64,000 bases of DNA, taken from contig CAWFGE010000012.1 of NCBI GenBank assembly GCA_963815195.1, forward strand, positions 256,001 to 320,000, in the 5' to 3' direction. The DNA comes from an uncultured Planctomycetaceae bacterium. Lineage in GTDB: Bacteria; Planctomycetota; Planctomycetia; Planctomycetales; Planctomycetaceae. Shown one piece after another: positions 1 to 64,000 of this stretch. The translations under genes and the position numbers were made by a program. The notes under the pieces are model-generated. The model saw only the letters and a program-made list of their open reading frames with translations, made no database searches and was not told where the DNA came from. The first letter of the stretch is position 1. Every line of letters starts with the position of its first letter.

Positions 1-26
1 ATTGGCCGCTCCCGCCGGAGGGTGAA

Positions 27-452
27 ATGTGCTTCATGAAACAGATTGCGAAAAACTTGACCGATTCGTTCGACGGATTTCTGCTCGACAAGAAATACGT
101 GTTCATGGATCGCGATGCAAACTTTAGCGAAGCATTTCGCACGATCCTCGAAGAGGCGGGCGTGACGCCCGTCCGGTTGCCGCCCAAAAGCCCGAACTTG
201 AACGCTCATTTGGAGAGGTTTTTCAGATCTCTCAAATCAGAAGCCCTCGATCGCATGATCTTCTTCGGGGAAAAATCGCTGCGGCGCGCCGTCGATTCGT
301 TCGTGACCCATTATCACACCGAACGCAACCACCAAGGACTCGGCAACAAGATCATTGATCCCGACGAACAAGTCGGCGCGATCGCGGGCCAGATTGAATG
401 CCGCGAACGTCTTGGCGGGATCTTAAAGTATTACCATCGCTCTGCGGCGTAG
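27..452 (+). mobile_element. Integrase-core (rve/DDE) transposase, C-terminal part; gene begins before the window
   Basis: Motifs DRDANF, P..PNLNAHLERFFRSLKSE, HYHTERNHQG and the C-terminus RERLGGILKYYHRSAA are typical of IS3/IS481-like integrase-core proteins. Confidence 0.85.
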
Positions 453-617
453 TCTCGACGCCCGCCTGCATCTCAAATTCGGCGATCGCGGTGCGCGCTG
501 CCCTCGCGAAATCGCCATTTGGGAACGGAACTACGCGCACGGGGGGACGAAGTTCGGCCGACTTTCGCTGGCCGAATCGTCCCGAAAATCAAATTGCCAA
601 AGAACTTTCGGGTCGTT

Positions 618-639
618 CCAATATTTTGACCATACGGCA
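618..639. repeat. Probable right end (terminal inverted repeat) of the integrase-type IS
   Basis: ...ccaatattttgaccatacggCA ends in CA, and IS1380 transposase similarity on the minus strand stops exactly here. Confidence 0.55.
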
Positions 640-903
640 TCGATCAGTCGATCGGCAAGGGATTCGGTGAGCGCGAGCCGATGATCGAAGTCCCGCAGCA
701 GAACGGCGCCGGCGTGCGACGTGAGCCGCCCATCGACGGCCTTGACCTTGATGGAACGATTGAAATCGGGCTCGAAAATGTTAGGCTGAGCTTCACCCAT
801 CGCGTGATTCCTCCGTTTGGTGTTGGGATTGCATATAACACTTAAACGCAGGGGGTCACGCGATGGTTCCTTCTTTTTCATCTTTTTTGGTGAATAATCC
901 GGG
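639..903 (-). mobile_element. IS1380-family element, left end plus truncated transposase N-terminus (ATG 800)
   Basis: MGEAQPNIFEPDFNRSIKVKAVDGRLTSHAGAVLLRDFDHRLALTESLADRLID resembles IS1380 transposase N-termini; candidate end CCCGGATTATTCA at 903-891. Confidence 0.7.
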
Positions 904-924
904 TCCAAGAGTGGCGAAACATCT

Positions 925-1323
925 TCATTCGTCAATTGACAAGTTGCGAATTTCCGATTCACGATCATCCGGTTGCGATTGAAGAAAGGCTATCCACTCC
1001 TGCAACACCCGTGAAAACCCCTCAAGACTCATCGTCTAGAAGTACTCCTCGTCATGCAACGAATAGATCTTCGCCTTGTTGTTCGTGAATTCAACGCCCC
1101 ACGTCTCACGGTCCCAATCGGAAGATTCCGATGCTCCCGCCGCCACCGATGTGATCCTCTTTATGCCCTCATTCGACCATGGCAGTGAATCCAAATAGGG
1201 CAGCCCACCGCTATCCATTAGGACGCAATCAAGCAGGCTGATGCCGTCTTGGTTGAGAAAATCGGATTTGCTTACGGGAGTATAACCCTCGAAATTTCGG
1301 CTCCATGTGAATGTGATGTTCAT
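925..1323 (-). pseudogene. Putative polymorphic-toxin immunity protein with an internal TAG at 1036-1038
   Basis: Starts 7 nt after the toxin stop. The 95-aa ORF continues in frame past TAG as TMSLEGFSRVLQEWIAFLQ... to TGA at 925, an immunity-like C-terminal helix. Confidence 0.65.
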
Positions 1324-1330
1324 ATTGCTT

Positions 1331-2295
1331 CTAATAGATTGGATAAACAGTGGTCTTTGGCTGCAAGTATCCCTCTACTCTAACGCCACTCGGTGTTGTG
1401 CCTGACCACTTGTTACCATTCACAGTCTTGTTCTTGAAAGCTGCGTCAACTTCAATCTCAAACGGTCTGCACTCCACGAATCAGGGAACATCGATGACCA
1501 CCCACCATTATTTGTCTTTGGTAGGAACTGACCGGCGTTGTTAGGGTCTGCAACTTCGATCTTGGCTTTGTAAACCCCATTTGCATTGGGAGTCGATTGC
1601 CGTCCCTTGAATGACTTTCACCTGCCCGGTCGCAGTCGAGTGCCCACCGACCACTTTCCCATTTGCCTTTACTTCGGCATTCAAAATGTGGCCATCGAAA
1701 TCAATAGGTGCAGTGACCTTAGCGGCACTTGTTGGGGCGTCGGGTTTGTTCGGATGAACGTTGCCATCAAATTCGCCGCCTTGACTGAGATCCTCTTTTG
1801 GTCCCTTTGTTGGACGTTTTGGAGTGTTCTTTGGACAATTCGGGCCATCTGCACCTCGAAGTGCTCGGCTCGGAACGAGATCGCTGAAATCGCCTGCGAG
1901 GCCGCCGGTCCCACCTGCGATTCGTAATCCATTTTTCCAGTTGAGTCCATTTTTGCGAGCATCTTGAATCCCTTCCGCCGTGTCGACGACATTTCCTGCC
2001 GCATCGTATCGCGGATAGCATAGCTTCCAGCCCGTGCAACCTTGCCGCCTTTCGAGAGTGCCGAGGCCGTTCCCCCAGTGCCGACACCTATGAGAATCTC
2101 GCTACCAGCCTGGGCAAACCCCTCCGACAGCCCACCGCCTCCGCGAGTCCGTTCCCATTCGCTCATATGAAGGAGCCCATTACCATCGCGCTGTCCAAGC
2201 GTGACCGTTGAGACGCCGGCATTCCATGCGCCATTCACAATCCCCTTCGCACCAGTGACTATCCCACTCCCGAATCCCTTAATCACGTCCCAGGC
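1331..2295 (-). pseudogene. Orphan polymorphic toxin C-terminal module with bacterial EndoU RNase domain (about 3 frameshifts, no N-terminal delivery core)
   Basis: Stitched frames give a Gly-rich pre-toxin linker, then IDFDGHILNAEVKANGKVVGGHS...PNANGVYKAKIEV...SMFPDSWSADR..EVDAAFKNK...WSGTTPSGVRVEGYLQPKTTVYPIY*; H...GGH and FP.SW are EndoU hallmarks. Confidence 0.8.
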
Positions 2296-2299
2296 CGGC

Positions 2300-2546
2300 G
2301 GGGTGGCATGCTCATGGCTTTGCATGAGCATGTCTTTGCCATCATAGGTTGATCGCGGGGTGGCCCAGGTTGCTTGCCAACCTGGGGGCGAAGCCCAAGA
2401 GGTTTGTGACAACTCGTAATCTCTCAGAAGTCTCTGACTCGACCCGCTCAATGGAAACCTCTTACGGTTCATTATACAGTCTTGGCGGATGACCAAAAAC
2501 CTCTTGTCGCTCTGCGACCCAGGTTGGCCAGCAACCTGGGCCACCC
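2300..2546. repeat. REP/REPIN-like palindrome cluster
   Basis: gggtggcccaggttgcttgccaacctggg (~2358) and its inverted copy cccaggttggccagcaacctgggccaccc (ends 2546); also the catgctcatg/catgagcatg hairpin at ~2308-2332. Confidence 0.75.
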
Positions 2547-2594
2547 TGCGGCAACGGTAATTGCAGCCTGCCCCCAGCCATGCCGCCGCCGTTG

Positions 2595-2960
2595 TCATTT
2601 CTCAAGGGTCACGGTCAGGGTCGTGTAATCGATGATCAAACGATGACCGATCAGCAATCCAATGCCGAGTAAGGGGAACTCGCCATCGTTGGCGATGGTC
2701 TCAATACGATGATCTTCATCAAACCACTTCAGAACGCAGGTAAATGTTTCCAACATCACGCTACTGCCATCGGCGAGTTTCGCCTCGGTTCCCGCCGTCT
2801 GCTCCAGCTCGGCAGCTTCGATCATGCTCCTCGGCAACACCAGTTCGCCATTGAAAGCCGTGTCAATCCAAGCCATGATGTTTGTCGGTTCCGTCTCCTG
2901 ATTTGCGCGAAGGCTCAACGGAAGAAGTGCCCGGCCAAAATCATCCACGACGCCATTCAT
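2595..2960 (-). CDS. Clan AA (retropepsin-like) aspartic protease, AF_0612-like
   Basis: AWIDTAFNGELVLP catalytic-type motif, LADGS flap, PLLGIGLL; 121 aa. Confidence 0.8.
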   Translation of the reverse strand: MNGVVDDFGRALLPLSLRANQETEPTNIMAWIDTAFNGELVLPRSMIEAAELEQTAGTEAKLADGSSVMLETFTCVLKWFDEDHRIETIANDGEFPLLGIGLLIGHRLIIDYTTLTVTLEK

Positions 2961-3208
2961 GGATTCAAGGCTCCAATGGTTACGGCGGTCTCGTGGCCCA
3001 CGCGGATTGCGAACGCCAGGCGATCCGGGTGCGCGGCACGGGAGGCTTGAATGGCTTCGCTCAACGTGTTGCCCAAAAAATAGTCCCCGGAATCGGGCTC
3101 AATCGCGACAAAGGCATTCCGATGGGCCGCCTCCAACGGGGTTCTCATTTTCTCTTCATACAACTGCTTTGCGCGGCGGGCCACGTCGGCGGTGTGTTCT
3201 GAAACCAT
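2957..3208 (-). CDS. Small partner protein of the aspartic protease
   Basis: 83 aa with FVAIEPDSGDYFLG; ATGA overlap with the protease start. Confidence 0.75.
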   Translation of the reverse strand: MVSEHTADVARRAKQLYEEKMRTPLEAAHRNAFVAIEPDSGDYFLGNTLSEAIQASRAAHPDRLAFAIRVGHETAVTIGALNP

Positions 3209-3305
3209 GATTTGCTCCTGCGAATGTCAGAGATCTCCAGTTTACTCGCTGGGATTCGATTGGGATACCCGTCTTCATTGACGGGTTCCAGTTTCGTGAC
3301 GAAAC

Positions 3306-6300
3306 TCACCCCGCGCGGTTCGCGAGGTTTAAGATCTCTTCCTCGGCGAGTTGGGCCGTCAGCAGCAGCGAGCGGTCGGCTTGGAAGGCGGTGGCGTCGC
3401 CGTCTCTTAGGAGGTGGAACTCGCCGGTCTTTTGGGCGGGGAGCCTCAGCGAGACATCGTCCTTGCATTCGCTGAGCATCGGCTTCATCTTGCGGATCGC
3501 GGTCGGCTCTTTGATCTTGCCCACGAGCCAGGTGCGGATGTTGTCCCGGCATTTGTAGTCGAAGTCGCCGGGGCTTTGCGTGGCTAGGAGCAAGCCGATG
3601 CCCGCCGATCTGCGCCCGCTTCAAGAGATCTTCCATCGGGCCTTTGGTCGAGGGCTTGCTTTGGGCCGGGAGATAGAGGTCCGCTTCATCGAACAAAAAC
3701 ACCGCCTGCAATTCCGGCGAGGGGTTGCCGTCGCCCCAGCGTTTGACCGCCATCAAAAACTGCGACATCCAGAACTCAATATCCAACCGGTCGCCTAAAA
3801 ACTTCGTGCTGATGATGGACAGTTGCGTCCGGCCCGGCTTCGCATGCGGCACCGGTGCCGAGGAGCGCATCGACATCGAGAGTTTCATCATCCGTTGGAG
3901 AGCGTTCGGGCTCGGCTGAGCTGGAGCGTGGAAAAATCCTGCACCAGCTTGTCGAAGGTTTTGGGATTCAATCGGCCGACGGCGTTGACGAGTTCGGGGT
4001 CGCCGCGGTGGACCATTTCGATAAGCCGGGCGAGCGTCAAGGTTTTGTCGGGCGTCCGCGTGGAGAGCAGTTGGATGGCGTGCGACAGGATGCCGATGGA
4101 GGCCACGTCCGATTGCTTGCGGGTGTAGCCCATCATGTTGCCCAGGGCCGAGGCCGAGTAGTTCGCGACCAGCTCGCGATCGAACGAGGAGAGTTCGCTT
4201 AAACCGTCGGGCACGAGCGGGATTGACAGGCCCCGCCCTTGCGGATTGCCCGGCGTGTAGACCGAGACGTTGATCTGTTCGCGGAGCTTTTCTTTGCGGT
4301 CGGCGGCGGCTTCGTTGGGGGCTTTTTGGTTCCAGAACTCGGCCTTGGCATAGCCGCACAAATCGCCCTTGCGATCGACGAGCACGGCGGGGATGCGTTC
4401 GAGCAACAACCGCTCGATGAGGTTCAAAGCCACCGTGGTTTTGCCGCTGCCCGAACTGCCCAACAAGGCCACGTGCTGCGTGAGTTCATTCGTCGTCACG
4501 CCCACCGGAGCGACCCGCCCGCGATGCGAGGTGCCGATGGGGATTTGATCCGCGGTCTCCCAATCGTTCGCGGGTTCTGCGGGGCTCGCCAGAGCGGCGG
4601 TTTGTTCTTGTTCCAGGCGGGATTGGCGATTGGCAGTCGCGGCCGAGGGCAGGACGGTCAGCGAATCCAAATCCAGCACTTCGCGGAGGGACTTGAGCTG
4701 CGCGAGCGGGCGTTCGGTTTTGAGCCAATCCGCGAAGCCCGGCTGTCCTTCGTACTCGACCAGGAATGTTTGCATGGCCCGCATCGCCCGCCAATCGGAA
4801 TCCTCCACAACCACCCGCCGGCCGCCGACCGCGACGATGCCTGCGATCTGCTGGGCGATCTTGGTTTTGGGGTTGTCGGGGAAATCCGTGGATCGCACCA
4901 AAACGGGAATGTCATCCCCGGCCCAGGTTTGAATCTGTTCGACCTGCCGGCTGAGCGCTCCGCCCAGAGGGCTGCGGTTGCTTACGCCAATCTTGAGCGT
5001 CTCCAAAACGCCGCCGTCGCCTTGGACCTGCGTTGTGAACTTGCCTTCCTCGTCGCTGGTCAGAAAGCGATGCCCGGTGTCCACCTCGCGCGAGACATGC
5101 GCGACCGCCCAGCCCAAGAGCGCCCCGAGCCGGTCGTCATCATCCGGCGGCGGCTGGCGATGGTCGGCCAGGCAATCGTTCCAAAGCTGCGTGAGATGAA
5201 TGATCTGCTCGTCGAGATCGCCAGAGAATGCCGCCGGCACCGGAGCCGCGCTCTCTCCACTGTCCGGCGCCGCCACGTCCAGGCCGTCGATCATGCGGTT
5301 GCGGTAAGTCCGGCACCAATCGAGCACGTCCCGCGTGCGGATGTTGGTAATCTGCTCCAACTGTTCTTTCGGGATGGGAAAGGTCGGGTCGTTCTCGTCG
5401 AAATCCACATCGGCCGATTCATACAAAAACCGCAGCCGCTGCCCGACGAGGCCCACGATCTCGTCCCAAGACCGGAGGCTATTGAGCTTGAGCGGTTCCG
5501 GGTCGCGTTCCAGGCGATCGATGAACGACCGCGTGAGGCTTCGTTTGAGGGCGGGTACAGGTCCTCCAAACAGGAGATGACCCACAGCGAGGAGGGCACG
5601 CGCTCGGCGAGTGCACACACCGTGCCCACGGCCCGGCGGAAGCGCTCGGCGTCGCGGTCGAGGTGGGCCATGTCTTCGAGCTGGTCCACGCACACCACCA
5701 GCGACACGCCCTGAAGGGCCCACATCAATTTGCCCAAGGTTTCGACCGTGCGTTCGGGATCGGTCCGCGGGACCATTCCGCCCAAAACTTGCCGATCCGC
5801 TTCGGAAGAATCCTCGCAGCGAAGGTAGCTCAGCACGCGGCTTTTGATTCGCGGCTCGTCCCGCTGCAAATACAGAAGCGCCTGGACCAGGTGCACGTCG
5901 CAGCCGGCGTAGCGTTCATCCTCGATGATCTGGTCGGCGATGTGGGCGATGAATTTCGCGAGTTGCCGATCGTCGAAACGGTCCTCGCGGAGCGATTCCC
6001 GCTCCTTCCTGAGGACCGACGAGGGGATTTCCACGAGCGCATCGGAGAGGCACATCAGCCCGCTGCCATCGGACGAGGGTTCGCAATACGGCTGGTCTAA
6101 GGAATCGATCAAATTGCTGAGCACATACCGCCCGTAGTCGTCGGTGGCGGAGGTCATCTGCAAATAGCCGCAATAACCGAGCCGGCGGGAATGGACGTGA
6201 TTGCGGAACACGCGCATCAGGTGCGTCTTGCCGGCCCCGGATTCGCCAAGGATGAGCAGCGTCCGCCCGGCGGGCAGTCCCGGCGGCGTGGTGGCCTGGT

Positions 6301-6547
6301 TGAGGAGCCTCGCGAACGCATCGCGGGCTTCCTCGTGGATGGTGGGCACATCAAACGGATCCTCCCGCCAGATTTCATGCCGATGGCAGACCGAGCGAAA
6401 CACCTCCGGCCCTTCGCCGGCGCAAAACACGCTGAGCCTGGGGTCCGCCCCATCCGTAAGCGACGGCCGATGAATCGCCGCATCTCCTGTTACAGTAGAA
6501 CCTTGCGCGCCGCCCGTCAACCCGTCCTTGCCGTGAGCCTTGCCCAT
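3306..6547 (-). CDS. Dual P-loop ATPase: N-terminal AAA+-like domain and C-terminal HerA/FtsK-like domain (about 4 frameshifts; start uncertain)
   Basis: First Walker A GESGAGKT with B VVCVDQLE; second Walker A GSSGSGKT, VLVDRKGD, FLFDEAD, LATQSP; frame changes near 5553, 3890, 3850 and 3612. Confidence 0.8.
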
Positions 6548-6719
6548 ATGAGAATCCTTTCCGAAGGGCCTCTGTCTCCTGGAATTCGCATCGGCCGGGA
6601 TTGTACGCGGAACGGCCTCAGAGGGCAGCGCGAGTTTTTCGCGGAAAGTTTTTGGATCGGTGATCGGGTTTGGTTTTGACAAAACCGGTTTCAACGAAGG
6701 AAATCGTCGAAAGAGTTGA

Positions 6720-7067
6720 TCAGCAGCACGGATCGCAATTGCCATTAACTGATTTCTTAGTCGTTGATCCGCGTACCACATAAAAGAATTGAGCTTCGAT
6801 TGTGTAGGGATCTCCGCAATTTAGCAGTTCGTTGATCTCGTATGTTTCCGTGATAGTCCCAGCAGTGTTTTGTGCGTTGATCAAGTTCGCCCCTACTTCG
6901 CCGCCATTCACCCACACTTTCAGGCCTTCGCCACACGTCCCTCCATCGTATTCTTCAGCTTCAGTATGGACGACCTGAATTTCCGCACTTAGATTCCCCA
7001 TATTGTCGCAGGAATGGCTGACGATTGTCACGGTGGCGGGGCTATAAATTTTTTGTTCGTTGCTCAT
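6720..7067 (-). CDS. Hypothetical Cys-rich small protein
   Basis: 115-aa ORF with ATGA overlap to the kinase stop; beta-rich pattern; ends GNCDPCC. Confidence 0.65.
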   Translation of the reverse strand: MSNEQKIYSPATVTIVSHSCDNMGNLSAEIQVVHTEAEEYDGGTCGEGLKVWVNGGEVGANLINAQNTAGTITETYEINELLNCGDPYTIEAQFFYVVRGSTTKKSVNGNCDPCC

Positions 7068-8956
7068 GGTGTCAATTCCTTACATTCAATGGTGTGAAAC
7101 ACGACGTGTCCCAATGCGACGATCCCGCAGCCTGACGCATGGGGGATATTCACTTTGTTCAGTTTTTGTGGCACTTCATGGAGGGATTCACCGTTGTATT
7201 TGAGGGAGACAATCTGCTCGGAATCCACTTCCATTTCCAAACGGATGCCGTCGTCCAGATCTTCGTCCAGTTTCGCACGCGCGAGTTCTTTCCGCTCGCG
7301 GAATGCGAAATGACGAAAGTTGTCGAGGCGAATCCTGCAATCCTCGATAATCAGAAGCATACCGGGATTGACAACGCCTCTCAGCACATACGCGACCTGG
7401 CAACGAAACTCTTTCGGTTCTGGCGAGGTTTGATGAATTCCAAACACGATGCCCGCTTGCGCATATTGATTCTCCAAATCCGCGGAGATGTGCATCCGAA
7501 AATGTCCGGACGGAGGTTGATGCGTTTGAAAGCAGGCCAAATCGGAACTGGATTTCACGACAACCCGGCCCCGGGGATCCAACACCCGGTAAAAGTCGTT
7601 GTTTTGAAGCGTTGCCCAGGCAATAGGGACGAGTTTCATTTCCACGGATGAGGCATCCGGTGGCGAGGCCGCGGTCGCCGGTTGCGCCTTCGGTTTTTGT
7701 TCCGAGCGAATGAAAGCCTCGCGTTCCTGCGCATGGGAATTCGCGTTTGCGTTCGGCCTTTCCTGATCAGGGGCTAGCGCATAGCCAAGGAGAGTTAAGA
7801 AGACCGCGGCCGCCCCAAGACCGAGCGTCGTTTTCCAGGGCGAAGAAAGGTAGGAGCGCAGGTCCGCCGCCAAGTGCGAAGCCGTTGCATATCGTTCCTC
7901 CACATTCTTCTTCAAACAGCGATCGCATATCCGCGCAAGTTTATGGGGAACTTCCGAATCGCAATAATGCAAAGGACGATGCGGTCGACGCGTAATCTCG
8001 TCTTTGAGTTGAGATCCCGAAGTACCTTGAAATGGTCGCTTCCGCGCAAGTAGTTCATAAAAGACAACCCCTAAACTCCAGATGTCCGAGCGACCATCGA
8101 GTTGGGCCGATTCGCCGGAGATTTGTTCGGGGGACATGTATGGGTAGGTTCCGGCCAATTCGTTTTGGTGGAGATACTGCTGGTCTTCGTGGATGGCAAG
8201 GCCGAAATCCGTGAGATACGGCGTTCCTGACTTGTCGATCAAGATATTGGCTGGTTTCACATCACGGTGCCAGATCCCGTGTTGGTGGGCGTAATGCAGC
8301 GCGTCGGCGACCATAGCAATCAATCTGGCCGAACGTCGAGGGCTGATTCGTTCGGACTTCATGATCTCGCGCAGGGACGCACCTTCGATGAACTTCATTA
8401 CGACGAAATAACGCCCATCCTCTAGTTCCCGGTAGTCGTAGAGGGGGGTAATGTTGGGATGGTCCAGTTGCGCGACGGTGCGCGCTTCCTTCAAAAAAGC
8501 ATCTCGACTTTGGCGAGAGATCAATCGATCTTGGCGGGGAATCTTTAAAGCGACAAGGCAGTTGCGATCAGGATCTTTTGCCAAATAGACCCGTCCAAAT
8601 CCACCAGTCCCAAGTTCGCGAATAATGAAATATCGATCGATCTTGGCGGGAAGAGTTTCCGACGGATCCGCCCCGCGCCGCGTGGTTGCTAGCGCTTCGC
8701 TTGTGTGGAGTCGGGAGAGAGTGGAATCGGGGAGAGCCTGACCCGCAACACGCGATGATGCCTGGCTGTCCCCTCCCGCCGGTTCGCGCGATTTCCCCTC
8801 AAGGCGCCGTAGACGTGATTCACAGGAGGTGCAGAATGCCACATGAGATGAAATCTCTTCAATTAACTTAAGATCATTTACGCTGCCTGAGTGATAATTC
8901 AGAAGGATTTGATCGCTATAACACTCGGCAGTGCCTGCCCCAGCGTCTGTATTCAT
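7064..8956 (-). CDS. Hanks-type Ser/Thr protein kinase with N-terminal Zn-finger, TM helix and extracytoplasmic domain
   Basis: HVAFCTSC; LGTGGFGRVY, VALK, HRDVKPAN, DFG, GTYPYMSPEQ; TM LGLGAAAVFLTLLGYALA. Confidence 0.93.
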   Translation of the reverse strand: MNTDAGAGTAECYSDQILLNYHSGSVNDLKLIEEISSHVAFCTSCESRLRRLEGKSREPAGGDSQASSRVAGQALPDSTLSRLHTSEALATTRRGADPSETLPAKIDRYFIIRELGTGGFGRVYLAKDPDRNCLVALKIPRQDRLISRQSRDAFLKEARTVAQLDHPNITPLYDYRELEDGRYFVVMKFIEGASLREIMKSERISPRRSARLIAMVADALHYAHQHGIWHRDVKPANILIDKSGTPYLTDFGLAIHEDQQYLHQNELAGTYPYMSPEQISGESAQLDGRSDIWSLGVVFYELLARKRPFQGTSGSQLKDEITRRPHRPLHYCDSEVPHKLARICDRCLKKNVEERYATASHLAADLRSYLSSPWKTTLGLGAAAVFLTLLGYALAPDQERPNANANSHAQEREAFIRSEQKPKAQPATAASPPDASSVEMKLVPIAWATLQNNDFYRVLDPRGRVVVKSSSDLACFQTHQPPSGHFRMHISADLENQYAQAGIVFGIHQTSPEPKEFRCQVAYVLRGVVNPGMLLIIEDCRIRLDNFRHFAFRERKELARAKLDEDLDDGIRLEMEVDSEQIVSLKYNGESLHEVPQKLNKVNIPHASGCGIVALGHVVFHTIECKELTP

Positions 8957-9165
8957 CAGTACGCCTCGATCAATATCATATCTCGTTCTCGCTATACTTA
9001 TACATTGTTGTTCACGTGGGACCAAGCAAAAAAACGAGCATTTTTCCGAAATTTTCGCGGCGATGGATCCCGGTTAATAGCGGGTCGTCCGCCCACCAAC
9101 GAAACTGGGACGAGCTTTCGATTGGGTGCGTGATGCCCGACCGACGCGACCGGCGAGCCGCGGCG

Positions 9166-11124
9166 TTACATAAAGGAAGCGATTTCCATTGCGGAGAGGC
9201 TTGCCCGCTGCAGGGCGGACTCGGCGAGGTATTGGTCGAGCAGCAGTTCGGTGTCCTGGCGGCCTAAGACGCCGCAGCGGATCAGCGTTTGAGCCAACGA
9301 TTTCGGATCTTCATTTTGCCAGGCGAGGAGTTGCGCGAGCTGGCTTTCGGTCAACAGTCCCAGGCGGACCGCGGCTTCGCCGAAGCGTTCGTCCGTGGCC
9401 AGCTGCTCGTCGAGAATCCGCTGGACCGCCGCGGAGTCGAGGCACCCGTGCTGGCAGCCCAATTCGCCGACGGGCACCGGCTCGGTCCGGGAGTTCAAAA
9501 GCACGCGGGAGGCGGTCGGGATGTCCAGGATCTGGCGATTGACGAGCCAGCGCGAAAACCGCCGCTGCACGATTGACTGGACAAGCCGCCGCTCATCCTC
9601 TTGCATCAGGCAGCGGATCGTCACGCGATTGCGGCCGGCGCGTTTTGATTCGTACATGGCTTCGTCGGCCTCGGCCAACAGCCGCTCGGCCACGTCCTCG
9701 CTGTTGCGGCGGGGAATGATGAGCGCCGCTCCCACGCTGACCGTGATCGGCACGCGGTCGTCGCCGAAGCAAATCCCGTGGTTTTCGACGCGAAAGCGGA
9801 TCCGCTCGGTGACTTTCTCCAGGCCTTTTTCCGTGGGCTGGACGGCGAGGATCACGAACTCTTCCCCGCCGTATCGGGCCAGGACGTCGGCGTTTCGCAT
9901 TTCGTCCTGAAACACCTGCGCCATTTCCTCCAGCACAAAGTCGCCGAACGGATGGCCGTAGTTGTCGTTGATGCGTTTGAAATGATCGACGTCGCAGAAG
10001 ATCACGGCGATGGGGTCGGCCGATCGCCGGCACACGTGGACTTCCCGCGCCAGGGCCTCTTCAAAAAAGTTGCGGTTATAGAGTTTGGTCAAGGGGTCGT
10101 GGAGGACCTGCTTGTGGAGTTGCTTGTTTTCCTCGAGGAGGATCCGGTTTTGCTCCTCGGCGAGCGTTTGCTGATGCCTGGCGACCCGGCCGGCGACGTG
10201 CTCGCGGACGGCCAATTGCGAGAGATGCTCGTTGGCGAGGGCCATCAGCTCCACGGGATCTCCCAAGTCCTCGGCATTGACGGAGAACGCGCCCGCCGCC
10301 TCTTCCATGCGGGATTTCACGTAGTTCAAAAACTGTTCGAGCCGCGCTTCATCCATATCGAACCAGGTCGAAGTCAACAGCCGCATCCGCTCGAGCGCGG
10401 GTCCCTTGTTCGACGCGCAGAAATAATCGCTCACGGCCGAGGCCACGGCGACGACTTTGATCAACTCTTTGCATCCCGTTTCCGTTTGCTTTTGAAGCTC
10501 GTCCAAATTTTGCTCGCGGGCGGCGGCGGCTTGGATCAGCGGCGCCGGGAGCTTCCAGCGCTCCATGAGTTTCGTGCCGATTTCAATCGAATCGAACCCC
10601 AGCCGCTCGCGTTCGACTTCCCACAGGTTCCGCTGGTTGTCTTCGGCTTCGTCCAGAACGGGGGCGTACTCCCGGCCGACGGTTTTCAGCATCGCCAGCC
10701 GGCCCAAGTCGGCAAGCAGCCCCGCCAGAAAGAACTGGTCTTTGACCTGCGTTTGCTCTCCCAACATTTCGCCGGCGACCGCTTGCAGGACGGACTTCAT
10801 CCAGTAGCGTTTGTAATGTTCGGCGAGCGGTCCCGAGGTCATCGCGGCTTCCACGAGGGAAAAGCTCAAGGCGAGCGACGTCACCATCGTCGCCCCCAAC
10901 AAAGGCACCGCGCGGTCGATCGACGTCACCTCGTTCCGAAACGCAAAGTAGGACGAGTTGGTGGATTTCAAAATCTTCGCGCTGATGGCCGGATCGGTCT
11001 TGATCACCTGCGTGATTTTGTGGATCTCCGGGTGCGGCTCCTCAGAGAGTTCCAGCAACTGCACGGCCACGGCGGGAAGCGTCGGCAAATGCGACGAAGA
11101 CCAAATCGTTTTCGGATTGACCAT
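9166..11124 (-). CDS. HDOD + GGDEF diguanylate cyclase with C-terminal MshEN-like repeats
   Basis: LPTLPAVA/DPAISAKILK (HDOD); DPLTKLYNR, DVDHFKRINDNYGH, RNAD I-site, RYGGEEF; RFGEAAVRLGLLTESQLAQLLAWQ. Confidence 0.9.
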   Translation of the reverse strand: MVNPKTIWSSSHLPTLPAVAVQLLELSEEPHPEIHKITQVIKTDPAISAKILKSTNSSYFAFRNEVTSIDRAVPLLGATMVTSLALSFSLVEAAMTSGPLAEHYKRYWMKSVLQAVAGEMLGEQTQVKDQFFLAGLLADLGRLAMLKTVGREYAPVLDEAEDNQRNLWEVERERLGFDSIEIGTKLMERWKLPAPLIQAAAAREQNLDELQKQTETGCKELIKVVAVASAVSDYFCASNKGPALERMRLLTSTWFDMDEARLEQFLNYVKSRMEEAAGAFSVNAEDLGDPVELMALANEHLSQLAVREHVAGRVARHQQTLAEEQNRILLEENKQLHKQVLHDPLTKLYNRNFFEEALAREVHVCRRSADPIAVIFCDVDHFKRINDNYGHPFGDFVLEEMAQVFQDEMRNADVLARYGGEEFVILAVQPTEKGLEKVTERIRFRVENHGICFGDDRVPITVSVGAALIIPRRNSEDVAERLLAEADEAMYESKRAGRNRVTIRCLMQEDERRLVQSIVQRRFSRWLVNRQILDIPTASRVLLNSRTEPVPVGELGCQHGCLDSAAVQRILDEQLATDERFGEAAVRLGLLTESQLAQLLAWQNEDPKSLAQTLIRCGVLGRQDTELLLDQYLAESALQRASLSAMEIASFM

Positions 11125-11371
11125 TAGGGGAACTTTCAGAGAGGGAGAGGCCGCGTACAGGATTCCCGAGGCGAGCGCGATCGCTGGAGGAATGTCGCCT
11201 GTGACAATATAGACCACGTTAAAGCCGGTCCGCGTGCGGATTTCCCGCGAGACGCGGCCCCATTCCGCCGTCAAGAAAACCGCGTGCGCTTTGGAAGGAA
11301 TCTGCGGGTTCTCCCGCTCCGGCGGCGCAATGCCGGCGGCGAATGAATCGCGGGTGGTGGGATCGGAGCGA

Positions 11372-12052
11372 CTAATCCGGCTCGGCGATTTGCCGCAAAT
11401 AGACGGCGAGCTGCATCTCAAGGTGCATCAACCGCTGCCAGGCGTCCCAGGACAACCGCGTGGGCATTTTTTCCGTGGGGCCGGTGGGGTAGTCTTGATC
11501 CTCGCAGGATTCCTGAATGACCTTGCGGATCTGCTCGTGCATAAAGGCCAGCACTTCGGAAACCTGAGCCTTTTGAACCGTCGGCAAATGCACGGGCAAG
11601 CTGGGCGGACCGTCGGGAAACAGATCGTCTTGGAGATCGGCGTGGGAATCGATGTCCGATTCCACGTAGCCCGACTTGCCGATGGTCTGGTCCTTGGCGT
11701 GCGTGGAGGACAACGTATTGCCCGTGCGGTGGTGCTGCCTGTAGGCGTCGGCGATTTGCTCCTGGCTGCCATAAATCAAAAGGCAGCGGCCGATGGTGAG
11801 CTGGTCGCCGTATTGCAGCACGCGCATCTGCACGGGGTGCCCGTTGACCCGCGTGCCGTTGGTGCTGTCCAGGTCGGTGAGGATGACGTGCCCGCCGTCG
11901 GCTTGGATTTTCGCGTGAAACCGGCTGACCCGCTCATCGTTCAGCCGTACGGAATTGTCGTCTTCCCGCCCGATGCTCACCGGCGTGGGCAGATTCTCGT
12001 AGACCTGGCCCCGCTCAAGTCCCTCGATGAGTTGAATGGTGACAGTGGTCAT
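11372..12052 (-). CDS. FHA domain protein
   Basis: IGR, VSRFHA and DLDSTNGTRVNG FHA motifs. Confidence 0.9.
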   Translation of the reverse strand: MTTVTIQLIEGLERGQVYENLPTPVSIGREDDNSVRLNDERVSRFHAKIQADGGHVILTDLDSTNGTRVNGHPVQMRVLQYGDQLTIGRCLLIYGSQEQIADAYRQHHRTGNTLSSTHAKDQTIGKSGYVESDIDSHADLQDDLFPDGPPSLPVHLPTVQKAQVSEVLAFMHEQIRKVIQESCEDQDYPTGPTEKMPTRLSWDAWQRLMHLEMQLAVYLRQIAEPD

Positions 12053-12213
12053 CGGCAGTCCAATGGGGGCGGAGATTGCGGCAAAGATTGGGAGAAAAAG
12101 GCGTGGCCCAGCTTTCTTTGTAGCATGCCGCGACCCTAATCGTCAAGAACTTGTTGATGGATGCGGAGTTGGGAACAGAAGGAAACGGAGGCGACAAAGG
12201 TTGTCCTTTAATG

Positions 12214-12582
12214 TTAACCGGCGCTCGGCAGCATGTCTTTCAGATTGTCCGGCCGGGGGAGTTCGAGTTCGAGAATCGCCAGACCCAGCGTTTTGCCTTG
12301 GCTGTCGATCCGGAGCGACCCGCTCGCACCGCCGGCGAGGACGTCGCGGAGCAAGAAGTTGTAGGCCCCAATGCCCGAAAGCGCAAACCGCTCCACCGAT
12401 TTCGGGCGCAAGGGCAGAAAGAACTCCGCCACGCGAACTTCCGTCAGCACCCGGCCGAGGTATTCAAACCCGGCCTCTGTGTAAGCGATCACGCCCACGT
12501 TGGCGTGGTTGCCTTTGTCGCCCGAACGGGCGTGGGCGATGTCTTTCAAGCGAATGCGGGCCGGGAATGTGGGATCGGTCAT
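12214..12582 (-). CDS. AtuA C-terminal-like (ferredoxin-fold) small protein
   Basis: IAHARSGDKGNHANVGVIA...LRIDSQGK; ATGA overlap with the upstream AtuA-family stop. Confidence 0.85.
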   Translation of the reverse strand: MTDPTFPARIRLKDIAHARSGDKGNHANVGVIAYTEAGFEYLGRVLTEVRVAEFFLPLRPKSVERFALSGIGAYNFLLRDVLAGGASGSLRIDSQGKTLGLAILELELPRPDNLKDMLPSAG

Positions 12583-13961
12583 GCCTGCCACTCCTTTGCG
12601 GATTGCACTTGGACGGTCGGGGCGACGCGGTCGCGGGCGATGCTCGTCGGCCAGAACGCGAGCACCGGGAAAGGCTTCGCGCGGGGTCCGGTATAACCCG
12701 TGACGCCCGGCGGTCCCGAGGTGACCAGAGGCGCGATGTCCCGCACCATGCGATCCAATGTTTCCCGCTTCGGATCGCGCGGAAATCCGCAGCACGACTT
12801 CGCCGGGACCAAACGCGTCGTCGGTTGTTCGCGGCCAAATGCCGGGAAGCGAATCGCCCGCTCCGAGGACTTCGTATTGGAATTGTGCCGGCGAGCAACC
12901 GGCCGATTGCAGCCGATCGAAAATCATCTCGCCAGAGGCTCTGGCTTTTCGCTCCGCGTGTCGTCCGCAGATCACCAGCATTGCGGCGACCGCATAGCCG
13001 TCGCGATACGCCAGGGAAACTTTGAACCGCTCTGGGGCCGATCGGCCCTTGGCTCCTTCCACCGTCACGCGATCCTGCTCCGACGGCGTCAAGCGGACGT
13101 TGGAAAAATTCGCGTCCACGTCGGGCGTCAGATAATGCTCCGGATCGCCGATCTCGTAGATCAATTGTTCGGAAAGCGTGCGGGTGCTCACCTCGCCATC
13201 GCTGCCGGGCGGTTTGGTGATCGCTACCTCGCCGGCTTCGCTGAGTTCCGCGATCGGATAGCCCACATTGGCGAGCGGCAGGTTGTCCGACCAATCCGAA
13301 AACATCCCGCCCGTGGCTTGGGCGCCGCATTCGATCAAATGCCCCGCCACGGTCGCCGCCGCCAATCGGTCCCAATCGTCCCAGGCCCAACCGAACTCCG
13401 CGACGGCCGGCCCCACGGTCAGCGAAGCATCGGCACACCGGCCCGTGATGACGATGCGGGCGTCTTGATTTAAGGCCTCCACAATTCCCGCCGCCCCCAG
13501 GTAAGCGTTGACGCTGACCATCTTCTCCGCACGCACGCCCAACGCTTCGCCGGTTTCGATGTGGGCAAACTCTTCGCCCCCGGCGGTCAATTCGCCAAAC
13601 CGCGAGAGCAAATCATCTCCCGTGACCATGCCGATGCGGACATCCGGCAAGCCGTTTTCGCTCAGAATCCGCGCGGCTTCTTTCGCGCAACGGGGAATAT
13701 TCATCCCGCCGGCGTTGGTGACGATTTTGAGCCGGGGCTGCGCCAGAGCGCGGGCATCAAGCTTTCGAGCGCGACGGGAAAATCCGTCACGAACCCGGCC
13801 TTTGGATCGCGGGACCGCTGATGGGCCAGGACGGAAAGCGTCAATTCCGCGAGGTATTCGAGCGTGAGATAATCCACCTCCGCCGCTTCCACGGTCCGCC
13901 GCGGCGCTTCGAGCCAATCCCCCCAAAACCCGGCCCCGTTCGCAATTCGAATCGTTGGCAT
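12579..13961 (-). CDS. Acyclic terpene utilization AtuA family protein (DUF1446); frameshifts near 13750 and 12780
   Basis: IRIANGAGFWGD, YLTLEYLAE, NAGG, NAYLG, ITGRCADA, GHLIECGAQATGG, EQLIYEI. Confidence 0.85.
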
Positions 13962-14042
13962 TTTGCTCTTTCCCAAAACCGAAGTCGCCCTTCTCTTCTC
14001 CGCCGCTGCCGTCTAAAGTACGATTTGCAGGACCGGCTGTCC

Positions 14043-14159
14043 ATGAGTGTGCCACTGGCCTTCACCATTTCGTATCCGAAACCTGATCGATTTCTGGAGG
14101 CACTCGCCCGAAAGGCATTGTCACACTTTAAGCACTGGCAAAGCCAGTGGCACACCATG
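14043..14159. repeat. REPIN-like inverted repeat
   Basis: gtgtgccactggc (14047-14059) and gccagtggcacac (14143-14155) are perfect inverses; internal cactggc-aaa-gccagtg hairpin. Confidence 0.65.
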
Positions 14160-14233
14160 CGTTTCCTACTTTTTTGAAACACACCGCAACCGGTCCATAT
14201 CGCCCCCCCAACCCCTGGCCCCTGACCTGTTTT

Positions 14234-15091
14234 ATGACCTCCTCCCGGTTTTCCGCCGATTATTCTTCGTTGCCCTTCGAAGCGTCTTCCTCGATTGAAA
14301 TCCCCGACGGGTTTTCGATGGAAGAGGTCGAGCAGTTTTCGCGCGAAGGCTATGTGATCGCCCGGAATATCGCGGACGAAACCCTGCGGCTGGAAATGCA
14401 GCGGGTCACCCTCGAAGGCTTGGGCCGGGAGATCGGGCCGCTCGAATACGAAGCCGACTTGCATTACCCCGGGGCGCCGGAGTCCCGCGACATGCCCGGC
14501 GGCCGGACGGTTCGCCGGCTGAAAAACGCCCTCGGCCGGCATCCGGCGTTCTGTGAATGGCTCGCGCAGCCTTCGCTCGTCAATCGGCTCCGGCAGCTGT
14601 TGGGGCCGGAGTTGGTGATCCCGCTCGCCCATCACAACTGCATCATGACGAAACAGCCCGAGTTCAGCAGCGACACGGGCTGGCATCAGGACATCCGCTA
14701 CTGGTCCTTCACCCGGCCGGAGTTGGTCAGCGTCTGGCTGGCATTGGGGCCTGAAACGAAACAGAACGGCTGTTTGCGTCTCATCCCCGGCACCCATCGG
14801 ATGACCTTTGAACGCCATCGCTTTGACGACGATCTTTTTCTGCGGGAGGGCGTCGCGGAGAACGTTCCGCTGATCGAATCGCAAATCCCGGCGGAGTTGG
14901 AGCCGGGGGATGTGCTGTTCTTTCACTGCCGAACCTTCCACGCCGCCAGCCGGAACTACACGCCGGACCCCAAGTTTTCCGTCGTGTTCACGGTGCGGCC
15001 GGCGGACAATCCGCCCTTGCCGGGCACGCGGTCGGCGTCGATGCCGGAGTTATTGATCTCCTCCTTCACCGGCCGCGAAATTTCGCCGTGA
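14234..15091 (+). CDS. Phytanoyl-CoA dioxygenase (PhyH) family Fe(II)/2OG oxygenase
   Basis: WHQD, VWLAL, NGCLRLIPGTH, PGDVLFFH..TFH; start codon uncertain. Confidence 0.9.
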   Translation: MTSSRFSADYSSLPFEASSSIEIPDGFSMEEVEQFSREGYVIARNIADETLRLEMQRVTLEGLGREIGPLEYEADLHYPGAPESRDMPGGRTVRRLKNALGRHPAFCEWLAQPSLVNRLRQLLGPELVIPLAHHNCIMTKQPEFSSDTGWHQDIRYWSFTRPELVSVWLALGPETKQNGCLRLIPGTHRMTFERHRFDDDLFLREGVAENVPLIESQIPAELEPGDVLFFHCRTFHAASRNYTPDPKFSVVFTVRPADNPPLPGTRSASMPELLISSFTGREISP

Positions 15092-15132
15092 TCGCTCTCC
15101 AGGGCAAGATGCCGCCGCTACGAAAGACGCAG

Positions 15133-15745
15133 TCAGCGTTCGTAGGTGCCGACGAGTTCTCCCTCGGCGAGGATGTGGCCGTTCATGGCTGCGCGAAGCT
15201 GCTGTTTCGTGAGGCCAGGTTCGAGATCGAGCGCTTCGTTGAGCGCATAGATCTTGAAGTGGTAATGGTGGACCCCGTGCCCCTTGGGAGGCGCGGGGCC
15301 GCCGAAGCCCGTCTTTTTGAAATCGTTCACGCCCTGCACCGCGTGGATAGGTTCGGAAAGCGTCTTGGCGTGCGGGAGATCCTGCGGAAGACCCTCCAGC
15401 TCGCCGGGCAATCCATAGATCACCCAATGCACCCACGGCTCGTCGCGCGGGGCGTCGGGGTCGTCCACAATCAGCGCCAACTGTTTGGTTCCCTCGGGCA
15501 CGTTCGCCCAATGGAGCGGGGGCGAGATGTCGTCCCCGTCGGCGGTGAATTTTGGGGATTTTCTTCTGCGGCCCAAACGCGGGGCTTGTGACTTGGATGG
15601 TCATCGGAACCTCCTTTTGGCTCTCCTGGGTTGCGGGCGATTTGGTGTCCGCGGGATCGGAATTCCCGCAGCCCGCCGCACTGCAAAGGATCAACACGGC
15701 CAACCCCCACGCCGGCCGGCTTGAACGAATACCACGACTCTTCAT
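15133..15745 (-). CDS. YbhB/YbcL (PEBP) family protein with lipoprotein-type signal; frameshift near 15553
   Basis: LILCSAAGC signal; SPPLHW, DDPDAP, WVHW, GPAPPKGHGVHHYHF. Confidence 0.88.
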
Positions 15746-15854
15746 GCGATCGATCCTCCTGACGGAACGTCCCCGACGAATTGGCTGCCACGCTCCAAAG
15801 TTCAGCAAAGCGCGCACCACCCAAAACTTGCTTCGGAGACGCACCCGCGGGTGA

Positions 15855-16391
15855 TCAGAGGTTGGGCGCGGGCGGGAAGTCGAGTTTCGTACCGTTGACA
15901 TGGTTGAACAGATTGGAATAAGTCGCCAGACCGATATACGCGATGGCCTCGGCGATCTGGCCGTCGGTGTAGCCCGCATCGCGGACGGCGGCGATTTCGG
16001 AATCGTCCACGAATCCGTGCGTCTCGATCACGCGCGTCACGAATTTGAGCAAGGCCTGGTGCTTTTCGGACTGGGCTTCAAACCGGCGGATGCTCAAGAT
16101 TTCGTCATCGCTCAGCCCGGCTTTCTTGGCGAGCAGCGTGTGCGCCGAAACGCAGTATTGGCAGTTGTTCCCCTGGCTCACACCGAGGTAGACGACTTCG
16201 CGGTCTTGCGGCGAGAGCTCGCCGTGGCCGAGCGCTCCGGACATGGACAGATACGCTTTCAACGCCGCCGGGCTGTTTCCCATGCCCTGGAAGATGTTGA
16301 TCACCTTGCCCATCTTTTTCGTCAAGTCGTCGTAGATTTCCTTGACCTGTCCGGTGGCGTCTTCGGGTTTGACGACATTCAATCGGGGCAT
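15855..16391 (-). CDS. AhpD/carboxymuconolactone decarboxylase family protein
   Basis: NNCQYCVSAH CxxC motif; GAGGAG RBS before ATG 16391. Confidence 0.9.
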   Translation of the reverse strand: MPRLNVVKPEDATGQVKEIYDDLTKKMGKVINIFQGMGNSPAALKAYLSMSGALGHGELSPQDREVVYLGVSQGNNCQYCVSAHTLLAKKAGLSDDEILSIRRFEAQSEKHQALLKFVTRVIETHGFVDDSEIAAVRDAGYTDGQIAEAIAYIGLATYSNLFNHVNGTKLDFPPAPNL

Positions 16392-16501
16392 GTTCGGCTC
16401 CTCAGCGGTTTGAGAGTTCATGGGGACACAACAGCCCGTATCCTATCCCGACAAGACGCAAGAGTTCAATAAAGGCGCATTGCACAAACGCAGGTGGGAC
16501 T

Positions 16502-16540
16502 TGGGTGGCACGCCCTTCGTTCCTCAGGGCGTGCCACCCA
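16502..16540. repeat. REP-like hairpin (GGGTGGC family)
   Basis: tgggtggcacgccct-loop-agggcgtgccaccca, 15-bp perfect stem; related copy at 61770-61803. Confidence 0.7.
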
Positions 16541-16616
16541 AGTCCGTACCGACTTCTGTGAAACACACACTCGTTGAGTTTGTGACCGACGTCCGCTGAC
16601 TTCGTGCGCGCGGCTC

Positions 16617-18272
16617 TCACGGGAACAGGCCGCGGGCGAGTTTGGCGGCGGCGACGCGTTCGATGCCTTCGATCATCGCGGCCGTGCGCATGTCGATCTT
16701 TTCCTCCTGGGCGCGGTTGAACGTGCGGTTGAACCCATCGGTAAGAATGTGCCGCAGCCGTTCGTTGACTTCGCTCAAGGTCCACATGTAGTTCTGGATG
16801 TCCTGGACCCATTCGAAATACGACACCGTCACCCCGCCCGCGTTGGCGAGGATGTCCGGCAGGATGAACACGCCTTTGCGGTTGAGCACTTCGTCGGCTT
16901 CCAGAGTCGTCGGGCCGTTGGCGCCTTCGGCGAGGATCTTGCAGTCGATGCGGTCCACGTTCTCCGCGGTGATCTGGCTTTGCAGGGCCGCGGGCACGAG
17001 CACATCGCAGGAGAGTTCCAGAAGCTCCGCGTTGGTGATCGCTTCGCCGTGGGGGCAGCCTTCGAGGAAGCGGTGCTCGCGGACATACTCCCGAAGCAGC
17101 GACACCGAAAGGCCCTTGGGGTTAAAGAGCCCGGTGGTCGCATCGCTGACGCCGATGATCCGCACGCCGTTTTCTTCAAGGAACTGGGCCACGTGGCTGC
17201 CGACGTTCCCGAAGCCTTGAATGACGGCCGTCGATTGGTTGAGGTTGATTTTCTCATGGCGGGCGGCTTCTTCGATGAGATACACCACGCCGCGCCCGGT
17301 GGCGGCTTCGCGGCCTTGGGCGCCGCCGAGGACCAAGGGTTTGCCCGTGACGACCGCCGGGACCGCGTAGCCGACCTGCTCGCTGTAGGTGTCCATGATC
17401 CAGGCCATCACGCGTTCGTTGGTGCCCATGTCCGGGGCGGGGATGTCTTTGTCCGGGCCGATCATCGTGCCGATCTCGGAAGCGAACCGGCGGGTGAGCC
17501 GCTGGAGTTCGTGGCTGGTGAGTCCGGTGGGATCGATCCGCACGCCGCCCTTCGCTCCGCCGAACGGGAGGTGCATCAGGGCGCACTTCCAGGTCATCCA
17601 CATGGCGAGCGCGGAGACTTCGCCCAGGCTCACGTCCTGGTGATAGCGGATCCCGCCTTTGGTCGGCCCCATCGTGAGCAGGTGCTGCACGCGGTAGCCG
17701 AAGACGGTCTCGACTTCCATGTATTTGTCCCGCCGGAAGGGAAACGCGGTGACCAGGGTCCGCTGCGGAAACAACAGCCGCTGGCGGATGTTGTCATCGA
17801 GTCCCATGAGCTGGGCCGCCTTGAGGAACTGCCGCTGCGCGAGGCGGAACATCGGCGAGTCCCACTCGGCGTCGCGGACGCGGGTGCGTTCCAAGGCGTA
17901 GCGGAGCGAACGGGCGAGCACCGAGGCGTTGAGCTGCGTCTTGACGAGGTAATCCTGGGCACCGGCTTCCACCGCCCGCGCGGCGAGCTTGATGTCATCG
18001 ACGCCGGTGACGATCACCACCGGCAAATGCGGCATATGGGCGCGGACGCGGATAAACGTTTCCAGGTCCTGGCTGTCGGGCAGCGTGAGATCCAAGAGCA
18101 CCAGCTCAATATCCCCCCGGTCCAGTCGCGAGAGGCCTTCGGACAACTGCCCGGCGGTTTGCAAATCAAACGCGGGCGCCCGCGAGCTGGCGAGCAGGTT
18201 GTCGATCAGCTTGACGTGGATGGGATTGTCTTCGATCAATAGCACGCGGATGTGCGTTGAGGCATCGTTCAT
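16617..18272 (-). CDS. Receiver (REC) domain fused to glutamate dehydrogenase (Glu/Leu/Phe/Val DH family), 551 aa
   Basis: REC: LLIEDN, LLDLTLPD, IVTG, DYLVK. GDH: GPTKGGIRY, MTWKCA, GGAKGG, DIPAPD, GREAATG, IQGFGNVG, NAGGVTVSYFEW. One continuous frame. Confidence 0.93.
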   Translation of the reverse strand: MNDASTHIRVLLIEDNPIHVKLIDNLLASSRAPAFDLQTAGQLSEGLSRLDRGDIELVLLDLTLPDSQDLETFIRVRAHMPHLPVVIVTGVDDIKLAARAVEAGAQDYLVKTQLNASVLARSLRYALERTRVRDAEWDSPMFRLAQRQFLKAAQLMGLDDNIRQRLLFPQRTLVTAFPFRRDKYMEVETVFGYRVQHLLTMGPTKGGIRYHQDVSLGEVSALAMWMTWKCALMHLPFGGAKGGVRIDPTGLTSHELQRLTRRFASEIGTMIGPDKDIPAPDMGTNERVMAWIMDTYSEQVGYAVPAVVTGKPLVLGGAQGREAATGRGVVYLIEEAARHEKINLNQSTAVIQGFGNVGSHVAQFLEENGVRIIGVSDATTGLFNPKGLSVSLLREYVREHRFLEGCPHGEAITNAELLELSCDVLVPAALQSQITAENVDRIDCKILAEGANGPTTLEADEVLNRKGVFILPDILANAGGVTVSYFEWVQDIQNYMWTLSEVNERLRHILTDGFNRTFNRAQEEKIDMRTAAMIEGIERVAAAKLARGLFP

Positions 18273-21200
18273 GAGGTTTCCTCCTGGAGGGCGTCGCTCT
18301 CGATCCGGCGGGTCAAAAGCGGGGTCAATCGGTCGAGTTCGGTTTCCAACTCTGTGCAGGCGGCCGGGGCCTCTTCGAGCCGGCCTTCCTTGGCGAGCGT
18401 CTCCAGATGGAGCGCCGCCGCGGTCGCTTTTTCGGCGGCGAAGATGGCGGCGGAGCCTTTGATGGTGTGGGCCGCCCGCCGCAAGGACTTTGCGTCCCCG
18501 GACGCGAGCGCGTCCTGGCATTCCTTGAGGAGCTTCGGCGTTTCCTCCAGGAACATCGCCGCCATGTCGCGAAGCGCATCGGAGGCGATCTCCGCTTGCC
18601 GAACGGCCTTGTCCCAATCCAAAACCTCGCGCGATTCCGCGGGCGGTTGCGGGGACGGCTTTTCGGCGTCTTGGGGTTTCTGTTTCGGTTCCATGGCGGG
18701 CAATTCCTCGAAAGGCGGGGCGGCGGGATGGGACAGGATTTCTTCGATGGAGGCGAACAACTCGCCGGCGCGGACGGGCTTGGAGACATAGCCGTCCATC
18801 CCGGCGTCGAGGCATTGCTCGCGGTCGCCTTTCATCGCGTGCGCGGTCATGGCGATGATGGGAATGTGATGCCCGCCGTCGTGCTCGTGCTCCCGGTGCC
18901 GGATGGTCTTGGTCGCCGAGAGCCCGTCCATTTCCGGCATTTGCACATCCATCAGAATCAAGTCGAAGGGATGCGATTCCCAAAGCCAAACGGCCTCCCG
19001 GCCGTTGTTCGCCACGGTGACGTGATGTCCGTGCGGCTCGAGCTGCGCGAGCGCGAGCTTTTGATTGACCAGGCTGTCCTCGGCGAGCAGGATTCTTAAA
19101 CGAGGCAGCCGGGCGGCGATTTCGTGGGCGGGGACATCGGACGCGGTCTCGCCCGTCGCGTCGGCCACGCCCAACGTCCTCGCGATGACGTTGAACAACT
19201 CCGATTGCTTGACTGGTTTCGTGAGATACGCCGCGATCCCCAAATCCTGGCAGCGGGAGAGTTCTTCCCGGCGGTCGTTGGAGGTGAGCATCATCGTGAT
19301 CGCGCTCCCTAATCCGGGATCGTGCTGGATGGCCTCGGCGACGCTGAAACCGTCAAGCCCCGGCATGTTCGCGTCGATCAGGATCAGATCGAACGCGTGG
19401 CCTTCATCCAGATGCTTGCGCATTTCGGGCAGGGCCTCTTCGCTGTGGGTAATTGCGACGGGACACATCCGCCAGTTGCGGAGCGTCTCTTCCAGGATGT
19501 CGCAGTTGGTGCGGTTGTCGTCGACGATCAGCACGCGCAAGCCTTCGAGCCGGCCGTCGGGACGGGGGCGTTTCTTCGGGAGTTGATCCGGAGCCGGGAC
19601 GCCGAACCGGACGGTGAAGTGGAACGTGCTGCCTTCGCCGACCTGGCTTTCGAGCCAGATGCGTCCGCCCATGAGTTCCACGAGGCGGGAGCAGATGGCG
19701 AGTCCCAGCCCCGTGCCGCCGTAGCGTCGGCTGATGGATTCGTCGGCCTGCTCGAAGGCTTGGAAGATTTGCTCTTGCTTGTTCTGAGGGATGCCGCAGC
19801 CGGTGTCGCGGACGGAAAAATGCAGCGTGATGTCTTTTTTCGAGCGGGCGTCCTGGACGGCTTCCAGCACGATCTCGCCGGTGTCGGTGAATTTGATCGC
19901 GTTGCCCACGAGGTTGACGAGAATCTGCCTTAAGCGAAAGCGGTCGCCGCCGACGAAATCGGGGACGTCCGATTCGACTTGCCAGGCGAGTTCGACACCT
20001 TTGCGGTGCGCCCGAAGCGCGAGGGACTTCATCGTGTCGCCGATGTTCTCCCGCAAATCGAAGGGGGCGTATTCCAGGTCGAACCGCCCCGCCTCGATTT
20101 TGGAGAAGTCGAGAATGTCGTTGATCACGTTGAGCAGCGAGTCGGCGGACTCCTGAACCATCGTCAGATGCTCGCGTTGGGTCGGGGTCAAATCGGTGTC
20201 CAAAACGAGTTCGGTCATGCCGATGACGGCGTTCATCGGCGTGCGGATTTCGTGGCTCATGTTGGCGAGGAAGCTGCTTTTCGCGCGGTTGGCGGCCTCG
20301 GCGGCTTCTTTGGCGGTTTCGAGTTCCTCTTTCGCGTGTTTTTCCTCGGTGATGTCATGCAGGAACGCGGCGAACAAAAATCCCGAAGCCTGCCGCACCG
20401 GCGAGATGGTGATTTCGATGGGAAACTCGCGCCCGTCGCGGTGCAGCGCGTTGAGTTCGAGCCGGCGGCTGAGCAGCGGCGCCTCGCCGCTCTCCAAAAA
20501 CCGCTCGATGCCGTGGCGGTGCGCATCGCGAAGCGCATGCGGAATGATCAATTCGGGCATGTCCCGCCCCACCGCTTCCGCCGCCGTCCAGCCGAACGTC
20601 GCCTCGGCCTGCCCGTTCCATTCCTGGATCGTGCTGGCTTCGTCGATGGCAATGAACGCCTCGTGCGCTGTCGCGAGGATCTCGCGGTTCTTTTCGTCGC
20701 GGGCCTTGATTTCCTCCTCGATCTTTTTGGCGGCCGTCACGTTCCGCAGCACGATCACGCCGCCGCGCAAATCGCCCCGGTCGTTTTTGAGCGGCGCTCC
20801 GGTAATGCTGATCCAAACATCGTCCGGCAGATTGGGATTGCGGAGGATGAGTTCCTGCCCGTAAATCGACTCGCCCCGCATGGCGCGGGCCAAAGGCAGA
20901 TTCTCCGGCGGATAAAGCGTCCCGCCGTCGGGCTCGTAGCAACCGTAAAACTGGGGCCAATCTTCGGGAGGCACATCCTCGGGCCCGATGCCCACGATCC
21001 CGCGGGCCGCGGGATTCCAGAGCAGAAACTTTCCGAATTGGTCCGCGACGATCACGCCGTCGTTCATGCTGTCCATGATGGATTGCAGAATGCGCGTCTG
21101 CCGACGGAGTTCTTTTTGGGCTTCGGTGAGTTGGGTGGTTCGCTGTTTGACGCGGTCCTCCAAGCGGTCGCGGGCCTCGGCGAGCTGCTCGGCCATGCGG

Positions 21201-22345
21201 TTGAACGCCGTCCCCAACAGGCCGATTTCATCCCGCGAGGTCACCGGCACGCGGGCATCCAGATCGCCTTGGGCAATGGTGGCGGCGGCTTCGGTCAGGC
21301 GGAAGATCGGCCGCGTCAACCGCCGGGCCAACACAAACGAAGCGATCGCCCCCAAAAGGACGAGGAGGCATTGCAGCCCGATCAGCGTGTTGCGGAGCCG
21401 GGTGACCGGGGCATAGGCTTCGTCCAAATCCATCTTGGCGACCAGGCCCCAGGGGGGATTCTTGTCCGGCTGATAGGAGACCGGCTGGTACGCGGCCAAC
21501 ACGTCGGTTCCATGATAATGCGTGACCTCGGCCCCTTGCTCGCCGTTCAAAGCCCGCGCCATTGGCGGAACATTCCACAGGGGCTCGCTCGAGCCCTTTT
21601 CCCCCGCGGACGAGAACAAAAAGTGGACCGCGTCGCCGCTCCGCCGGCCCACGCGGATCTCGCCGGTCTTCTCCAACCCCGTGCGGTCCTCGACTAAGCT
21701 CCAAAGCCGGGTCGCGTTGTGCTGGACCATCACCACGCCGAGCAAATGATTTTGCTCGCTGCGGATCGGCACCGCGGCATAGGCCAGCCAATTTCCGTCG
21801 ACTTTCTGCGGCACCCCGAGGTGCGGCCGGGTTCGTCCCGCGAGAAAATCCGGATCGTCGGCAAACGACCAGTCCAGATGCGCCGGCTCGGAGGCGGCGA
21901 TCACGTTGCCTTGCGGATTGGTCACCCAGATTTCGTGAATGTTGAGCGTGTTTTCTTGCGCATCCCGCAGAATCTGATCCGCGTTCTTGCGAAACTCCGT
22001 CGGCGTGCTCTTGCCGGTCGCATAATCCTGCAGGAGTTCCACCAGCCGGGTCCGCCCCGCGACCAAGGCCGCCCGTTCGAGTTGCTGATGGGCGTAGGAT
22101 TCCAATCGGGCCGAGCGTTCCGAAGCAATCAACTTCAGCCGATTGTGGATGTTGTCGTGGAGGATGTTTCGCGCGGTGACATACGCCAGGTGCCCCAGGA
22201 GGCCGGCCGTCAGAATCACCACCGTCGCCACGAACAACGTATTTCGCACCAACAGGGAGTGCGGCAGGCGAATGCGGTGTTGGGGCGCCGGGAATTCCGC
22301 GGAATTTGTCTCTGGTTCGTCTCGATCATGCGAGCTCGTCTGCAT
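18269..22345 (-). CDS. Hybrid sensor histidine kinase (periplasmic Cache-like, HAMP, 2 PAS, HisKA, HATPase, 2 REC, Hpt)
   Basis: Two TM helices; DEIGLLGTAFNRM; FLANMSHEIRTPMN; NLVGNAIKFT, DTGCGI, GTGLGLAI; LILIDANMP and LILMDVQMP; AHTIKGSA. Confidence 0.95.
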   Translation of the reverse strand: MQTSSHDRDEPETNSAEFPAPQHRIRLPHSLLVRNTLFVATVVILTAGLLGHLAYVTARNILHDNIHNRLKLIASERSARLESYAHQQLERAALVAGRTRLVELLQDYATGKSTPTEFRKNADQILRDAQENTLNIHEIWVTNPQGNVIAASEPAHLDWSFADDPDFLAGRTRPHLGVPQKVDGNWLAYAAVPIRSEQNHLLGVVMVQHNATRLWSLVEDRTGLEKTGEIRVGRRSGDAVHFLFSSAGEKGSSEPLWNVPPMARALNGEQGAEVTHYHGTDVLAAYQPVSYQPDKNPPWGLVAKMDLDEAYAPVTRLRNTLIGLQCLLVLLGAIASFVLARRLTRPIFRLTEAAATIAQGDLDARVPVTSRDEIGLLGTAFNRMAEQLAEARDRLEDRVKQRTTQLTEAQKELRRQTRILQSIMDSMNDGVIVADQFGKFLLWNPAARGIVGIGPEDVPPEDWPQFYGCYEPDGGTLYPPENLPLARAMRGESIYGQELILRNPNLPDDVWISITGAPLKNDRGDLRGGVIVLRNVTAAKKIEEEIKARDEKNREILATAHEAFIAIDEASTIQEWNGQAEATFGWTAAEAVGRDMPELIIPHALRDAHRHGIERFLESGEAPLLSRRLELNALHRDGREFPIEITISPVRQASGFLFAAFLHDITEEKHAKEELETAKEAAEAANRAKSSFLANMSHEIRTPMNAVIGMTELVLDTDLTPTQREHLTMVQESADSLLNVINDILDFSKIEAGRFDLEYAPFDLRENIGDTMKSLALRAHRKGVELAWQVESDVPDFVGGDRFRLRQILVNLVGNAIKFTDTGEIVLEAVQDARSKKDITLHFSVRDTGCGIPQNKQEQIFQAFEQADESISRRYGGTGLGLAICSRLVELMGGRIWLESQVGEGSTFHFTVRFGVPAPDQLPKKRPRPDGRLEGLRVLIVDDNRTNCDILEETLRNWRMCPVAITHSEEALPEMRKHLDEGHAFDLILIDANMPGLDGFSVAEAIQHDPGLGSAITMMLTSNDRREELSRCQDLGIAAYLTKPVKQSELFNVIARTLGVADATGETASDVPAHEIAARLPRLRILLAEDSLVNQKLALAQLEPHGHHVTVANNGREAVWLWESHPFDLILMDVQMPEMDGLSATKTIRHREHEHDGGHHIPIIAMTAHAMKGDREQCLDAGMDGYVSKPVRAGELFASIEEILSHPAAPPFEELPAMEPKQKPQDAEKPSPQPPAESREVLDWDKAVRQAEIASDALRDMAAMFLEETPKLLKECQDALASGDAKSLRRAAHTIKGSAAIFAAEKATAAALHLETLAKEGRLEEAPAACTELETELDRLTPLLTRRIESDALQEETS

Positions 22346-22366
22346 GGCGTCCCCTTAGGAGAAAGA

Positions 22367-22506
22367 ACCGCCCTGAGTTTGAATTTTAGGACCCGCCGCC
22401 CCGGCCGGCAAGACCCTAACGAAAGTTCTCCAGGAGGCGGAAGTCCCGACCAGGGAAGGATTTCAGCTCAGCCGCCCGCGGCCGGAACCAGCGGGACTCA
22501 GGCGGT
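22367..22506 (-). ncRNA. Candidate structured RNA or leader upstream of the histidine kinase
   Basis: Nested stems accgcc(c)tgagt/actcaggcggt and cccgcUggUUccggccg/cggccggGGcGgcggg, with G-U pairs only on the minus strand. Confidence 0.3.
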
Positions 22507-24296
22507 CACTGCTCGGAGCGACGTTCGGACGGGCCGTGCTTCACCGAGAGATTCCGGGCCGTGTTGATTAAGGCCACGTGGGAAAACGCCTGGGGAAAAT
22601 TTCCGAGGAAACACTGCGTCTCCGGGTCGTATTCTTCCGACAAGAGGCCAACATCGTTCCGCAACGAGAGCAACCGCTCGAATAGTTCCCGGGCTTCGTC
22701 CCGCCGGCCCTGCATGGCGAGCGCGTCGGCGAGCCAGAACGTGCACATCAGAAACGTCCCCTCGCTGCCCGCGAGCCCGTCCACGCCCGACTCCGCATTG
22801 TAGCGAAGCACGAATCCGTCCCGCTTCAAATCCTCCTGAATCGCTTCGACCGTGCCTTGAATCCGCGGATCTTCCGGCGGCAGAAAGCCGACCATCGGCA
22901 ACACAAGCAGGCTCGCATCCAGATTGTGCGAGCCGTAAGACTGCGTGAAGGAATTCCTCGCCTTATTGAAGCCGTGCGCGCACACATCGTCGTGAATCTC
23001 CTTTCGCACCGTCCGCCATTTCTCCGCCGGGCCGTCCAGATGGAATTGCTCGACGCCTTTGATGGCCCGATCGAAGGCCACCCACGCCATGACTTTGGAA
23101 TAGGTAAACTGCCTCCGTTCCGAGCGGATTTCCCAGATGCCTTCGTCGGGCTCTTTCCAGACGGTCTCCAGGTGGTTCATCAGGACGCGCTGCATGTTCC
23201 AGACGTGCTCTTGGGGGGGCAGCCCGCGCTTCTGCGCCAGATGCAGCGTGTCCATCAATTCGCCGAACACGTCCAACTGGAGCTGCGAATGGGCCTGATT
23301 GCCAACGCGCACCGGCTTGGAATTTCCGTAACCGGAAAGCCAGGGGACTTGGAACTCCGGCAGCCAGCGCTCGCCCGCGACGCCGTACAACGGTTGAATC
23401 CGCGACGGCCGCCCGGCGACGGCCCGCATCAGCCAATCCCGCCAGGCCACTGCTTCCTCCGTGAACCCGGAGTCGAGCAAGGCATATAACGTCAAGGTGG
23501 CGTCCCGCAGCCAGCAGAAGCGGTAGTCCCAATTTCGTTCGCCGCCCAAATTCTCGGGGAGCGACGTGGTCAGGGCCGCGATCATTCCGCCCGTCGGCTG
23601 GTAAATCAAGGCTTTGAGCGTGATGAGCGAACGGACCACGGCATCCCGCCACGGGCCTTTGTAGTTGCATTGGCTGGCCCAGTCCTTCCACCAGTCTTCG
23701 GTGCTCCTGAGCAGTTTCAGCGGATCGGTCTTCTCCGGGGCCGGCGTATGGGATGGATACCACGTGAGGCTGAAAGATTTCCGCTCCCCCGCGCGAATTT
23801 CAAAATCGGCCCGCGTCCGGAAATCTTCGCCCCGCATCTCGACGTCTGAGTGGATGAGCATGGCATCGGGCCCGGCAATGGCAATCAGGCTGTCGTCAAT
23901 CCGCCGCACCCAAGGCGTCACCGTGCCGTAGTCCAGCCGGATGACAAGTTCCATCTCCAAGGGCACCGTGCCCTCGCGGCCTTCGATGATCCGCACCACG
24001 TCGGCGACTTCGACCTCGAGCGACATAAAATCGATGATGGCCACCGTCCCGCTGTCCGTTTCGAACTCGGTTTCCAGAACCAGCGTGTCGCCACGGTATT
24101 TGCGTTTCTGATTTCGGACCTTGCCTTTGGGGCGAATCCGCCAGCGGCCGTTCTCGGCGTCGCCCAACAGCGCCGCGAAGCACGCCCCGGAATCAAACCG
24201 GGGCAGACACAACCAGTCGATGGATCCGTCCCGCGAAACGAGCCCTCCGGTTTGCCCGTCTCCAATGATCGCATAGTCTTCGATGCGCGATTTCAT
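22506..24296 (-). CDS. Glycoside hydrolase family 15 (trehalase/glucoamylase-like)
   Basis: IEDYAIIGD, TTSLPE..GGERNWDYRFCWLRD, DEGIWE, GNFPQAFSH. Confidence 0.95.
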   Translation of the reverse strand: MKSRIEDYAIIGDGQTGGLVSRDGSIDWLCLPRFDSGACFAALLGDAENGRWRIRPKGKVRNQKRKYRGDTLVLETEFETDSGTVAIIDFMSLEVEVADVVRIIEGREGTVPLEMELVIRLDYGTVTPWVRRIDDSLIAIAGPDAMLIHSDVEMRGEDFRTRADFEIRAGERKSFSLTWYPSHTPAPEKTDPLKLLRSTEDWWKDWASQCNYKGPWRDAVVRSLITLKALIYQPTGGMIAALTTSLPENLGGERNWDYRFCWLRDATLTLYALLDSGFTEEAVAWRDWLMRAVAGRPSRIQPLYGVAGERWLPEFQVPWLSGYGNSKPVRVGNQAHSQLQLDVFGELMDTLHLAQKRGLPPQEHVWNMQRVLMNHLETVWKEPDEGIWEIRSERRQFTYSKVMAWVAFDRAIKGVEQFHLDGPAEKWRTVRKEIHDDVCAHGFNKARNSFTQSYGSHNLDASLLVLPMVGFLPPEDPRIQGTVEAIQEDLKRDGFVLRYNAESGVDGLAGSEGTFLMCTFWLADALAMQGRRDEARELFERLLSLRNDVGLLSEEYDPETQCFLGNFPQAFSHVALINTARNLSVKHGPSERRSEQ

Positions 24297-24690
24297 AAGG
24301 TTCGGCTATTAACCTGGGGAACGATGGGTTTCGGGCGCCTAAGTCTTGGTGAAACCAAACCGCCGCTCCGATGACAAAACATGATTTTGTGCCCCATGAT
24401 TCTGTGATCTTAACATCGTGTGCTCGGCGGTGCCAAGAACTGGCTGCGGCCGGCTTTCGGCGACACCGCCCGTGCCGCGAGGCATTCTGCATTTGCAGCA
24501 TACCCGGAACGGAAAGGCGGGCGTAGGGGAGGTTTCCCGTGCGGTTTGCCGAGACGTTCCCGACTCTTTCCTGGGAGTTCCTTCCAGGCGTGATCGCCTT
24601 CCCCGCCCGATAGCCCGCCGCCAGCCGCGCGGGACAATACATCTATCCCGATTTGCCCATTGGCTGACACAGCGCGAAAAGGAACCCTCA

Positions 24691-25068
24691 ATGACGCCCA
24701 TCGGACATAAACGCTGGACCATCGCGGAGGGCTACATCCCGGGCTGGAGCCACGGCCCGGAACCGCAAATGACCAGCCACGAAACGGCGTGCATCTTGAA
24801 TGCGGGCGATGAAGACGCCGAGGTGCGAATGTTCGTGTTCTTCAGCGACCGCGATCCCGCCGGGCCGTACAAGTTCACGGTGCCGGCTCAGCGGACGAAG
24901 CACGTTCGGTTCAACGAACTCAAGGACCCCGAACCGATCCCCAAGGACACCGACTACGCGAGCGTGATCGAGTCGAACGTGCCGATCGTGGTGCAGCATT
25001 CGCGGCTCGATTCGCGCCAGGCGGAGAACGCCCTCGTCAGCACGATCGCCTTCGCCGAGCGGGATTGA
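24691..25068 (+). CDS. Anabaena sensory rhodopsin transducer (ASRT) family protein
   Basis: IGHKRWTIAEGYIP...SHETACILN...RTKHVRFNEL.DPEPIP...VVQHSRLDSRQ. Confidence 0.88.
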   Translation: MTPIGHKRWTIAEGYIPGWSHGPEPQMTSHETACILNAGDEDAEVRMFVFFSDRDPAGPYKFTVPAQRTKHVRFNELKDPEPIPKDTDYASVIESNVPIVVQHSRLDSRQAENALVSTIAFAERD

Positions 25069-25114
25069 AGCCCCATTCACACACAAACCTGAAAACGAAC
25101 GGAGTGAAACTCTC

Positions 25115-25574
25115 ATGGAAACCACCTACCAAATGCCCCCCACCACAAGGCGGGTTGAAGAACATACCTCGGACGAAATCAACGAGCGGATTCGGCGGGA
25201 CACCGATGAACGGATTGCGGTGTACTTCGCGGCGGGCCGCGCGGCGATCGAACGCGCGGCTCGAGCAGCTCGACCACGAATGGGACATCGAGCGGGTCTT
25301 GGAAGCGAACGCCGCGTCGGTCTCGCTGGCGGGGTTCGTCTTGGGAGCGACGTTGAGCCGCAAATTTCTCGCGCTGCCTGCCGTGGTGTCGGGTTTTCTC
25401 TTGCAGCATGCGATCCAAGGCTGGTGCCCGCCGGTGCCGTTCTTCCGCCGCCGGGGCTTTCGCACCGCGCGGGAAATCGAGGAAGAACGCATCGCGCTCA
25501 AGGCGTTGCGCGAGGACTTCGACGGCATTTCCCAAAAAAGCGTGCCGGAGATTATGGAGGCGGTCCGCCGGTAA
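25115..25574 (+). CDS. DUF2892/YgaP-like membrane protein; frameshift near 25255
   Basis: RVEEHT..EINERI, then in the second frame EWDIERVLEANA...FLLQHAIQGWCPP..FFRRRGFRT. Confidence 0.8.
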
Positions 25575-25747
25575 GAGCCCGCGGGAATGAATTTCGGCGA
25601 ACAACTCGGTCCTGGAAAAACCGGGAGTGCGACGCCCTCAGTCACACTCAGGCTCGTGCCATCCATGACGAGACGGGCGGGATCTGTTTGCGAACGCCGG
25701 CAGTTCACCGGGGGGGACCGTTGAGGCCGGACCAGAGAGCAAGCCCC

Positions 25748-26857
25748 ATGTTGCACACAAACATCGACAAACTCGAAGTCACCGCCTACCAGGTGCCCAC
25801 CGATCAACCGGAATCGGATGGAACCTTGAAGTGGGATTCCACGACGATGGTCCTGGTGACGGTGTCCGCGGGCGGCGAGCGCGGGTTGGGTTATACCTAC
25901 TCGCAGACCGCGGCCGCCCGGCTGATCGCCGACAAGTTCCGCGATCAAATCGTCGGCGAGGACCCGCTGGAAGTCACACGGCTTAGCGAAAACTGTTATC
26001 GGACAGCCCGCAACCTGGGCCGGCCGGGGATCGTGGCCAGCGCCATCTCGGCGGTCGATGCGGCTTTGTGGGACCTCAAAGCCCGGCTGCTGGACTTGCC
26101 CTTGGTCCGCCTGCTCGGCCAGGTGCGGGATGAAATCGACATCTACGGCAGCGGCGGCTTTACGTCGTACTCCATCGAGCAGTTCCGGGAGCAATTGGGC
26201 GGCTGGGTGGAACAGGGAATCCCCCGCGTCAAAATGAAGATCGGCCGCGATCCCCAACACGACGTGCACCGCGTCTCCGAAGCCCGCAAAGCAATCGGCG
26301 CGAAGGCCGAACTCTTTGTGGATGCCAATGGAGCCTACGATCGCAAGCAGGCTTTGGCCAAGGCGGAAGACTTTGCGGGATTTGGGGTCAGTTGGTTCGA
26401 GGAGCCGGTGAGTTCGGACGACCTCGCGGGGCTGCGCTTGCTGCGGGACCGCGCACCGGCGGGCATGGACATCACGTCGGGCGAGTACGGCGACGACCGG
26501 TTTTATTTCAAACGGATGCTGGACGCCGGAGCCGTCGATGTGCTCCAGCCGGACGCCACGCGGTGCGGCGGCGTGACGGGGTTCCTCGCCGCGGCGGAAT
26601 TGTGCCGAGCCCAGCCGCTGCCGCTCTCGGCCCACACCGCGCCGTCGCTGCATCGGCATCTGTGCTGCGCGGCGATGCCCGCCCGGCATATCGAGTATTT
26701 CCACGATCACGTCCGCATCGAGCAGATGTTCTTCGACGGAGCAGCCAAGCAAGTCGGCGGCAAGCTGGGTCCCGATCCGTCAAGACCGGGTTGGGGACTG
26801 GAACTCAAACAACCCGACGCGGACAAGTACGCCGTCTGGCGAAACACCGGAGAATGA
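25748..26857 (+). CDS. Mandelate racemase/muconate lactonizing enzyme family (enolase superfamily)
   Basis: VDAALWDL, KMK, VDANG, WFEEP, GEY, QPD..RCGG. Confidence 0.92.
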   Translation: MLHTNIDKLEVTAYQVPTDQPESDGTLKWDSTTMVLVTVSAGGERGLGYTYSQTAAARLIADKFRDQIVGEDPLEVTRLSENCYRTARNLGRPGIVASAISAVDAALWDLKARLLDLPLVRLLGQVRDEIDIYGSGGFTSYSIEQFREQLGGWVEQGIPRVKMKIGRDPQHDVHRVSEARKAIGAKAELFVDANGAYDRKQALAKAEDFAGFGVSWFEEPVSSDDLAGLRLLRDRAPAGMDITSGEYGDDRFYFKRMLDAGAVDVLQPDATRCGGVTGFLAAAELCRAQPLPLSAHTAPSLHRHLCCAAMPARHIEYFHDHVRIEQMFFDGAAKQVGGKLGPDPSRPGWGLELKQPDADKYAVWRNTGE

Positions 26858-26992
26858 TGAAGCGAAGGAAAACCGGAGTTTGGGTGGCCCGTCCCTGAGC
26901 GTAGCGATCGCAGAGACCACACCCACCAGAAAATAAAACGCCGGGCGAGTTGAATCGCCTGGCGCGAATGTCAGCACAACCAAGGAGAACCC

Positions 26993-29900
26993 ATGCCAAT
27001 CAGCGAAGCGCCCGCTCGACAAATCCGCGAAGCTCAGAAGGGCCGTTCCATCCGCCAGGTCGGGTTTCCGCACCGGGAAGCCCGCGGGTTGGCGGAGCGG
27101 CTCGAAAGAGCCGTCGACGGCGAAGTCCGCTTCGACGCCGGCAGCCGGGCCCTGTATTCCCGCGACGGCTCCAACTACCGCCAGATCCCGATCGGCGTGG
27201 TCGTGCCCCGGAATGCGGACGATGTGCTCGCGACCGTCGCGCTCTGCCGGGAGTTTGGCGCTCCGATCCTCGCCCGGGGCGGCGGCACGAGTCTGGCGGG
27301 GCAATGCTGCAACGTCGCGGTCGTGCTCGATTTCTCGAAATACATGAACCGCATCCTCGAAATCAACGCGGAAGAAAAATGGGCGCGGGTCGAGCCGGGA
27401 TTGATCCTCGATCATCTCAACGAGCGGACCGTGCCCTTGAACCTGGCCTGGGGGCCGGACCCTTCCACGCACAACCACTGCACCTTCGGCGGGATGCTGG
27501 GGAACAACTCCTGCGGCGTGCATTCCGTGATGGCCGGCCGCAGCGTCGATAACCTCCACGAAATGGACATCGTGACCTATGAAGGCCGGCGGATGCACCT
27601 CGCCCAGACCTCCGATGAAGATTACGAACGCATCGTCAAGGCGGGCGGGCCGGAGGCGGAGATCTATCAAAGGCTCCGCCGACTCCGGGACCGATATGCC
27701 GACGTGATCCGCGAGCGGTTTCCCGACATTCCCCGCCGGGTCTCCGGTTATTGTCTCGACGAGTTGCTTCCCGAAAACGGCTTTCACGTCGCCCGCTCGC
27801 TGGTCGGAACCGAATGCACCTGCGCCCTCCTGCTCGAAGCCAAGGTGCGGCTCATTCATCATCCGCCCAAGCGGTCGCTGCTGGTCCTTTGTTATTCCGA
27901 CGTTTACAAAGCCGGCGACGCCATCCCCGAGGTCATGGCCCAAAACCCGATCGGCCTGGAAGGCATCGACGATCGGCTGATCGGCTACATGCATAAAAAA
28001 GGCATGCACCCGGACGATCTGGCTCTCTTTCCCCAAGGCTGGGGCGGCTGGCTGCTTGTCGAGTTCGGGGCCGACACCCAGGAAGAGGCCAACCACCTCG
28101 CCGAGAACGCGGCGTCGGCTCTCAAGAAGTACTGCGAGGATTACGAGATTTACGAAGACCCGGCCAAGCAGGAAAAAATCTGGGAGATTCGCGAATCGGG
28201 ACTGGGGGCGACGGCCTTCGTGCCGGGACATCACGACACCTGGCCCGGTTGGGAAGACTCCGCCGTGCCGCCCGAGCGGTTGGGCGAATATCTCCGCGAC
28301 ATCCGCCAACTGATGGAAGACCACGGCTACGATTGCTCCTACTACGGCCACTTCGGCCAAGGGCTTCTGCATACGCGGATCGACTTCGATCTCAAAACGC
28401 AGAAGGGTCTCGCGACCTATCGATCCTTCATCGAACAGGCCGCGGACTTGTGCCACGCCTACGGCGGCTCGTTCTCCGGCGAGCACGGCGACGGCCAAGC
28501 CCGCGGCGAACTCTTGGGAAAAATGTACGGCGAGGAACTGCTCCAGGCGTTCCGCGAGTTCAAATCCATCTGGGACCCGCAGTGGAAAATGAACCCCGGC
28601 AAGGTCGTCGACGCCGACCCGCTGGACACCAACCTCGTCTTCGGCACCGACTACAGTCCGCCCACCGTCAAGACGCATTTCCATTATCCCGAAGACGGCG
28701 GGGACTTCGCGCACGCGGCCAACCGCTGCGTCGGCGTCGGAAAGTGCCGGCGCTGGGACGGCGGCACGATGTGCCCCAGCTATATGGTCACCCACGAAGA
28801 AAAACACACCACCCGCGGCCGGGCGCGGATGCTCTATGAAATGATGCAAGGCGACGTCGTCACCGACGGCTGGCAAAGCGAGGAAGTCAAAGAGGCCTTG
28901 GACCTCTGCCTCGCCTGCAAAGGCTGCAAAGGCGACTGCCCCGTCGATGTGGACATGGCGACTTACAAGGCCGAGTTTCTTTCGCATTACTATGAGGGAC
29001 ATTTTCGTCCGCGCTCCGCCTGGGCGATGGGCTTGATCGATGTTTGGGCGAGGCTCGCCTCCAAGATGCCCCGCGTGGTCAACTACTTCGCGTCGGCTCC
29101 GGGCTTCAGTCCGATCGTCAAATGGATGGGCGGCGTCGCCCAGGAACGCAAAATGCCCGCCTTCGCCGCCGAGCCCTTCACGCGCTGGTTCCGTCATCGG
29201 CAAGATCGCAGAACTTCCGGCCCGCCCGTGCTCTTGTGGCCGGATACCTTCAACAATTTCCTGCATCCGGAAACCGCTCGCTCCGCAACCCGCGTCCTGG
29301 AACGGGCCGGCTTTCAAGTCGCGATTCCCGAAACCCATCTGTGCTGCGGCCGGCCGCTTTATGACTACGGCCTGCTCGACCGGGCCAAGATGTATCTGCG
29401 GCGAATCCTCGATCAACTCCGCCCGCAAATCCAAGCGGGCGTGCCGATCGTCGTCTTGGAGCCGAGCTGCCTCGCCGTCTTTCAGGATGAATTGTTGAAC
29501 CTGTTCCCCAATGATATGGATGCCAAACGGCTCAAGCAGCAGTCGTTCACGTTGGCGCAGTTTCTGGAGAAGTACGCCGAAGACAGCAAACTCCCCAAGC
29601 TCGACCGCAAAGCATTGCTCCACGGCCATTGCCATCATAAGTCGATCATGGGGATGAACAGCGAACAGAAACTGCTCGAAAAGCTCGGCGTCGACTTCGA
29701 GGCTCCTGAAACAGGCTGCTGCGGGATGGCCGGTTCGTTCGGCTTCGAGTCCGATCATTATGACATTTCCATGGCCTGCGGCGAACGGGTGCTCTTGCCC
29801 GCCGTGCGTAAAGCCGCGGTCGACGAGCTGGTCATCGCCGACGGCTTCAGTTGCCAGGAGCAAATCGAGCAGCAGTCCGGCCGCCGGGCGATGCATATCG

Positions 29901-30082
29901 CCCAAGTCCTCGACATGGCCTACGAGGAAGGGGCCCGCGGCCGAATCACAACGAGCTACCCCGAACGCTGCTTCCGCGAGGATCACTCCAAGGAACGCAT
30001 CAGCGGCAAGAAACTTTTGGCGGGCACCGCGGGCGTGCTCGCGGGAATTGTTCTGGCGAAAGTTTTATTGAATCGGCGGTAG
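26993..30082 (+). CDS. FAD-linked, 4Fe-4S/CCG-domain oxidoreductase (YdiJ / D-2-hydroxyacid dehydrogenase-like)
   Basis: RGGGTSLAGQ, GHFGQG..H, SGEHGDG, CVGVGKC, CLACKGCKGDCP, two CCG motifs. Confidence 0.93.
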   Translation: MPISEAPARQIREAQKGRSIRQVGFPHREARGLAERLERAVDGEVRFDAGSRALYSRDGSNYRQIPIGVVVPRNADDVLATVALCREFGAPILARGGGTSLAGQCCNVAVVLDFSKYMNRILEINAEEKWARVEPGLILDHLNERTVPLNLAWGPDPSTHNHCTFGGMLGNNSCGVHSVMAGRSVDNLHEMDIVTYEGRRMHLAQTSDEDYERIVKAGGPEAEIYQRLRRLRDRYADVIRERFPDIPRRVSGYCLDELLPENGFHVARSLVGTECTCALLLEAKVRLIHHPPKRSLLVLCYSDVYKAGDAIPEVMAQNPIGLEGIDDRLIGYMHKKGMHPDDLALFPQGWGGWLLVEFGADTQEEANHLAENAASALKKYCEDYEIYEDPAKQEKIWEIRESGLGATAFVPGHHDTWPGWEDSAVPPERLGEYLRDIRQLMEDHGYDCSYYGHFGQGLLHTRIDFDLKTQKGLATYRSFIEQAADLCHAYGGSFSGEHGDGQARGELLGKMYGEELLQAFREFKSIWDPQWKMNPGKVVDADPLDTNLVFGTDYSPPTVKTHFHYPEDGGDFAHAANRCVGVGKCRRWDGGTMCPSYMVTHEEKHTTRGRARMLYEMMQGDVVTDGWQSEEVKEALDLCLACKGCKGDCPVDVDMATYKAEFLSHYYEGHFRPRSAWAMGLIDVWARLASKMPRVVNYFASAPGFSPIVKWMGGVAQERKMPAFAAEPFTRWFRHRQDRRTSGPPVLLWPDTFNNFLHPETARSATRVLERAGFQVAIPETHLCCGRPLYDYGLLDRAKMYLRRILDQLRPQIQAGVPIVVLEPSCLAVFQDELLNLFPNDMDAKRLKQQSFTLAQFLEKYAEDSKLPKLDRKALLHGHCHHKSIMGMNSEQKLLEKLGVDFEAPETGCCGMAGSFGFESDHYDISMACGERVLLPAVRKAAVDELVIADGFSCQEQIEQQSGRRAMHIAQVLDMAYEEGARGRITTSYPERCFREDHSKERISGKKLLAGTAGVLAGIVLAKVLLNRR

Positions 30083-30102
30083 TGCCGTCTTGGAAAATGT
30101 TT

Positions 30103-30195
30103 GAAAACGTGAGCGGTAGGCGCTAGCCTCCGGTTTCGATGCAGCGATGCTTCCAACGGCGAGACCGGCGCCGACGCCCAGCCGCTCACGTTTTC
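30103..30195. repeat. REPIN-like long hairpin
   Basis: gaaaacgtgagcgg / ccgctcacgttttc 14-bp perfect inverted repeat with further inner pairing. Confidence 0.7.
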
Positions 30196-30233
30196 TGGAT
30201 TGAAATTTCGACTCGATATTCTGGAGAAACCCC

Positions 30234-30725
30234 ATGCAATCCAAATTGCTCAATTCCGACAAGGAACAGACCTATGCCGTCATCTTTGATGAAGGCGACG
30301 AGTTCTCCGAAGGCATGCTCGCCTTCGCCAAGGAGCACAATCTGACGGCGGCGCACTTCACCGCCATCGGAGCCTTCAAAGATGCCAGGCTCGGCTGGTT
30401 CAATCCGGGGACGAACGAGTACGAAGAAAATCCCATCGACGAGCAGGTGGAGGTGTTGTCGCTCGTCGGCAACGTCGCCGAGCACGAAGGCCGGCCGAAG
30501 ATTCACGCCCACGTCGTCTTGGGCAAACGGGACGCCTCGGCCTGCGGCGGGCATCTTCTCGAAGCCCACGTCCGCCCCACGCTCGAAGTCACCGTAATGG
30601 AATCCCCCACGCATCTGCACCGCATCCATGACGAGAAAACCGGTCTGGCTTTGATCCGCCCCAACGAACCCGGCCTGCCCCCGCGCCCCGGTCGCCCCAT
30701 CAACGCCGGCGTCGAAGCGGAATAG
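30234..30725 (+). CDS. PPC (DUF296) domain protein
   Basis: TAIGA, EVLSLVGN, HAHVVLG...GGHL. Confidence 0.9.
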   Translation: MQSKLLNSDKEQTYAVIFDEGDEFSEGMLAFAKEHNLTAAHFTAIGAFKDARLGWFNPGTNEYEENPIDEQVEVLSLVGNVAEHEGRPKIHAHVVLGKRDASACGGHLLEAHVRPTLEVTVMESPTHLHRIHDEKTGLALIRPNEPGLPPRPGRPINAGVEAE

Positions 30726-30759
30726 GCCCATTTTCGTAGCGGCGGCTTCGCATCGATCT

Positions 30760-30858
30760 GAAGAGCCGCGCACGCGTAATGAAGAGCCGCGCACGAAGTA
30801 AGCGGATCAGTTTCTCTTAATTTCGCTTCCGCTCACCGCTTACTTCGTGCGCGGCTCT
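30760..30858. repeat. REPIN-like inverted repeat between convergent genes
   Basis: agagccgcgcacgaagtaagcgg (30783-30805) and its perfect inverse (30836-30858); partial direct copy at 30760; half copy at 16593-16617. Confidence 0.75.
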
Positions 30859-32339
30859 CTTCTTAAGAGTTGCGGCGGGTTTCCGTTTGAATAATTGTCC
30901 TCGAACACGCCCGCGCTCTCATCGACCTCCGCCGGGTTGCCCAGGAGATTATCGACGATCATATTGCCTCGGCACTTGATTACTCTTAAAGAAACGCCCG
31001 TGTCGTTGCCTTGATTGTTCTGAATCAAACAATCGGACACCCGGCTGTCGCTGACATCTTCCATCAACAAACCGCAGCGGCCGAAGTTCAGAATCGTGCA
31101 GCCGGTGAGGTTCATCCGCCGGCAGCCTTTGAGCGCCAGCGCTGCCGCGACATCCCCCACGCCCTGGATGTGATTCGCGGAAATCGTGCAGCCGTCGCAA
31201 TCGCGGAAGATCAATCCCAAGTTCGCGTCGGAGCCGTCGCCGTAGTGGTAGCGCGGATTGCGATCGAACACATTGTTCGCCACGACAATGTTGTCGCAGC
31301 CTTCGACCAACAGGTTATGGGCATAGCCTTTCCAGATCGTGTTCCCGGTGATGGTGACGCCTCGGCTGTTTTTGATCTCGATATTCACCTGCACGTCGGA
31401 GAGCACGTTGTCGGCGATGGTGATGTTGCCGTGGCGAAGCTCCTCGGTGAAGGGCCGCTTCGAGGAGTTGCTGTCGATGCGGATGTTCGCGGAGTTCGGC
31501 GATTCGTGGGCGTGCTGGATCGTGCAGCCCACGATCGCGACCTCGGCGACGGAATTTCCCGTGGAATCCAAGAGCACGTTGGCGGTCGGCTCCGAGCCTT
31601 CGCCGCCCATGTTGCCTTCAATGTCGCAGGTGCCGATCTGCAGGTTGCGGACTTCGCTCTGCCGGACGACCACGCCGCCGCCGTGGTTATAGCTGATGTG
31701 GCAGTTGGCGATATTGATCTGATGCAGGTTCAACTGGTCGAGAAAAACGCCGATGCCTTTGTTGTTATAGATGTGGCATTCCGAGAGGGTCACGTTGCGG
31801 TTCCGCTGGACGAGATGTACGCCGTGAAGCGCCTCGCGGACGGCCACGCGGGTCAACGTGAGCTGCATGGTTCCGCTGGCTTCGATGCCGGAGGCTTCCG
31901 GGTGTCCGCCGACGATTTCGAGGCCGTCCACGGAAGGCGTCCGCTGTTTGTCCCAAACGTTTTGCTGGACGGTGCTCGGGGCGGCGGTGCCGGCGTGCGT
32001 TCCCTTGAACCGAAACGCCGGCCCCGCGCCGGCCATGAGGATTGTCGCCGAGCCGTCGCCGCTGATGGAGGTGTAACCGATCTTGTCCAAGTCGATCACG
32101 ATCGGTTGGGTGATGCGGTAGATTCCTTTGACGAAGCGAACCCCGCGGCCGGAATCCACGGCTTTCTGAATGGCGGCCGTGTCGTCGGTTCGGCCGTCTC
32201 CCGCCGCGCCGAAGTCGAGCACCGTGCGAACCGCGGCGTCGGCCGTTGGGCGGTCTTGGTCGGCCGCCGTCCCGCTGAAAGCCAAACCCGCGAGCGCAAC
32301 GGCACACGCGGCGAAAAAACCAAGCAGTCCCTGTTTCAT
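30840..32339 (-). CDS. Secreted right-handed parallel beta-helix protein (pectate lyase 3-like N-terminus)
   Basis: Signal peptide; VLDFGAAGDGRTDDTAAIQKA; many ITGN/I.NN repeats. Confidence 0.88.
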   Translation of the reverse strand: MKQGLLGFFAACAVALAGLAFSGTAADQDRPTADAAVRTVLDFGAAGDGRTDDTAAIQKAVDSGRGVRFVKGIYRITQPIVIDLDKIGYTSISGDGSATILMAGAGPAFRFKGTHAGTAAPSTVQQNVWDKQRTPSVDGLEIVGGHPEASGIEASGTMQLTLTRVAVREALHGVHLVQRNRNVTLSECHIYNNKGIGVFLDQLNLHQINIANCHISYNHGGGVVVRQSEVRNLQIGTCDIEGNMGGEGSEPTANVLLDSTGNSVAEVAIVGCTIQHAHESPNSANIRIDSNSSKRPFTEELRHGNITIADNVLSDVQVNIEIKNSRGVTITGNTIWKGYAHNLLVEGCDNIVVANNVFDRNPRYHYGDGSDANLGLIFRDCDGCTISANHIQGVGDVAAALALKGCRRMNLTGCTILNFGRCGLLMEDVSDSRVSDCLIQNNQGNDTGVSLRVIKCRGNMIVDNLLGNPAEVDESAGVFEDNYSNGNPPQLLRREPRTK

Positions 32340-32431
32340 GTCGGCGATTCCCGGATACGAGGTAAGGGCTCACGGAATAGCGCGTTCTACCACAGATCAA
32401 GCCCCGCCTCAATTTCGCCGCGGGATTCCGT

Positions 32432-35124
32432 TCACGCTTCGTCCTCGGCTTCGTGGGAATGTTCGCGGCCCAGGAGCCATTTGCTTTTGTTGAGCATGCG
32501 ATACACCGCCACTTTCAAAAAATCGTTGAACAGAAACCACGCCAGCGCATAAGCCCAGATCCAGCCGGCATACTTCCAGCCGATCGGCTCCATGAGCACG
32601 CCGTAAACGGCGATCAAGGTTCCCAAAAGCATCGTGCCCACGGTCGCGCCCATCAGGATCGGAGCCGGCCACGGCTTTTGCCAGAAGAAGTTCTCCCCCG
32701 CCCGCGCTACATAGAGCGTCGAATGCCCCGCCACGTCGAGCTTGAGGAAAATCAACGTCATGATGATGTCCCGATCCACACCCCGGCGCTCGAAAATGAA
32801 AAACAGCAGAAACGACGCCAGGACGCCCGCGATCCCCAGCACCGTGGCCATCGTGAGCACCTCCCGCAGGTTCCAGCGGACCGGGTGCGGTTCGACGCGG
32901 GCGCGGTCATACGCAATCGCCATGATCGGCACGTCATTTAACAGCGCCAACATGATAATCATGATCGGCGTGACGGGTCTGAACTGGAACACGACGATGG
33001 CCAGCGTCATGAACAGAATCACGCGGATCGTCTCGGCGATGCGGAAGATGGAATAGGCTTTCATCCGCCCGAAAATCATCCGGGCCTGCTCGAAGGCGTG
33101 AATGATCACCGACAGCCCGGGTTCCAATAAGACGAGATCGGCCGCGGCGCGGGCGGCGTCGGTCGCCCCGGAGACGGCGATCCCGGCGTCGGCTTTTTTG
33201 AGGGCCGGGGCGTCGTTCACGCCGTCGCCCGTCATCGCCACGATGTGGTCGGCCTTCTGCAGGCGGTCCACGATGTCGTACTTGTCTTCGGGAAAGACCT
33301 GGGCAAAGCCTCCGGTCTCCTCGATCAACTCGATGATCTGCGATTCGTGCCGGCGAACGAACACATGGTTCGGATGCAGTTTCTTCAGCCGCTCTTCGAG
33401 CTTCCCGACCACGTCTTCGCCGATGGCACGAATGTCGTCGGGAGTCGCGTCGGGCTTGAGCCGGGCATACAGCGATTCGGCGACGACGTCGGCGATGGCC
33501 AACAGTTCGGTGGGTTTCTCTTCCTTCAAATCCGCATGGTCGCGGATCTCGCCTTCGATTCCCAGAATCTCCGCAATCTGCCGGGCGATGGCGAGGTTGT
33601 CCCCGGTGATCATCTTGATCTCGACGCCCAACTTTTTGCGCGGGAAATCGTCTCGGCGGAATCGTCGCGGGGCGGATCGAAGAACGGCAGGATGCCGACG
33701 AATCGGAACACCGGCTCCTCGGGCTTTTTGAACGCCACGCCCAAGGTGCGGTAGCCTTTTTTGGCGAAGGCTTCAACCTGCTGTTGGGCGGGTTGGCTGG
33801 CGGGGCTGCCGTCGCACATCGCGAGAATTGCCTGCGGAGCCCCTTTGGTGACGATCAAACGCTCTTGATCGCTTTCCACGGTCGCTTCGGTCCGCTTGCG
33901 GACGGGATCGAAGGGCACAAAAGCTTTCCGCCGGTAAGCGTCAAGCCGGCCCTCGCCGCCGCCCGAATGCAGCGACGCGAAAATCGGCGTTTCGAGCGGA
34001 TCGTTGTTTTCCTCCCGGCTGGCGAGCGCGGCATAAAACAGAATGTCCTCCTTCGCGTAGCCGTCGTAAGTCACGGGATCGCCCAGTTGCATCACGTTCT
34101 TGGTCAACGTCCCCGTCTTGTCGCTGCAGAGAATGTCCACGCCCGCGAGTTCCTCGATCGCCACCAACCGGCTGACGATCGCCTGCCGGCGGGCCAATTG
34201 GATCGCGCCCACCGCCATCGTCACCGACAGCACGGCCGGCAAGGCCACGGGGATCGACGCCACCGTGAGCACCAGCGAGAAGCGGAGGATCTCCGTCAGA
34301 TCCTCCTTGCGAAGGATGCCGGTGATCACGATCACCACGACCATCGCCACCGAGATCAGGATCAGATAGTTCCCGACATTCACGATGGCTTTTTGGAAGT
34401 GGCTCCGCTGCTGTTTCCCGGCGCGGGCGACCAAGGCGACCGTGTTCCCGAAAAACGAGTGCAGCCCGGTCGCGGTCACGACCGCGAGCATCTCGCCCAT
34501 CTTGACGACCGAGTTTCCGTAAGCGATGTCTCCCATGGATTTATCGACGGGCATCGATTCTCCGGTCAGCGCGGACTGGTCGGCTTGGAGATACGCCCCC
34601 TCGATCAGCTTCACATCCGCCGGCACCACGTTCCCGATGCGAAGCTTGACGATGTCGCCCGGCACGAGTTCGCGGGCATCGATCTCTTGCCAACGTCCGT
34701 TCCGCATCGCCAGCGCCGTCTGCGCGAGTTTTTCCTTGAGCAGTTTGAGGGCTTTGAGGGCCGAGGACTCCTGGCGGAAATCGACGATCACATTCACCAA
34801 AAGCAAAACCACAATGATCGAAAAGTCTTCCCACTTCTGCACCGCGGCCGAGAGAATCGCCGCGGCTTCGATCATCCAGGGGATCGGCCCCCAGAACCGC
34901 TTGCCGATGCGCTTTAGCAGCGATTCCTCTTTTTCGGGAAGTTCATTCCGGCCGTATGCCTCTTGCCGGCGTGCGACTTCTTCGTCGGAAAGCCCGCCCG
35001 TCGGGTCGGTTTTTAGTTGGTTTAGCGTGTCTTCAACCGAAACCGATTCGAACGTTTCGGTTTTTTGGGGCGGTTTCGCTTGGCGGGGGGAACGCGGAGC
35101 GTCCACTGCAGATCGTTGGGACAT
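32432..35124 (-). CDS. Plasma-membrane-type H+-transporting P-type ATPase (P3A); frameshift near 33635
   Basis: FWGPIPWMIE, TGES, ASIPVALP, DKTGTLT, PFDP, KGAP, DPPR, MITGD, GDGVNDAPAL, ALLND (TM6 Asp). Confidence 0.92.
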
Positions 35125-35220
35125 CGATTCTCCTTGGTCTCTGTCTCGGTTCCCGCTTTGATCCGACAACAAGACGGCGCACGCTCAGCCGCGCGAGCGC
35201 AACGCCGCACCCGTGGCTTA

Positions 35221-35236
35221 TGCAAAGCCTGTGCCA
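35221..35236 (-). promoter_or_regulatory. sigma54 (-24/-12) promoter upstream of the H+-ATPase
   Basis: Minus strand TGGCAC-AGGCT-TTGCA is an exact consensus, about 95 nt before ATG 35124. Confidence 0.7.
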
Positions 35237-35261
35237 TCGATCTTTCCGCCCGAGAATGACG

Positions 35262-35720
35262 TCAGTCGCCGGTGCCCACGTCGGTTTCGAATGCCGATTG
35301 GACGATTTCGTTCTCGGCCCGTTCATGCTGGCGCAGGTCGGCGATAATGCCTTCAAACTCGTCCCGCGCTTGCTGCCAGGAGTCGAACGGCGGCTCGCTC
35401 ATTTCCAGCCGGCGGCTGAAATCGTTGATCGCGTCCAAAACCTCGCCGTGCTGCTTTTGCAGTTCCCCGGCCTCCTTGGTGAATTGGGGCGCGATCGCCA
35501 AAGCCTGCGCGAGATAGCCGCCGTTTTCCTCCTCCGCGAAATGTTCGGCCAGGAGGCCGTGCAGTTCTTCCACTCGCGTCCCCATCTCGCCGAACTTGGG
35601 CAGGCCGAACTGGTCCAGCTCGGACCACCATTTGCGAAGATCTGTAATCCGGCCCATCAACTCGCGGTGCTCTTCCAACAGCCAGGTCAGCTGATGCGGA
35701 GAGTTGGATTGGTGAGACAT
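35262..35720 (-). CDS. Hemerythrin-like (HHE) domain protein
   Basis: EEH, HFAEEE, QH, HERAEN. Confidence 0.85.
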   Translation of the reverse strand: MSHQSNSPHQLTWLLEEHRELMGRITDLRKWWSELDQFGLPKFGEMGTRVEELHGLLAEHFAEEENGGYLAQALAIAPQFTKEAGELQKQHGEVLDAINDFSRRLEMSEPPFDSWQQARDEFEGIIADLRQHERAENEIVQSAFETDVGTGD

Positions 35721-36166
35721 GGCCTGACTCCTTGATCGCGGTGTGAAAACGAAAATCCCCTGCGGGAAAACCCTCGCGATTTCCAAACGCGGGGCACAAA
35801 AAAAGCCCAGCGGCCAGACAATTCCGGCGGCCGAGCGATCATCGCTTGAAAAAAACGCGCCCATCTCGAGCTCTCGTTATCGGGGATTATATCAATTCGT
35901 CAAACCCCAAGCCAGAGAACCGCCTCACATCTCACATTGAAATCCAAGGAGGATCGGAACGCGCCTCCACCGATTTTGGCGACACAAATGCCCGAACCAT
36001 AATCGAGAAACCCGCCCTAACGTCTTCATTCCGCTTGCATTATAATGAATCGCGCCGTTTCCTTGACTGTTTTTTTCGAACGCATTTTGAACGGACGGCC
36101 GAGCAAAGTCCCGGTCGCCGTCACGCATTCTCAAAACGCGCTCTTCATTTTAGACGGAACGAAGTT

Positions 36167-37726
36167 ATGGATCCCCTCGATCTTCAAGAATACGAATGGA
36201 AAATCCGCGTCCGCCAGTTGACGTTGGACGATTACGACGCCCTCATCACCATGCAGCAACGATGCTTCCCCGGCATGGCGACTTGGAAGCGCGAACACCT
36301 CGAAAGCCAGCTGCACATGTTCCCCGAGGGGCAGCTTTGCATCGAAATCGACGGGCAGCTCGCGGCGTCCTCGAGCAGCCTGATGCTCAAATACTCCCCC
36401 AGCCTCGAATGGCACAACTGGCGGGCTGTCTCGGACAACGGCTTCATCCGCAACCACAACCCCAAAGGCGATACGCTCTACGGCATCGAGATCATGGTCG
36501 ATCCCGAGTTCCGCGGGATGAAGCTCAGCCGCCGGCTCTACGATGCCCGCAAGGAAGTCTGCCGGCATCGGAACCTCGCGCGGATCATCATCGCCGGCCG
36601 GATCCCGGGCTATCACAAGTACGCCGACAAAATGTCCGCCGCCGAGTACGCCGAGCGCGTTTCCACATCGGGACTTTACGACCCTGTCCTCACCGCCCAA
36701 ATCGCGAACGGGTTCGCGCTCCAGGGTTTGATCCCGAACTACCTGCCCTCGGACACCGACTCCTGCGGCTATGCGACGTTTCTCGAATGGAAAAACCTGG
36801 ACTACAAGCCCGGGGCGAAACGGCATTTCCATCCCGGGGTGGAACCCGTGCGGCTGTGCATCGTGCAGTACCAGATGCGGGCCATCCGCGGGTTCGACGA
36901 CTTCGCCCAGCAGTGCGATTTGTTCCTCGACGTCGCTTCCGACTATAAGAGCGATTTCATCCTCTTCCCCGAACTGCACACGACGCAGCTTTTGTCCTGC
37001 GTCAAACCCAGCCGGCCCGGACAGGCGGCCCGGCAACTCGCCCAGTTTACGCCTCAGTACCTGGAGTTCTTCGCCGAGAACGCGGTCAAGTACGATCTGA
37101 ACGTCATCGCCGGCTCGCAGTTCGTCGTGGAGGATGAGCAGCTTTATAATTGCGCGTTCTTCTTCCGCCGGGACGGTTCGATCGAGAAGCAGTACAAAGT
37201 CCACATCACGCCCAGCGAACGCCGCTGGTGGGGCGTGGCACCGGGCGACAAGGTGAATGTGTTCGACACGGACTGCGGCAAGATCGCGGTCCTGGTGTGC
37301 TACGACATCGAGTTCCCCGAACTGGTCCGCATCGCCGCCCAGAAGGGGGCCGACATCATCTTCGTGCCCTTCAATACCGACACCCGCCACGGTTATTTGC
37401 GGATCAGGCATTGTGCGATGGCCCGTTGCGTGGAGAACCACGTGTATGTCGCGATCGCCGGCTGCACGGGAAACCTGCCCTTTGTGGAGAACGCGGACAT
37501 TCACTATGCCCAATCCGGCATCTTCACGCCTTCGGACGTGGAATTCTCAAGAGACGCCGTCGCCGCCGAGTGCACGCCGAACATCGAGACGGTCATCATC
37601 CACGATGTGGACACGGAATTGCTCAAGCACCACCGCGAATCCGGTGCCGTCCAAAACTGGAACGACCGCCGCACGGATTTGTATAAAGTGGTCTACAAAG
37701 AAGACGGGGAGACTTTTGAGGTGTGA
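36167..37726 (+). CDS. Bifunctional GNAT acyltransferase / carbon-nitrogen hydrolase
   Basis: [24 protein letters not shown] (GNAT); FPE, QYK, CYD triad (nitrilase). Confidence 0.92.
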
Positions 37727-37804
37727 GCGGCTTCGCTGATGGAAGTGCACGGCTACATAATCAAAGGCTCAGGCTTTTTTATAAGGAAGTGCCCCAAGAA
37801 TACT

Positions 37805-38100
37805 TTATTTCGTGTGGATGATTTCCACTCCCGACCAATCTTCGCCCGGCGGATTTTGCCTTAATTCCTCCGCCCTCTCCAACATCTGGGCGGCGGGGTC
37901 GTCGGCGGGAGCCTGCGAGAGGATCTCCCGGTAAATGCGGCATGCGTCGTCAAAGTTTGCCTTCAAATAGGCCGTCAGGGCCTGCTCGGAGAGTTTCGCA
38001 AATTGAAGAATCTCTGAATCGGCCTCCTCCCGAGTGCTTAATGGCTCATAAACTTTCACCGCGTGACGCTTGCCTTTCACGGCCACAATTTCCAATGGGC
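37805..38100 (-). pseudogene. C-terminal remnant of a class III adenylate/guanylate cyclase
   Basis: VAVKGKRHAVKVYE...ALTAY...F..A...NPPGEDWSGV tail typical of sensor cyclases; catalytic core absent upstream. Confidence 0.65.
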
Positions 38101-38337
38101 CAGAGAATGTAGGGCCGGCTGTGCCGGCCATCGACGAGGTGGAGCGGTCTGTTCTCCAATCCAAAAGCCAGCAGAGCCGGCCCTACACTTAATCATCGAA
38201 ACTCTGCTTCTCTATTGCCAATCCATCGGAAAATGGATTAACCACCGATCGCCTACTTTTCGGAATCGAATCGTGCGAACGATTGGTTTTTGTCTTCGGG
38301 TTGAGGCGGTGGTCGATTTCAAGCCGGAATTCAAAGG

Positions 38338-39153
38338 TTATTTGGAAAGCAGCTTGAATTCCGGGTCATTGGTTCCTTCCTTGACTGTGAATTTGAGCTC
38401 CGATTTCACGTTGTATTGAGTGGGAATGTTCGTTTCCGAAGACATAATTCGGACAAAGTAATTTCCGAGGGCGGCACCTTTGAGATCTTTTGCATATTCA
38501 AGTTCGAACTTTCCTTCCTTGTCCGTGACGCCGATAGACTCGGCTGGTAATTCGTCCGGTTTCCATTCGTCTTGTGGAACAAATGTGACCACGGCATGGG
38601 GAAGCGGTTGACCGTCAAGAGTGACCGTTCCTGTCACGACTTCCAGTGGTGGATGTTCCACGGTTGTCATCATAGACGACATTAACCAGTATAAGCCGAT
38701 ACAGGCCACAAGGACTGCCGCCGCACTAGGAAGAATGATCTTCGCATTGTATTTGAAGTATTCGACAGCATTCTTGTTGTCGTCCAACAATTTCTTGACG
38801 CCCGTCCTTTCATCCGCCAGTTGATCCTCCGGTTTCTTTTTCGATTTGAGTAACTGGTAGGCGATGTTGCTGGTATCAGATGCCGCAGAACTGGGAGTCG
38901 AGGGTTTTTCGCGGCGGACTTCCTCTTGGGAGCGCAATTCCGAGAGCGGGGGAAGTGAAACTTCGCGGTTTATTGCAGCACGCTTACTTGTTTCCCCAGC
39001 GGCGACGGCCTCGCTTTTTTCGGGGACCGTCGCCTCGCTTTTCTGGGGGACCGTCATGGTGTTTTTGCATTTGGAGCAAACTACTTTTTTTCCGATGTAG
39101 TCGTCCGGCGCTTTGAGTCTCTTGCCGCATTGACACAAAAATCGAATAGTCAT
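38338..39153 (-). CDS. Zn-ribbon + TM + carboxypeptidase-regulatory-like domain protein (DUF1559 partner)
   Basis: CQCGKRLK...CSKC; TM; VTGTVTLDGQPLPHAVVTFVP...GVTDKEGKFEL...IPTQYN..SEL. Confidence 0.8.
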   Translation of the reverse strand: MTIRFLCQCGKRLKAPDDYIGKKVVCSKCKNTMTVPQKSEATVPEKSEAVAAGETSKRAAINREVSLPPLSELRSQEEVRREKPSTPSSAASDTSNIAYQLLKSKKKPEDQLADERTGVKKLLDDNKNAVEYFKYNAKIILPSAAAVLVACIGLYWLMSSMMTTVEHPPLEVVTGTVTLDGQPLPHAVVTFVPQDEWKPDELPAESIGVTDKEGKFELEYAKDLKGAALGNYFVRIMSSETNIPTQYNVKSELKFTVKEGTNDPEFKLLSK

Positions 39154-39352
39154 TCGTCGGCCCACTTTGTTTGAGAAAAAAAGAATCTCGCCCGCACGAG
39201 CTTAGACAAGCTGGCAGGTTTAGGCGTTAGTGGAGAAACAACTGTCCGATGATCAGCCGGAACGCCCTCTGCGCCCGGTTATCCACGCGAACCTGGGCAG
39301 TTATTCATCGAATGATCCTTGAAAACTATTAATCACGGCCAAGGCAAATTCC

Positions 39353-40393
39353 TTACTTATTGACCGGGATACCGTTCGCCATATTCCCCAAATTGGCGAA
39401 TAGGAAGCCGTTGATGTTTTGTGACAGCGGGCGAACTGAACCATCTGCAAATCCATAGTTGGCGATACCAGCATGTGCGCTGCCGGAACCTGCGATGCCG
39501 AGTCCTTTGTTCGGTCCCCAGCGGGTGCTGAACATTGTGGCGGCCCCTCCCCAGGCCCAGCCGTCGCGGCTGACCATGCCATCAATAACGCCGGGGCGAG
39601 TTAATCTCTGAGCCTCTCCGACGATGATCACATTCATTTGGCCATCTGAAATATTACTCATATTCGTGCTGCTGTTCACAGAAAAAATGCCAATATCGAA
39701 CGGATAAGGCGTGTACATAATTCCGGGAGGGCCGTATTGTGTTGGCTGAACGGGCATGTTCCGATTTTGTGCCGGCGACACAGCCCAAGTTGCTCCGGGG
39801 AGACCTGCGGACGCCGGGTTGAACGCGATGCCTGAACCAATACAGCCCGCGTAGTCGTTCCCCCCTTTGGTAAAGTTAGGATTCACTCTTTGAAGATTAG
39901 CGAATTGGGTAAGCTGCATAGTGCTACGCCGAGACGGACAATAGAATACTGGTATATTTGACTGAGCAGGTGTAAATACGTCAGTGGCCAGTAATCGAAC
40001 ACCGTTCCCATAAACATTGCGACTAAAATTCCAAACGTTGTATATTTGTGCCTGCTCAAGCATGGGTAAAATGTGGAGCATCCAACTCGTTCCATGCCGC
40101 CCCGTACTCGTGATCTGAGTGCCTTCGGTCGCATAAGCGTACGTAAACGCTGCAGTCGAAACATAAGTAGTTGTTAGTTCACCAGGAGGAAACATCAAGT
40201 GAAGGTCGTGATAGTTGTGCAGCGCCAAGACAATTTGTTTTAAGTTGTTCTGGCATGCTGACCGGCGAGCTGCTTCTCGTGCCTGTTGAACCGCCGGCAA
40301 AAGCAACGAAACCAAAATGGCAATGATTGCGATTACTACCAACAATTCAATCAACGTGAAGCCTTGAGGGCGGGACGTTCGATTCCTACGCAT
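39353..40393 (-). CDS. DUF1559 prepilin-type N-terminal cleavage/methylation protein
   Basis: [51 protein letters not shown]9-DG ([12 protein letters not shown]). Confidence 0.95.
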
Positions 40394-41234
40394 GGTGGGT
40401 CTCCGGGAAATGAAAGAGATTCAATTGCGCTTTGGCGTCGAACGTTGACGAAAGCGCTCATGTACCACGCACTTTAACGAGTGCCGAGCCGCGCATGTTT
40501 CGCCGTCGCTTCGGCCATTGATTTGGCAAGGCGACGGCGGATGGGGCGACTCCTCCCGTGGGTTGGGCTGTGGGGAGGTTGTAGCCAAGAATGAACACGA
40601 CCTGATCGTATAAAGTCCTCTTATGAACCTTGTTGGCAAAAGTTCATTCGTATCATTACGTCAGCATCGAACTCTCGGTGCCCAAGACCTGGTGATTGAC
40701 TGAATAAGTCACGTCTTGGATTTTTGGCTCCTTGTCATCACCCGCCCTAAAGGCAAGGTTCTCATTCCCGTTCCATGATACGAGCGTTTCGGCGCAGAGT
40801 AGAGGTTGCGTGGTGGCTCTCTGTTTTGGAAAGTGGGGAGAAATGATACCCCCCAATTCTTCGGAGCAACCACGATTATAACTGCGTCTTTTGGGAATTT
40901 CAAATTTAGATTTGAGATTTTTTATCGGTATTTACCTAGCTTATTACCTGTTCCTATGTCGTTCGATGTTTGCTCGGCGTGGTTGCGTTTTGGAATGGGG
41001 GAAAGCCCGCTCAGCGAACGGCGGTCGTTCTGGATACGAACACCATAGAGTCGTGTTCCGTTCTCGGGTTTAGGTTGATCCCTTGGGGCCGGGTTCAACC
41101 TGTTAATGTTGGATCAAGATTCCCGAGACGAGTGGCCTGTAGGACCGGCTTTACGTGGCTGCCGTTGCTGGCTTCGCAATGGATGCCGCGGCCGATTCGG
41201 CTTCAAAGACCAACGCATCCCGTCCTGGCTGGGC

Positions 41235-41264
41235 TTGACACGTAAGGAGTTCCTTACCTATACT
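41235..41264 (+). promoter_or_regulatory. sigma70 promoter with an operator palindrome in the spacer; probably leaderless
   Basis: TTGACA (41235)-18 bp-TATACT (41259); GTAAGGA-GT-TCCTTAC at 41242-41257; ATG 6 nt after the -10. Confidence 0.75.
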
Positions 41265-41270
41265 GGCCGC

Positions 41271-41603
41271 ATGGTGGTGACTCCCAATCGCGAACCCGAC
41301 GTCTTCGGAGCGATCAGCCATCCCGCGCGGCGGCGGATGCTCGATCTGCTTGCGGAGACGGACCGGTCCGTCTCCGCGATTGCGGGACATTTCCAGATGA
41401 GCCGCCCGGCGGTCTCGCAGCACCTCCGTGTGTTGCTCGATGCCGGTCTCGTGACCGAAGAGCGGCACGGCCGCGAACGCCGCTACCATTTCGTCCCCGA
41501 ACAGCTCGGCCCGGTGCGGGACTGGATCGCGCAATACGAGCGGTTCTGGGACGAGCACCTGCAGCGTCTTCAAAAGCACTTGTCCCAGAGGAACGGCGAA
41601 TGA
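41271..41603 (+). CDS. ArsR/SmtB family transcriptional regulator
   Basis: DVFGAISHPARRRML, MSRPAVSQHLRVL, GRERRY. Confidence 0.92.
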   Translation: MVVTPNREPDVFGAISHPARRRMLDLLAETDRSVSAIAGHFQMSRPAVSQHLRVLLDAGLVTEERHGRERRYHFVPEQLGPVRDWIAQYERFWDEHLQRLQKHLSQRNGE

Positions 41604-42040
41604 CTCAAACGATTCGAAGAGAGATTCTGATTCCTCAGCCGCGGGAACAGGTCTGGCGAGCGCTCACGAACAGGAGTGCGCTGGCGGAGTGGATGTATCC
41701 CAACGATTTCGAGCCGCGCGTCGGCCACCATTTCACCTTCCAGGTGCCGCCGAACCCCAAGGCGGGTTTCGCTGGGCTGGTCGTGGATTGCGAGGTGCTG
41801 GAATGCGAACCGCCCGGCCGGCTCGCGTTCTCGTGGTCGGCTGGCGGGCTCGTCGATACGCGGGTGAGCTTCCGCCTCGAACCCGACGGCGATGGTACAC
41901 GTCTTTTCTTCGAGCATTCCGGCTTTGATGTCTCCCAGCCGTTTGGCGAGCAGGCGTTCCGCGGGGCCGAGTTTGGCTGGGCGAAGATGCTCAAACAGCT
42001 TGCAGCCGTGGTCGCGGGCTTCGCGGCCGAACCCCAATAG
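41600..42040 (+). CDS. SRPBCC/AHSA1 domain protein
   Basis: VWRALT...LAEW, EPP.RLAFSW, GTRL..EHSGF, GW; ATGA overlap. Confidence 0.9.
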   Translation: MTQTIRREILIPQPREQVWRALTNRSALAEWMYPNDFEPRVGHHFTFQVPPNPKAGFAGLVVDCEVLECEPPGRLAFSWSAGGLVDTRVSFRLEPDGDGTRLFFEHSGFDVSQPFGEQAFRGAEFGWAKMLKQLAAVVAGFAAEPQ

Positions 42041-42050
42041 GAGAGCCAGC

Positions 42051-42284
42051 ATGAACCAGGGCACCAAACGTTCGATATTTCGTTGGATTCACATCATCTT
42101 CAGCATTCCGATCCTCGGCTATATTTATAGTCCATTTGAAGAGATTCCCAACTACGCCCCGGCGACTCGGTTTGTGTTCGTTCCTGTGCTTGTTCTTTCC
42201 GGATTGTGGATGTGGAAGGGCCATGTCCTCGGGCGACTTTTTGCGAAAAGATCGGGGCCGCAAGGCGCTGCAGATCACCCCTAG
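42051..42284 (+). CDS. Small membrane protein
   Basis: GGAG RBS; two hydrophobic segments, RWIHIIFSIP and SGLWMWKG. Confidence 0.75.
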   Translation: MNQGTKRSIFRWIHIIFSIPILGYIYSPFEEIPNYAPATRFVFVPVLVLSGLWMWKGHVLGRLFAKRSGPQGAADHP

Positions 42285-42333
42285 CCGGTTTCACATGAAC
42301 GTCAACTGTCATCACACACCATATGAGTTCCCC

Positions 42334-42996
42334 ATGAATCAAGGCATCGATGCGAAAAGGAATCCTGAGGTTGATGACTATTTAAGGAAAGCCAAAAAGT
42401 GGCAGGAGGAATTGCGGACATTGAGAACGATCGTTCTCGACGGTCAGCTGACCGAAGAATTCAAGTGGCGGGCGCCTTGTTACACGTTTCAGGGCCGGAA
42501 TGTCGTCATACTCGGCGGATTCAAAGATTTCTGTGCGATGACGTTTTTCAAAGGCGCCTTGTTAACAGACCCCGATGGCGTACTCGCCAAACCGGGGGAG
42601 CATACGCAGGCGGCACGCTTGATCCGGTTCACCAGCGTTCCGGAAATCGTGGAGAGGGAAGCCATCTTGAAAGCGTATCTCAATGAAGCCATTGAAGTGG
42701 AAAAAGCCGGCTTGAAAGTGGATTTCAAAGAGAAAACAGAGCTGGTTTATCCTGAAGAGCTTCAACACAAACTGGATGAAATCCCCGCCTTGAGAACCGC
42801 GTTTGAAGCATTGACGCCGGGACGGCAAAGGGCGTACCTACTTCATTTTTCCGCACCCAAACAATCGAAGACCCGCGAGTCGAGGATTGAGAAATGCATG
42901 GAGCGAATTTTCGCTGGCAAGGGATTGAACGATTGCATTTGTGGTCACTCTCAAAAGCTGCCCCACTGCGACGGCTCGCATAAGCTCATTCGATGA
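42334..42996 (+). CDS. YdeI/OmpD-associated (DUF1801+OmdA) protein with C-terminal CDGSH Fe-S motif
   Basis: EEFKWRAPCY, FFKGALL.DP, FEALTPGRQRAY...KQSKTR; CICGHSQKLPHCDGSH. Confidence 0.9.
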   Translation: MNQGIDAKRNPEVDDYLRKAKKWQEELRTLRTIVLDGQLTEEFKWRAPCYTFQGRNVVILGGFKDFCAMTFFKGALLTDPDGVLAKPGEHTQAARLIRFTSVPEIVEREAILKAYLNEAIEVEKAGLKVDFKEKTELVYPEELQHKLDEIPALRTAFEALTPGRQRAYLLHFSAPKQSKTRESRIEKCMERIFAGKGLNDCICGHSQKLPHCDGSHKLIR

Positions 42997-44298
42997 ACGT
43001 CAACGGTCCCCACGGCGGACTCGACCTGTACGCCACCCAGGCTGCGATGCCGCCGCCGAGGGCGGCCAGAATCACCAGCGAAACGACGACGCCCACGCTG
43101 CGGTGCCAGCCGGCGAAGACCACGGAGTAAACGGCTTTTAAGAGGTTGTTCGAGGAGGCGGCGATCAGGATGGCGATGGCCGTCGCGGTCTGGTCCAGCC
43201 CGGCGACGCCGCCTTGGGCCACGCTCAATACGAACGGGTCGATGTCCGTGACGCCAACGATCGCGGCCAGCGCAAACACCCCGGCGTGGCCGAAGCGGGA
43301 TTTCACCCAGGAAGAGCCGAGGGAGATTAAAACGAACAGAACCGCGAAGAGCAAAGCCGCCGGGATTTCGAGCGGGTTTTTCGCTTCGGGCGCGGGAACC
43401 TCCTGAACCGTGTCCGTTCGCCCGCCGCGCCACAGGCAAATTGCCGCGAGGATTCCCCCCGCGGCCGCCAACGCCGCCAAAGGCCCCGCCAGGTCCATCG
43501 CCAGCGGAAGATTGAAAATCGCGACGACCACGCCCAGCCGCAGGTACATCATCGCCGTGGACAGGACGATGCCGGACTGGAACTCGTGCCGGTTCCGCGG
43601 ATCCTGCTTGAGCCGTGCGCCAAAACAACGGTGGTCGCGGTCGAGGAATAGAGTCCGCCCAGGACGGACGTGAAGAACAAACTGCCTTGGGGCGATAACA
43701 GTTTCTGGAGCAGATAGCTTCCATAAGACAAGGACGACACCACGATCACGGCCAGCCACACCTGGAACGGCGTGATCGGCGTGAGCGCCAAAACGGGTTT
43801 GTCCGGCAGCAAGGGCAGCACGACGCCGATCAACACGAGAAACTGCGCCAGGGTCAGAATCTCTTTGCCGGGAATGCGCTCCGCCAGGGCATGCAGGCGG
43901 TCGCGGGCGCGGAGCAAAAGCACGGCGGTGACGCTCAGGCCGAACGCCAGCCAAGGCGGTTGCGTCAATGCGACCGGCCCCAACAGAAACGCGACCAGAT
44001 TGCACAGCGGGACCATAATCCCGTCGGCGTATTCGCTGGTTTCCTCGCGGCGAGAGACTTCGGACTGATAATACGGATAAAGCCAGACGCCCAGCACGAT
44101 CAAACCCACGCAGAACGCGGCCGCGAACTTCGGTTCCAGGGCGTAAAGGATCGCCCCGCTCAGCGAAAGCAGCGGGAACGTGCGAATGCCTCCCGGCCGG
44201 CTGCGGGCTGACTTCCAGTAGAAGCCTTCAAACGACAGCCCGAAGAAGAACGACAGCCCCAGCAGAACCCCCAGCTTTTCCGCGGTCAAGAGTTCCAT
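42986..44298 (-). CDS. MgtC/SapB + DUF4010 membrane protein; frameshift near 43620
   Basis: GGIRTFPLL, VVLPLLPD, GGLYSSTATT, GVTDIDPF, SNNLLK. Confidence 0.85.
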
Positions 44299-44335
44299 GG
44301 GCCGGGTCTTTCATGAGGCTGCTGAAAGCGAAACC

Positions 44336-45065
44336 TTAAGGCTCCTTCAGCCAGCTCGCGACGAAGGGCTGCTTCAAACTGTATGGATCGAAGAGGATGC
44401 GGCTACGATCGGCGTTTCGTACGAGCTTTCCCATCACCTGGAGCGCTTTCCCGCGCGTCGTCGGGGGCAGGTAGTAAATCATCTTGCGGCAGATGATGAA
44501 GTCGAACGTCTGAGCCGTATCGAACGCGTCCACACTCGATGGCTCGAAGCGGATGCGGTCGCGAAGCTCCGGCAGGGGCCGCCGGGGATCCGTCATCCCG
44601 CGAGTTTGGGCATCGGGTTCCATTTTTGGAAAAAACCGCTCGCAGCGCCTCCATCCACTCCAGGGTTTTCGCGGCGACGCCGGGCGTGTCGTCGTTGCTT
44701 CGAGCCCGCCGCGTTTCCAAGTCCCAGTCGTAAATGCCGCGGCGTGCGATTTCGACCGCGGCCGAGTTGATGTCGATGCCTTCGATTTGAAACTCGATGC
44801 CCGCATCGAGGCACACGGCACCGACGGAATAAGCTTCCTGCCCCGTGGCACAGCCCACGTTTAAGATTTGGAGCGGAACACACGTTTTTCGCCATTCCTC
44901 GACGAGAGCGTCCCGGTATTCTTCGACATCGCGAAACAGGTACGTGTAAGGCACGGAGGTCGCGTTTTGAAGGAAGGCGCGAAATGGCAGAAGCCTTCCG
45001 AGACCTTGGACCAACCAGCCCACAAGCGGTCTGAAGGACGGGGAGAAACTTGCGGTTTTTTCCAT
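44336..45065 (-). CDS. Stand-alone CheR-like SAM methyltransferase; frameshift near 44600
   Basis: TYLFRD, GCATGQEAYS, GIDI...ARRGIY, FDFIICRKMIYY. Confidence 0.8.
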
Positions 45066-45199
45066 TGACGTTCCTTGAGTTCAGGAGGTCTCAGAAATTG
45101 AATTCCCGCCTGAGTTCCTGATCGCAATTTCAAACGGACTGGTTGTCGAGAGCCACATTTGAACCGCGCCTTGCTGGTCCGCGTCGCGGGCGTGCTTTT

Positions 45200-45691
45200 T
45201 CAGCTTGAGCCGACTTTCGCCAGCCGGCTTTCCGCGGCGGCTTGGACGGCTTTGACGATTTTATCGTACCCCGTGCAGCGGCAGAGGTTGTTGGCGAGGT
45301 AGAAGCGGATTTCGTCTTCGGTCGGCCGAGGGTTGGAAGAGAGCAAGGCTTCGGTCTGCACGATGAAGCCCGGCGTGCAGATGCCGCATTGCAGAGCCGC
45401 CCCTTCGAGGAACGCTTGCTGGACTTCATCCAGATGGCTGCCGCAGGCGATGCCTTCGATCGTGCGGAGTTCCGCGCCCTCGGCTTCCACGCCGAGCACG
45501 AGGCAACTGACGACGGGGCGGCCGTTCATGAGCACGGTGCAGGCGCCGCAGTTGCCGTTGGAGCAGCCTTCCTTGGTGCCGGTGAGGTCCAGGACATCCC
45601 GCAGGACTTCGAGCAGGGTTTGCCGGGGTTCGCAGAGGAACTCGACGGCATCGCCGTTGATCGTCATTGAGACAACGCGTTTTTTTGACAT
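45200..45691 (-). CDS. CoxS/CutS-like (2Fe-2S) subunit of a molybdenum hydroxylase
   Basis: GTKEGCSNGNCGACTV, QCGICTPG, NLCRCTGY. Confidence 0.93.
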   Translation of the reverse strand: MSKKRVVSMTINGDAVEFLCEPRQTLLEVLRDVLDLTGTKEGCSNGNCGACTVLMNGRPVVSCLVLGVEAEGAELRTIEGIACGSHLDEVQQAFLEGAALQCGICTPGFIVQTEALLSSNPRPTEDEIRFYLANNLCRCTGYDKIVKAVQAAAESRLAKVGSS

Positions 45692-45794
45692 GATTTGTTC
45701 CGAAGTAGTATTCGTGAAATCGTGGTATTTTCTGGAAAGGGAATCATCATTGGGCTGACGCGGGCACCGACCGTAGGTTGGTCTGCTCGCCGGC

Positions 45795-46691
45795 TCATGT
45801 GCCGGGGTGATAGTCGATTTGTTCGCCCTTTGCGCGGGCGATGGCGGCTTTGAGGACGCGCTCGGTGAGGACGCCGGTGATGTGCTTGCGGTATTCCACC
45901 GTGCCCCGCATGTCGGTGATGGGGTGGATGATCTCGCGGGCGGCCTGGGCGGCTTTGGCGAGGAGTTCCTCGGTGATCGGCTGCCCAGCCAACAGGCTCC
46001 CGGCTTTTTCCGCCAACAGCGGCGTGGGGGCGACGGCTCCCAAAGCGATGCGGGCGGAGATAATCTTTTCGCCGGCTTCGTCCAGTTCCACGGCCGCCGC
46101 GACGCCGACGACTGCGATGTCCATTTCGTTCCGGGGAATAAACCGCCGGTAGTGCGAACCGCTCTCGGGCTTCGGCGCGGGAAGGCGGATTTCGAGCAGG
46201 ATCTCGCCGGGCTTTAACACGTTGGTGCCCGGCCCGGTGCAGAAGGCTTCGGCGGGGACTTCGCGGGTGCCGGTTTGGTTGGCGATCACACATGTCGCCC
46301 CGAGCGCGATCAGGCTGGGCGTGCTGTCGGCGGCAGGGCCGGAGTTGCACAAGTTCCCGCCCACGCTGGCCCGGCTCTGGATTTGGATCCCGCCGATGAT
46401 CCGGCAACTGTCCGCGAGGGCCGCGTAGTTCTTGGCGATCTCGGGATTCTCATAAACCCGATAGCAAGGCACCGCAGCGCCGAGCCGAAGCCCGTCCGCT
46501 CCTACGACCAGCCCGTTGAGTTCGGGGATTTTTTTGAGATCGACCAACAGCTTCGGCCGCAGCCGGCCCATGCGGACGTGGTCGATCAAATCGGTGCCGC
46601 CGGCGAGCGGGCGGGCCTGGCCGTTTTGCTCGGCGAACAGGGCGAGGGCTTCCTCGAGCGTGGCTGGTGCTTGAAAATCAAATTCGTGCAT
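45795..46691 (-). CDS. CoxM/CutM-like FAD-binding subunit
   Basis: LAGGTDL, ASVGGNLCN..PAAD, ARIALGAVAPTP, PITDMRGT.EYR. Confidence 0.92.
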   Translation of the reverse strand: MHEFDFQAPATLEEALALFAEQNGQARPLAGGTDLIDHVRMGRLRPKLLVDLKKIPELNGLVVGADGLRLGAAVPCYRVYENPEIAKNYAALADSCRIIGGIQIQSRASVGGNLCNSGPAADSTPSLIALGATCVIANQTGTREVPAEAFCTGPGTNVLKPGEILLEIRLPAPKPESGSHYRRFIPRNEMDIAVVGVAAAVELDEAGEKIISARIALGAVAPTPLLAEKAGSLLAGQPITEELLAKAAQAAREIIHPITDMRGTVEYRKHITGVLTERVLKAAIARAKGEQIDYHPGT

Positions 46692-46807
46692 AGGTGTGGG
46701 CTTTTGGTGTTCGTCTTGAGGGTCAATCGATACCGACACGTCCCTTAGTTTTACCCGCACACGCCCGGCACGAAAAGTCAGCGGCCGGAAGTTCTGTTCG
46801 CGAGCGC

Positions 46808-49800
46808 TCAAGGCTCGACCACGGGCTGAAGTCCGCCGTAGAGCGGCAGGTGGCGGTATTCGATTTCCAGCATGAGGAGTTTGAGGGCGGTCGTATAAAT
46901 CCGGCCGCCGCGTTTTTCCCAGTCGTCCTTGGGAGCCCAAGTGCCGCCGGCCGGGCCGGATTGGTCTTGAGATTCCACGAGCAGTTTGTTGAGGTCTTTG
47001 TTCCAGGCCGCCCAGCGCTCGCCCTGCAGATGATAGAGCACCTGCGTCGCGTAATACCAATAGTACGAGGTGTGCCTTTGGTCTTTTTGCGGGAGGTATT
47101 TCATGAGGTATTCGCTCCCTGCGTCCAAGCGCGGGCTGGACGGCGGCTCGGCGAGGAACTCGAGGCACAACAGGCCCTCGGCGGTCATGGCGGGCGTGGG
47201 GCTGCGGCCGGTGTAGCCGAACACGCCGCCCTGGGGCTTGTTGCCTTCGACCGACGCCAGCCAGCGGCGGACGTTTTGATAGGTCGCCGCCGGCACGTCG
47301 ATGCCCGCCATCTCCGCGCTTTTGAGGGCCATCACCTGCCAGCCGACGACGGAAGTGTCCGCCGCTTCGTTGGGGTTATACCGCCAGCCGCCGGTCGGCC
47401 CGTGCTGGGCTTTCACGATAAAACCGACGGCCTTTTTCGCCGCGTCGCCCAAGCGGGGTTCCCGCGTCATCGCGAAGGCTTCGCAGACGGCGATGGTGGC
47501 GATGCCGTGGCTGTACATGACCTGGTTGTCGCCCTCCCCTTGGATCTTGCCGGCGTCATCCTGGTTTTTCAAAAGCCAATCCAACCCCTTCGTCACGACC
47601 GGGCCGTATTCTTTGGAATCCGGCGTGTGACCGGAGGCCAAGAACGGCAAGAGCGCGAGCCCCGTCGCCGCGGTGTTGGAATGTTCGCTGCCGGCCCCGG
47701 AACAGCGGCCGCCGTGCTTTTCGCAGTTCTTGTGGAACTCGTGCAGGCTCCAACGGCCGTCTTCGTCTTGATGCCTGGCCAACCAGAGCAAGCCGCGCTT
47801 CACGGCGGCTTCTTCCGCGGGATGATTCCCCAGCACCGACGCCAATTCCCGCCGCGTATCGGGATTGCGGAGAGCCAGCATCGAAGACAGCTCCACCGCC
47901 TCCTGGACTTCCACCGGCTGAGACAACTCCGCGAGCGCCGCGGGCGGCTTGAGTGCCCGCCTTTGCAGCTTCGGCTCGAATCGCTTGGGCAAGTCCTGAA
48001 GCGCCTGCGCTTTCGCCAATGCGCGGGGAGAGTTTTCAGGCGAAGCGAGTTTCGGCGGGGCGGCGATGGACTCGGCGAGGGTTCGCTTTTCCGGTGCGCC
48101 CGGGTTTTTGGACGGGGCCGTGTTGCGCGTTTCTTCCGAAGTCTTCGGTTCAATCGGCGAGAGTTCGGGCGACTGATCCAACTCCGCGACCTGGGCGAGT
48201 TGATCGGGCACGGCCGGCTTTTTGAGCGATTCGGGATTTCGTTGGAGAAGCGCACGCGAGAGTTCGGGCATGGGATGATTCAACTCGGCCACCGTCGCGG
48301 GCTTCGAGAGCAACGGCTGGTTCGGTAAAGCCGGATCGGAGTTCTGAATCTCAACCTGCGCGGACACCATCGCCGGCCGGCGGTCGCGGTCTGGGGACTC
48401 GGCGGGAACCAACTGTTCCTCGGCGGGTTTTTGCACCGGCTTCAGATCGGTTTGATCGAGATTCGCGATTTGCTGAAGCTCCGGAGTGCGCGGCTGCCGG
48501 GCGAACTTCGGCAGGACAATCGGGCGATGCGGACGCGACGGGCTGCGGGGAATCCGGCAGCGGCTCGAGCCGCACCGATTGCGGTTTCGCTTCCATCTCT
48601 TGAGGATTCGCCTTCACCGCGGGAACGACCGGTTCCACCGAAGCGGTCTGCGTTTTCTCCAAGGCGGGATTGGTTTGCACCGGGGTCGGCTCGACGGGTT
48701 GGGCTTTCACGGCGGGAAGTTCCGGGAGCGACTCGGCAACGGGCGCCGCCATCGCGACTTGCGGCCGGCTACGGGAGAGCGGCTTGGAAACCTGCGTCGG
48801 CGAGGTCGCGCGAGGCACCACCGCGACCACCGTCTGCGGCACATGGGCCGGCACGTTTTCCAAGAGCGGCAGCGTGTTGTCTTCCGGCAGGAAGGACGGC
48901 GGCTGTTGGCTGCGAGCCGCCTGGGTCGTGTGCGGTTCGCTCGGCCAATCGGGCTGTTCGACGGGCTCCACCGGCGGCAAGTCCGCGACTTTGCTGTAGA
49001 GGTTCTCCCGCGTCCGCTGGGATTGCAACTCCTCTTCATCGACCACCCGGCTCGCGGGCAACGGCTCTTGGAACTCCTTCACAATCGCATCCACCAGTCC
49101 CGGCAGCTTCCACAAAAAGAGGAGCATCACAAAGACCGCATTGATAATCAGACTCGCCGCGAGGAACCGGGCGGGCCAGACCTTCTGCGCCAGCCGCTGC
49201 CGATTCCGCAGCATCAGCCACACCGCGACGATCAACAACATCCCGCAAACGATCGCCGCCCACAACCAAGGATTGGCAAGCGCCTTGAGCCTTGACGTAT
49301 CCCGCGAGGAGTGCTCGTAAACCTCGGCGGCCGTGCTGACATAGAGCCGATCGTTCCCGTCGCGGTCGCTGGCGAACACGAGGCGAAACCCTTCGGGCGA
49401 CAGCGACGGTTCGGTCTCGTGGGCCGGGGTGTTGATGCTCGGTCCCAGGTTTTCCGCCTCGCCGATGATGTCCCCATCCAAAAGCCGCACGCGGTACAGG
49501 TCGAGGTTCGCGTCTTCGCCGGAGCGAGCCGGGCGGTCGGAGGCAAAATACAAAAACGCCCCGTCCGGGGAAACGTGCGGAGCCCCTTCGTTGCTGCCGG
49601 GCAAGTTCAACTCGGCGACCGATTTCACGTCGGCCCATCCCGCTTGATGGTTGTCTCGCTCCGCGCGGTAGAGATCATAAGTCCGCTCGCCCGTTTCCGC
49701 CCGCAGGGTGCCGGCCCATTCGCGGTTTTCCGCAGGCGCGTTCTGCGATGCTTTGCGGGCCATGCGGTCGGTGCGGTTGGAGGCGAAGTATAAAACCTTT

Positions 49801-50393
49801 CCCGATGGACCCGGACAGGGATCGTATTCGTTGGCGGGCGTGTTGATTTGGGGGCCGAGGTTTTTGGGCTTCGACCATTTGCCTTTTTGCCGGGTGGCGA
49901 CGTAGAGATCATAACCGCCTCGCCCGCCTGCGCGGTTTGAGAAAAAGTACAACTCCCGCCCGTCCCGCGAGAGGATCGGCCCCATGTCGTCCGCGTCACT
50001 GTTCAGTTCCGCCACCGGCCGCGGCGTTTCCCATCGGCCCTCGCGAAAATAAGAGCGCACGATCTCCGCCGGCTTGCCGCTTTGCCGGCGGGAGAAATAC
50101 AGCGTCGCCCCGCCGTCGGTGAGCGAAGGGGAAATCGATTCGGGCGAGGATTGATCTTCGGGTTCGGGAACGGGCAGAGATTCCGCCGATTCCCAGACAA
50201 TGAGCCGCCGGGGTGGAGCGGTTTCGCGATCCCATTCGCCGCCGCCGTCGTAGCGGACGACTTCCTCCACGCGCGTCGGCCAGAACCAGGCGATCAACCA
50301 AGCCACTGCGAGGGCGGTCAACAGTCCCGCGGCCTTCTTCACAATCGGCAAGTCCCGCCAGCCTTGACGGAGCCGGCTGATGCTGTTTCCCAT
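46808..50393 (-). CDS. Large membrane protein: PD40 beta-propeller, TonB-like TM, Pro-rich linker and prenyltransferase/squalene-oxidase repeat barrel; frameshift near 48540
   Basis: GGAGG RBS; repeated LYF.S.R/DLY/N.G..INT PD40 motifs; 3 TM helices; QW-type repeats WLARHQDEDGRW, WLLKNQ, AQ..TGGWRY, YYWYY. Confidence 0.82.
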
Positions 50394-50453
50394 CGATTCC
50401 TCCGTTGATCCCGGCGATCGCTCAGCGGTCCATTTTACAAGAGGTTTTAATCG

Positions 50454-50543
50454 ACCCAAGCCGCCGGCTTGCCGGCGGTCCGACGCCAGAGGCGTCGGCT
50501 TGGGTTTGAGGTCCGACGCCAGGGGCGTCGGCTTGGGTTTAAG
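50454..50543. repeat. Tandem 33-bp REP-like palindromes plus an adjacent hairpin
   Basis: gtccgacgcc-agR-ggcgtcggcttgggtttRag twice (50478-50543); ccgccggc-tt-gccggcgg at ~50461. Confidence 0.7.
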
Positions 50544-50572
50544 AACCGTTTCTGATTCGTGATATGGACTCG

Positions 50573-50995
50573 TCACGAAGCCCCGCGCCGCTGCAGGACG
50601 GCGATTTCCGATTCCATGCCGACTTTGTTACAGAGGCCCGTGGCTTTGACGGCGTGCTTCAAAGCGCTTTCCTCGTCGCCGTAAATCAGCGCAGCCTGGC
50701 TGGGGTTGTTGCGGTTGGCGGCGGCGAGGACGGCTGCGAGTTCCGCTTCCGTGTATTCCTGGTCCTCGATCACAAACCGCCCGTCCGAGGTGATGTTGAT
50801 CACGAGCTTCGGCGTCATCGAAGCCGGCTGCGCGAGGGCCGCCGTCGGCAGCTTGATCTCGTTCAGCCGCCGTTCTTCGGTGTCTTCCTGATAGCGCGTC
50901 GCGACGAGGAAGAAGATCAACAGCAAAAACACGACATCGATTACGGGCGTCAAATTCGGCCCCTCATAATCATGCGCTTCCGGCGGCAATCGCAT
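50573..50995 (-). CDS. exbD: ExbD/TolR family protein
   Basis: NLTPVIDVVFLLLIFFLV with the conserved TM Asp. Confidence 0.9.
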   Translation of the reverse strand: MRLPPEAHDYEGPNLTPVIDVVFLLLIFFLVATRYQEDTEERRLNEIKLPTAALAQPASMTPKLVINITSDGRFVIEDQEYTEAELAAVLAAANRNNPSQAALIYGDEESALKHAVKATGLCNKVGMESEIAVLQRRGAS

Positions 50996-51085
50996 CGAAC
51001 TCCACCTTATTGATTTAAGAATCGAAACCGTGGATTGTTTGAATGATTGGAACACTCATCGGGACTCATCTTCGCGAATCATACC

Positions 51086-51194
51086 CCTCGTTCCCAAGCC
51101 CCAGCTTGGGAACGAGGTGGAGAGATGGAAATTCCGCTGGCTCCATTCGTGTAATTCGTGGTTGGCCTCTTCTCGTTTTCGTGTCTTTCGTGGT
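51086..51194. repeat. Palindrome plus TTCGTG short-unit repeats between exbB and exbD
   Basis: cctcgttcccaagc-ccca-gcttgggaacgagg 14-bp stem; ttcgtgtaattcgtgg and ttcgtgtctttcgtgg. Confidence 0.6.
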
Positions 51195-51205
51195 GCCTCC
51201 CGAAA

Positions 51206-52063
51206 TCATTTCGCCGTCGCCAAAAGGCGTTCCTGGTTCGCGGCGTCTTTTTCGCTGGCGTGGAACTCGCGGCCGGTTTGTTCGAGCGCCCCGAAGCTGG
51301 GCAGGACCTCGGCCAGATGCAGGTCGATCTCGCGGAAGGCCCGGTCGATCTTGGCGTTGAAGTAGGCCGCGCACAACAGGGAAGGAATCGCAATCGCCAA
51401 CCCCGCCGCCGTCGTGAGGAGCGCGAGATAAATCCCCTGAGCGAGGGTTTCGCCTTTGCCGCCCAAGCCGCCGGAACTCGCGGTGTAAAACGCTCCGATC
51501 ATCCCCACGACCGTTCCCAACAGGCCGATCAAGGGGGCGATGCTGCCGATGACGCTCAGCGGGCGAACCCGGCTGCGCAGCTCGGCGATCTCGCGGGCGG
51601 CGGCGTCTTCCAGCGACTTTTCCACCTCCGGCAAAGGCCGGCCCGCCCGCAACAGCCCCGCGCTCAGAATGTTCGTGGGCGGACCATCGAACTTGCGCAC
51701 AGGCTCCGCAGGGCGTTCTCGTCGGCTTCGCGGCCCACGGCGAGTTTTTGCAGTTCCTCAACGAACCCGGGCGGAATCAGCAAATGCCGGCGCGTCGCCG
51801 CGGCGCGTTCGACCGCGATCATCGTGGCATACACGGAAAACGCGCCGAGCACCAACATAAAGCCCCAGCCCGTCGGGCCGCTGTCGGCGATCATCGTCAT
51901 GATCGATGGCGTGCCTTCTTCGCTCGGCCGGCGCGTTTTGACTGTCTGCCGCCGGGTCCGCTGAAAACGCAGGACGGGACAACACCGAAAACGCGATGAA
52001 CATCCCCAACACAACGGCCAAGGAAATCGATGGGGAAAGAATCAATCGGGCGGAGTGCTTCAC
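51206..52063 (-). CDS. exbB: MotA/TolQ/ExbB proton channel protein; frameshifts near 51930 and 51720
   Basis: IAPLIGLLGTVVGMI, LAQGIYLALLTTAAGLAIAIP; GTG start after GGGAGG. Confidence 0.87.
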
Positions 52064-52094
52064 GGAATTTGCCTCCCTCGAGAATTGCGAATGT

Positions 52095-55000
52095 TTATGG
52101 GACGGTCTTGAGCAGTTTCTGGGCATCTTTGACCAAGGCGTGCTGCGGGAATTTTTCGATCACGAACTCCAGTTCTTCGCGGGCTTTCGCCGGTTTTTTG
52201 AGCTGGACAAAGCAGCGGGCCGCCTGGTAATGCCCTTGGACTTTCCATTCTTCGTAAGGGTAACCCAGGGCCGCTTCGAGGTAGTGCTCCCAGGCGGAGT
52301 CGAACTTCTGCTGGGCGAAATCGCATTCGCCGAGCATAAACCGCGCGCGGGCCGCGGTCTCGGTCTCTGTGTCTTTGAGGACCTGCTGGTAATGGCTCCG
52401 CGCGGGATCGAACTTCTTCTGATTCTGTAGCGCAAACGCCAAGCCGTAGCGGGCTTCCACGTGCTGCGGGAACTTCGAGAAGCGATCGACCACCGCCCCA
52501 AAATATTTCTCGGCATCGGCCCACTGTTTCAGGCGCGTCGCGCACTGCCCCGCGCGGTAATGGGCGCGGGGTTGATATTCCTCGGACGGACTCTTCGCCA
52601 GCTCGGCATACAGCGGAAACGCTTGCTCGATCTTGTCCTGGATGTACAGCGACTCGGCCTGAAGCGACACCGCATCGTCGCGATAAGTGCTCTTGGGAAA
52701 GTCGGCCAGCAGCTTTTTCAGCTCGGCGACCGCCTCCGCGTAGGCTTTGCGGTCGTACTGCACCCGGGCGATTTTGTAAAGCAAAAGCTCTTTGAGTTCC
52801 GGCTCGCCGGCTTTGGCAAGACCCCCTTGAAAACTTTTGAGCGCTTCATCGAGTTTGGAGTTGGCCGTGTGATATTCCCCCACGCGGAACAACGCTTCCG
52901 CCGCGAGCGGGCTTTCGGGAAACGTCGCGGCCAGGTGCTCGAAGGTCTCCGCGGCTTTGTCGGCTTGCTTGAGGTTCTGATAGGCAAACGCCAGTTCGTA
53001 ATGGGCCTGGTCCGCTTTCGGCGACTGCGGGGATTCCTTGAGCAGAGTTTCCAAAGCCGTCGCGGCCTTATGGTAATCTTTCTGGGCCGACTGCGAGAGA
53101 GCCAGCGTGAGCCGGGCCTCGGCTTTGCATTCGGCATCGTCCGGATTGGCGGCAAGGTAGGCACCGAGGTCGGCGATCGCTTGCGGATACTGCTTGAGCT
53201 GATAATAACTCGCCCCGCGGAGATACCGCCCGTTGGCCGCCACCTCGGACTTCGGCCACTTGGAGAGAAGCTGCGAAAGCTCCTTGACGGCTGCGTTCTG
53301 GTCGGGCTTTTGAAAAGCACAGGCCCCCAAGCGGTATTGGGCGAGCGGGGCCAACTCATGCTCGGGAAACTTGGCAACGACTTGCCGATAATAGTTCGCG
53401 GCCTCGTCCCATTTTTTTTCCTCCATCTTCAGCCGGCCCAACCGCGAATACGCGTGCGGCAAGAGTTCGCTTTTCGGATAGCGGGAAATCAACTGATTGA
53501 GATCGCCCATCGCCGCCTGCGGGTTTTTGTCGGCTTCCCGTTCCGCCGCGAGCGCGAGCAGCACCTCGTCGCCCCGCGGCCAGTCGGGGTCGGCTTGCCG
53601 GGACCGCTCGAACGCTTGGATCGCCTGTTTGTGCTGCTCTTTCGCCGCGTACGATCGGCCGATGAGAAAATGGGCCTCCGCCAGAAGCGGTTTGTCGGAG
53701 ATTTGTTTCACGCATTCATTCAGCCAAACGGTGGCCGGATCGTGTTGCCCCGAGGCGAACAGGCAATGCCCGACCCGCACCCGCGCGATCGGCGTTTGTG
53801 GATGATCGGACTTTTTCGCGATCAGTTCGCGGTAGAGCTTTTCCGCTTTGGCATAATCCGGTTTCTCTTGCAGGAGTTCGCATTCCCCCGCAATAAAGAC
53901 GACCTCGCCCCACAGCGGATGTTTTTCGGCATCGGTTTTCGCCAGGAAAGCCGCGGCGTGTTGTCGGCCCGCGGGATAATCCGCAACTTCCAGTGCCGCC
54001 CGCGCCGCCCGGTAAAGCGCCTCCGCCGCCAGGGGATGTTGTTGATGGCCGGCCGCGAAATCGGCGAAGCGTTTGAGCGATGCCTGCGCTTCGTTCGGCT
54101 GATCGGCCAAAGCTTCGAGACGGGCGAACTCCAGCTGCGGTTTCATCTCGCCCGCGGCTGGGGACGCGATGGCAGCGTCCAGAACTTGCACCGCTTCGGG
54201 AGACCGCTTCTGCGACCGCAAGGTCTGCCCTAACCAATACGCCGCCTCCGCGGCGTGCGGGGATTCCTTTCGCTTCGCCAAAAGCTCTTTCAGCGAGCGC
54301 TCGGCTTCGGGAAACTTGCCCGCGCGGTAGCGGCTTTTGCCGGCGGCGATCAGGCTGTCCGCGAGATACGTGCTCTCGGGGAATTTGCTGGGCAGCGATT
54401 CAAGCACCTGGGCGGCTTCGGGGAATTTCTCCTGCTGAAACAGCGCCTGCCCGCGCTGAAGTTCCGCAAAGTCCGCGAGCGGAAATTCCTTCACCGCAGC
54501 CGCCTCGCGGAAATAGCGCTCCGCATCGGCGAATTGCGCCCGGCTCATTTTGACCATCCCCAATCGCAACTTCGCCTCCGGGACCTGCGGGTGTTTTCCG
54601 AATCGATTGAGGAACGTCTGAAACGATTTCTCGGCCTCGGCGTGCTGTTCGAGTTCATGCTGCGTCGTGCCGGCGGCCAGATAAATCTCGGGCAACAGCG
54701 GCGAATCTTTGTGGGCATTGATGACCTGGAGATAGGTCTTCACCGCGGCGGGTTTGTCGCCGGCTTGATACTGGCACTCGGCCTGATACCAGCCCGCCTG
54801 CGCCGCCTGGGTGCTTTTGGGATGCCGGCTTTGCATATCGGCGAAGCTCTTGGCGGCTTTCTGATAATCGGCCGGTTTCGCCGAAGCCGCGGCCTGTTGG
54901 TAATAGACCAACCCGAGATTGAACTCCGCCGCGTCCCGGTGGGCGAAGTCTTTGTGCCGGGCGAGCAACTGCTCGAACGCCTCGGCCGCGTGGGAAAAAT

Positions 55001-55265
55001 CCTTGTGCTGATAATAACACAGGCCCAAGTGATATTGGGCCAAGGGAAACCGCTCATCTTTTGGATGGTTTTTGAGGAACTCTTTCCAGCGCTCGATCGC
55101 CTGCGGGTAATGGCCTTTTTTCTCGAAACCCAGGGCCACCGCATAATCCCGCGTGGCGGCGTTTTCGGTTTGGGCGTTCAAAACAGCGGGGAAGAAAGTC
55201 AGCGACGCACCGGCGAGGAACACCGCCAGCACCAACACAATTCGGCCGCGAGTGGGCATGGACAT
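52095..55265 (-). CDS. Secreted multi-TPR protein (CpoB/BamD-like repeats, about 1050 aa)
   Basis: Signal peptide ending LNA-Q; many A.Y.LG / ..FP.S TPR units. Confidence 0.9.
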   Translation of the reverse strand: MSMPTRGRIVLVLAVFLAGASLTFFPAVLNAQTENAATRDYAVALGFEKKGHYPQAIERWKEFLKNHPKDERFPLAQYHLGLCYYQHKDFSHAAEAFEQLLARHKDFAHRDAAEFNLGLVYYQQAAASAKPADYQKAAKSFADMQSRHPKSTQAAQAGWYQAECQYQAGDKPAAVKTYLQVINAHKDSPLLPEIYLAAGTTQHELEQHAEAEKSFQTFLNRFGKHPQVPEAKLRLGMVKMSRAQFADAERYFREAAAVKEFPLADFAELQRGQALFQQEKFPEAAQVLESLPSKFPESTYLADSLIAAGKSRYRAGKFPEAERSLKELLAKRKESPHAAEAAYWLGQTLRSQKRSPEAVQVLDAAIASPAAGEMKPQLEFARLEALADQPNEAQASLKRFADFAAGHQQHPLAAEALYRAARAALEVADYPAGRQHAAAFLAKTDAEKHPLWGEVVFIAGECELLQEKPDYAKAEKLYRELIAKKSDHPQTPIARVRVGHCLFASGQHDPATVWLNECVKQISDKPLLAEAHFLIGRSYAAKEQHKQAIQAFERSRQADPDWPRGDEVLLALAAEREADKNPQAAMGDLNQLISRYPKSELLPHAYSRLGRLKMEEKKWDEAANYYRQVVAKFPEHELAPLAQYRLGACAFQKPDQNAAVKELSQLLSKWPKSEVAANGRYLRGASYYQLKQYPQAIADLGAYLAANPDDAECKAEARLTLALSQSAQKDYHKAATALETLLKESPQSPKADQAHYELAFAYQNLKQADKAAETFEHLAATFPESPLAAEALFRVGEYHTANSKLDEALKSFQGGLAKAGEPELKELLLYKIARVQYDRKAYAEAVAELKKLLADFPKSTYRDDAVSLQAESLYIQDKIEQAFPLYAELAKSPSEEYQPRAHYRAGQCATRLKQWADAEKYFGAVVDRFSKFPQHVEARYGLAFALQNQKKFDPARSHYQQVLKDTETETAARARFMLGECDFAQQKFDSAWEHYLEAALGYPYEEWKVQGHYQAARCFVQLKKPAKAREELEFVIEKFPQHALVKDAQKLLKTVP

Positions 55266-55794
55266 CGAGACTCCTTCCCAATTCGGTTGATTGCACCAAA
55301 GGTTCGTCACGCTTGCATTACGGTTCAGTTTGCATCAATGATTTCTGATATGCAAGAGGTCGGGCCGAGCGAATGGTTCGTAAAGCTGTGCGTCATATTC
55401 CCAAAAATCCGAACGGCCGGTGCTCTGCTTATAAATCGTCTCGGCCAGACGAGCGAAGCCGCCGAGGGAAATCTCCGCGCCCGGCGAATAAATCTCGGGC
55501 AGCGATCGGCAATGGGGGCTTGTTATTTTTTACGCTATCGCTGCGAGAGGGATTGTGTCAAGGATTGTTGCGAATCGAGCTTCGGGAATTCCGTCCGCCT
55601 ACAATACCTGACTTCTTTGCGCCACAAGCCCGTTTACAATCCTAAGCCGATCGAACAAAAGGAGTTGGGGTTCTCAATTGAGTAATTCCCCGTTCAGCGC
55701 ATTTTTGAACATTTTTTGCTTTCGCAGCGAAGTGGCTTGGAGTAGGGTAGTGGGAATTGGTAACCATTTGGTCCCTCTGCCGAAAGGAACTCAG

Positions 55795-56298
55795 ATGATG
55801 ATGAATCCGCTGGCGAAACGATGGCCGTGTCTCGTCCTTGTCTGCCTCACCAGTCTGCCGATTGTCGCGGATGAGCCGAAGGCCAAGCCCGGCACTGCCG
55901 AGGCCACTCCCGAAGGGGCCTGGCGGCTGGTGGGTTACAAATCCGGAAATGCGCAAGAGTTTTCCGCTCTTCCCGAGGGCTACGAACAAACCAAGTTGGT
56001 GACGGGCGGCCGCTTCGTGTGGACCTTGGTCAAAGAGGGCGTGATCGTCCGCTCGGGCGGAGGCCGATGCAACATTCAAGGAAACAATTACACGGAACGC
56101 GTGGACTTCGTTTTCAGCGACCGAGACAAGTGGCTCGTCGGTCGCGAACATAAATTCCAATGGAAGATTGTGGGAAATTCGTGGCGGCACGAAGGCACGC
56201 TCAAAGGCGAGAAGGGTGAGACGAAGATTCTGGAGGTTTGGGATCGGATTGATCCCGTCACCGAGGCTCAACCCAAATCGGATCAATCCGCCAAGTAG
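55795..56298 (+). CDS. Secreted lipocalin-like beta-barrel hypothetical protein
   Basis: Signal peptide; EGAWRLV and EVW.R motifs. Confidence 0.7.
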   Translation: MMMNPLAKRWPCLVLVCLTSLPIVADEPKAKPGTAEATPEGAWRLVGYKSGNAQEFSALPEGYEQTKLVTGGRFVWTLVKEGVIVRSGGGRCNIQGNNYTERVDFVFSDRDKWLVGREHKFQWKIVGNSWRHEGTLKGEKGETKILEVWDRIDPVTEAQPKSDQSAK

Positions 56299-56339
56299 GC
56301 GTGTCGCTTGTGGGACAGCGGAGCCTGTCGCTTTGGGCT

Positions 56340-57137
56340 TCAGCGCTTCTTGAGGCAACAGTGCTTGTATTTCTTGCCGCTGCCGCACGGGCACAGATCG
56401 TTCCGTCCCACTTTCACTTGCCTGGAAGGTCCCATTCGCGGGCCGGGATGCGGCATACTTTGACCGGCGTCTTCATAACGGATATGGCGCGAGGCACCTG
56501 CGCTCAAGCAGGTTTTGATCAGATTTGCCGGGTCATATTTTCCGGACTCTTGGGATGTCATGGCCTTCCCCAATTGATTCACCAGATCGTTCGGCTCGCC
56601 TTTCGGCATGAGTCCAATCGGGATGGCCGCTCCGCATGTCATCGAGAAGTCATCAAAACTCATGATCCGCGAGGCAAGAACGACGCCCGGTTTCCCCGAA
56701 TTGCCGAATCCCACATCGACAATCAAAACGTGCCGGTCCGAAACCACGTCGCGCGCGGTGATGCCGACGTTGGGAATCACGCTTTCCGCGACAAAGACGG
56801 AATAGAACGCCTCGCGCATGGCGTTCAAGCACTGCATTTCTTCCGAGTCCGGCGGAGGCGGGGAATCTTGGAGAAACCGCTCGACCGCATTCCGGCCGTT
56901 CCGGTACACGTCGTAAATGCAATAATCCATCAACACGGACGTCTCGTCGTCCGTCTTGAACACGAGTATGCCGCCTTGAAGTAAGCCCAGCTTCCTGCCG
57001 CCTTCGTCCATTTGGTCTTTGGAAAGCGTCTTGACCAATTGATGGTTCAGTTTGACGGATGCGGCGCGCAGACGCTTGTACCGTTTGACAATGTCGTCGT
57101 AGTTGACTTGTCGATCTCGTGTTTCGTCACTCATCAT
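56340..57137 (-). CDS. SEC-C motif protein
   Basis: C-terminal [19 protein letters not shown]. Confidence 0.88.
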
Positions 57138-57160
57138 CTGAAAATCCTAAAAACGTGACT

Positions 57161-57916
57161 CTACGCGGTTTCGCCCGCGGTCCACTCCAACAGTTGCTGG
57201 AGGAACTGCGCGTAATCGCCGCCGACTTCGACAGGCTGGCTATTTGGGGCCTCTGCAGAAATGCGGGGCGTGCCCCAATCGATCAAGGGGCCGACCCAAT
57301 GCGGGGCGACGTCGGTCAAGAACGCAGCGGTGCGGCCTTGCTGAAATTGGCCGACGACCAACAACGGCAACCGCTCGATGATTTGGAACGTGAACAGGTT
57401 TTCGTCCTGCAACTTGGCGTCGAAGAGGCACGCTTCCAGGATCACCTCGGCATCGGGCTTGGCTTGGACCTGGTTCAAGCCGCCGATGACCGGGGGCCGG
57501 TCTTCCCAAGGCAGGCCGTCGAGGATGGAATGCTCCTTCAGCCGGCGCACGAGCACGGGGACATCGCAGTTCCGGCGGTCGTCGCGGTTGGCGATTTCGA
57601 CAGGCAGGACGTTGCCGATCGGGGTGCCGTCCCAAGCGCCGCCCAAGCCGTGAAACGACTCCCAACCGCCGATCATCAATAATCCCGCCCCGCCCGCCAC
57701 CTGGTCGAGCAGGGCGTGTTGCGCCTCTTCGCCAAGGTTCGCGGCCGGAAAATCGCTGAGGATGATTAAACCATAGTCGCCGGCCAACTCTTCGGGCAAC
57801 GGCTGGGCGTCGCTGGGGAAATAGTCGAACGTCCAGCTCCAATGGTGCATCAGTCCCGCAAGATACGCGGCGGCGGCCTGCAAATGCGTATCACCCAAAT
57901 ACAAGAGATTCTTCAT
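57161..57916 (-). CDS. Glutamine-amidotransferase-like protein (DUF1355/GATase1-like)
   Basis: IILSDFP, GAGLLMIGGWESF.G..G.W..TPI..VLPV, DVAPHW. Confidence 0.8.
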   Translation of the reverse strand: MKNLLYLGDTHLQAAAAYLAGLMHHWSWTFDYFPSDAQPLPEELAGDYGLIILSDFPAANLGEEAQHALLDQVAGGAGLLMIGGWESFHGLGGAWDGTPIGNVLPVEIANRDDRRNCDVPVLVRRLKEHSILDGLPWEDRPPVIGGLNQVQAKPDAEVILEACLFDAKLQDENLFTFQIIERLPLLVVGQFQQGRTAAFLTDVAPHWVGPLIDWGTPRISAEAPNSQPVEVGGDYAQFLQQLLEWTAGETA

Positions 57917-58022
57917 CGCAAAAACCCCTCCGGGTGGATTGCAAGTTAACGACCTGTGGCATAGGGTGACGCGAAATTCGGAAGGGGCAATCAACTCGCA
58001 CCATTTCACGAAGAGTAGCAGC

Positions 58023-59234
58023 ATGAGCTTGGGCAATGCAATTGTCGGGCAATCCGGCGGACCGACTTCGGTCATCAATGCGTCCCTGGCGGGCGTTGTC
58101 GAGACGGCCCTCAAAAGCAAAAAAATCGGCCGGGTCCTGGGGATGCGGTTCGGCATCGAAGGCGTCTTGGGCAATTATCTCTTGGACTTTGGGAATGAAT
58201 CGCCGCAAACGATCAAAGCCTTAAAGACGACGCCGAGCAGTGCGCTGGGTTCGAGCCGGCTGAAACTCAAGGAAGAGCATTTCGAGCCGATCGTGAAGCA
58301 ACTGAAGAAATACGACATCCGCCATTTCTTCATGATCGGCGGCAACGACACGATGGACACCATTCATCGCATCGTCGAGCATGCGGGCGCGGCCGGCTAT
58401 GAATTAATCGGCGTGGGGATTTGCAAAACGGTGGACAACGACCTCGCCGGCACCGACCACACGCCGGGTTATCCGTCCGCCGCCCGCTATGTTGCCTTGA
58501 GCGTGCAGCAGGCGGGACTCTTGGCCCGCGACATGCAGCGGGTCGATCAGTTTGTGATCTTTCAAACCGTCGGCCGAAGCGCCGGTTGGCTGCCCGCGGC
58601 GGCGGCTTGCGCAAAGCGTTCGTCCGCGGACGCTCCGCATCTCATTTTGCTGCCGGAACGGCCTTTCCAGCGGGACAAGTTTCTGGAAGCGGTCGCGACG
58701 GCGCATAAAAAGTACGGGTTTGTATCAATTGTCACCGGCGAGGGGGTGACGAATCCCGACGGCTCCCCCGTGAGTGCTTCCCAAACCCGCGACAAGTTCG
58801 ATAACATCGAGTTCGGCGCGATGGGCGGAACGAGTGCCGCGATGGTGTTGCATCAGATCATCAGCCGGGAGTTCGGCTGGCGGGGCGAGTTTCAGGTGAC
58901 GGAGTCCCTCGGAATGTGTGCCGCCGACCGCGCGGTGAAGTTGGACATCGACGAAGCCTTCGGCTGCGGCAAAGAGGCGGTGAAGCTCGCCGAGAAAGGC
59001 GAAAACGGCGTGATGGTCACGATCCAGCGAACCTCCAAACCGACTGAACCCTACCGGGCCGAGTTCGGCACGATCCCACTCGCCGCGGTCGCGGGCACCG
59101 AACGCCCGATGCCGGACAATTACATCAGCAAAGACGGAATGTTCGTGACCAAAGCCTTTTTGAATTACGCCCAACCGCTCGTGGGCGAGTTGCCGGAGTA
59201 TGCGAACCTCACCATCAAACGGGCGAAACCGTAA
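58023..59234 (+). CDS. pfp: Phosphofructokinase, PPi-dependent signature
   Basis: GQSGGPT, IGGNDT (Asp) and KTVDND (Lys) are the PPi signature; DHTPG; VGR in place of MGR. Confidence 0.85.
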   Translation: MSLGNAIVGQSGGPTSVINASLAGVVETALKSKKIGRVLGMRFGIEGVLGNYLLDFGNESPQTIKALKTTPSSALGSSRLKLKEEHFEPIVKQLKKYDIRHFFMIGGNDTMDTIHRIVEHAGAAGYELIGVGICKTVDNDLAGTDHTPGYPSAARYVALSVQQAGLLARDMQRVDQFVIFQTVGRSAGWLPAAAACAKRSSADAPHLILLPERPFQRDKFLEAVATAHKKYGFVSIVTGEGVTNPDGSPVSASQTRDKFDNIEFGAMGGTSAAMVLHQIISREFGWRGEFQVTESLGMCAADRAVKLDIDEAFGCGKEAVKLAEKGENGVMVTIQRTSKPTEPYRAEFGTIPLAAVAGTERPMPDNYISKDGMFVTKAFLNYAQPLVGELPEYANLTIKRAKP

Positions 59235-59264
59235 ACCTTCGTGTGACTTTGAGGGAGGTGCGAA

Positions 59265-59612
59265 ATGCCTGCATTTGTCGAACGGCGCAAACCGATTTCT
59301 AAAACGGCGATAATGCTTTCTGTTATGTTTTGGATCGGTTTTGTTGTTGCCATCGTTTCCAGAGGAGCCCCCACTTGGCAGAATCATGGGCCTGATGCGG
59401 GGCCAGGTTTCGTTCGCAGAGCATCGGAACCACAACTGTACTATTGGATGACGGGGTTCTATTTGTTTGTGGCGTTGCTTTCTTCGGTTTTTGCGTTCTT
59501 TAGGTTTCCTGGGGTTACGATTCTGCACATTCGCTTGTTGTTTTTGTTGGCATTCTTACTCTTGCTCGCTCCCATGCTTTACTTCATGATTATTGGGGCA
59601 TCAGGTCCATAG
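59265..59612 (+). CDS. Hypothetical membrane protein
   Basis: GGGAGG RBS; 3 hydrophobic segments; AT-richer than the flanks. Confidence 0.6.
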   Translation: MPAFVERRKPISKTAIMLSVMFWIGFVVAIVSRGAPTWQNHGPDAGPGFVRRASEPQLYYWMTGFYLFVALLSSVFAFFRFPGVTILHIRLLFLLAFLLLLAPMLYFMIIGASGP

Positions 59613-59641
59613 GGCTTGATGCTTTGAACGACTCGGATGGA

Positions 59642-59650
59642 TGGTATAAT
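59642..59650 (+). promoter_or_regulatory. Extended -10 promoter, probably leaderless
   Basis: TG-G-TATAAT with ATG 6 nt downstream (59657). Confidence 0.55.
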
Positions 59651-59656
59651 ACCGTT

Positions 59657-60016
59657 ATGATTCCCAAGCTCTCTGCCGAACAACGTCAGGCCCTGGATGA
59701 AGGCGAGGGTCGGCCGATCATTGTGATCGATGCCGACCGCGGGCAGCGGTTTTTGCTGATACCGGAAACCCACGATCAGGCCCGCGGGCTCGTGGAGAAT
59801 TCCACTGGGGACGAAACTTGGACCGAAGAAAAGGAAACGCGACGCCGCGAGCTGATTGATAAAGACATCGCGGGCACGCTGAAGGCCGACGAACGAACGG
59901 AACTCGCCGTCCTGGATTGGCAAGGGAACACCCATTACGACAAGATCGCCCCCCGCCCGTTGGAGGGGATTCGCCAACTCCACCAGCAGCTTTTGGACAA
60001 ACGTGATCAGCCGTGA
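59657..60016 (+). CDS. Small antitoxin-like hypothetical protein
   Basis: MIPKLSAEQRQAL..; WT.EK..RRRELIDK; overlaps the HNH gene start. Confidence 0.7.
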   Translation: MIPKLSAEQRQALDEGEGRPIIVIDADRGQRFLLIPETHDQARGLVENSTGDETWTEEKETRRRELIDKDIAGTLKADERTELAVLDWQGNTHYDKIAPRPLEGIRQLHQQLLDKRDQP

Positions 60017-60614
60017 ATCCGCTCCGTTCACTTATCCTCGTCAAACCATCGCCAGGCGGCATGGTCCCGAAGGTTACGTCGATTACAAGTCGTATCGCCC
60101 TTGGCTCCGCGATGAGTTTAGTTTTCGCTGCGCCTATTGTTTGATGCGCGAACGGTGGGGCCGCGTGACGGGGCAATTTGATTTGGATCATTTTGTGCCA
60201 CAAGTTCAATCGCCGGATGAGCCGCCGGTTTATGAGAATCTCGTTTATGCTTGCCACTCCTGCAATTTGCGAAAGCGAGATTTGAATCTGCCTGAAGTTT
60301 TCATCACCGCCGAAGATGTCCGGGTCTATGAGAATGGTCAGATGGTTGGATTGACTCCCGAAGCGGATCGGATCATTCGATTGCTTTACTTGAATACTCC
60401 GCAAACGATCGAATGGCGACGGCTTTGGATTCGGTCGGTTCAATTGGCGGCGGAGTTCGATCAGGATCTGTATGACCAATTGATGGGGTATCCGGACGAT
60501 CTTCCAAACCTCGCGCGGCTTAATCCTCCTGGAAATCATAAGCCCGCAGGGATCGCGGTGAGCCACTTTGCTCGTCAAAAGCGAGGGGAATTGCCTGCAA
60601 CCTACCTCACTTGA
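60003..60614 (+). CDS. HNH endonuclease
   Basis: RCAYC, LDHFVP, YENLVYACHSCN..K. Confidence 0.88.
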   Translation: MISRESAPFTYPRQTIARRHGPEGYVDYKSYRPWLRDEFSFRCAYCLMRERWGRVTGQFDLDHFVPQVQSPDEPPVYENLVYACHSCNLRKRDLNLPEVFITAEDVRVYENGQMVGLTPEADRIIRLLYLNTPQTIEWRRLWIRSVQLAAEFDQDLYDQLMGYPDDLPNLARLNPPGNHKPAGIAVSHFARQKRGELPATYLT

Positions 60615-60677
60615 TGGCTCGCGATGTAACTTAGTCTCCCAGCTCATGGAGCTTCCTCGAAGTCAGTCAAAGCGATA

Positions 60678-61721
60678 ATGGGAAACACGACGATGCATTT
60701 GATGCGAGAAAAGTACAGCAAGTTCGGTTTAGTGCGAGATATGCTCTCGACGCCGGAGATCATTGCGGGATTTGACGCCGATCAAGCCAAGGACACCGCC
60801 GCCGAGATTGCAGCGGTCGGGCGGTTGTTGTTGACGGGCGAAGGATCGAGCCGGATTTTCCCAGCGAAGTGCGCAATCGCCCACGCTCAGAAAATGAGCT
60901 GGCCGTTGGCCCTGTTCACCGAAGCGGGCCAGCAGGCTTGGGAATATAATCTGTCGCAAACCGCTGTGTTCGCGGCGTCCAATTCGGGCAAGACGGCCGA
61001 GGTCATCGGGCTGTTTGAACGCCTGAAAGAAAAAAACCATCCGCACACTTACAGCCTGACCGCCTTTGAGGACACCCGGCTCGAAGCCCTCGCGAAAACA
61101 GGCTACGTCCTCACCTGCGGCGAGGAAGGCGCGGTGGCGGCGACGAAAAGCGTAATCGAGCAGGCCTTGTTTTATCGCAGTCTGTTGGAACACGCCGCGA
61201 AAGCCCCAGCCCTCAAGGCGAACCTGTCGGACTTGTCCGAGGCGTTCGATCAGGCTTTGCAGCTTTCGGTCGATGACGAGTTGGTCGAAGCCGCGGCCAA
61301 GGCTCGCACGATTTATTGGGCGGGGCGGAACAACGGCGTCGCGGAGGAACTCACGCTCAAGACCAACGAGATCACAAGAAAACCGGCCGACTTTTTGGAG
61401 GGCACTTATGCGGTGCATGGGATTGAGGAAGTCATGTCCGCGGAAGACGTGTTGATTTGGATCGACCCCTATCCGTCAGCAGAGAACAAATTCCACGAGG
61501 TTCTGGAAAAAGGCGTGGGCCTCAAAATCTTCGCCATCGCCGACCGCGAAACCCGCTTCCCGACGCTGGCGATTCCTGAAATGGACAGCCTCTCGCCCTT
61601 CGTACAAATGGCCGCGGGCTGGAATGTGCTGGTGGAAGTCGGATTGAGGCTGGGCATCGACATCGACAAGCCGGAGCGAGCCCGCAAAGTCGGCAATGAA
61701 TACGCTCCTGCCGGCCAATGA
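60678..61721 (+). CDS. Double-SIS sugar-phosphate isomerase/deaminase (GlmS-C/AgaS-like)
   Basis: LTGEGSS, SNSGKTAE, E.AVAATKS, E..LK..E, HG, KVGNE. Confidence 0.85.
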   Translation: MGNTTMHLMREKYSKFGLVRDMLSTPEIIAGFDADQAKDTAAEIAAVGRLLLTGEGSSRIFPAKCAIAHAQKMSWPLALFTEAGQQAWEYNLSQTAVFAASNSGKTAEVIGLFERLKEKNHPHTYSLTAFEDTRLEALAKTGYVLTCGEEGAVAATKSVIEQALFYRSLLEHAAKAPALKANLSDLSEAFDQALQLSVDDELVEAAAKARTIYWAGRNNGVAEELTLKTNEITRKPADFLEGTYAVHGIEEVMSAEDVLIWIDPYPSAENKFHEVLEKGVGLKIFAIADRETRFPTLAIPEMDSLSPFVQMAAGWNVLVEVGLRLGIDIDKPERARKVGNEYAPAGQ

Positions 61722-61818
61722 ACAACCAACGACTGAGAGCAAATTGGGTGGCGTGGCGAACGCGAAGACCACGCCCTTCGCTGCGCTCAGGGGCGTGCCA
61801 CCCGTGCCGGGGCGATGA

Positions 61819-62232
61819 TTACTCGGAATAGTCGTTCCGCAATTTCGGATCCGCCGAGAAATACTCGACGAACTCCCATTCGTTATCGTCGTCATCGTGG
61901 AAGTAAATCCGTTTGCGGTGGGGGTGGGGGTCGACTTGCATCCCTTCTTTGTATCCGGCGTTCTTAAGAGCCTGCGCCACGGCGTCCGCATCCTCCACGA
62001 CAAAACCGATGTGATTGACTCCCAACTCCTCGTAAGCGCGATGGGGAGCCGCTTCGTCCGGGATGACTGAGACGGCAATATAGGTCTCCGCGTTTCCCAC
62101 ATGCGCCCATTCGCGACCGTTCGAAAATCCCCGGTGTCTGACAGAAAACTCCGGGATGGCCGTGGTCAGAAAGCGAATGGCCTCATCCAAATCGCGCACG
62201 GTTAAGTTGGCATGTTCCAGATAGACGGACAC
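61819..62232 (-). CDS. VOC/glyoxalase family protein
   Basis: LEHANLTV, NHIGFVV, YFHD...EWEFVEY. Confidence 0.88.
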   Translation of the reverse strand: MSVYLEHANLTVRDLDEAIRFLTTAIPEFSVRHRGFSNGREWAHVGNAETYIAVSVIPDEAAPHRAYEELGVNHIGFVVEDADAVAQALKNAGYKEGMQVDPHPHRKRIYFHDDDDNEWEFVEYFSADPKLRNDYSE

Positions 62233-62256
62233 GACGCAAATCCCCTTGTCGAAGAC

Positions 62257-63060
62257 TCACAAACCCAAAACGTCAGCCATGGTATACAGCCCGGGCCCTT
62301 GGGTGAAGAGGTATTTCGCGGCGGCGAGGGCACCGTAGGCGTAGCTGTCGCGAGTGTGGCCGCGGACGTCGATGTCGATCGTCTCGCCGATCAATCCGAA
62401 CACGATCGTGTGCTCGCCGACGTTGTCGCCCGTGCGGAGGGCGTGGTAGCCGATCTCGGTCGGCTTGCGGGCACCGGGCCGACCGTGCCGGCCGTGCACG
62501 TGTTCGGTCTGGCCCATTTCCTCGGCGATGATCTCGCCGAATTTGAGGGCCGTCCCGCTGGGGGCGTCTTCCTTAAAGCGGTGATGGCGTTCGATGATCT
62601 CCACGTCCACGCCGCTTTCGACGTGTTTCAAAACCCGCGCGGCTTCGCGGACGAGTTTCATCGTCAGATTGACCGCCAGGCTCATGTTCGGGGCCACGAT
62701 CACCGGGGCGGTTTGAGAGGCGGTCATCACCGTTTCGCGTTGCTCGTGGGTCAATCCCGTGGTGGCGGCGACCAGGGCGATTTCCCGCTGGCCGCAGACC
62801 TCGGCGATTTTGGCGAGTCCCGCCGGCGTGGAAAAATCGATGATCACATCCACGTGGTCGCCCAACTCCTCCGCGATGGCGAGGCCGATGTTCCCGATGC
62901 CCGCAACTTCGCCGGCGTCCCGCCCCAAAGCCGGGCTGTTTGCCGATTCAAGAGCGGCCGCGAGGGACAATTGCGGATCCGCATGCACCAGGGCCGCGAT
63001 GCGCTGCCCCATCCGCCCCGCCGCCCCGTTGACGCCCACCCGTATCGCTACCGATGACAT
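62257..63060 (-). CDS. dapB: 4-hydroxy-tetrahydrodipicolinate reductase
   Basis: GAAGRMG, IDFS.P, ATTG, APNMS, ERHHRFKEDAPSGTA, GEH. Confidence 0.96.
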   Translation of the reverse strand: MSSVAIRVGVNGAAGRMGQRIAALVHADPQLSLAAALESANSPALGRDAGEVAGIGNIGLAIAEELGDHVDVIIDFSTPAGLAKIAEVCGQREIALVAATTGLTHEQRETVMTASQTAPVIVAPNMSLAVNLTMKLVREAARVLKHVESGVDVEIIERHHRFKEDAPSGTALKFGEIIAEEMGQTEHVHGRHGRPGARKPTEIGYHALRTGDNVGEHTIVFGLIGETIDIDVRGHTRDSYAYGALAAAKYLFTQGPGLYTMADVLGL

Positions 63061-63122
63061 GAAAGTTTATCCTTGGTCCATTGTGTTTTTCATTCGCGCG
63101 TGTTGACAATGCGTTCAAGAAA

Positions 63123-63518
63123 TCATGGGGCTGACGCCCCACGCTCGCCCTTTTCCTCTGCATCACGATGCACGGTGTCCGGAGAGAACGCGGGGAGACA
63201 GACGGCGATATACTCCGCTCCCTCCGGTTCGGGCGAACTGTACCGAACCCATTCCCCCGCGTGGGCGATCACCGCCTGGCCTGCTTTCACATCCATCGTA
63301 CCGGCGGCGTGCTCGACTCTCAACAGCCCCTGGAGGACCACGGTGTATTCATCGAACGCCGGCCGCTGCCCCGGCTCCGACCAACCGGCCGGGCTTTGCA
63401 TGTGGGCGATGCTCAGCGCGGCTGTTCCGGAATTCACCCGGCCGATATATTCCCGAATGATCTTGGGCGGCTGCCCCGCGGCTTCGACCTGCTTCGGCTC
63501 GACAATGTGCGTGGGCAT
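63123..63518 (-). CDS. Cupin domain protein
   Basis: IREYIGRVNS, WSEPGQRPAFDEY, GEWVRYS, C.PAFSP. Confidence 0.85.
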   Translation of the reverse strand: MPTHIVEPKQVEAAGQPPKIIREYIGRVNSGTAALSIAHMQSPAGWSEPGQRPAFDEYTVVLQGLLRVEHAAGTMDVKAGQAVIAHAGEWVRYSSPEPEGAEYIAVCLPAFSPDTVHRDAEEKGERGASAP

Positions 63519-63560
63519 GATGTTCCTTCCGGGACAAATGAGGGTGTGCAATTCAATTTG

Positions 63561-63625
63561 TTTGGGACATTCGGATTTTGGGTTTTTGGATTTGTTTCGT
63601 ATTTCGACATTCGGATTTCGGATTT
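63561..63625. repeat. Degenerate 7-mer tandem repeat (TTCGGAT-like)
   Basis: tttgggacattcggattttgggtttttggattt...ttcgacattcggatttcggattt. Confidence 0.55.
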
Positions 63626-63637
63626 GCCCGCGCCGGC

Positions 63638-64000
63638 CTATCGCGGGATTTGCTTGAGCAGCCGCGTGGCCCGGCCTTTCCAGCGGGAGTGTTTGCGGGC
63701 GATGGCTTGCGGGCTGCCGTTGAGGTCGAACAGCAAACCCTGCAGATGGGTCCGGGCGGCGTCGGGGTTGCCTCGATCCAGTTCGAGCGTGGCGAGAAGA
63801 TAGAGCGCTTCCGGATGCCGCCAGCGGCTGACGTGCTGGTCGAGATGGTCCGCGGCGAGATCGATTTCCCCCAGTTCCGAGAGCACCCGCCCGTAAGCGA
63901 GCGACATGTCGCCGAACTTGTACTTGGGGTCGATCGCCAGCCCTTTTTCCAGATGCGCGGGCGGGGGCGAACTCTTGGGCATCGATCCGCGCGATCCCCG
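63638..64000 (-). CDS. TPR protein, C-terminal part (continues beyond the window)
   Basis: LEKGLAIDPKY..G...LAYGRVL, PEALYLLA helical repeats. Confidence 0.7.
   Translation of the reverse strand, partial: RGSRGSMPKSSPPPAHLEKGLAIDPKYKFGDMSLAYGRVLSELGEIDLAADHLDQHVSRWRHPEALYLLATLELDRGNPDAARTHLQGLLFDLNGSPQAIARKHSRWKGRATRLLKQIPR

Follow-up and report, generated by a model that had tools for sequence, protein, structure and literature searches.

What does a phosphorelay control when its terminal receiver is fused to a central metabolic enzyme? The question is raised by a locus in the window, the 64,000-nucleotide stretch of an uncultured Planctomycetaceae bacterium contig that was analyzed here. 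A receiver–glutamate dehydrogenase fusion (REC-GDH) lies there beside a hybrid kinase (Table 1). An earlier note, made from the sequence alone, had proposed that receiver phosphorylation switches flux at the 2-oxoglutarate/glutamate node.

Table 1. Features of the REC-GDH locus (window positions).
Feature	Position	Strand	Basis
REC-GDH gene (P0001), 551 aa	16617..18272	(-)	ORF, Pfam, homologue family
Receiver domain, residues 10-113	17934..18245	(-)	Pfam PF00072; conserved in 118-119/119
Phospho-acceptor D61 (LLDLTLPD) of receiver	18090-18092	(-)	translation
Extended helix alpha5 and E136-W137-D-S-P linker, residues 116-140	17853..17927	(-)	AlphaFold helix 116-137, conservation
GDH N-terminal helices and first beta-hairpin, residues 140-196	17685..17855	(-)	family-specific columns, predicted contacts
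Small hexameric-type GDH part, residues 141-551	16620..17852	(-)	sequence, fold, motifs
K205 (TKGG)	17658-17660	(-)	GDH catalytic/glutamate-specific residue
K229 (TWK)	17586-17588	(-)	GDH catalytic/glutamate-specific residue
K241 (GAKGG)	17550-17552	(-)	GDH catalytic/glutamate-specific residue
D281	17430-17432	(-)	GDH general acid/base
NAD-type S-D-A	17139-17147	(-)	motif reading, PMC7326016
S484 (VTVSYFEW)	16821-16823	(-)	GDH catalytic/glutamate-specific residue
ATGA stop/start overlap (18269-18272) and AGGAGG (18280-18285)	18269..18285	(-)	sequence
Unorthodox hybrid kinase (P0002), 1358 aa	18269..22345	(-)	sequence, Pfam
dCache_1-like sensor, residues 61-303	21437..22165	(-)	Pfam, below cut-off, E 4e-8
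HisKA H698	20252-20254	(-)	kinase motif position
First kinase REC, D991	19373-19375	(-)	kinase motif position
Second kinase REC, D1133	18947-18949	(-)	kinase motif position
Hpt domain, residues 1260-1340	18326..18568	(-)	Pfam PF01627
Hpt H1293	18467-18469	(-)	motif position

A receiver and an intact GDH in one reading frame

The open reading frame contains no internal stops and carries receiver and GDH in a single frame. Pfam matches were obtained for Response_reg (PF00072; residues 10–113, E 2e-17), ELFV_dehydrog_N (PF02812; 169–297) and ELFV_dehydrog (PF00208; 316–548). All elements of a response-regulator receiver are present, namely the acidic pair E14-D15, the phospho-Asp D61, T89 and K111. 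With both ELFV domains above cut-off and a GDH fold, the window copy belongs to the GDH class; the best match in sequence and fold is PDB 1b26 (E 2.5e-136, 52% identity, TM 0.89 over the target). Motif mapping recovered the equivalents of Clostridium symbiosum K89, K113, D165 and S380 and of the catalytic Lys, residues whose glutamate-specific or catalytic roles are described in bioRxiv 2024.12.26.630402 and PMC7326016. Translation and Pfam agree with the earlier description of an ED, phospho-Asp, Thr, Lys receiver running in frame into a full GDH, and the three lysines and the Ser of VTVSYFEW that it named are K205, K229, K241 and S484.

According to PMC7326016, S-D-hydrophobic denotes NAD use in GDHs, with other determinants allowed; GFGNVG and S-D-A of the window protein match this pattern. 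S-D-V/A/M/Q/L occurs in 152 of the 163 intact family clusters. The only other GDH in the source genome is a separate S-D-S GdhA-type enzyme. Judged from its sequence, the window GDH has an intact active site and is likely NAD-dependent; it would work in the catabolic direction. A promoter and terminator scan of 16380–16700 found nothing.

An assembly artefact as the source of the fusion was ruled out by the homologues: of the 120 best-matching clusters, 119 join REC to both GDH domains, and K111 and Q170 are separated by exactly 60 residues in 119/119. The fusion is therefore genuine, the proof being homology rather than reads, and the homologues are single genes in the domain-architecture comparison that had been proposed earlier. 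Read mapping, also proposed, gave a divided answer. From X1, which may be the source sample, one contig of 460 bases is identical to 17947–18406, but public contigs from four DNA runs have zero coverage of 17734–17895 and do not bridge the junction.

The neighboring kinase and its pairing with REC-GDH

The adjacent protein is a single polypeptide with HisKA-His, HATPase, REC-Asp and Hpt-His, which makes it an unorthodox hybrid kinase. The Pfam order is membrane helix, dCache, membrane helix, HAMP, PAS, PAS, HisKA, HATPase, REC, REC, Hpt, in keeping with the Cache-HAMP-PAS-PAS kinase with terminal Hpt read previously, the dCache_1 match being below cut-off. H1293 is the likely phosphoryl donor to D61. 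The overlap of the kinase stop with the REC-GDH start is as had been reported, and the ribosome-binding-like AGGAGG sits within the kinase 3' end; together, the two elements likely provide translational coupling.

The search for a dCache ligand found no solved relatives at E 1, and five aligned sensors gave no assignable motif. A dCache-type sensor is common to four planctomycete partner kinases and is a lineage-specific input. The proposal of an extracytoplasmic ligand thus holds for the window lineage only; across the family, inputs are swapped between lineages and comprise dCache, CHASE, multi-membrane, soluble PAS, GAF-PAS, V4R and REC-REC.

REC-GDH is a single-origin family with a patchy distribution across phyla. 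The phospho-site is kept in 118–119 of 119 top homologues, and K205/K229/K241/D281 in 120/120. At 57 of 67 scorable intact loci a kinase or Hpt gene lies no more than 1 kb away on the strand of REC-GDH, up- or downstream of it, Hpt being either fused or separately encoded, so that the synteny the earlier note had wished to see checked is conserved across phyla. Kinase-core and REC-GDH distances are correlated (Spearman 0.73, 27 pairs, 0/2000 permutations; kin are not independent). The family therefore has what is expected of a response regulator, a cognate kinase alongside and co-inherited, with partners that are not strictly one clade. Monophyly of the partner kinases relative to source-genome paralogues was not supported (3 changes). 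Thirty of 31 partner cores match the window kinase first in the source genome, often by small margins, while Hpt domains alone often match another paralogue first.

Ten intact copies, all from Planctomycetia, have no adjacent kinase despite a conserved REC, so an adjacent kinase is not obligatory. None of five window neighbors recurs beside the modules of eight relatives. A GH15 neighbor recurs only in the same-genus genome G070.

Linker and dimer interface

AlphaFold predicts alpha5 and the linker as a single helix (residues 116–137) that reaches the first GDH helix, and E136 and W137 are invariant in 119/119 homologues. Family-specific residues concentrate at 137–204, overlapping the predicted two-fold dimer interface. 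When residues 5–340 were modeled as a pair of chains, dimer contacts were predicted at 161–178 and 187–189. The interface score was 0.46 against 0.00 for the best control, runs agreed in at least 67% of contacts and pLDDT was at least 77; the mark applied was attained by 20/30 known pairs and 1/23 single chains. The modeled interface likely passed owing to its likeness to solved GDH dimers. The confident contacts are those of the usual GDH two-fold only; REC–REC contacts were not named, which is uninformative either way. The N-terminal helix of Arabidopsis GDH1 bends between open and closed states (PMC7326016).

Relatives that have lost catalysis

Thirteen clusters, a minority compared with 163 intact ones, lack at least one of K205/K229/K241/D281. 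E14-D15-D61-T89-K111 is kept in 13/13, these copies having been found via REC-containing queries, which biases towards intact REC. A single origin of the dead GDHs was rejected (p-AU 4e-48, at least four changes) on a REC plus N-helix tree that omitted 23 near-redundant intact rows; this tree was used because the full-length tree grouped dead copies by long branches. As judged by these residues, catalysis has been lost at least four times while the phospho-site stayed, which is new here.

The kinase is kept at 8/8 loci of GDH-dead copies and at 0/7 of receiver-degenerate or receiver-less copies. It is therefore tied to the receiver and not to catalysis. For three Halomonadaceae dead copies, dN/dS was 0.04–0.07 (REC), 0–0.10 (residues 136–200), 0.16–0.21 (GDH) and 0.17–0.32 (kinase); the corresponding values for a Bradymonadia D281G pair were 0.13, 0, 0.14 and 0.21. 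On these estimates kinase and receiver are under purifying selection in GDH-dead lineages, among them genomes with a single family member. Flux switching, the output first proposed, can therefore not be the only one.

Decay is graded. The dead copies keep 0.93 of conserved columns in REC plus alpha5, 0.70 in the N-helix and 0.49 in the active-site half. The mildest forms (P0309, L374 and L376) have lost D281, with P278A, and keep K205, K229, K241, R321 and S484; D281G arises in at least three lineages. The most decayed proteins have no substrate or nucleotide sites, and their nucleotide-binding domain is gone; sensing of ligands is therefore not a property of every member. That catalysis was lost upon GdhA gain was also considered and not retained; GdhA-type enzymes occur in 3/3 dead and 6/16 intact Halomonadaceae genomes, a comparison that is uninformative because it covers one lineage only.

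What phosphorylation may control

The preferred reading, to which a probability of roughly 0.5 is given, is that REC-GDH is a phosphorylation-gated, NAD-type 'trigger enzyme' with tuned catalysis and a second, non-catalytic output. Phosphate would pass from His698 to a kinase receiver Asp, to Hpt His1293 and on to Asp61 of REC-GDH. From the phosphorylated receiver, the signal would travel along the predicted rigid alpha5-Glu-Trp helix to the GDH N-terminal helices and dimer interface. Glutamate oxidation would thereby be tuned, and a catalysis-independent output, such as contact with another protein or a feedback onto the relay, may be added. We infer each part of this mechanism, that is, phosphotransfer, NAD preference, catabolic direction, allosteric path and second output. 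Gene neighborhoods show no conserved third gene that might be a partner for the second output, and traits of dead relatives need not apply to the intact window copy. Tentatively, the protein might also be a hub working in both directions, where receiver phosphorylation and the glutamate/2-oxoglutarate/NAD(H) status of the GDH determine one another, with at least four conversions to a signaling pseudo-enzyme in which the catalytic aspartate went first.

It is unlikely, despite several points in its favor, that phosphorylation only sets GDH activity and that dead copies are regulatory subunits in mixed hexamers with active GDH. The four catalytic residues are present in 163/163 intact-scored clusters and the phospho-site in nearly all, and REC-GDH is the sole GDH detected in G778. 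The regulatory-subunit role is fitted by G1434 and G1435, which hold the two most decayed copies with genome context and each a second family copy; in G1435, intact and dead copies each have their own kinase. Bradymonadia genomes with dead copies contain 2–3 ordinary intact GDHs. Moreover, decay within dead GDHs has spared the dimer-interface segment more than any other part, and there is a precedent in Thermus thermophilus, where inactive GdhA regulates GdhB (PMC9570180). Nevertheless, the three Halomonadaceae genomes with a dead copy showed no ordinary same-class GDH to regulate in trans and offer, besides a large GDH and a 358-aa relative, only E. coli-type GdhA (~450 aa, 32–36% identity to the family). 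G1403, G1415 and G1416 show one family member each, and mixing with ordinary GDHs is disfavored because the family interface residues differ from theirs.

Less probable still is a reversed flow, in which the GDH part senses glutamate, 2-oxoglutarate or NAD(H) and gates D61 as a phosphate sink for Hpt, with catalysis uncontrolled. Loss of just D281 (with P278A) in the mildest dead forms is the pattern expected of a binder, D281G has arisen repeatedly, and the neighborhoods of the modules show no DNA-binding regulator of the cassette's own. Such a flow nevertheless requires targets in trans, and strongly decayed copies have no substrate and nucleotide sites left to sense with; family members without a receiver survive as ordinary enzymes, which argues that catalysis itself is selected. 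An old fusion carried along with independent domains is very improbable: either half can decay or vanish, as in G070, where the kinase has a stop and the receiver a frameshift while the GDH part is open, but the linker is of fixed length (119/119) with E136-W137 invariant, the GDH surface near it is remodeled, and dead copies retain the GDH scaffold under purifying selection instead of being truncated after REC.

If the preferred trigger-enzyme reading is true, His-Asp signaling would be wired directly to the carbon–nitrogen branch point. Hosts of the module include the cultured, tractable Sinorhizobium fredii NGR234, Halomonas, Gimesia and Sphingobium (names as in the sources). The intact, receiver-less and catalysis-dead versions are natural controls for whether the enzyme is output or sensor, and repeated conversion to a pseudo-enzyme that retains its kinase would indicate a further output of a widespread module.

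Comparison with known systems

REC-GDH shares catalytic residues and the two-fold beta-strand interface with the small hexameric GDHs (Thermotoga maritima 1b26, Thermus GdhB 3aoe, B. subtilis RocG-GudB and plant GDH1) but differs from them in its receiver and in the residues peculiar to its own family along the N-helices and the first hairpin. No receiver-bearing GDH was found among solved structures or described members.

CheB and PleD/WspR are response regulators with enzymatic output. REC-GDH resembles such proteins in having an N-terminal intact receiver joined to an enzyme and encoded beside a kinase. Unlike them, it contains a central metabolic enzyme that is repeatedly dead with the kinase kept, which the simple case would not predict; a change in enzyme activity cannot be the output of every member. 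The earlier note knew of no characterized system of this kind, and none was found in targeted literature searches, although supplements of censuses could list the architecture. Nevertheless, REC–metabolic-enzyme fusions are a recognized class (PMC5847659), and GDH appears among the two-component enzymes in Table 1 of P2CS (2009), marked 'probable' (PMC2716373).

The window kinase shares the HisKA-HATPase-REC-Hpt core of BarA/GacS, TorS and ArcB. Its top NCBIfam matches, BarA (PRK11107; 576 bits, cut-off 890) and TorS (509 bits, cut-off 676.5), are below the equivalog cut-offs, and identity with BarA/GacS or TorS was rejected. It differs from these kinases in its two receivers, in lineage-swapped sensors and in adjoining REC-GDH, which is not a transcription factor.

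The dead relatives are catalytically inactive GDH folds like Thermus thermophilus GdhA (PMC9570180), whose leucine-pocket residues map to R262, D294 and R547 of REC-GDH, invariant in 120/120. They show the lost catalysis of a GdhA-type subunit, with a same-class active partner only in Bradymonadia. GdhA has no receiver and sits with its partner GdhB, whereas dead REC-GDHs neighbor a kinase; for those of Halomonadaceae, the search for a same-class partner found none. The window copy was rejected as a GdhA-type subunit, its catalytic residues being intact and the only other GDH being GdhA-type.

B. subtilis RocG and GudB act as trigger enzymes, with GltC as the bound protein (PMC6794564). REC-GDH belongs to the same GDH class; the second, protein-binding regulatory role is documented for RocG/GudB. 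Those enzymes have no phosphorylation input and act on GltC, whereas REC-GDH has a receiver; the retention of dead copies suggests that it, too, may be a trigger enzyme.

The gene and its partner kinase

The stop-free translation bore out the earlier reading of an in-frame fusion (REC-GDH) of a receiver (REC) with a complete phosphorylation site to glutamate dehydrogenase (GDH). The residues taken as glutamate-specific were all found (K205, K229, K241 and S484), together with D281. Sequence and Pfam calls also agreed with the claimed ATGA overlap between the REC-GDH start and the stop of a hybrid kinase ending in Hpt; AGGAGG lies eight bases 5' of that start. The kinase scored below both the BarA and TorS cut-offs. 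The nearest named REC-GDH homologues are from Planctomycetaceae. The single additional GDH of the source genome (94.6% complete) is an E. coli-type GdhA with the S-D-S motif; no large GDH was found there.

Features of the REC-GDH locus in the window
Feature	Position	Strand	Details
REC-GDH ORF	16617-18272	(-)	551 aa, stop-free
Receiver domain	residues 10-113	(-)	Pfam; E14, D15, D61, T89, K111 all present
ELFV_dehydrog_N	residues 169-297	(-)	Pfam
ELFV_dehydrog	residues 316-548	(-)	Pfam
Hybrid kinase, 1358 aa	18269-22345	(-)	Pfam: dCache-HAMP-PAS-PAS-HisKA-HATPase-REC-REC-Hpt; H698, D991, D1133, H1293 present
Carboxymuconolactone-decarboxylase/AhpD-like gene	15855-16421	co-oriented	Downstream; not kept beside relatives
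GH15 trehalase-like gene	22506-24296	co-oriented	Upstream; beside relatives only in same-genus genome G070

Several neighbours (12214-14055, 15133-15979 and 25065-25857), which we take to be a terpene-utilisation AtuA-like gene, a YbhB-like gene and a small membrane protein, appear frameshifted in the ORF list, a hint of indel errors in the window assembly. At G000:C8:625926-629240 a paralogous hybrid kinase occupies two frames (HisKA-HATPase-REC and REC-Hpt), probably through a frameshift.

Conservation and distribution

A homologue search showed that the fusion recurs: all three domains (REC and both GDH domains) were present in 119/120 best homologue clusters. The four catalytic residues were kept in 120/120; in the alignment of these clusters the phospho-acceptor D61 was kept in 118/119, T/S89 and K111 in 119/119, and K111 and Q170 were 60 residues apart in 119/119. 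In a tree with six ordinary GDHs the family formed one branch (SH-aLRT 99), which also contains three members that lack the receiver.

The distribution is patchy, the G778 phylum excepted (31/33 genomes; records labelled Latescibacteria or Gemmatimonadota). The fusion was found in 10/151 Planctomycetaceae genomes, where one of the ten has a frameshift and another is truncated at the end of its contig; three more of this set have the GDH part alone. Samples of the source phylum and class gave 6/401 and 18/301, the order of Halomonas 1/251, Halomonadaceae 19/342 and the class of Lujinxingia 18/113; nine rhizobial plasmid records also carry it.

The earlier note knew of no characterised system like it. 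No study of the fusion was found in the literature searched, which was largely open-access and without the principal censuses of REC outputs. EC 1.4.1.3 is already listed as 'probable' in two-component proteins in P2CS (PMC2716373), and PMC5847659 recognises fusions of REC to metabolic enzymes as a class. REC-GDH is real and catalogued, and apparently uncharacterised.

Kinase pairing and sensor inputs

The census covered 107 wide loci, reduced to 95 by dropping 12 identical over residues 140-300. Among these loci, which are far from independent, a same-strand kinase or Hpt gene lay within 1 kb in 57 intact loci (receiver and catalytic residues kept) and was absent in 10, all Planctomycetia; six flanks were too short. 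Kinase synteny is kept across lineages. The kinase lies downstream in most lineages and upstream in some, with Hpt fused to it or encoded by its own adjacent gene. Distances of kinase core and REC-GDH correlate (Spearman 0.73, 27 pairs); partner kinases were not recovered as one clade against the source genome's paralogues.

Inputs are swapped among partner kinases (dCache-HAMP-PAS-PAS, multi-membrane, PAS_7 pair, GAF-PAS, CHASE, V4R, REC-REC). The extracytoplasmic ligand proposed earlier therefore holds for the window lineage, with its dCache domain, but not as a general trait. Since the receiver of kinase-less copies is still conserved (dN/dS 0.02) and the five kinase-less genomes tested each have 4-15 Hpt matches elsewhere, phosphorylation in trans by a non-adjacent Hpt is possible.

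In genome G513 the gene of a V4R-type kinase and that of REC-GDH are separated by a stand-alone Hpt gene (L131:1700-2049) in the opposite orientation. At L002:1573-9644 REC-GDH is the end of a chemosensory cluster, its partner kinase having two N-terminal receivers and being preceded by CheA-like and CheB genes.

Loss of the receiver and of catalytic residues

Adjacent kinases were found at 0/7 receiver-degenerate (four) or receiver-less (three) loci; one more had short flanks. Dead copies, lacking one or more of K205, K229, K241 and D281, were sought among 50%-identity representatives and by a follow-up profile search. They form 13 clusters, a minority against 163 intact ones, and 13/13 keep E14-D15-D61-T89-K111; the queries contained the receiver, so detection was biased toward such copies. 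On the REC plus N-helix tree they branch at four or more separate positions, and a single origin is rejected (p-AU 4e-48). Genome context could be read for eight dead loci, three from Halomonadaceae and five from the class of Lujinxingia, and 8/8 keep the kinase. Either half can be lost, and the kinase follows the receiver. Abolished catalysis follows as a prediction from the residue roles described in bioRxiv 2024.12.26.630402 and PMC7326016 (section 10).

In one dead cluster 14 of the 15 members are full length, and several come from cultured Halomonas/Bisbaumannia. Among dead copies of three Halomonadaceae species dN/dS was 0.04-0.07 in the receiver and 0-0.10 at residues 136-200. The remainder of GDH gave 0.16-0.21, against 0.04-0.23 for intact pairs, and the kinase 0.17-0.32. 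For the same four regions a second dead lineage (D281G plus P278A only) gave 0.13, 0, 0.14 and 0.21. The numerous full-length members and low ratios show that dead copies are not decaying. Halomonadaceae dead versus intact copies gave 0.58-0.73; by these rates the former passed through a relaxed phase before the current constraint.

In these copies (L306-L308) the K205 position is occupied by Leu and that of S484 by Ala, a hydrophobic pocket resembling the one in leucine dehydrogenases; a changed ligand is possible. In G070 (L111:3567-9318) the kinase has one in-frame stop (residue 485) and the receiver a one-base frameshift, while the GDH part can still be read from M141 as an uninterrupted 411-aa frame with 96% identity; either the signalling layer is being lost or these are assembly errors.

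Structure and a proposed coupling path

The AlphaFold model (mean pLDDT 80.5, pTM 0.77) best matched the fold of T. maritima GDH. Receiver α5 is a single helix (116-137) reaching the E-W motif, directly followed by GDH helices 140-156 and 160-167. A two-copy model of residues 5-340 scored 0.46 against 0.00 for the best control, passing a mark reached by 20/30 known pairs and 1/23 single chains. Its contacts (161-178, 187-189, 266-270; agreement at least 67%, pLDDT at least 77) are those of the known GDH two-fold, and the pass is probably due to this likeness.

Against 97 ordinary GDHs, family-specific residues concentrate at 137-204, plus R245, R520 and E535. Dead copies keep 0.93 of conserved columns in the receiver and α5, 0.70 in the N-helix and 0.49 in the active site. 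According to PMC7326016, the N-terminal helix of plant GDH1 lies exposed at the surface and changes its bend from the open to the closed state. Together these observations suggest a route leading from D61 to domain closure and assembly; by reciprocity it would work both ways.

R262, D294 and R547 (window 16620-17500) correspond to residues of the leucine pocket between subunits in Thermus and bovine GDH. They are invariant across the intact homologues (120/120) and have eroded in the dead copies of Halomonadaceae. Among intact copies M141 (17850-17852), just past the E-W-D-S-P linker, is 95% conserved; most dead copies have lost it. Frames beginning there occur in L111 and L241, and an internal start yielding receiver-less subunits is conceivable.

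GFGNVG and S-D-hydrophobic, present in the family, suggest NAD use and therefore a catabolic role. On an Ensifer adhaerens plasmid (L133:1-14656), a single case, the REC-GDH/kinase pair adjoins methylaspartate glutamate-catabolism genes, being preceded by glutamate mutase, methylaspartate ammonia-lyase, CoA-transferase, CoA-lyase and fumarate hydratase genes.

Mechanism

The repeated pseudo-enzyme branch alters the likely mechanism. A pure catalytic switch, in which dead copies would act as regulatory subunits, is doubtful. It suits G1435, whose intact copy and dead copy have separate kinases, G1434, which has a second, cut-off copy, and the Bradymonadia-type genomes tested, which also hold two or three ordinary intact GDHs; for these genomes Thermus GdhA/GdhB offer a precedent (PMC9570180). 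It fits Halomonadaceae poorly. Their genomes hold, besides the dead copy, an E. coli-type GdhA, a 358-aa relative and a large GDH, none of which belongs to the same class as the dead copy, and interface residues set the family apart from ordinary GDHs. That GDH instead senses for a phosphate sink is less probable again, and a receiver and GDH without any coupling very improbable.

The preferred reading, at a probability of about 0.5, is that the kinase passes phosphate through its own Hpt to D61, that receiver state is coupled to GDH conformation, and that this conformation would both tune glutamate oxidation and gate a non-catalytic output. Such an output would be akin to that of the B. subtilis trigger GDHs, which bind GltC (PMC6794564).
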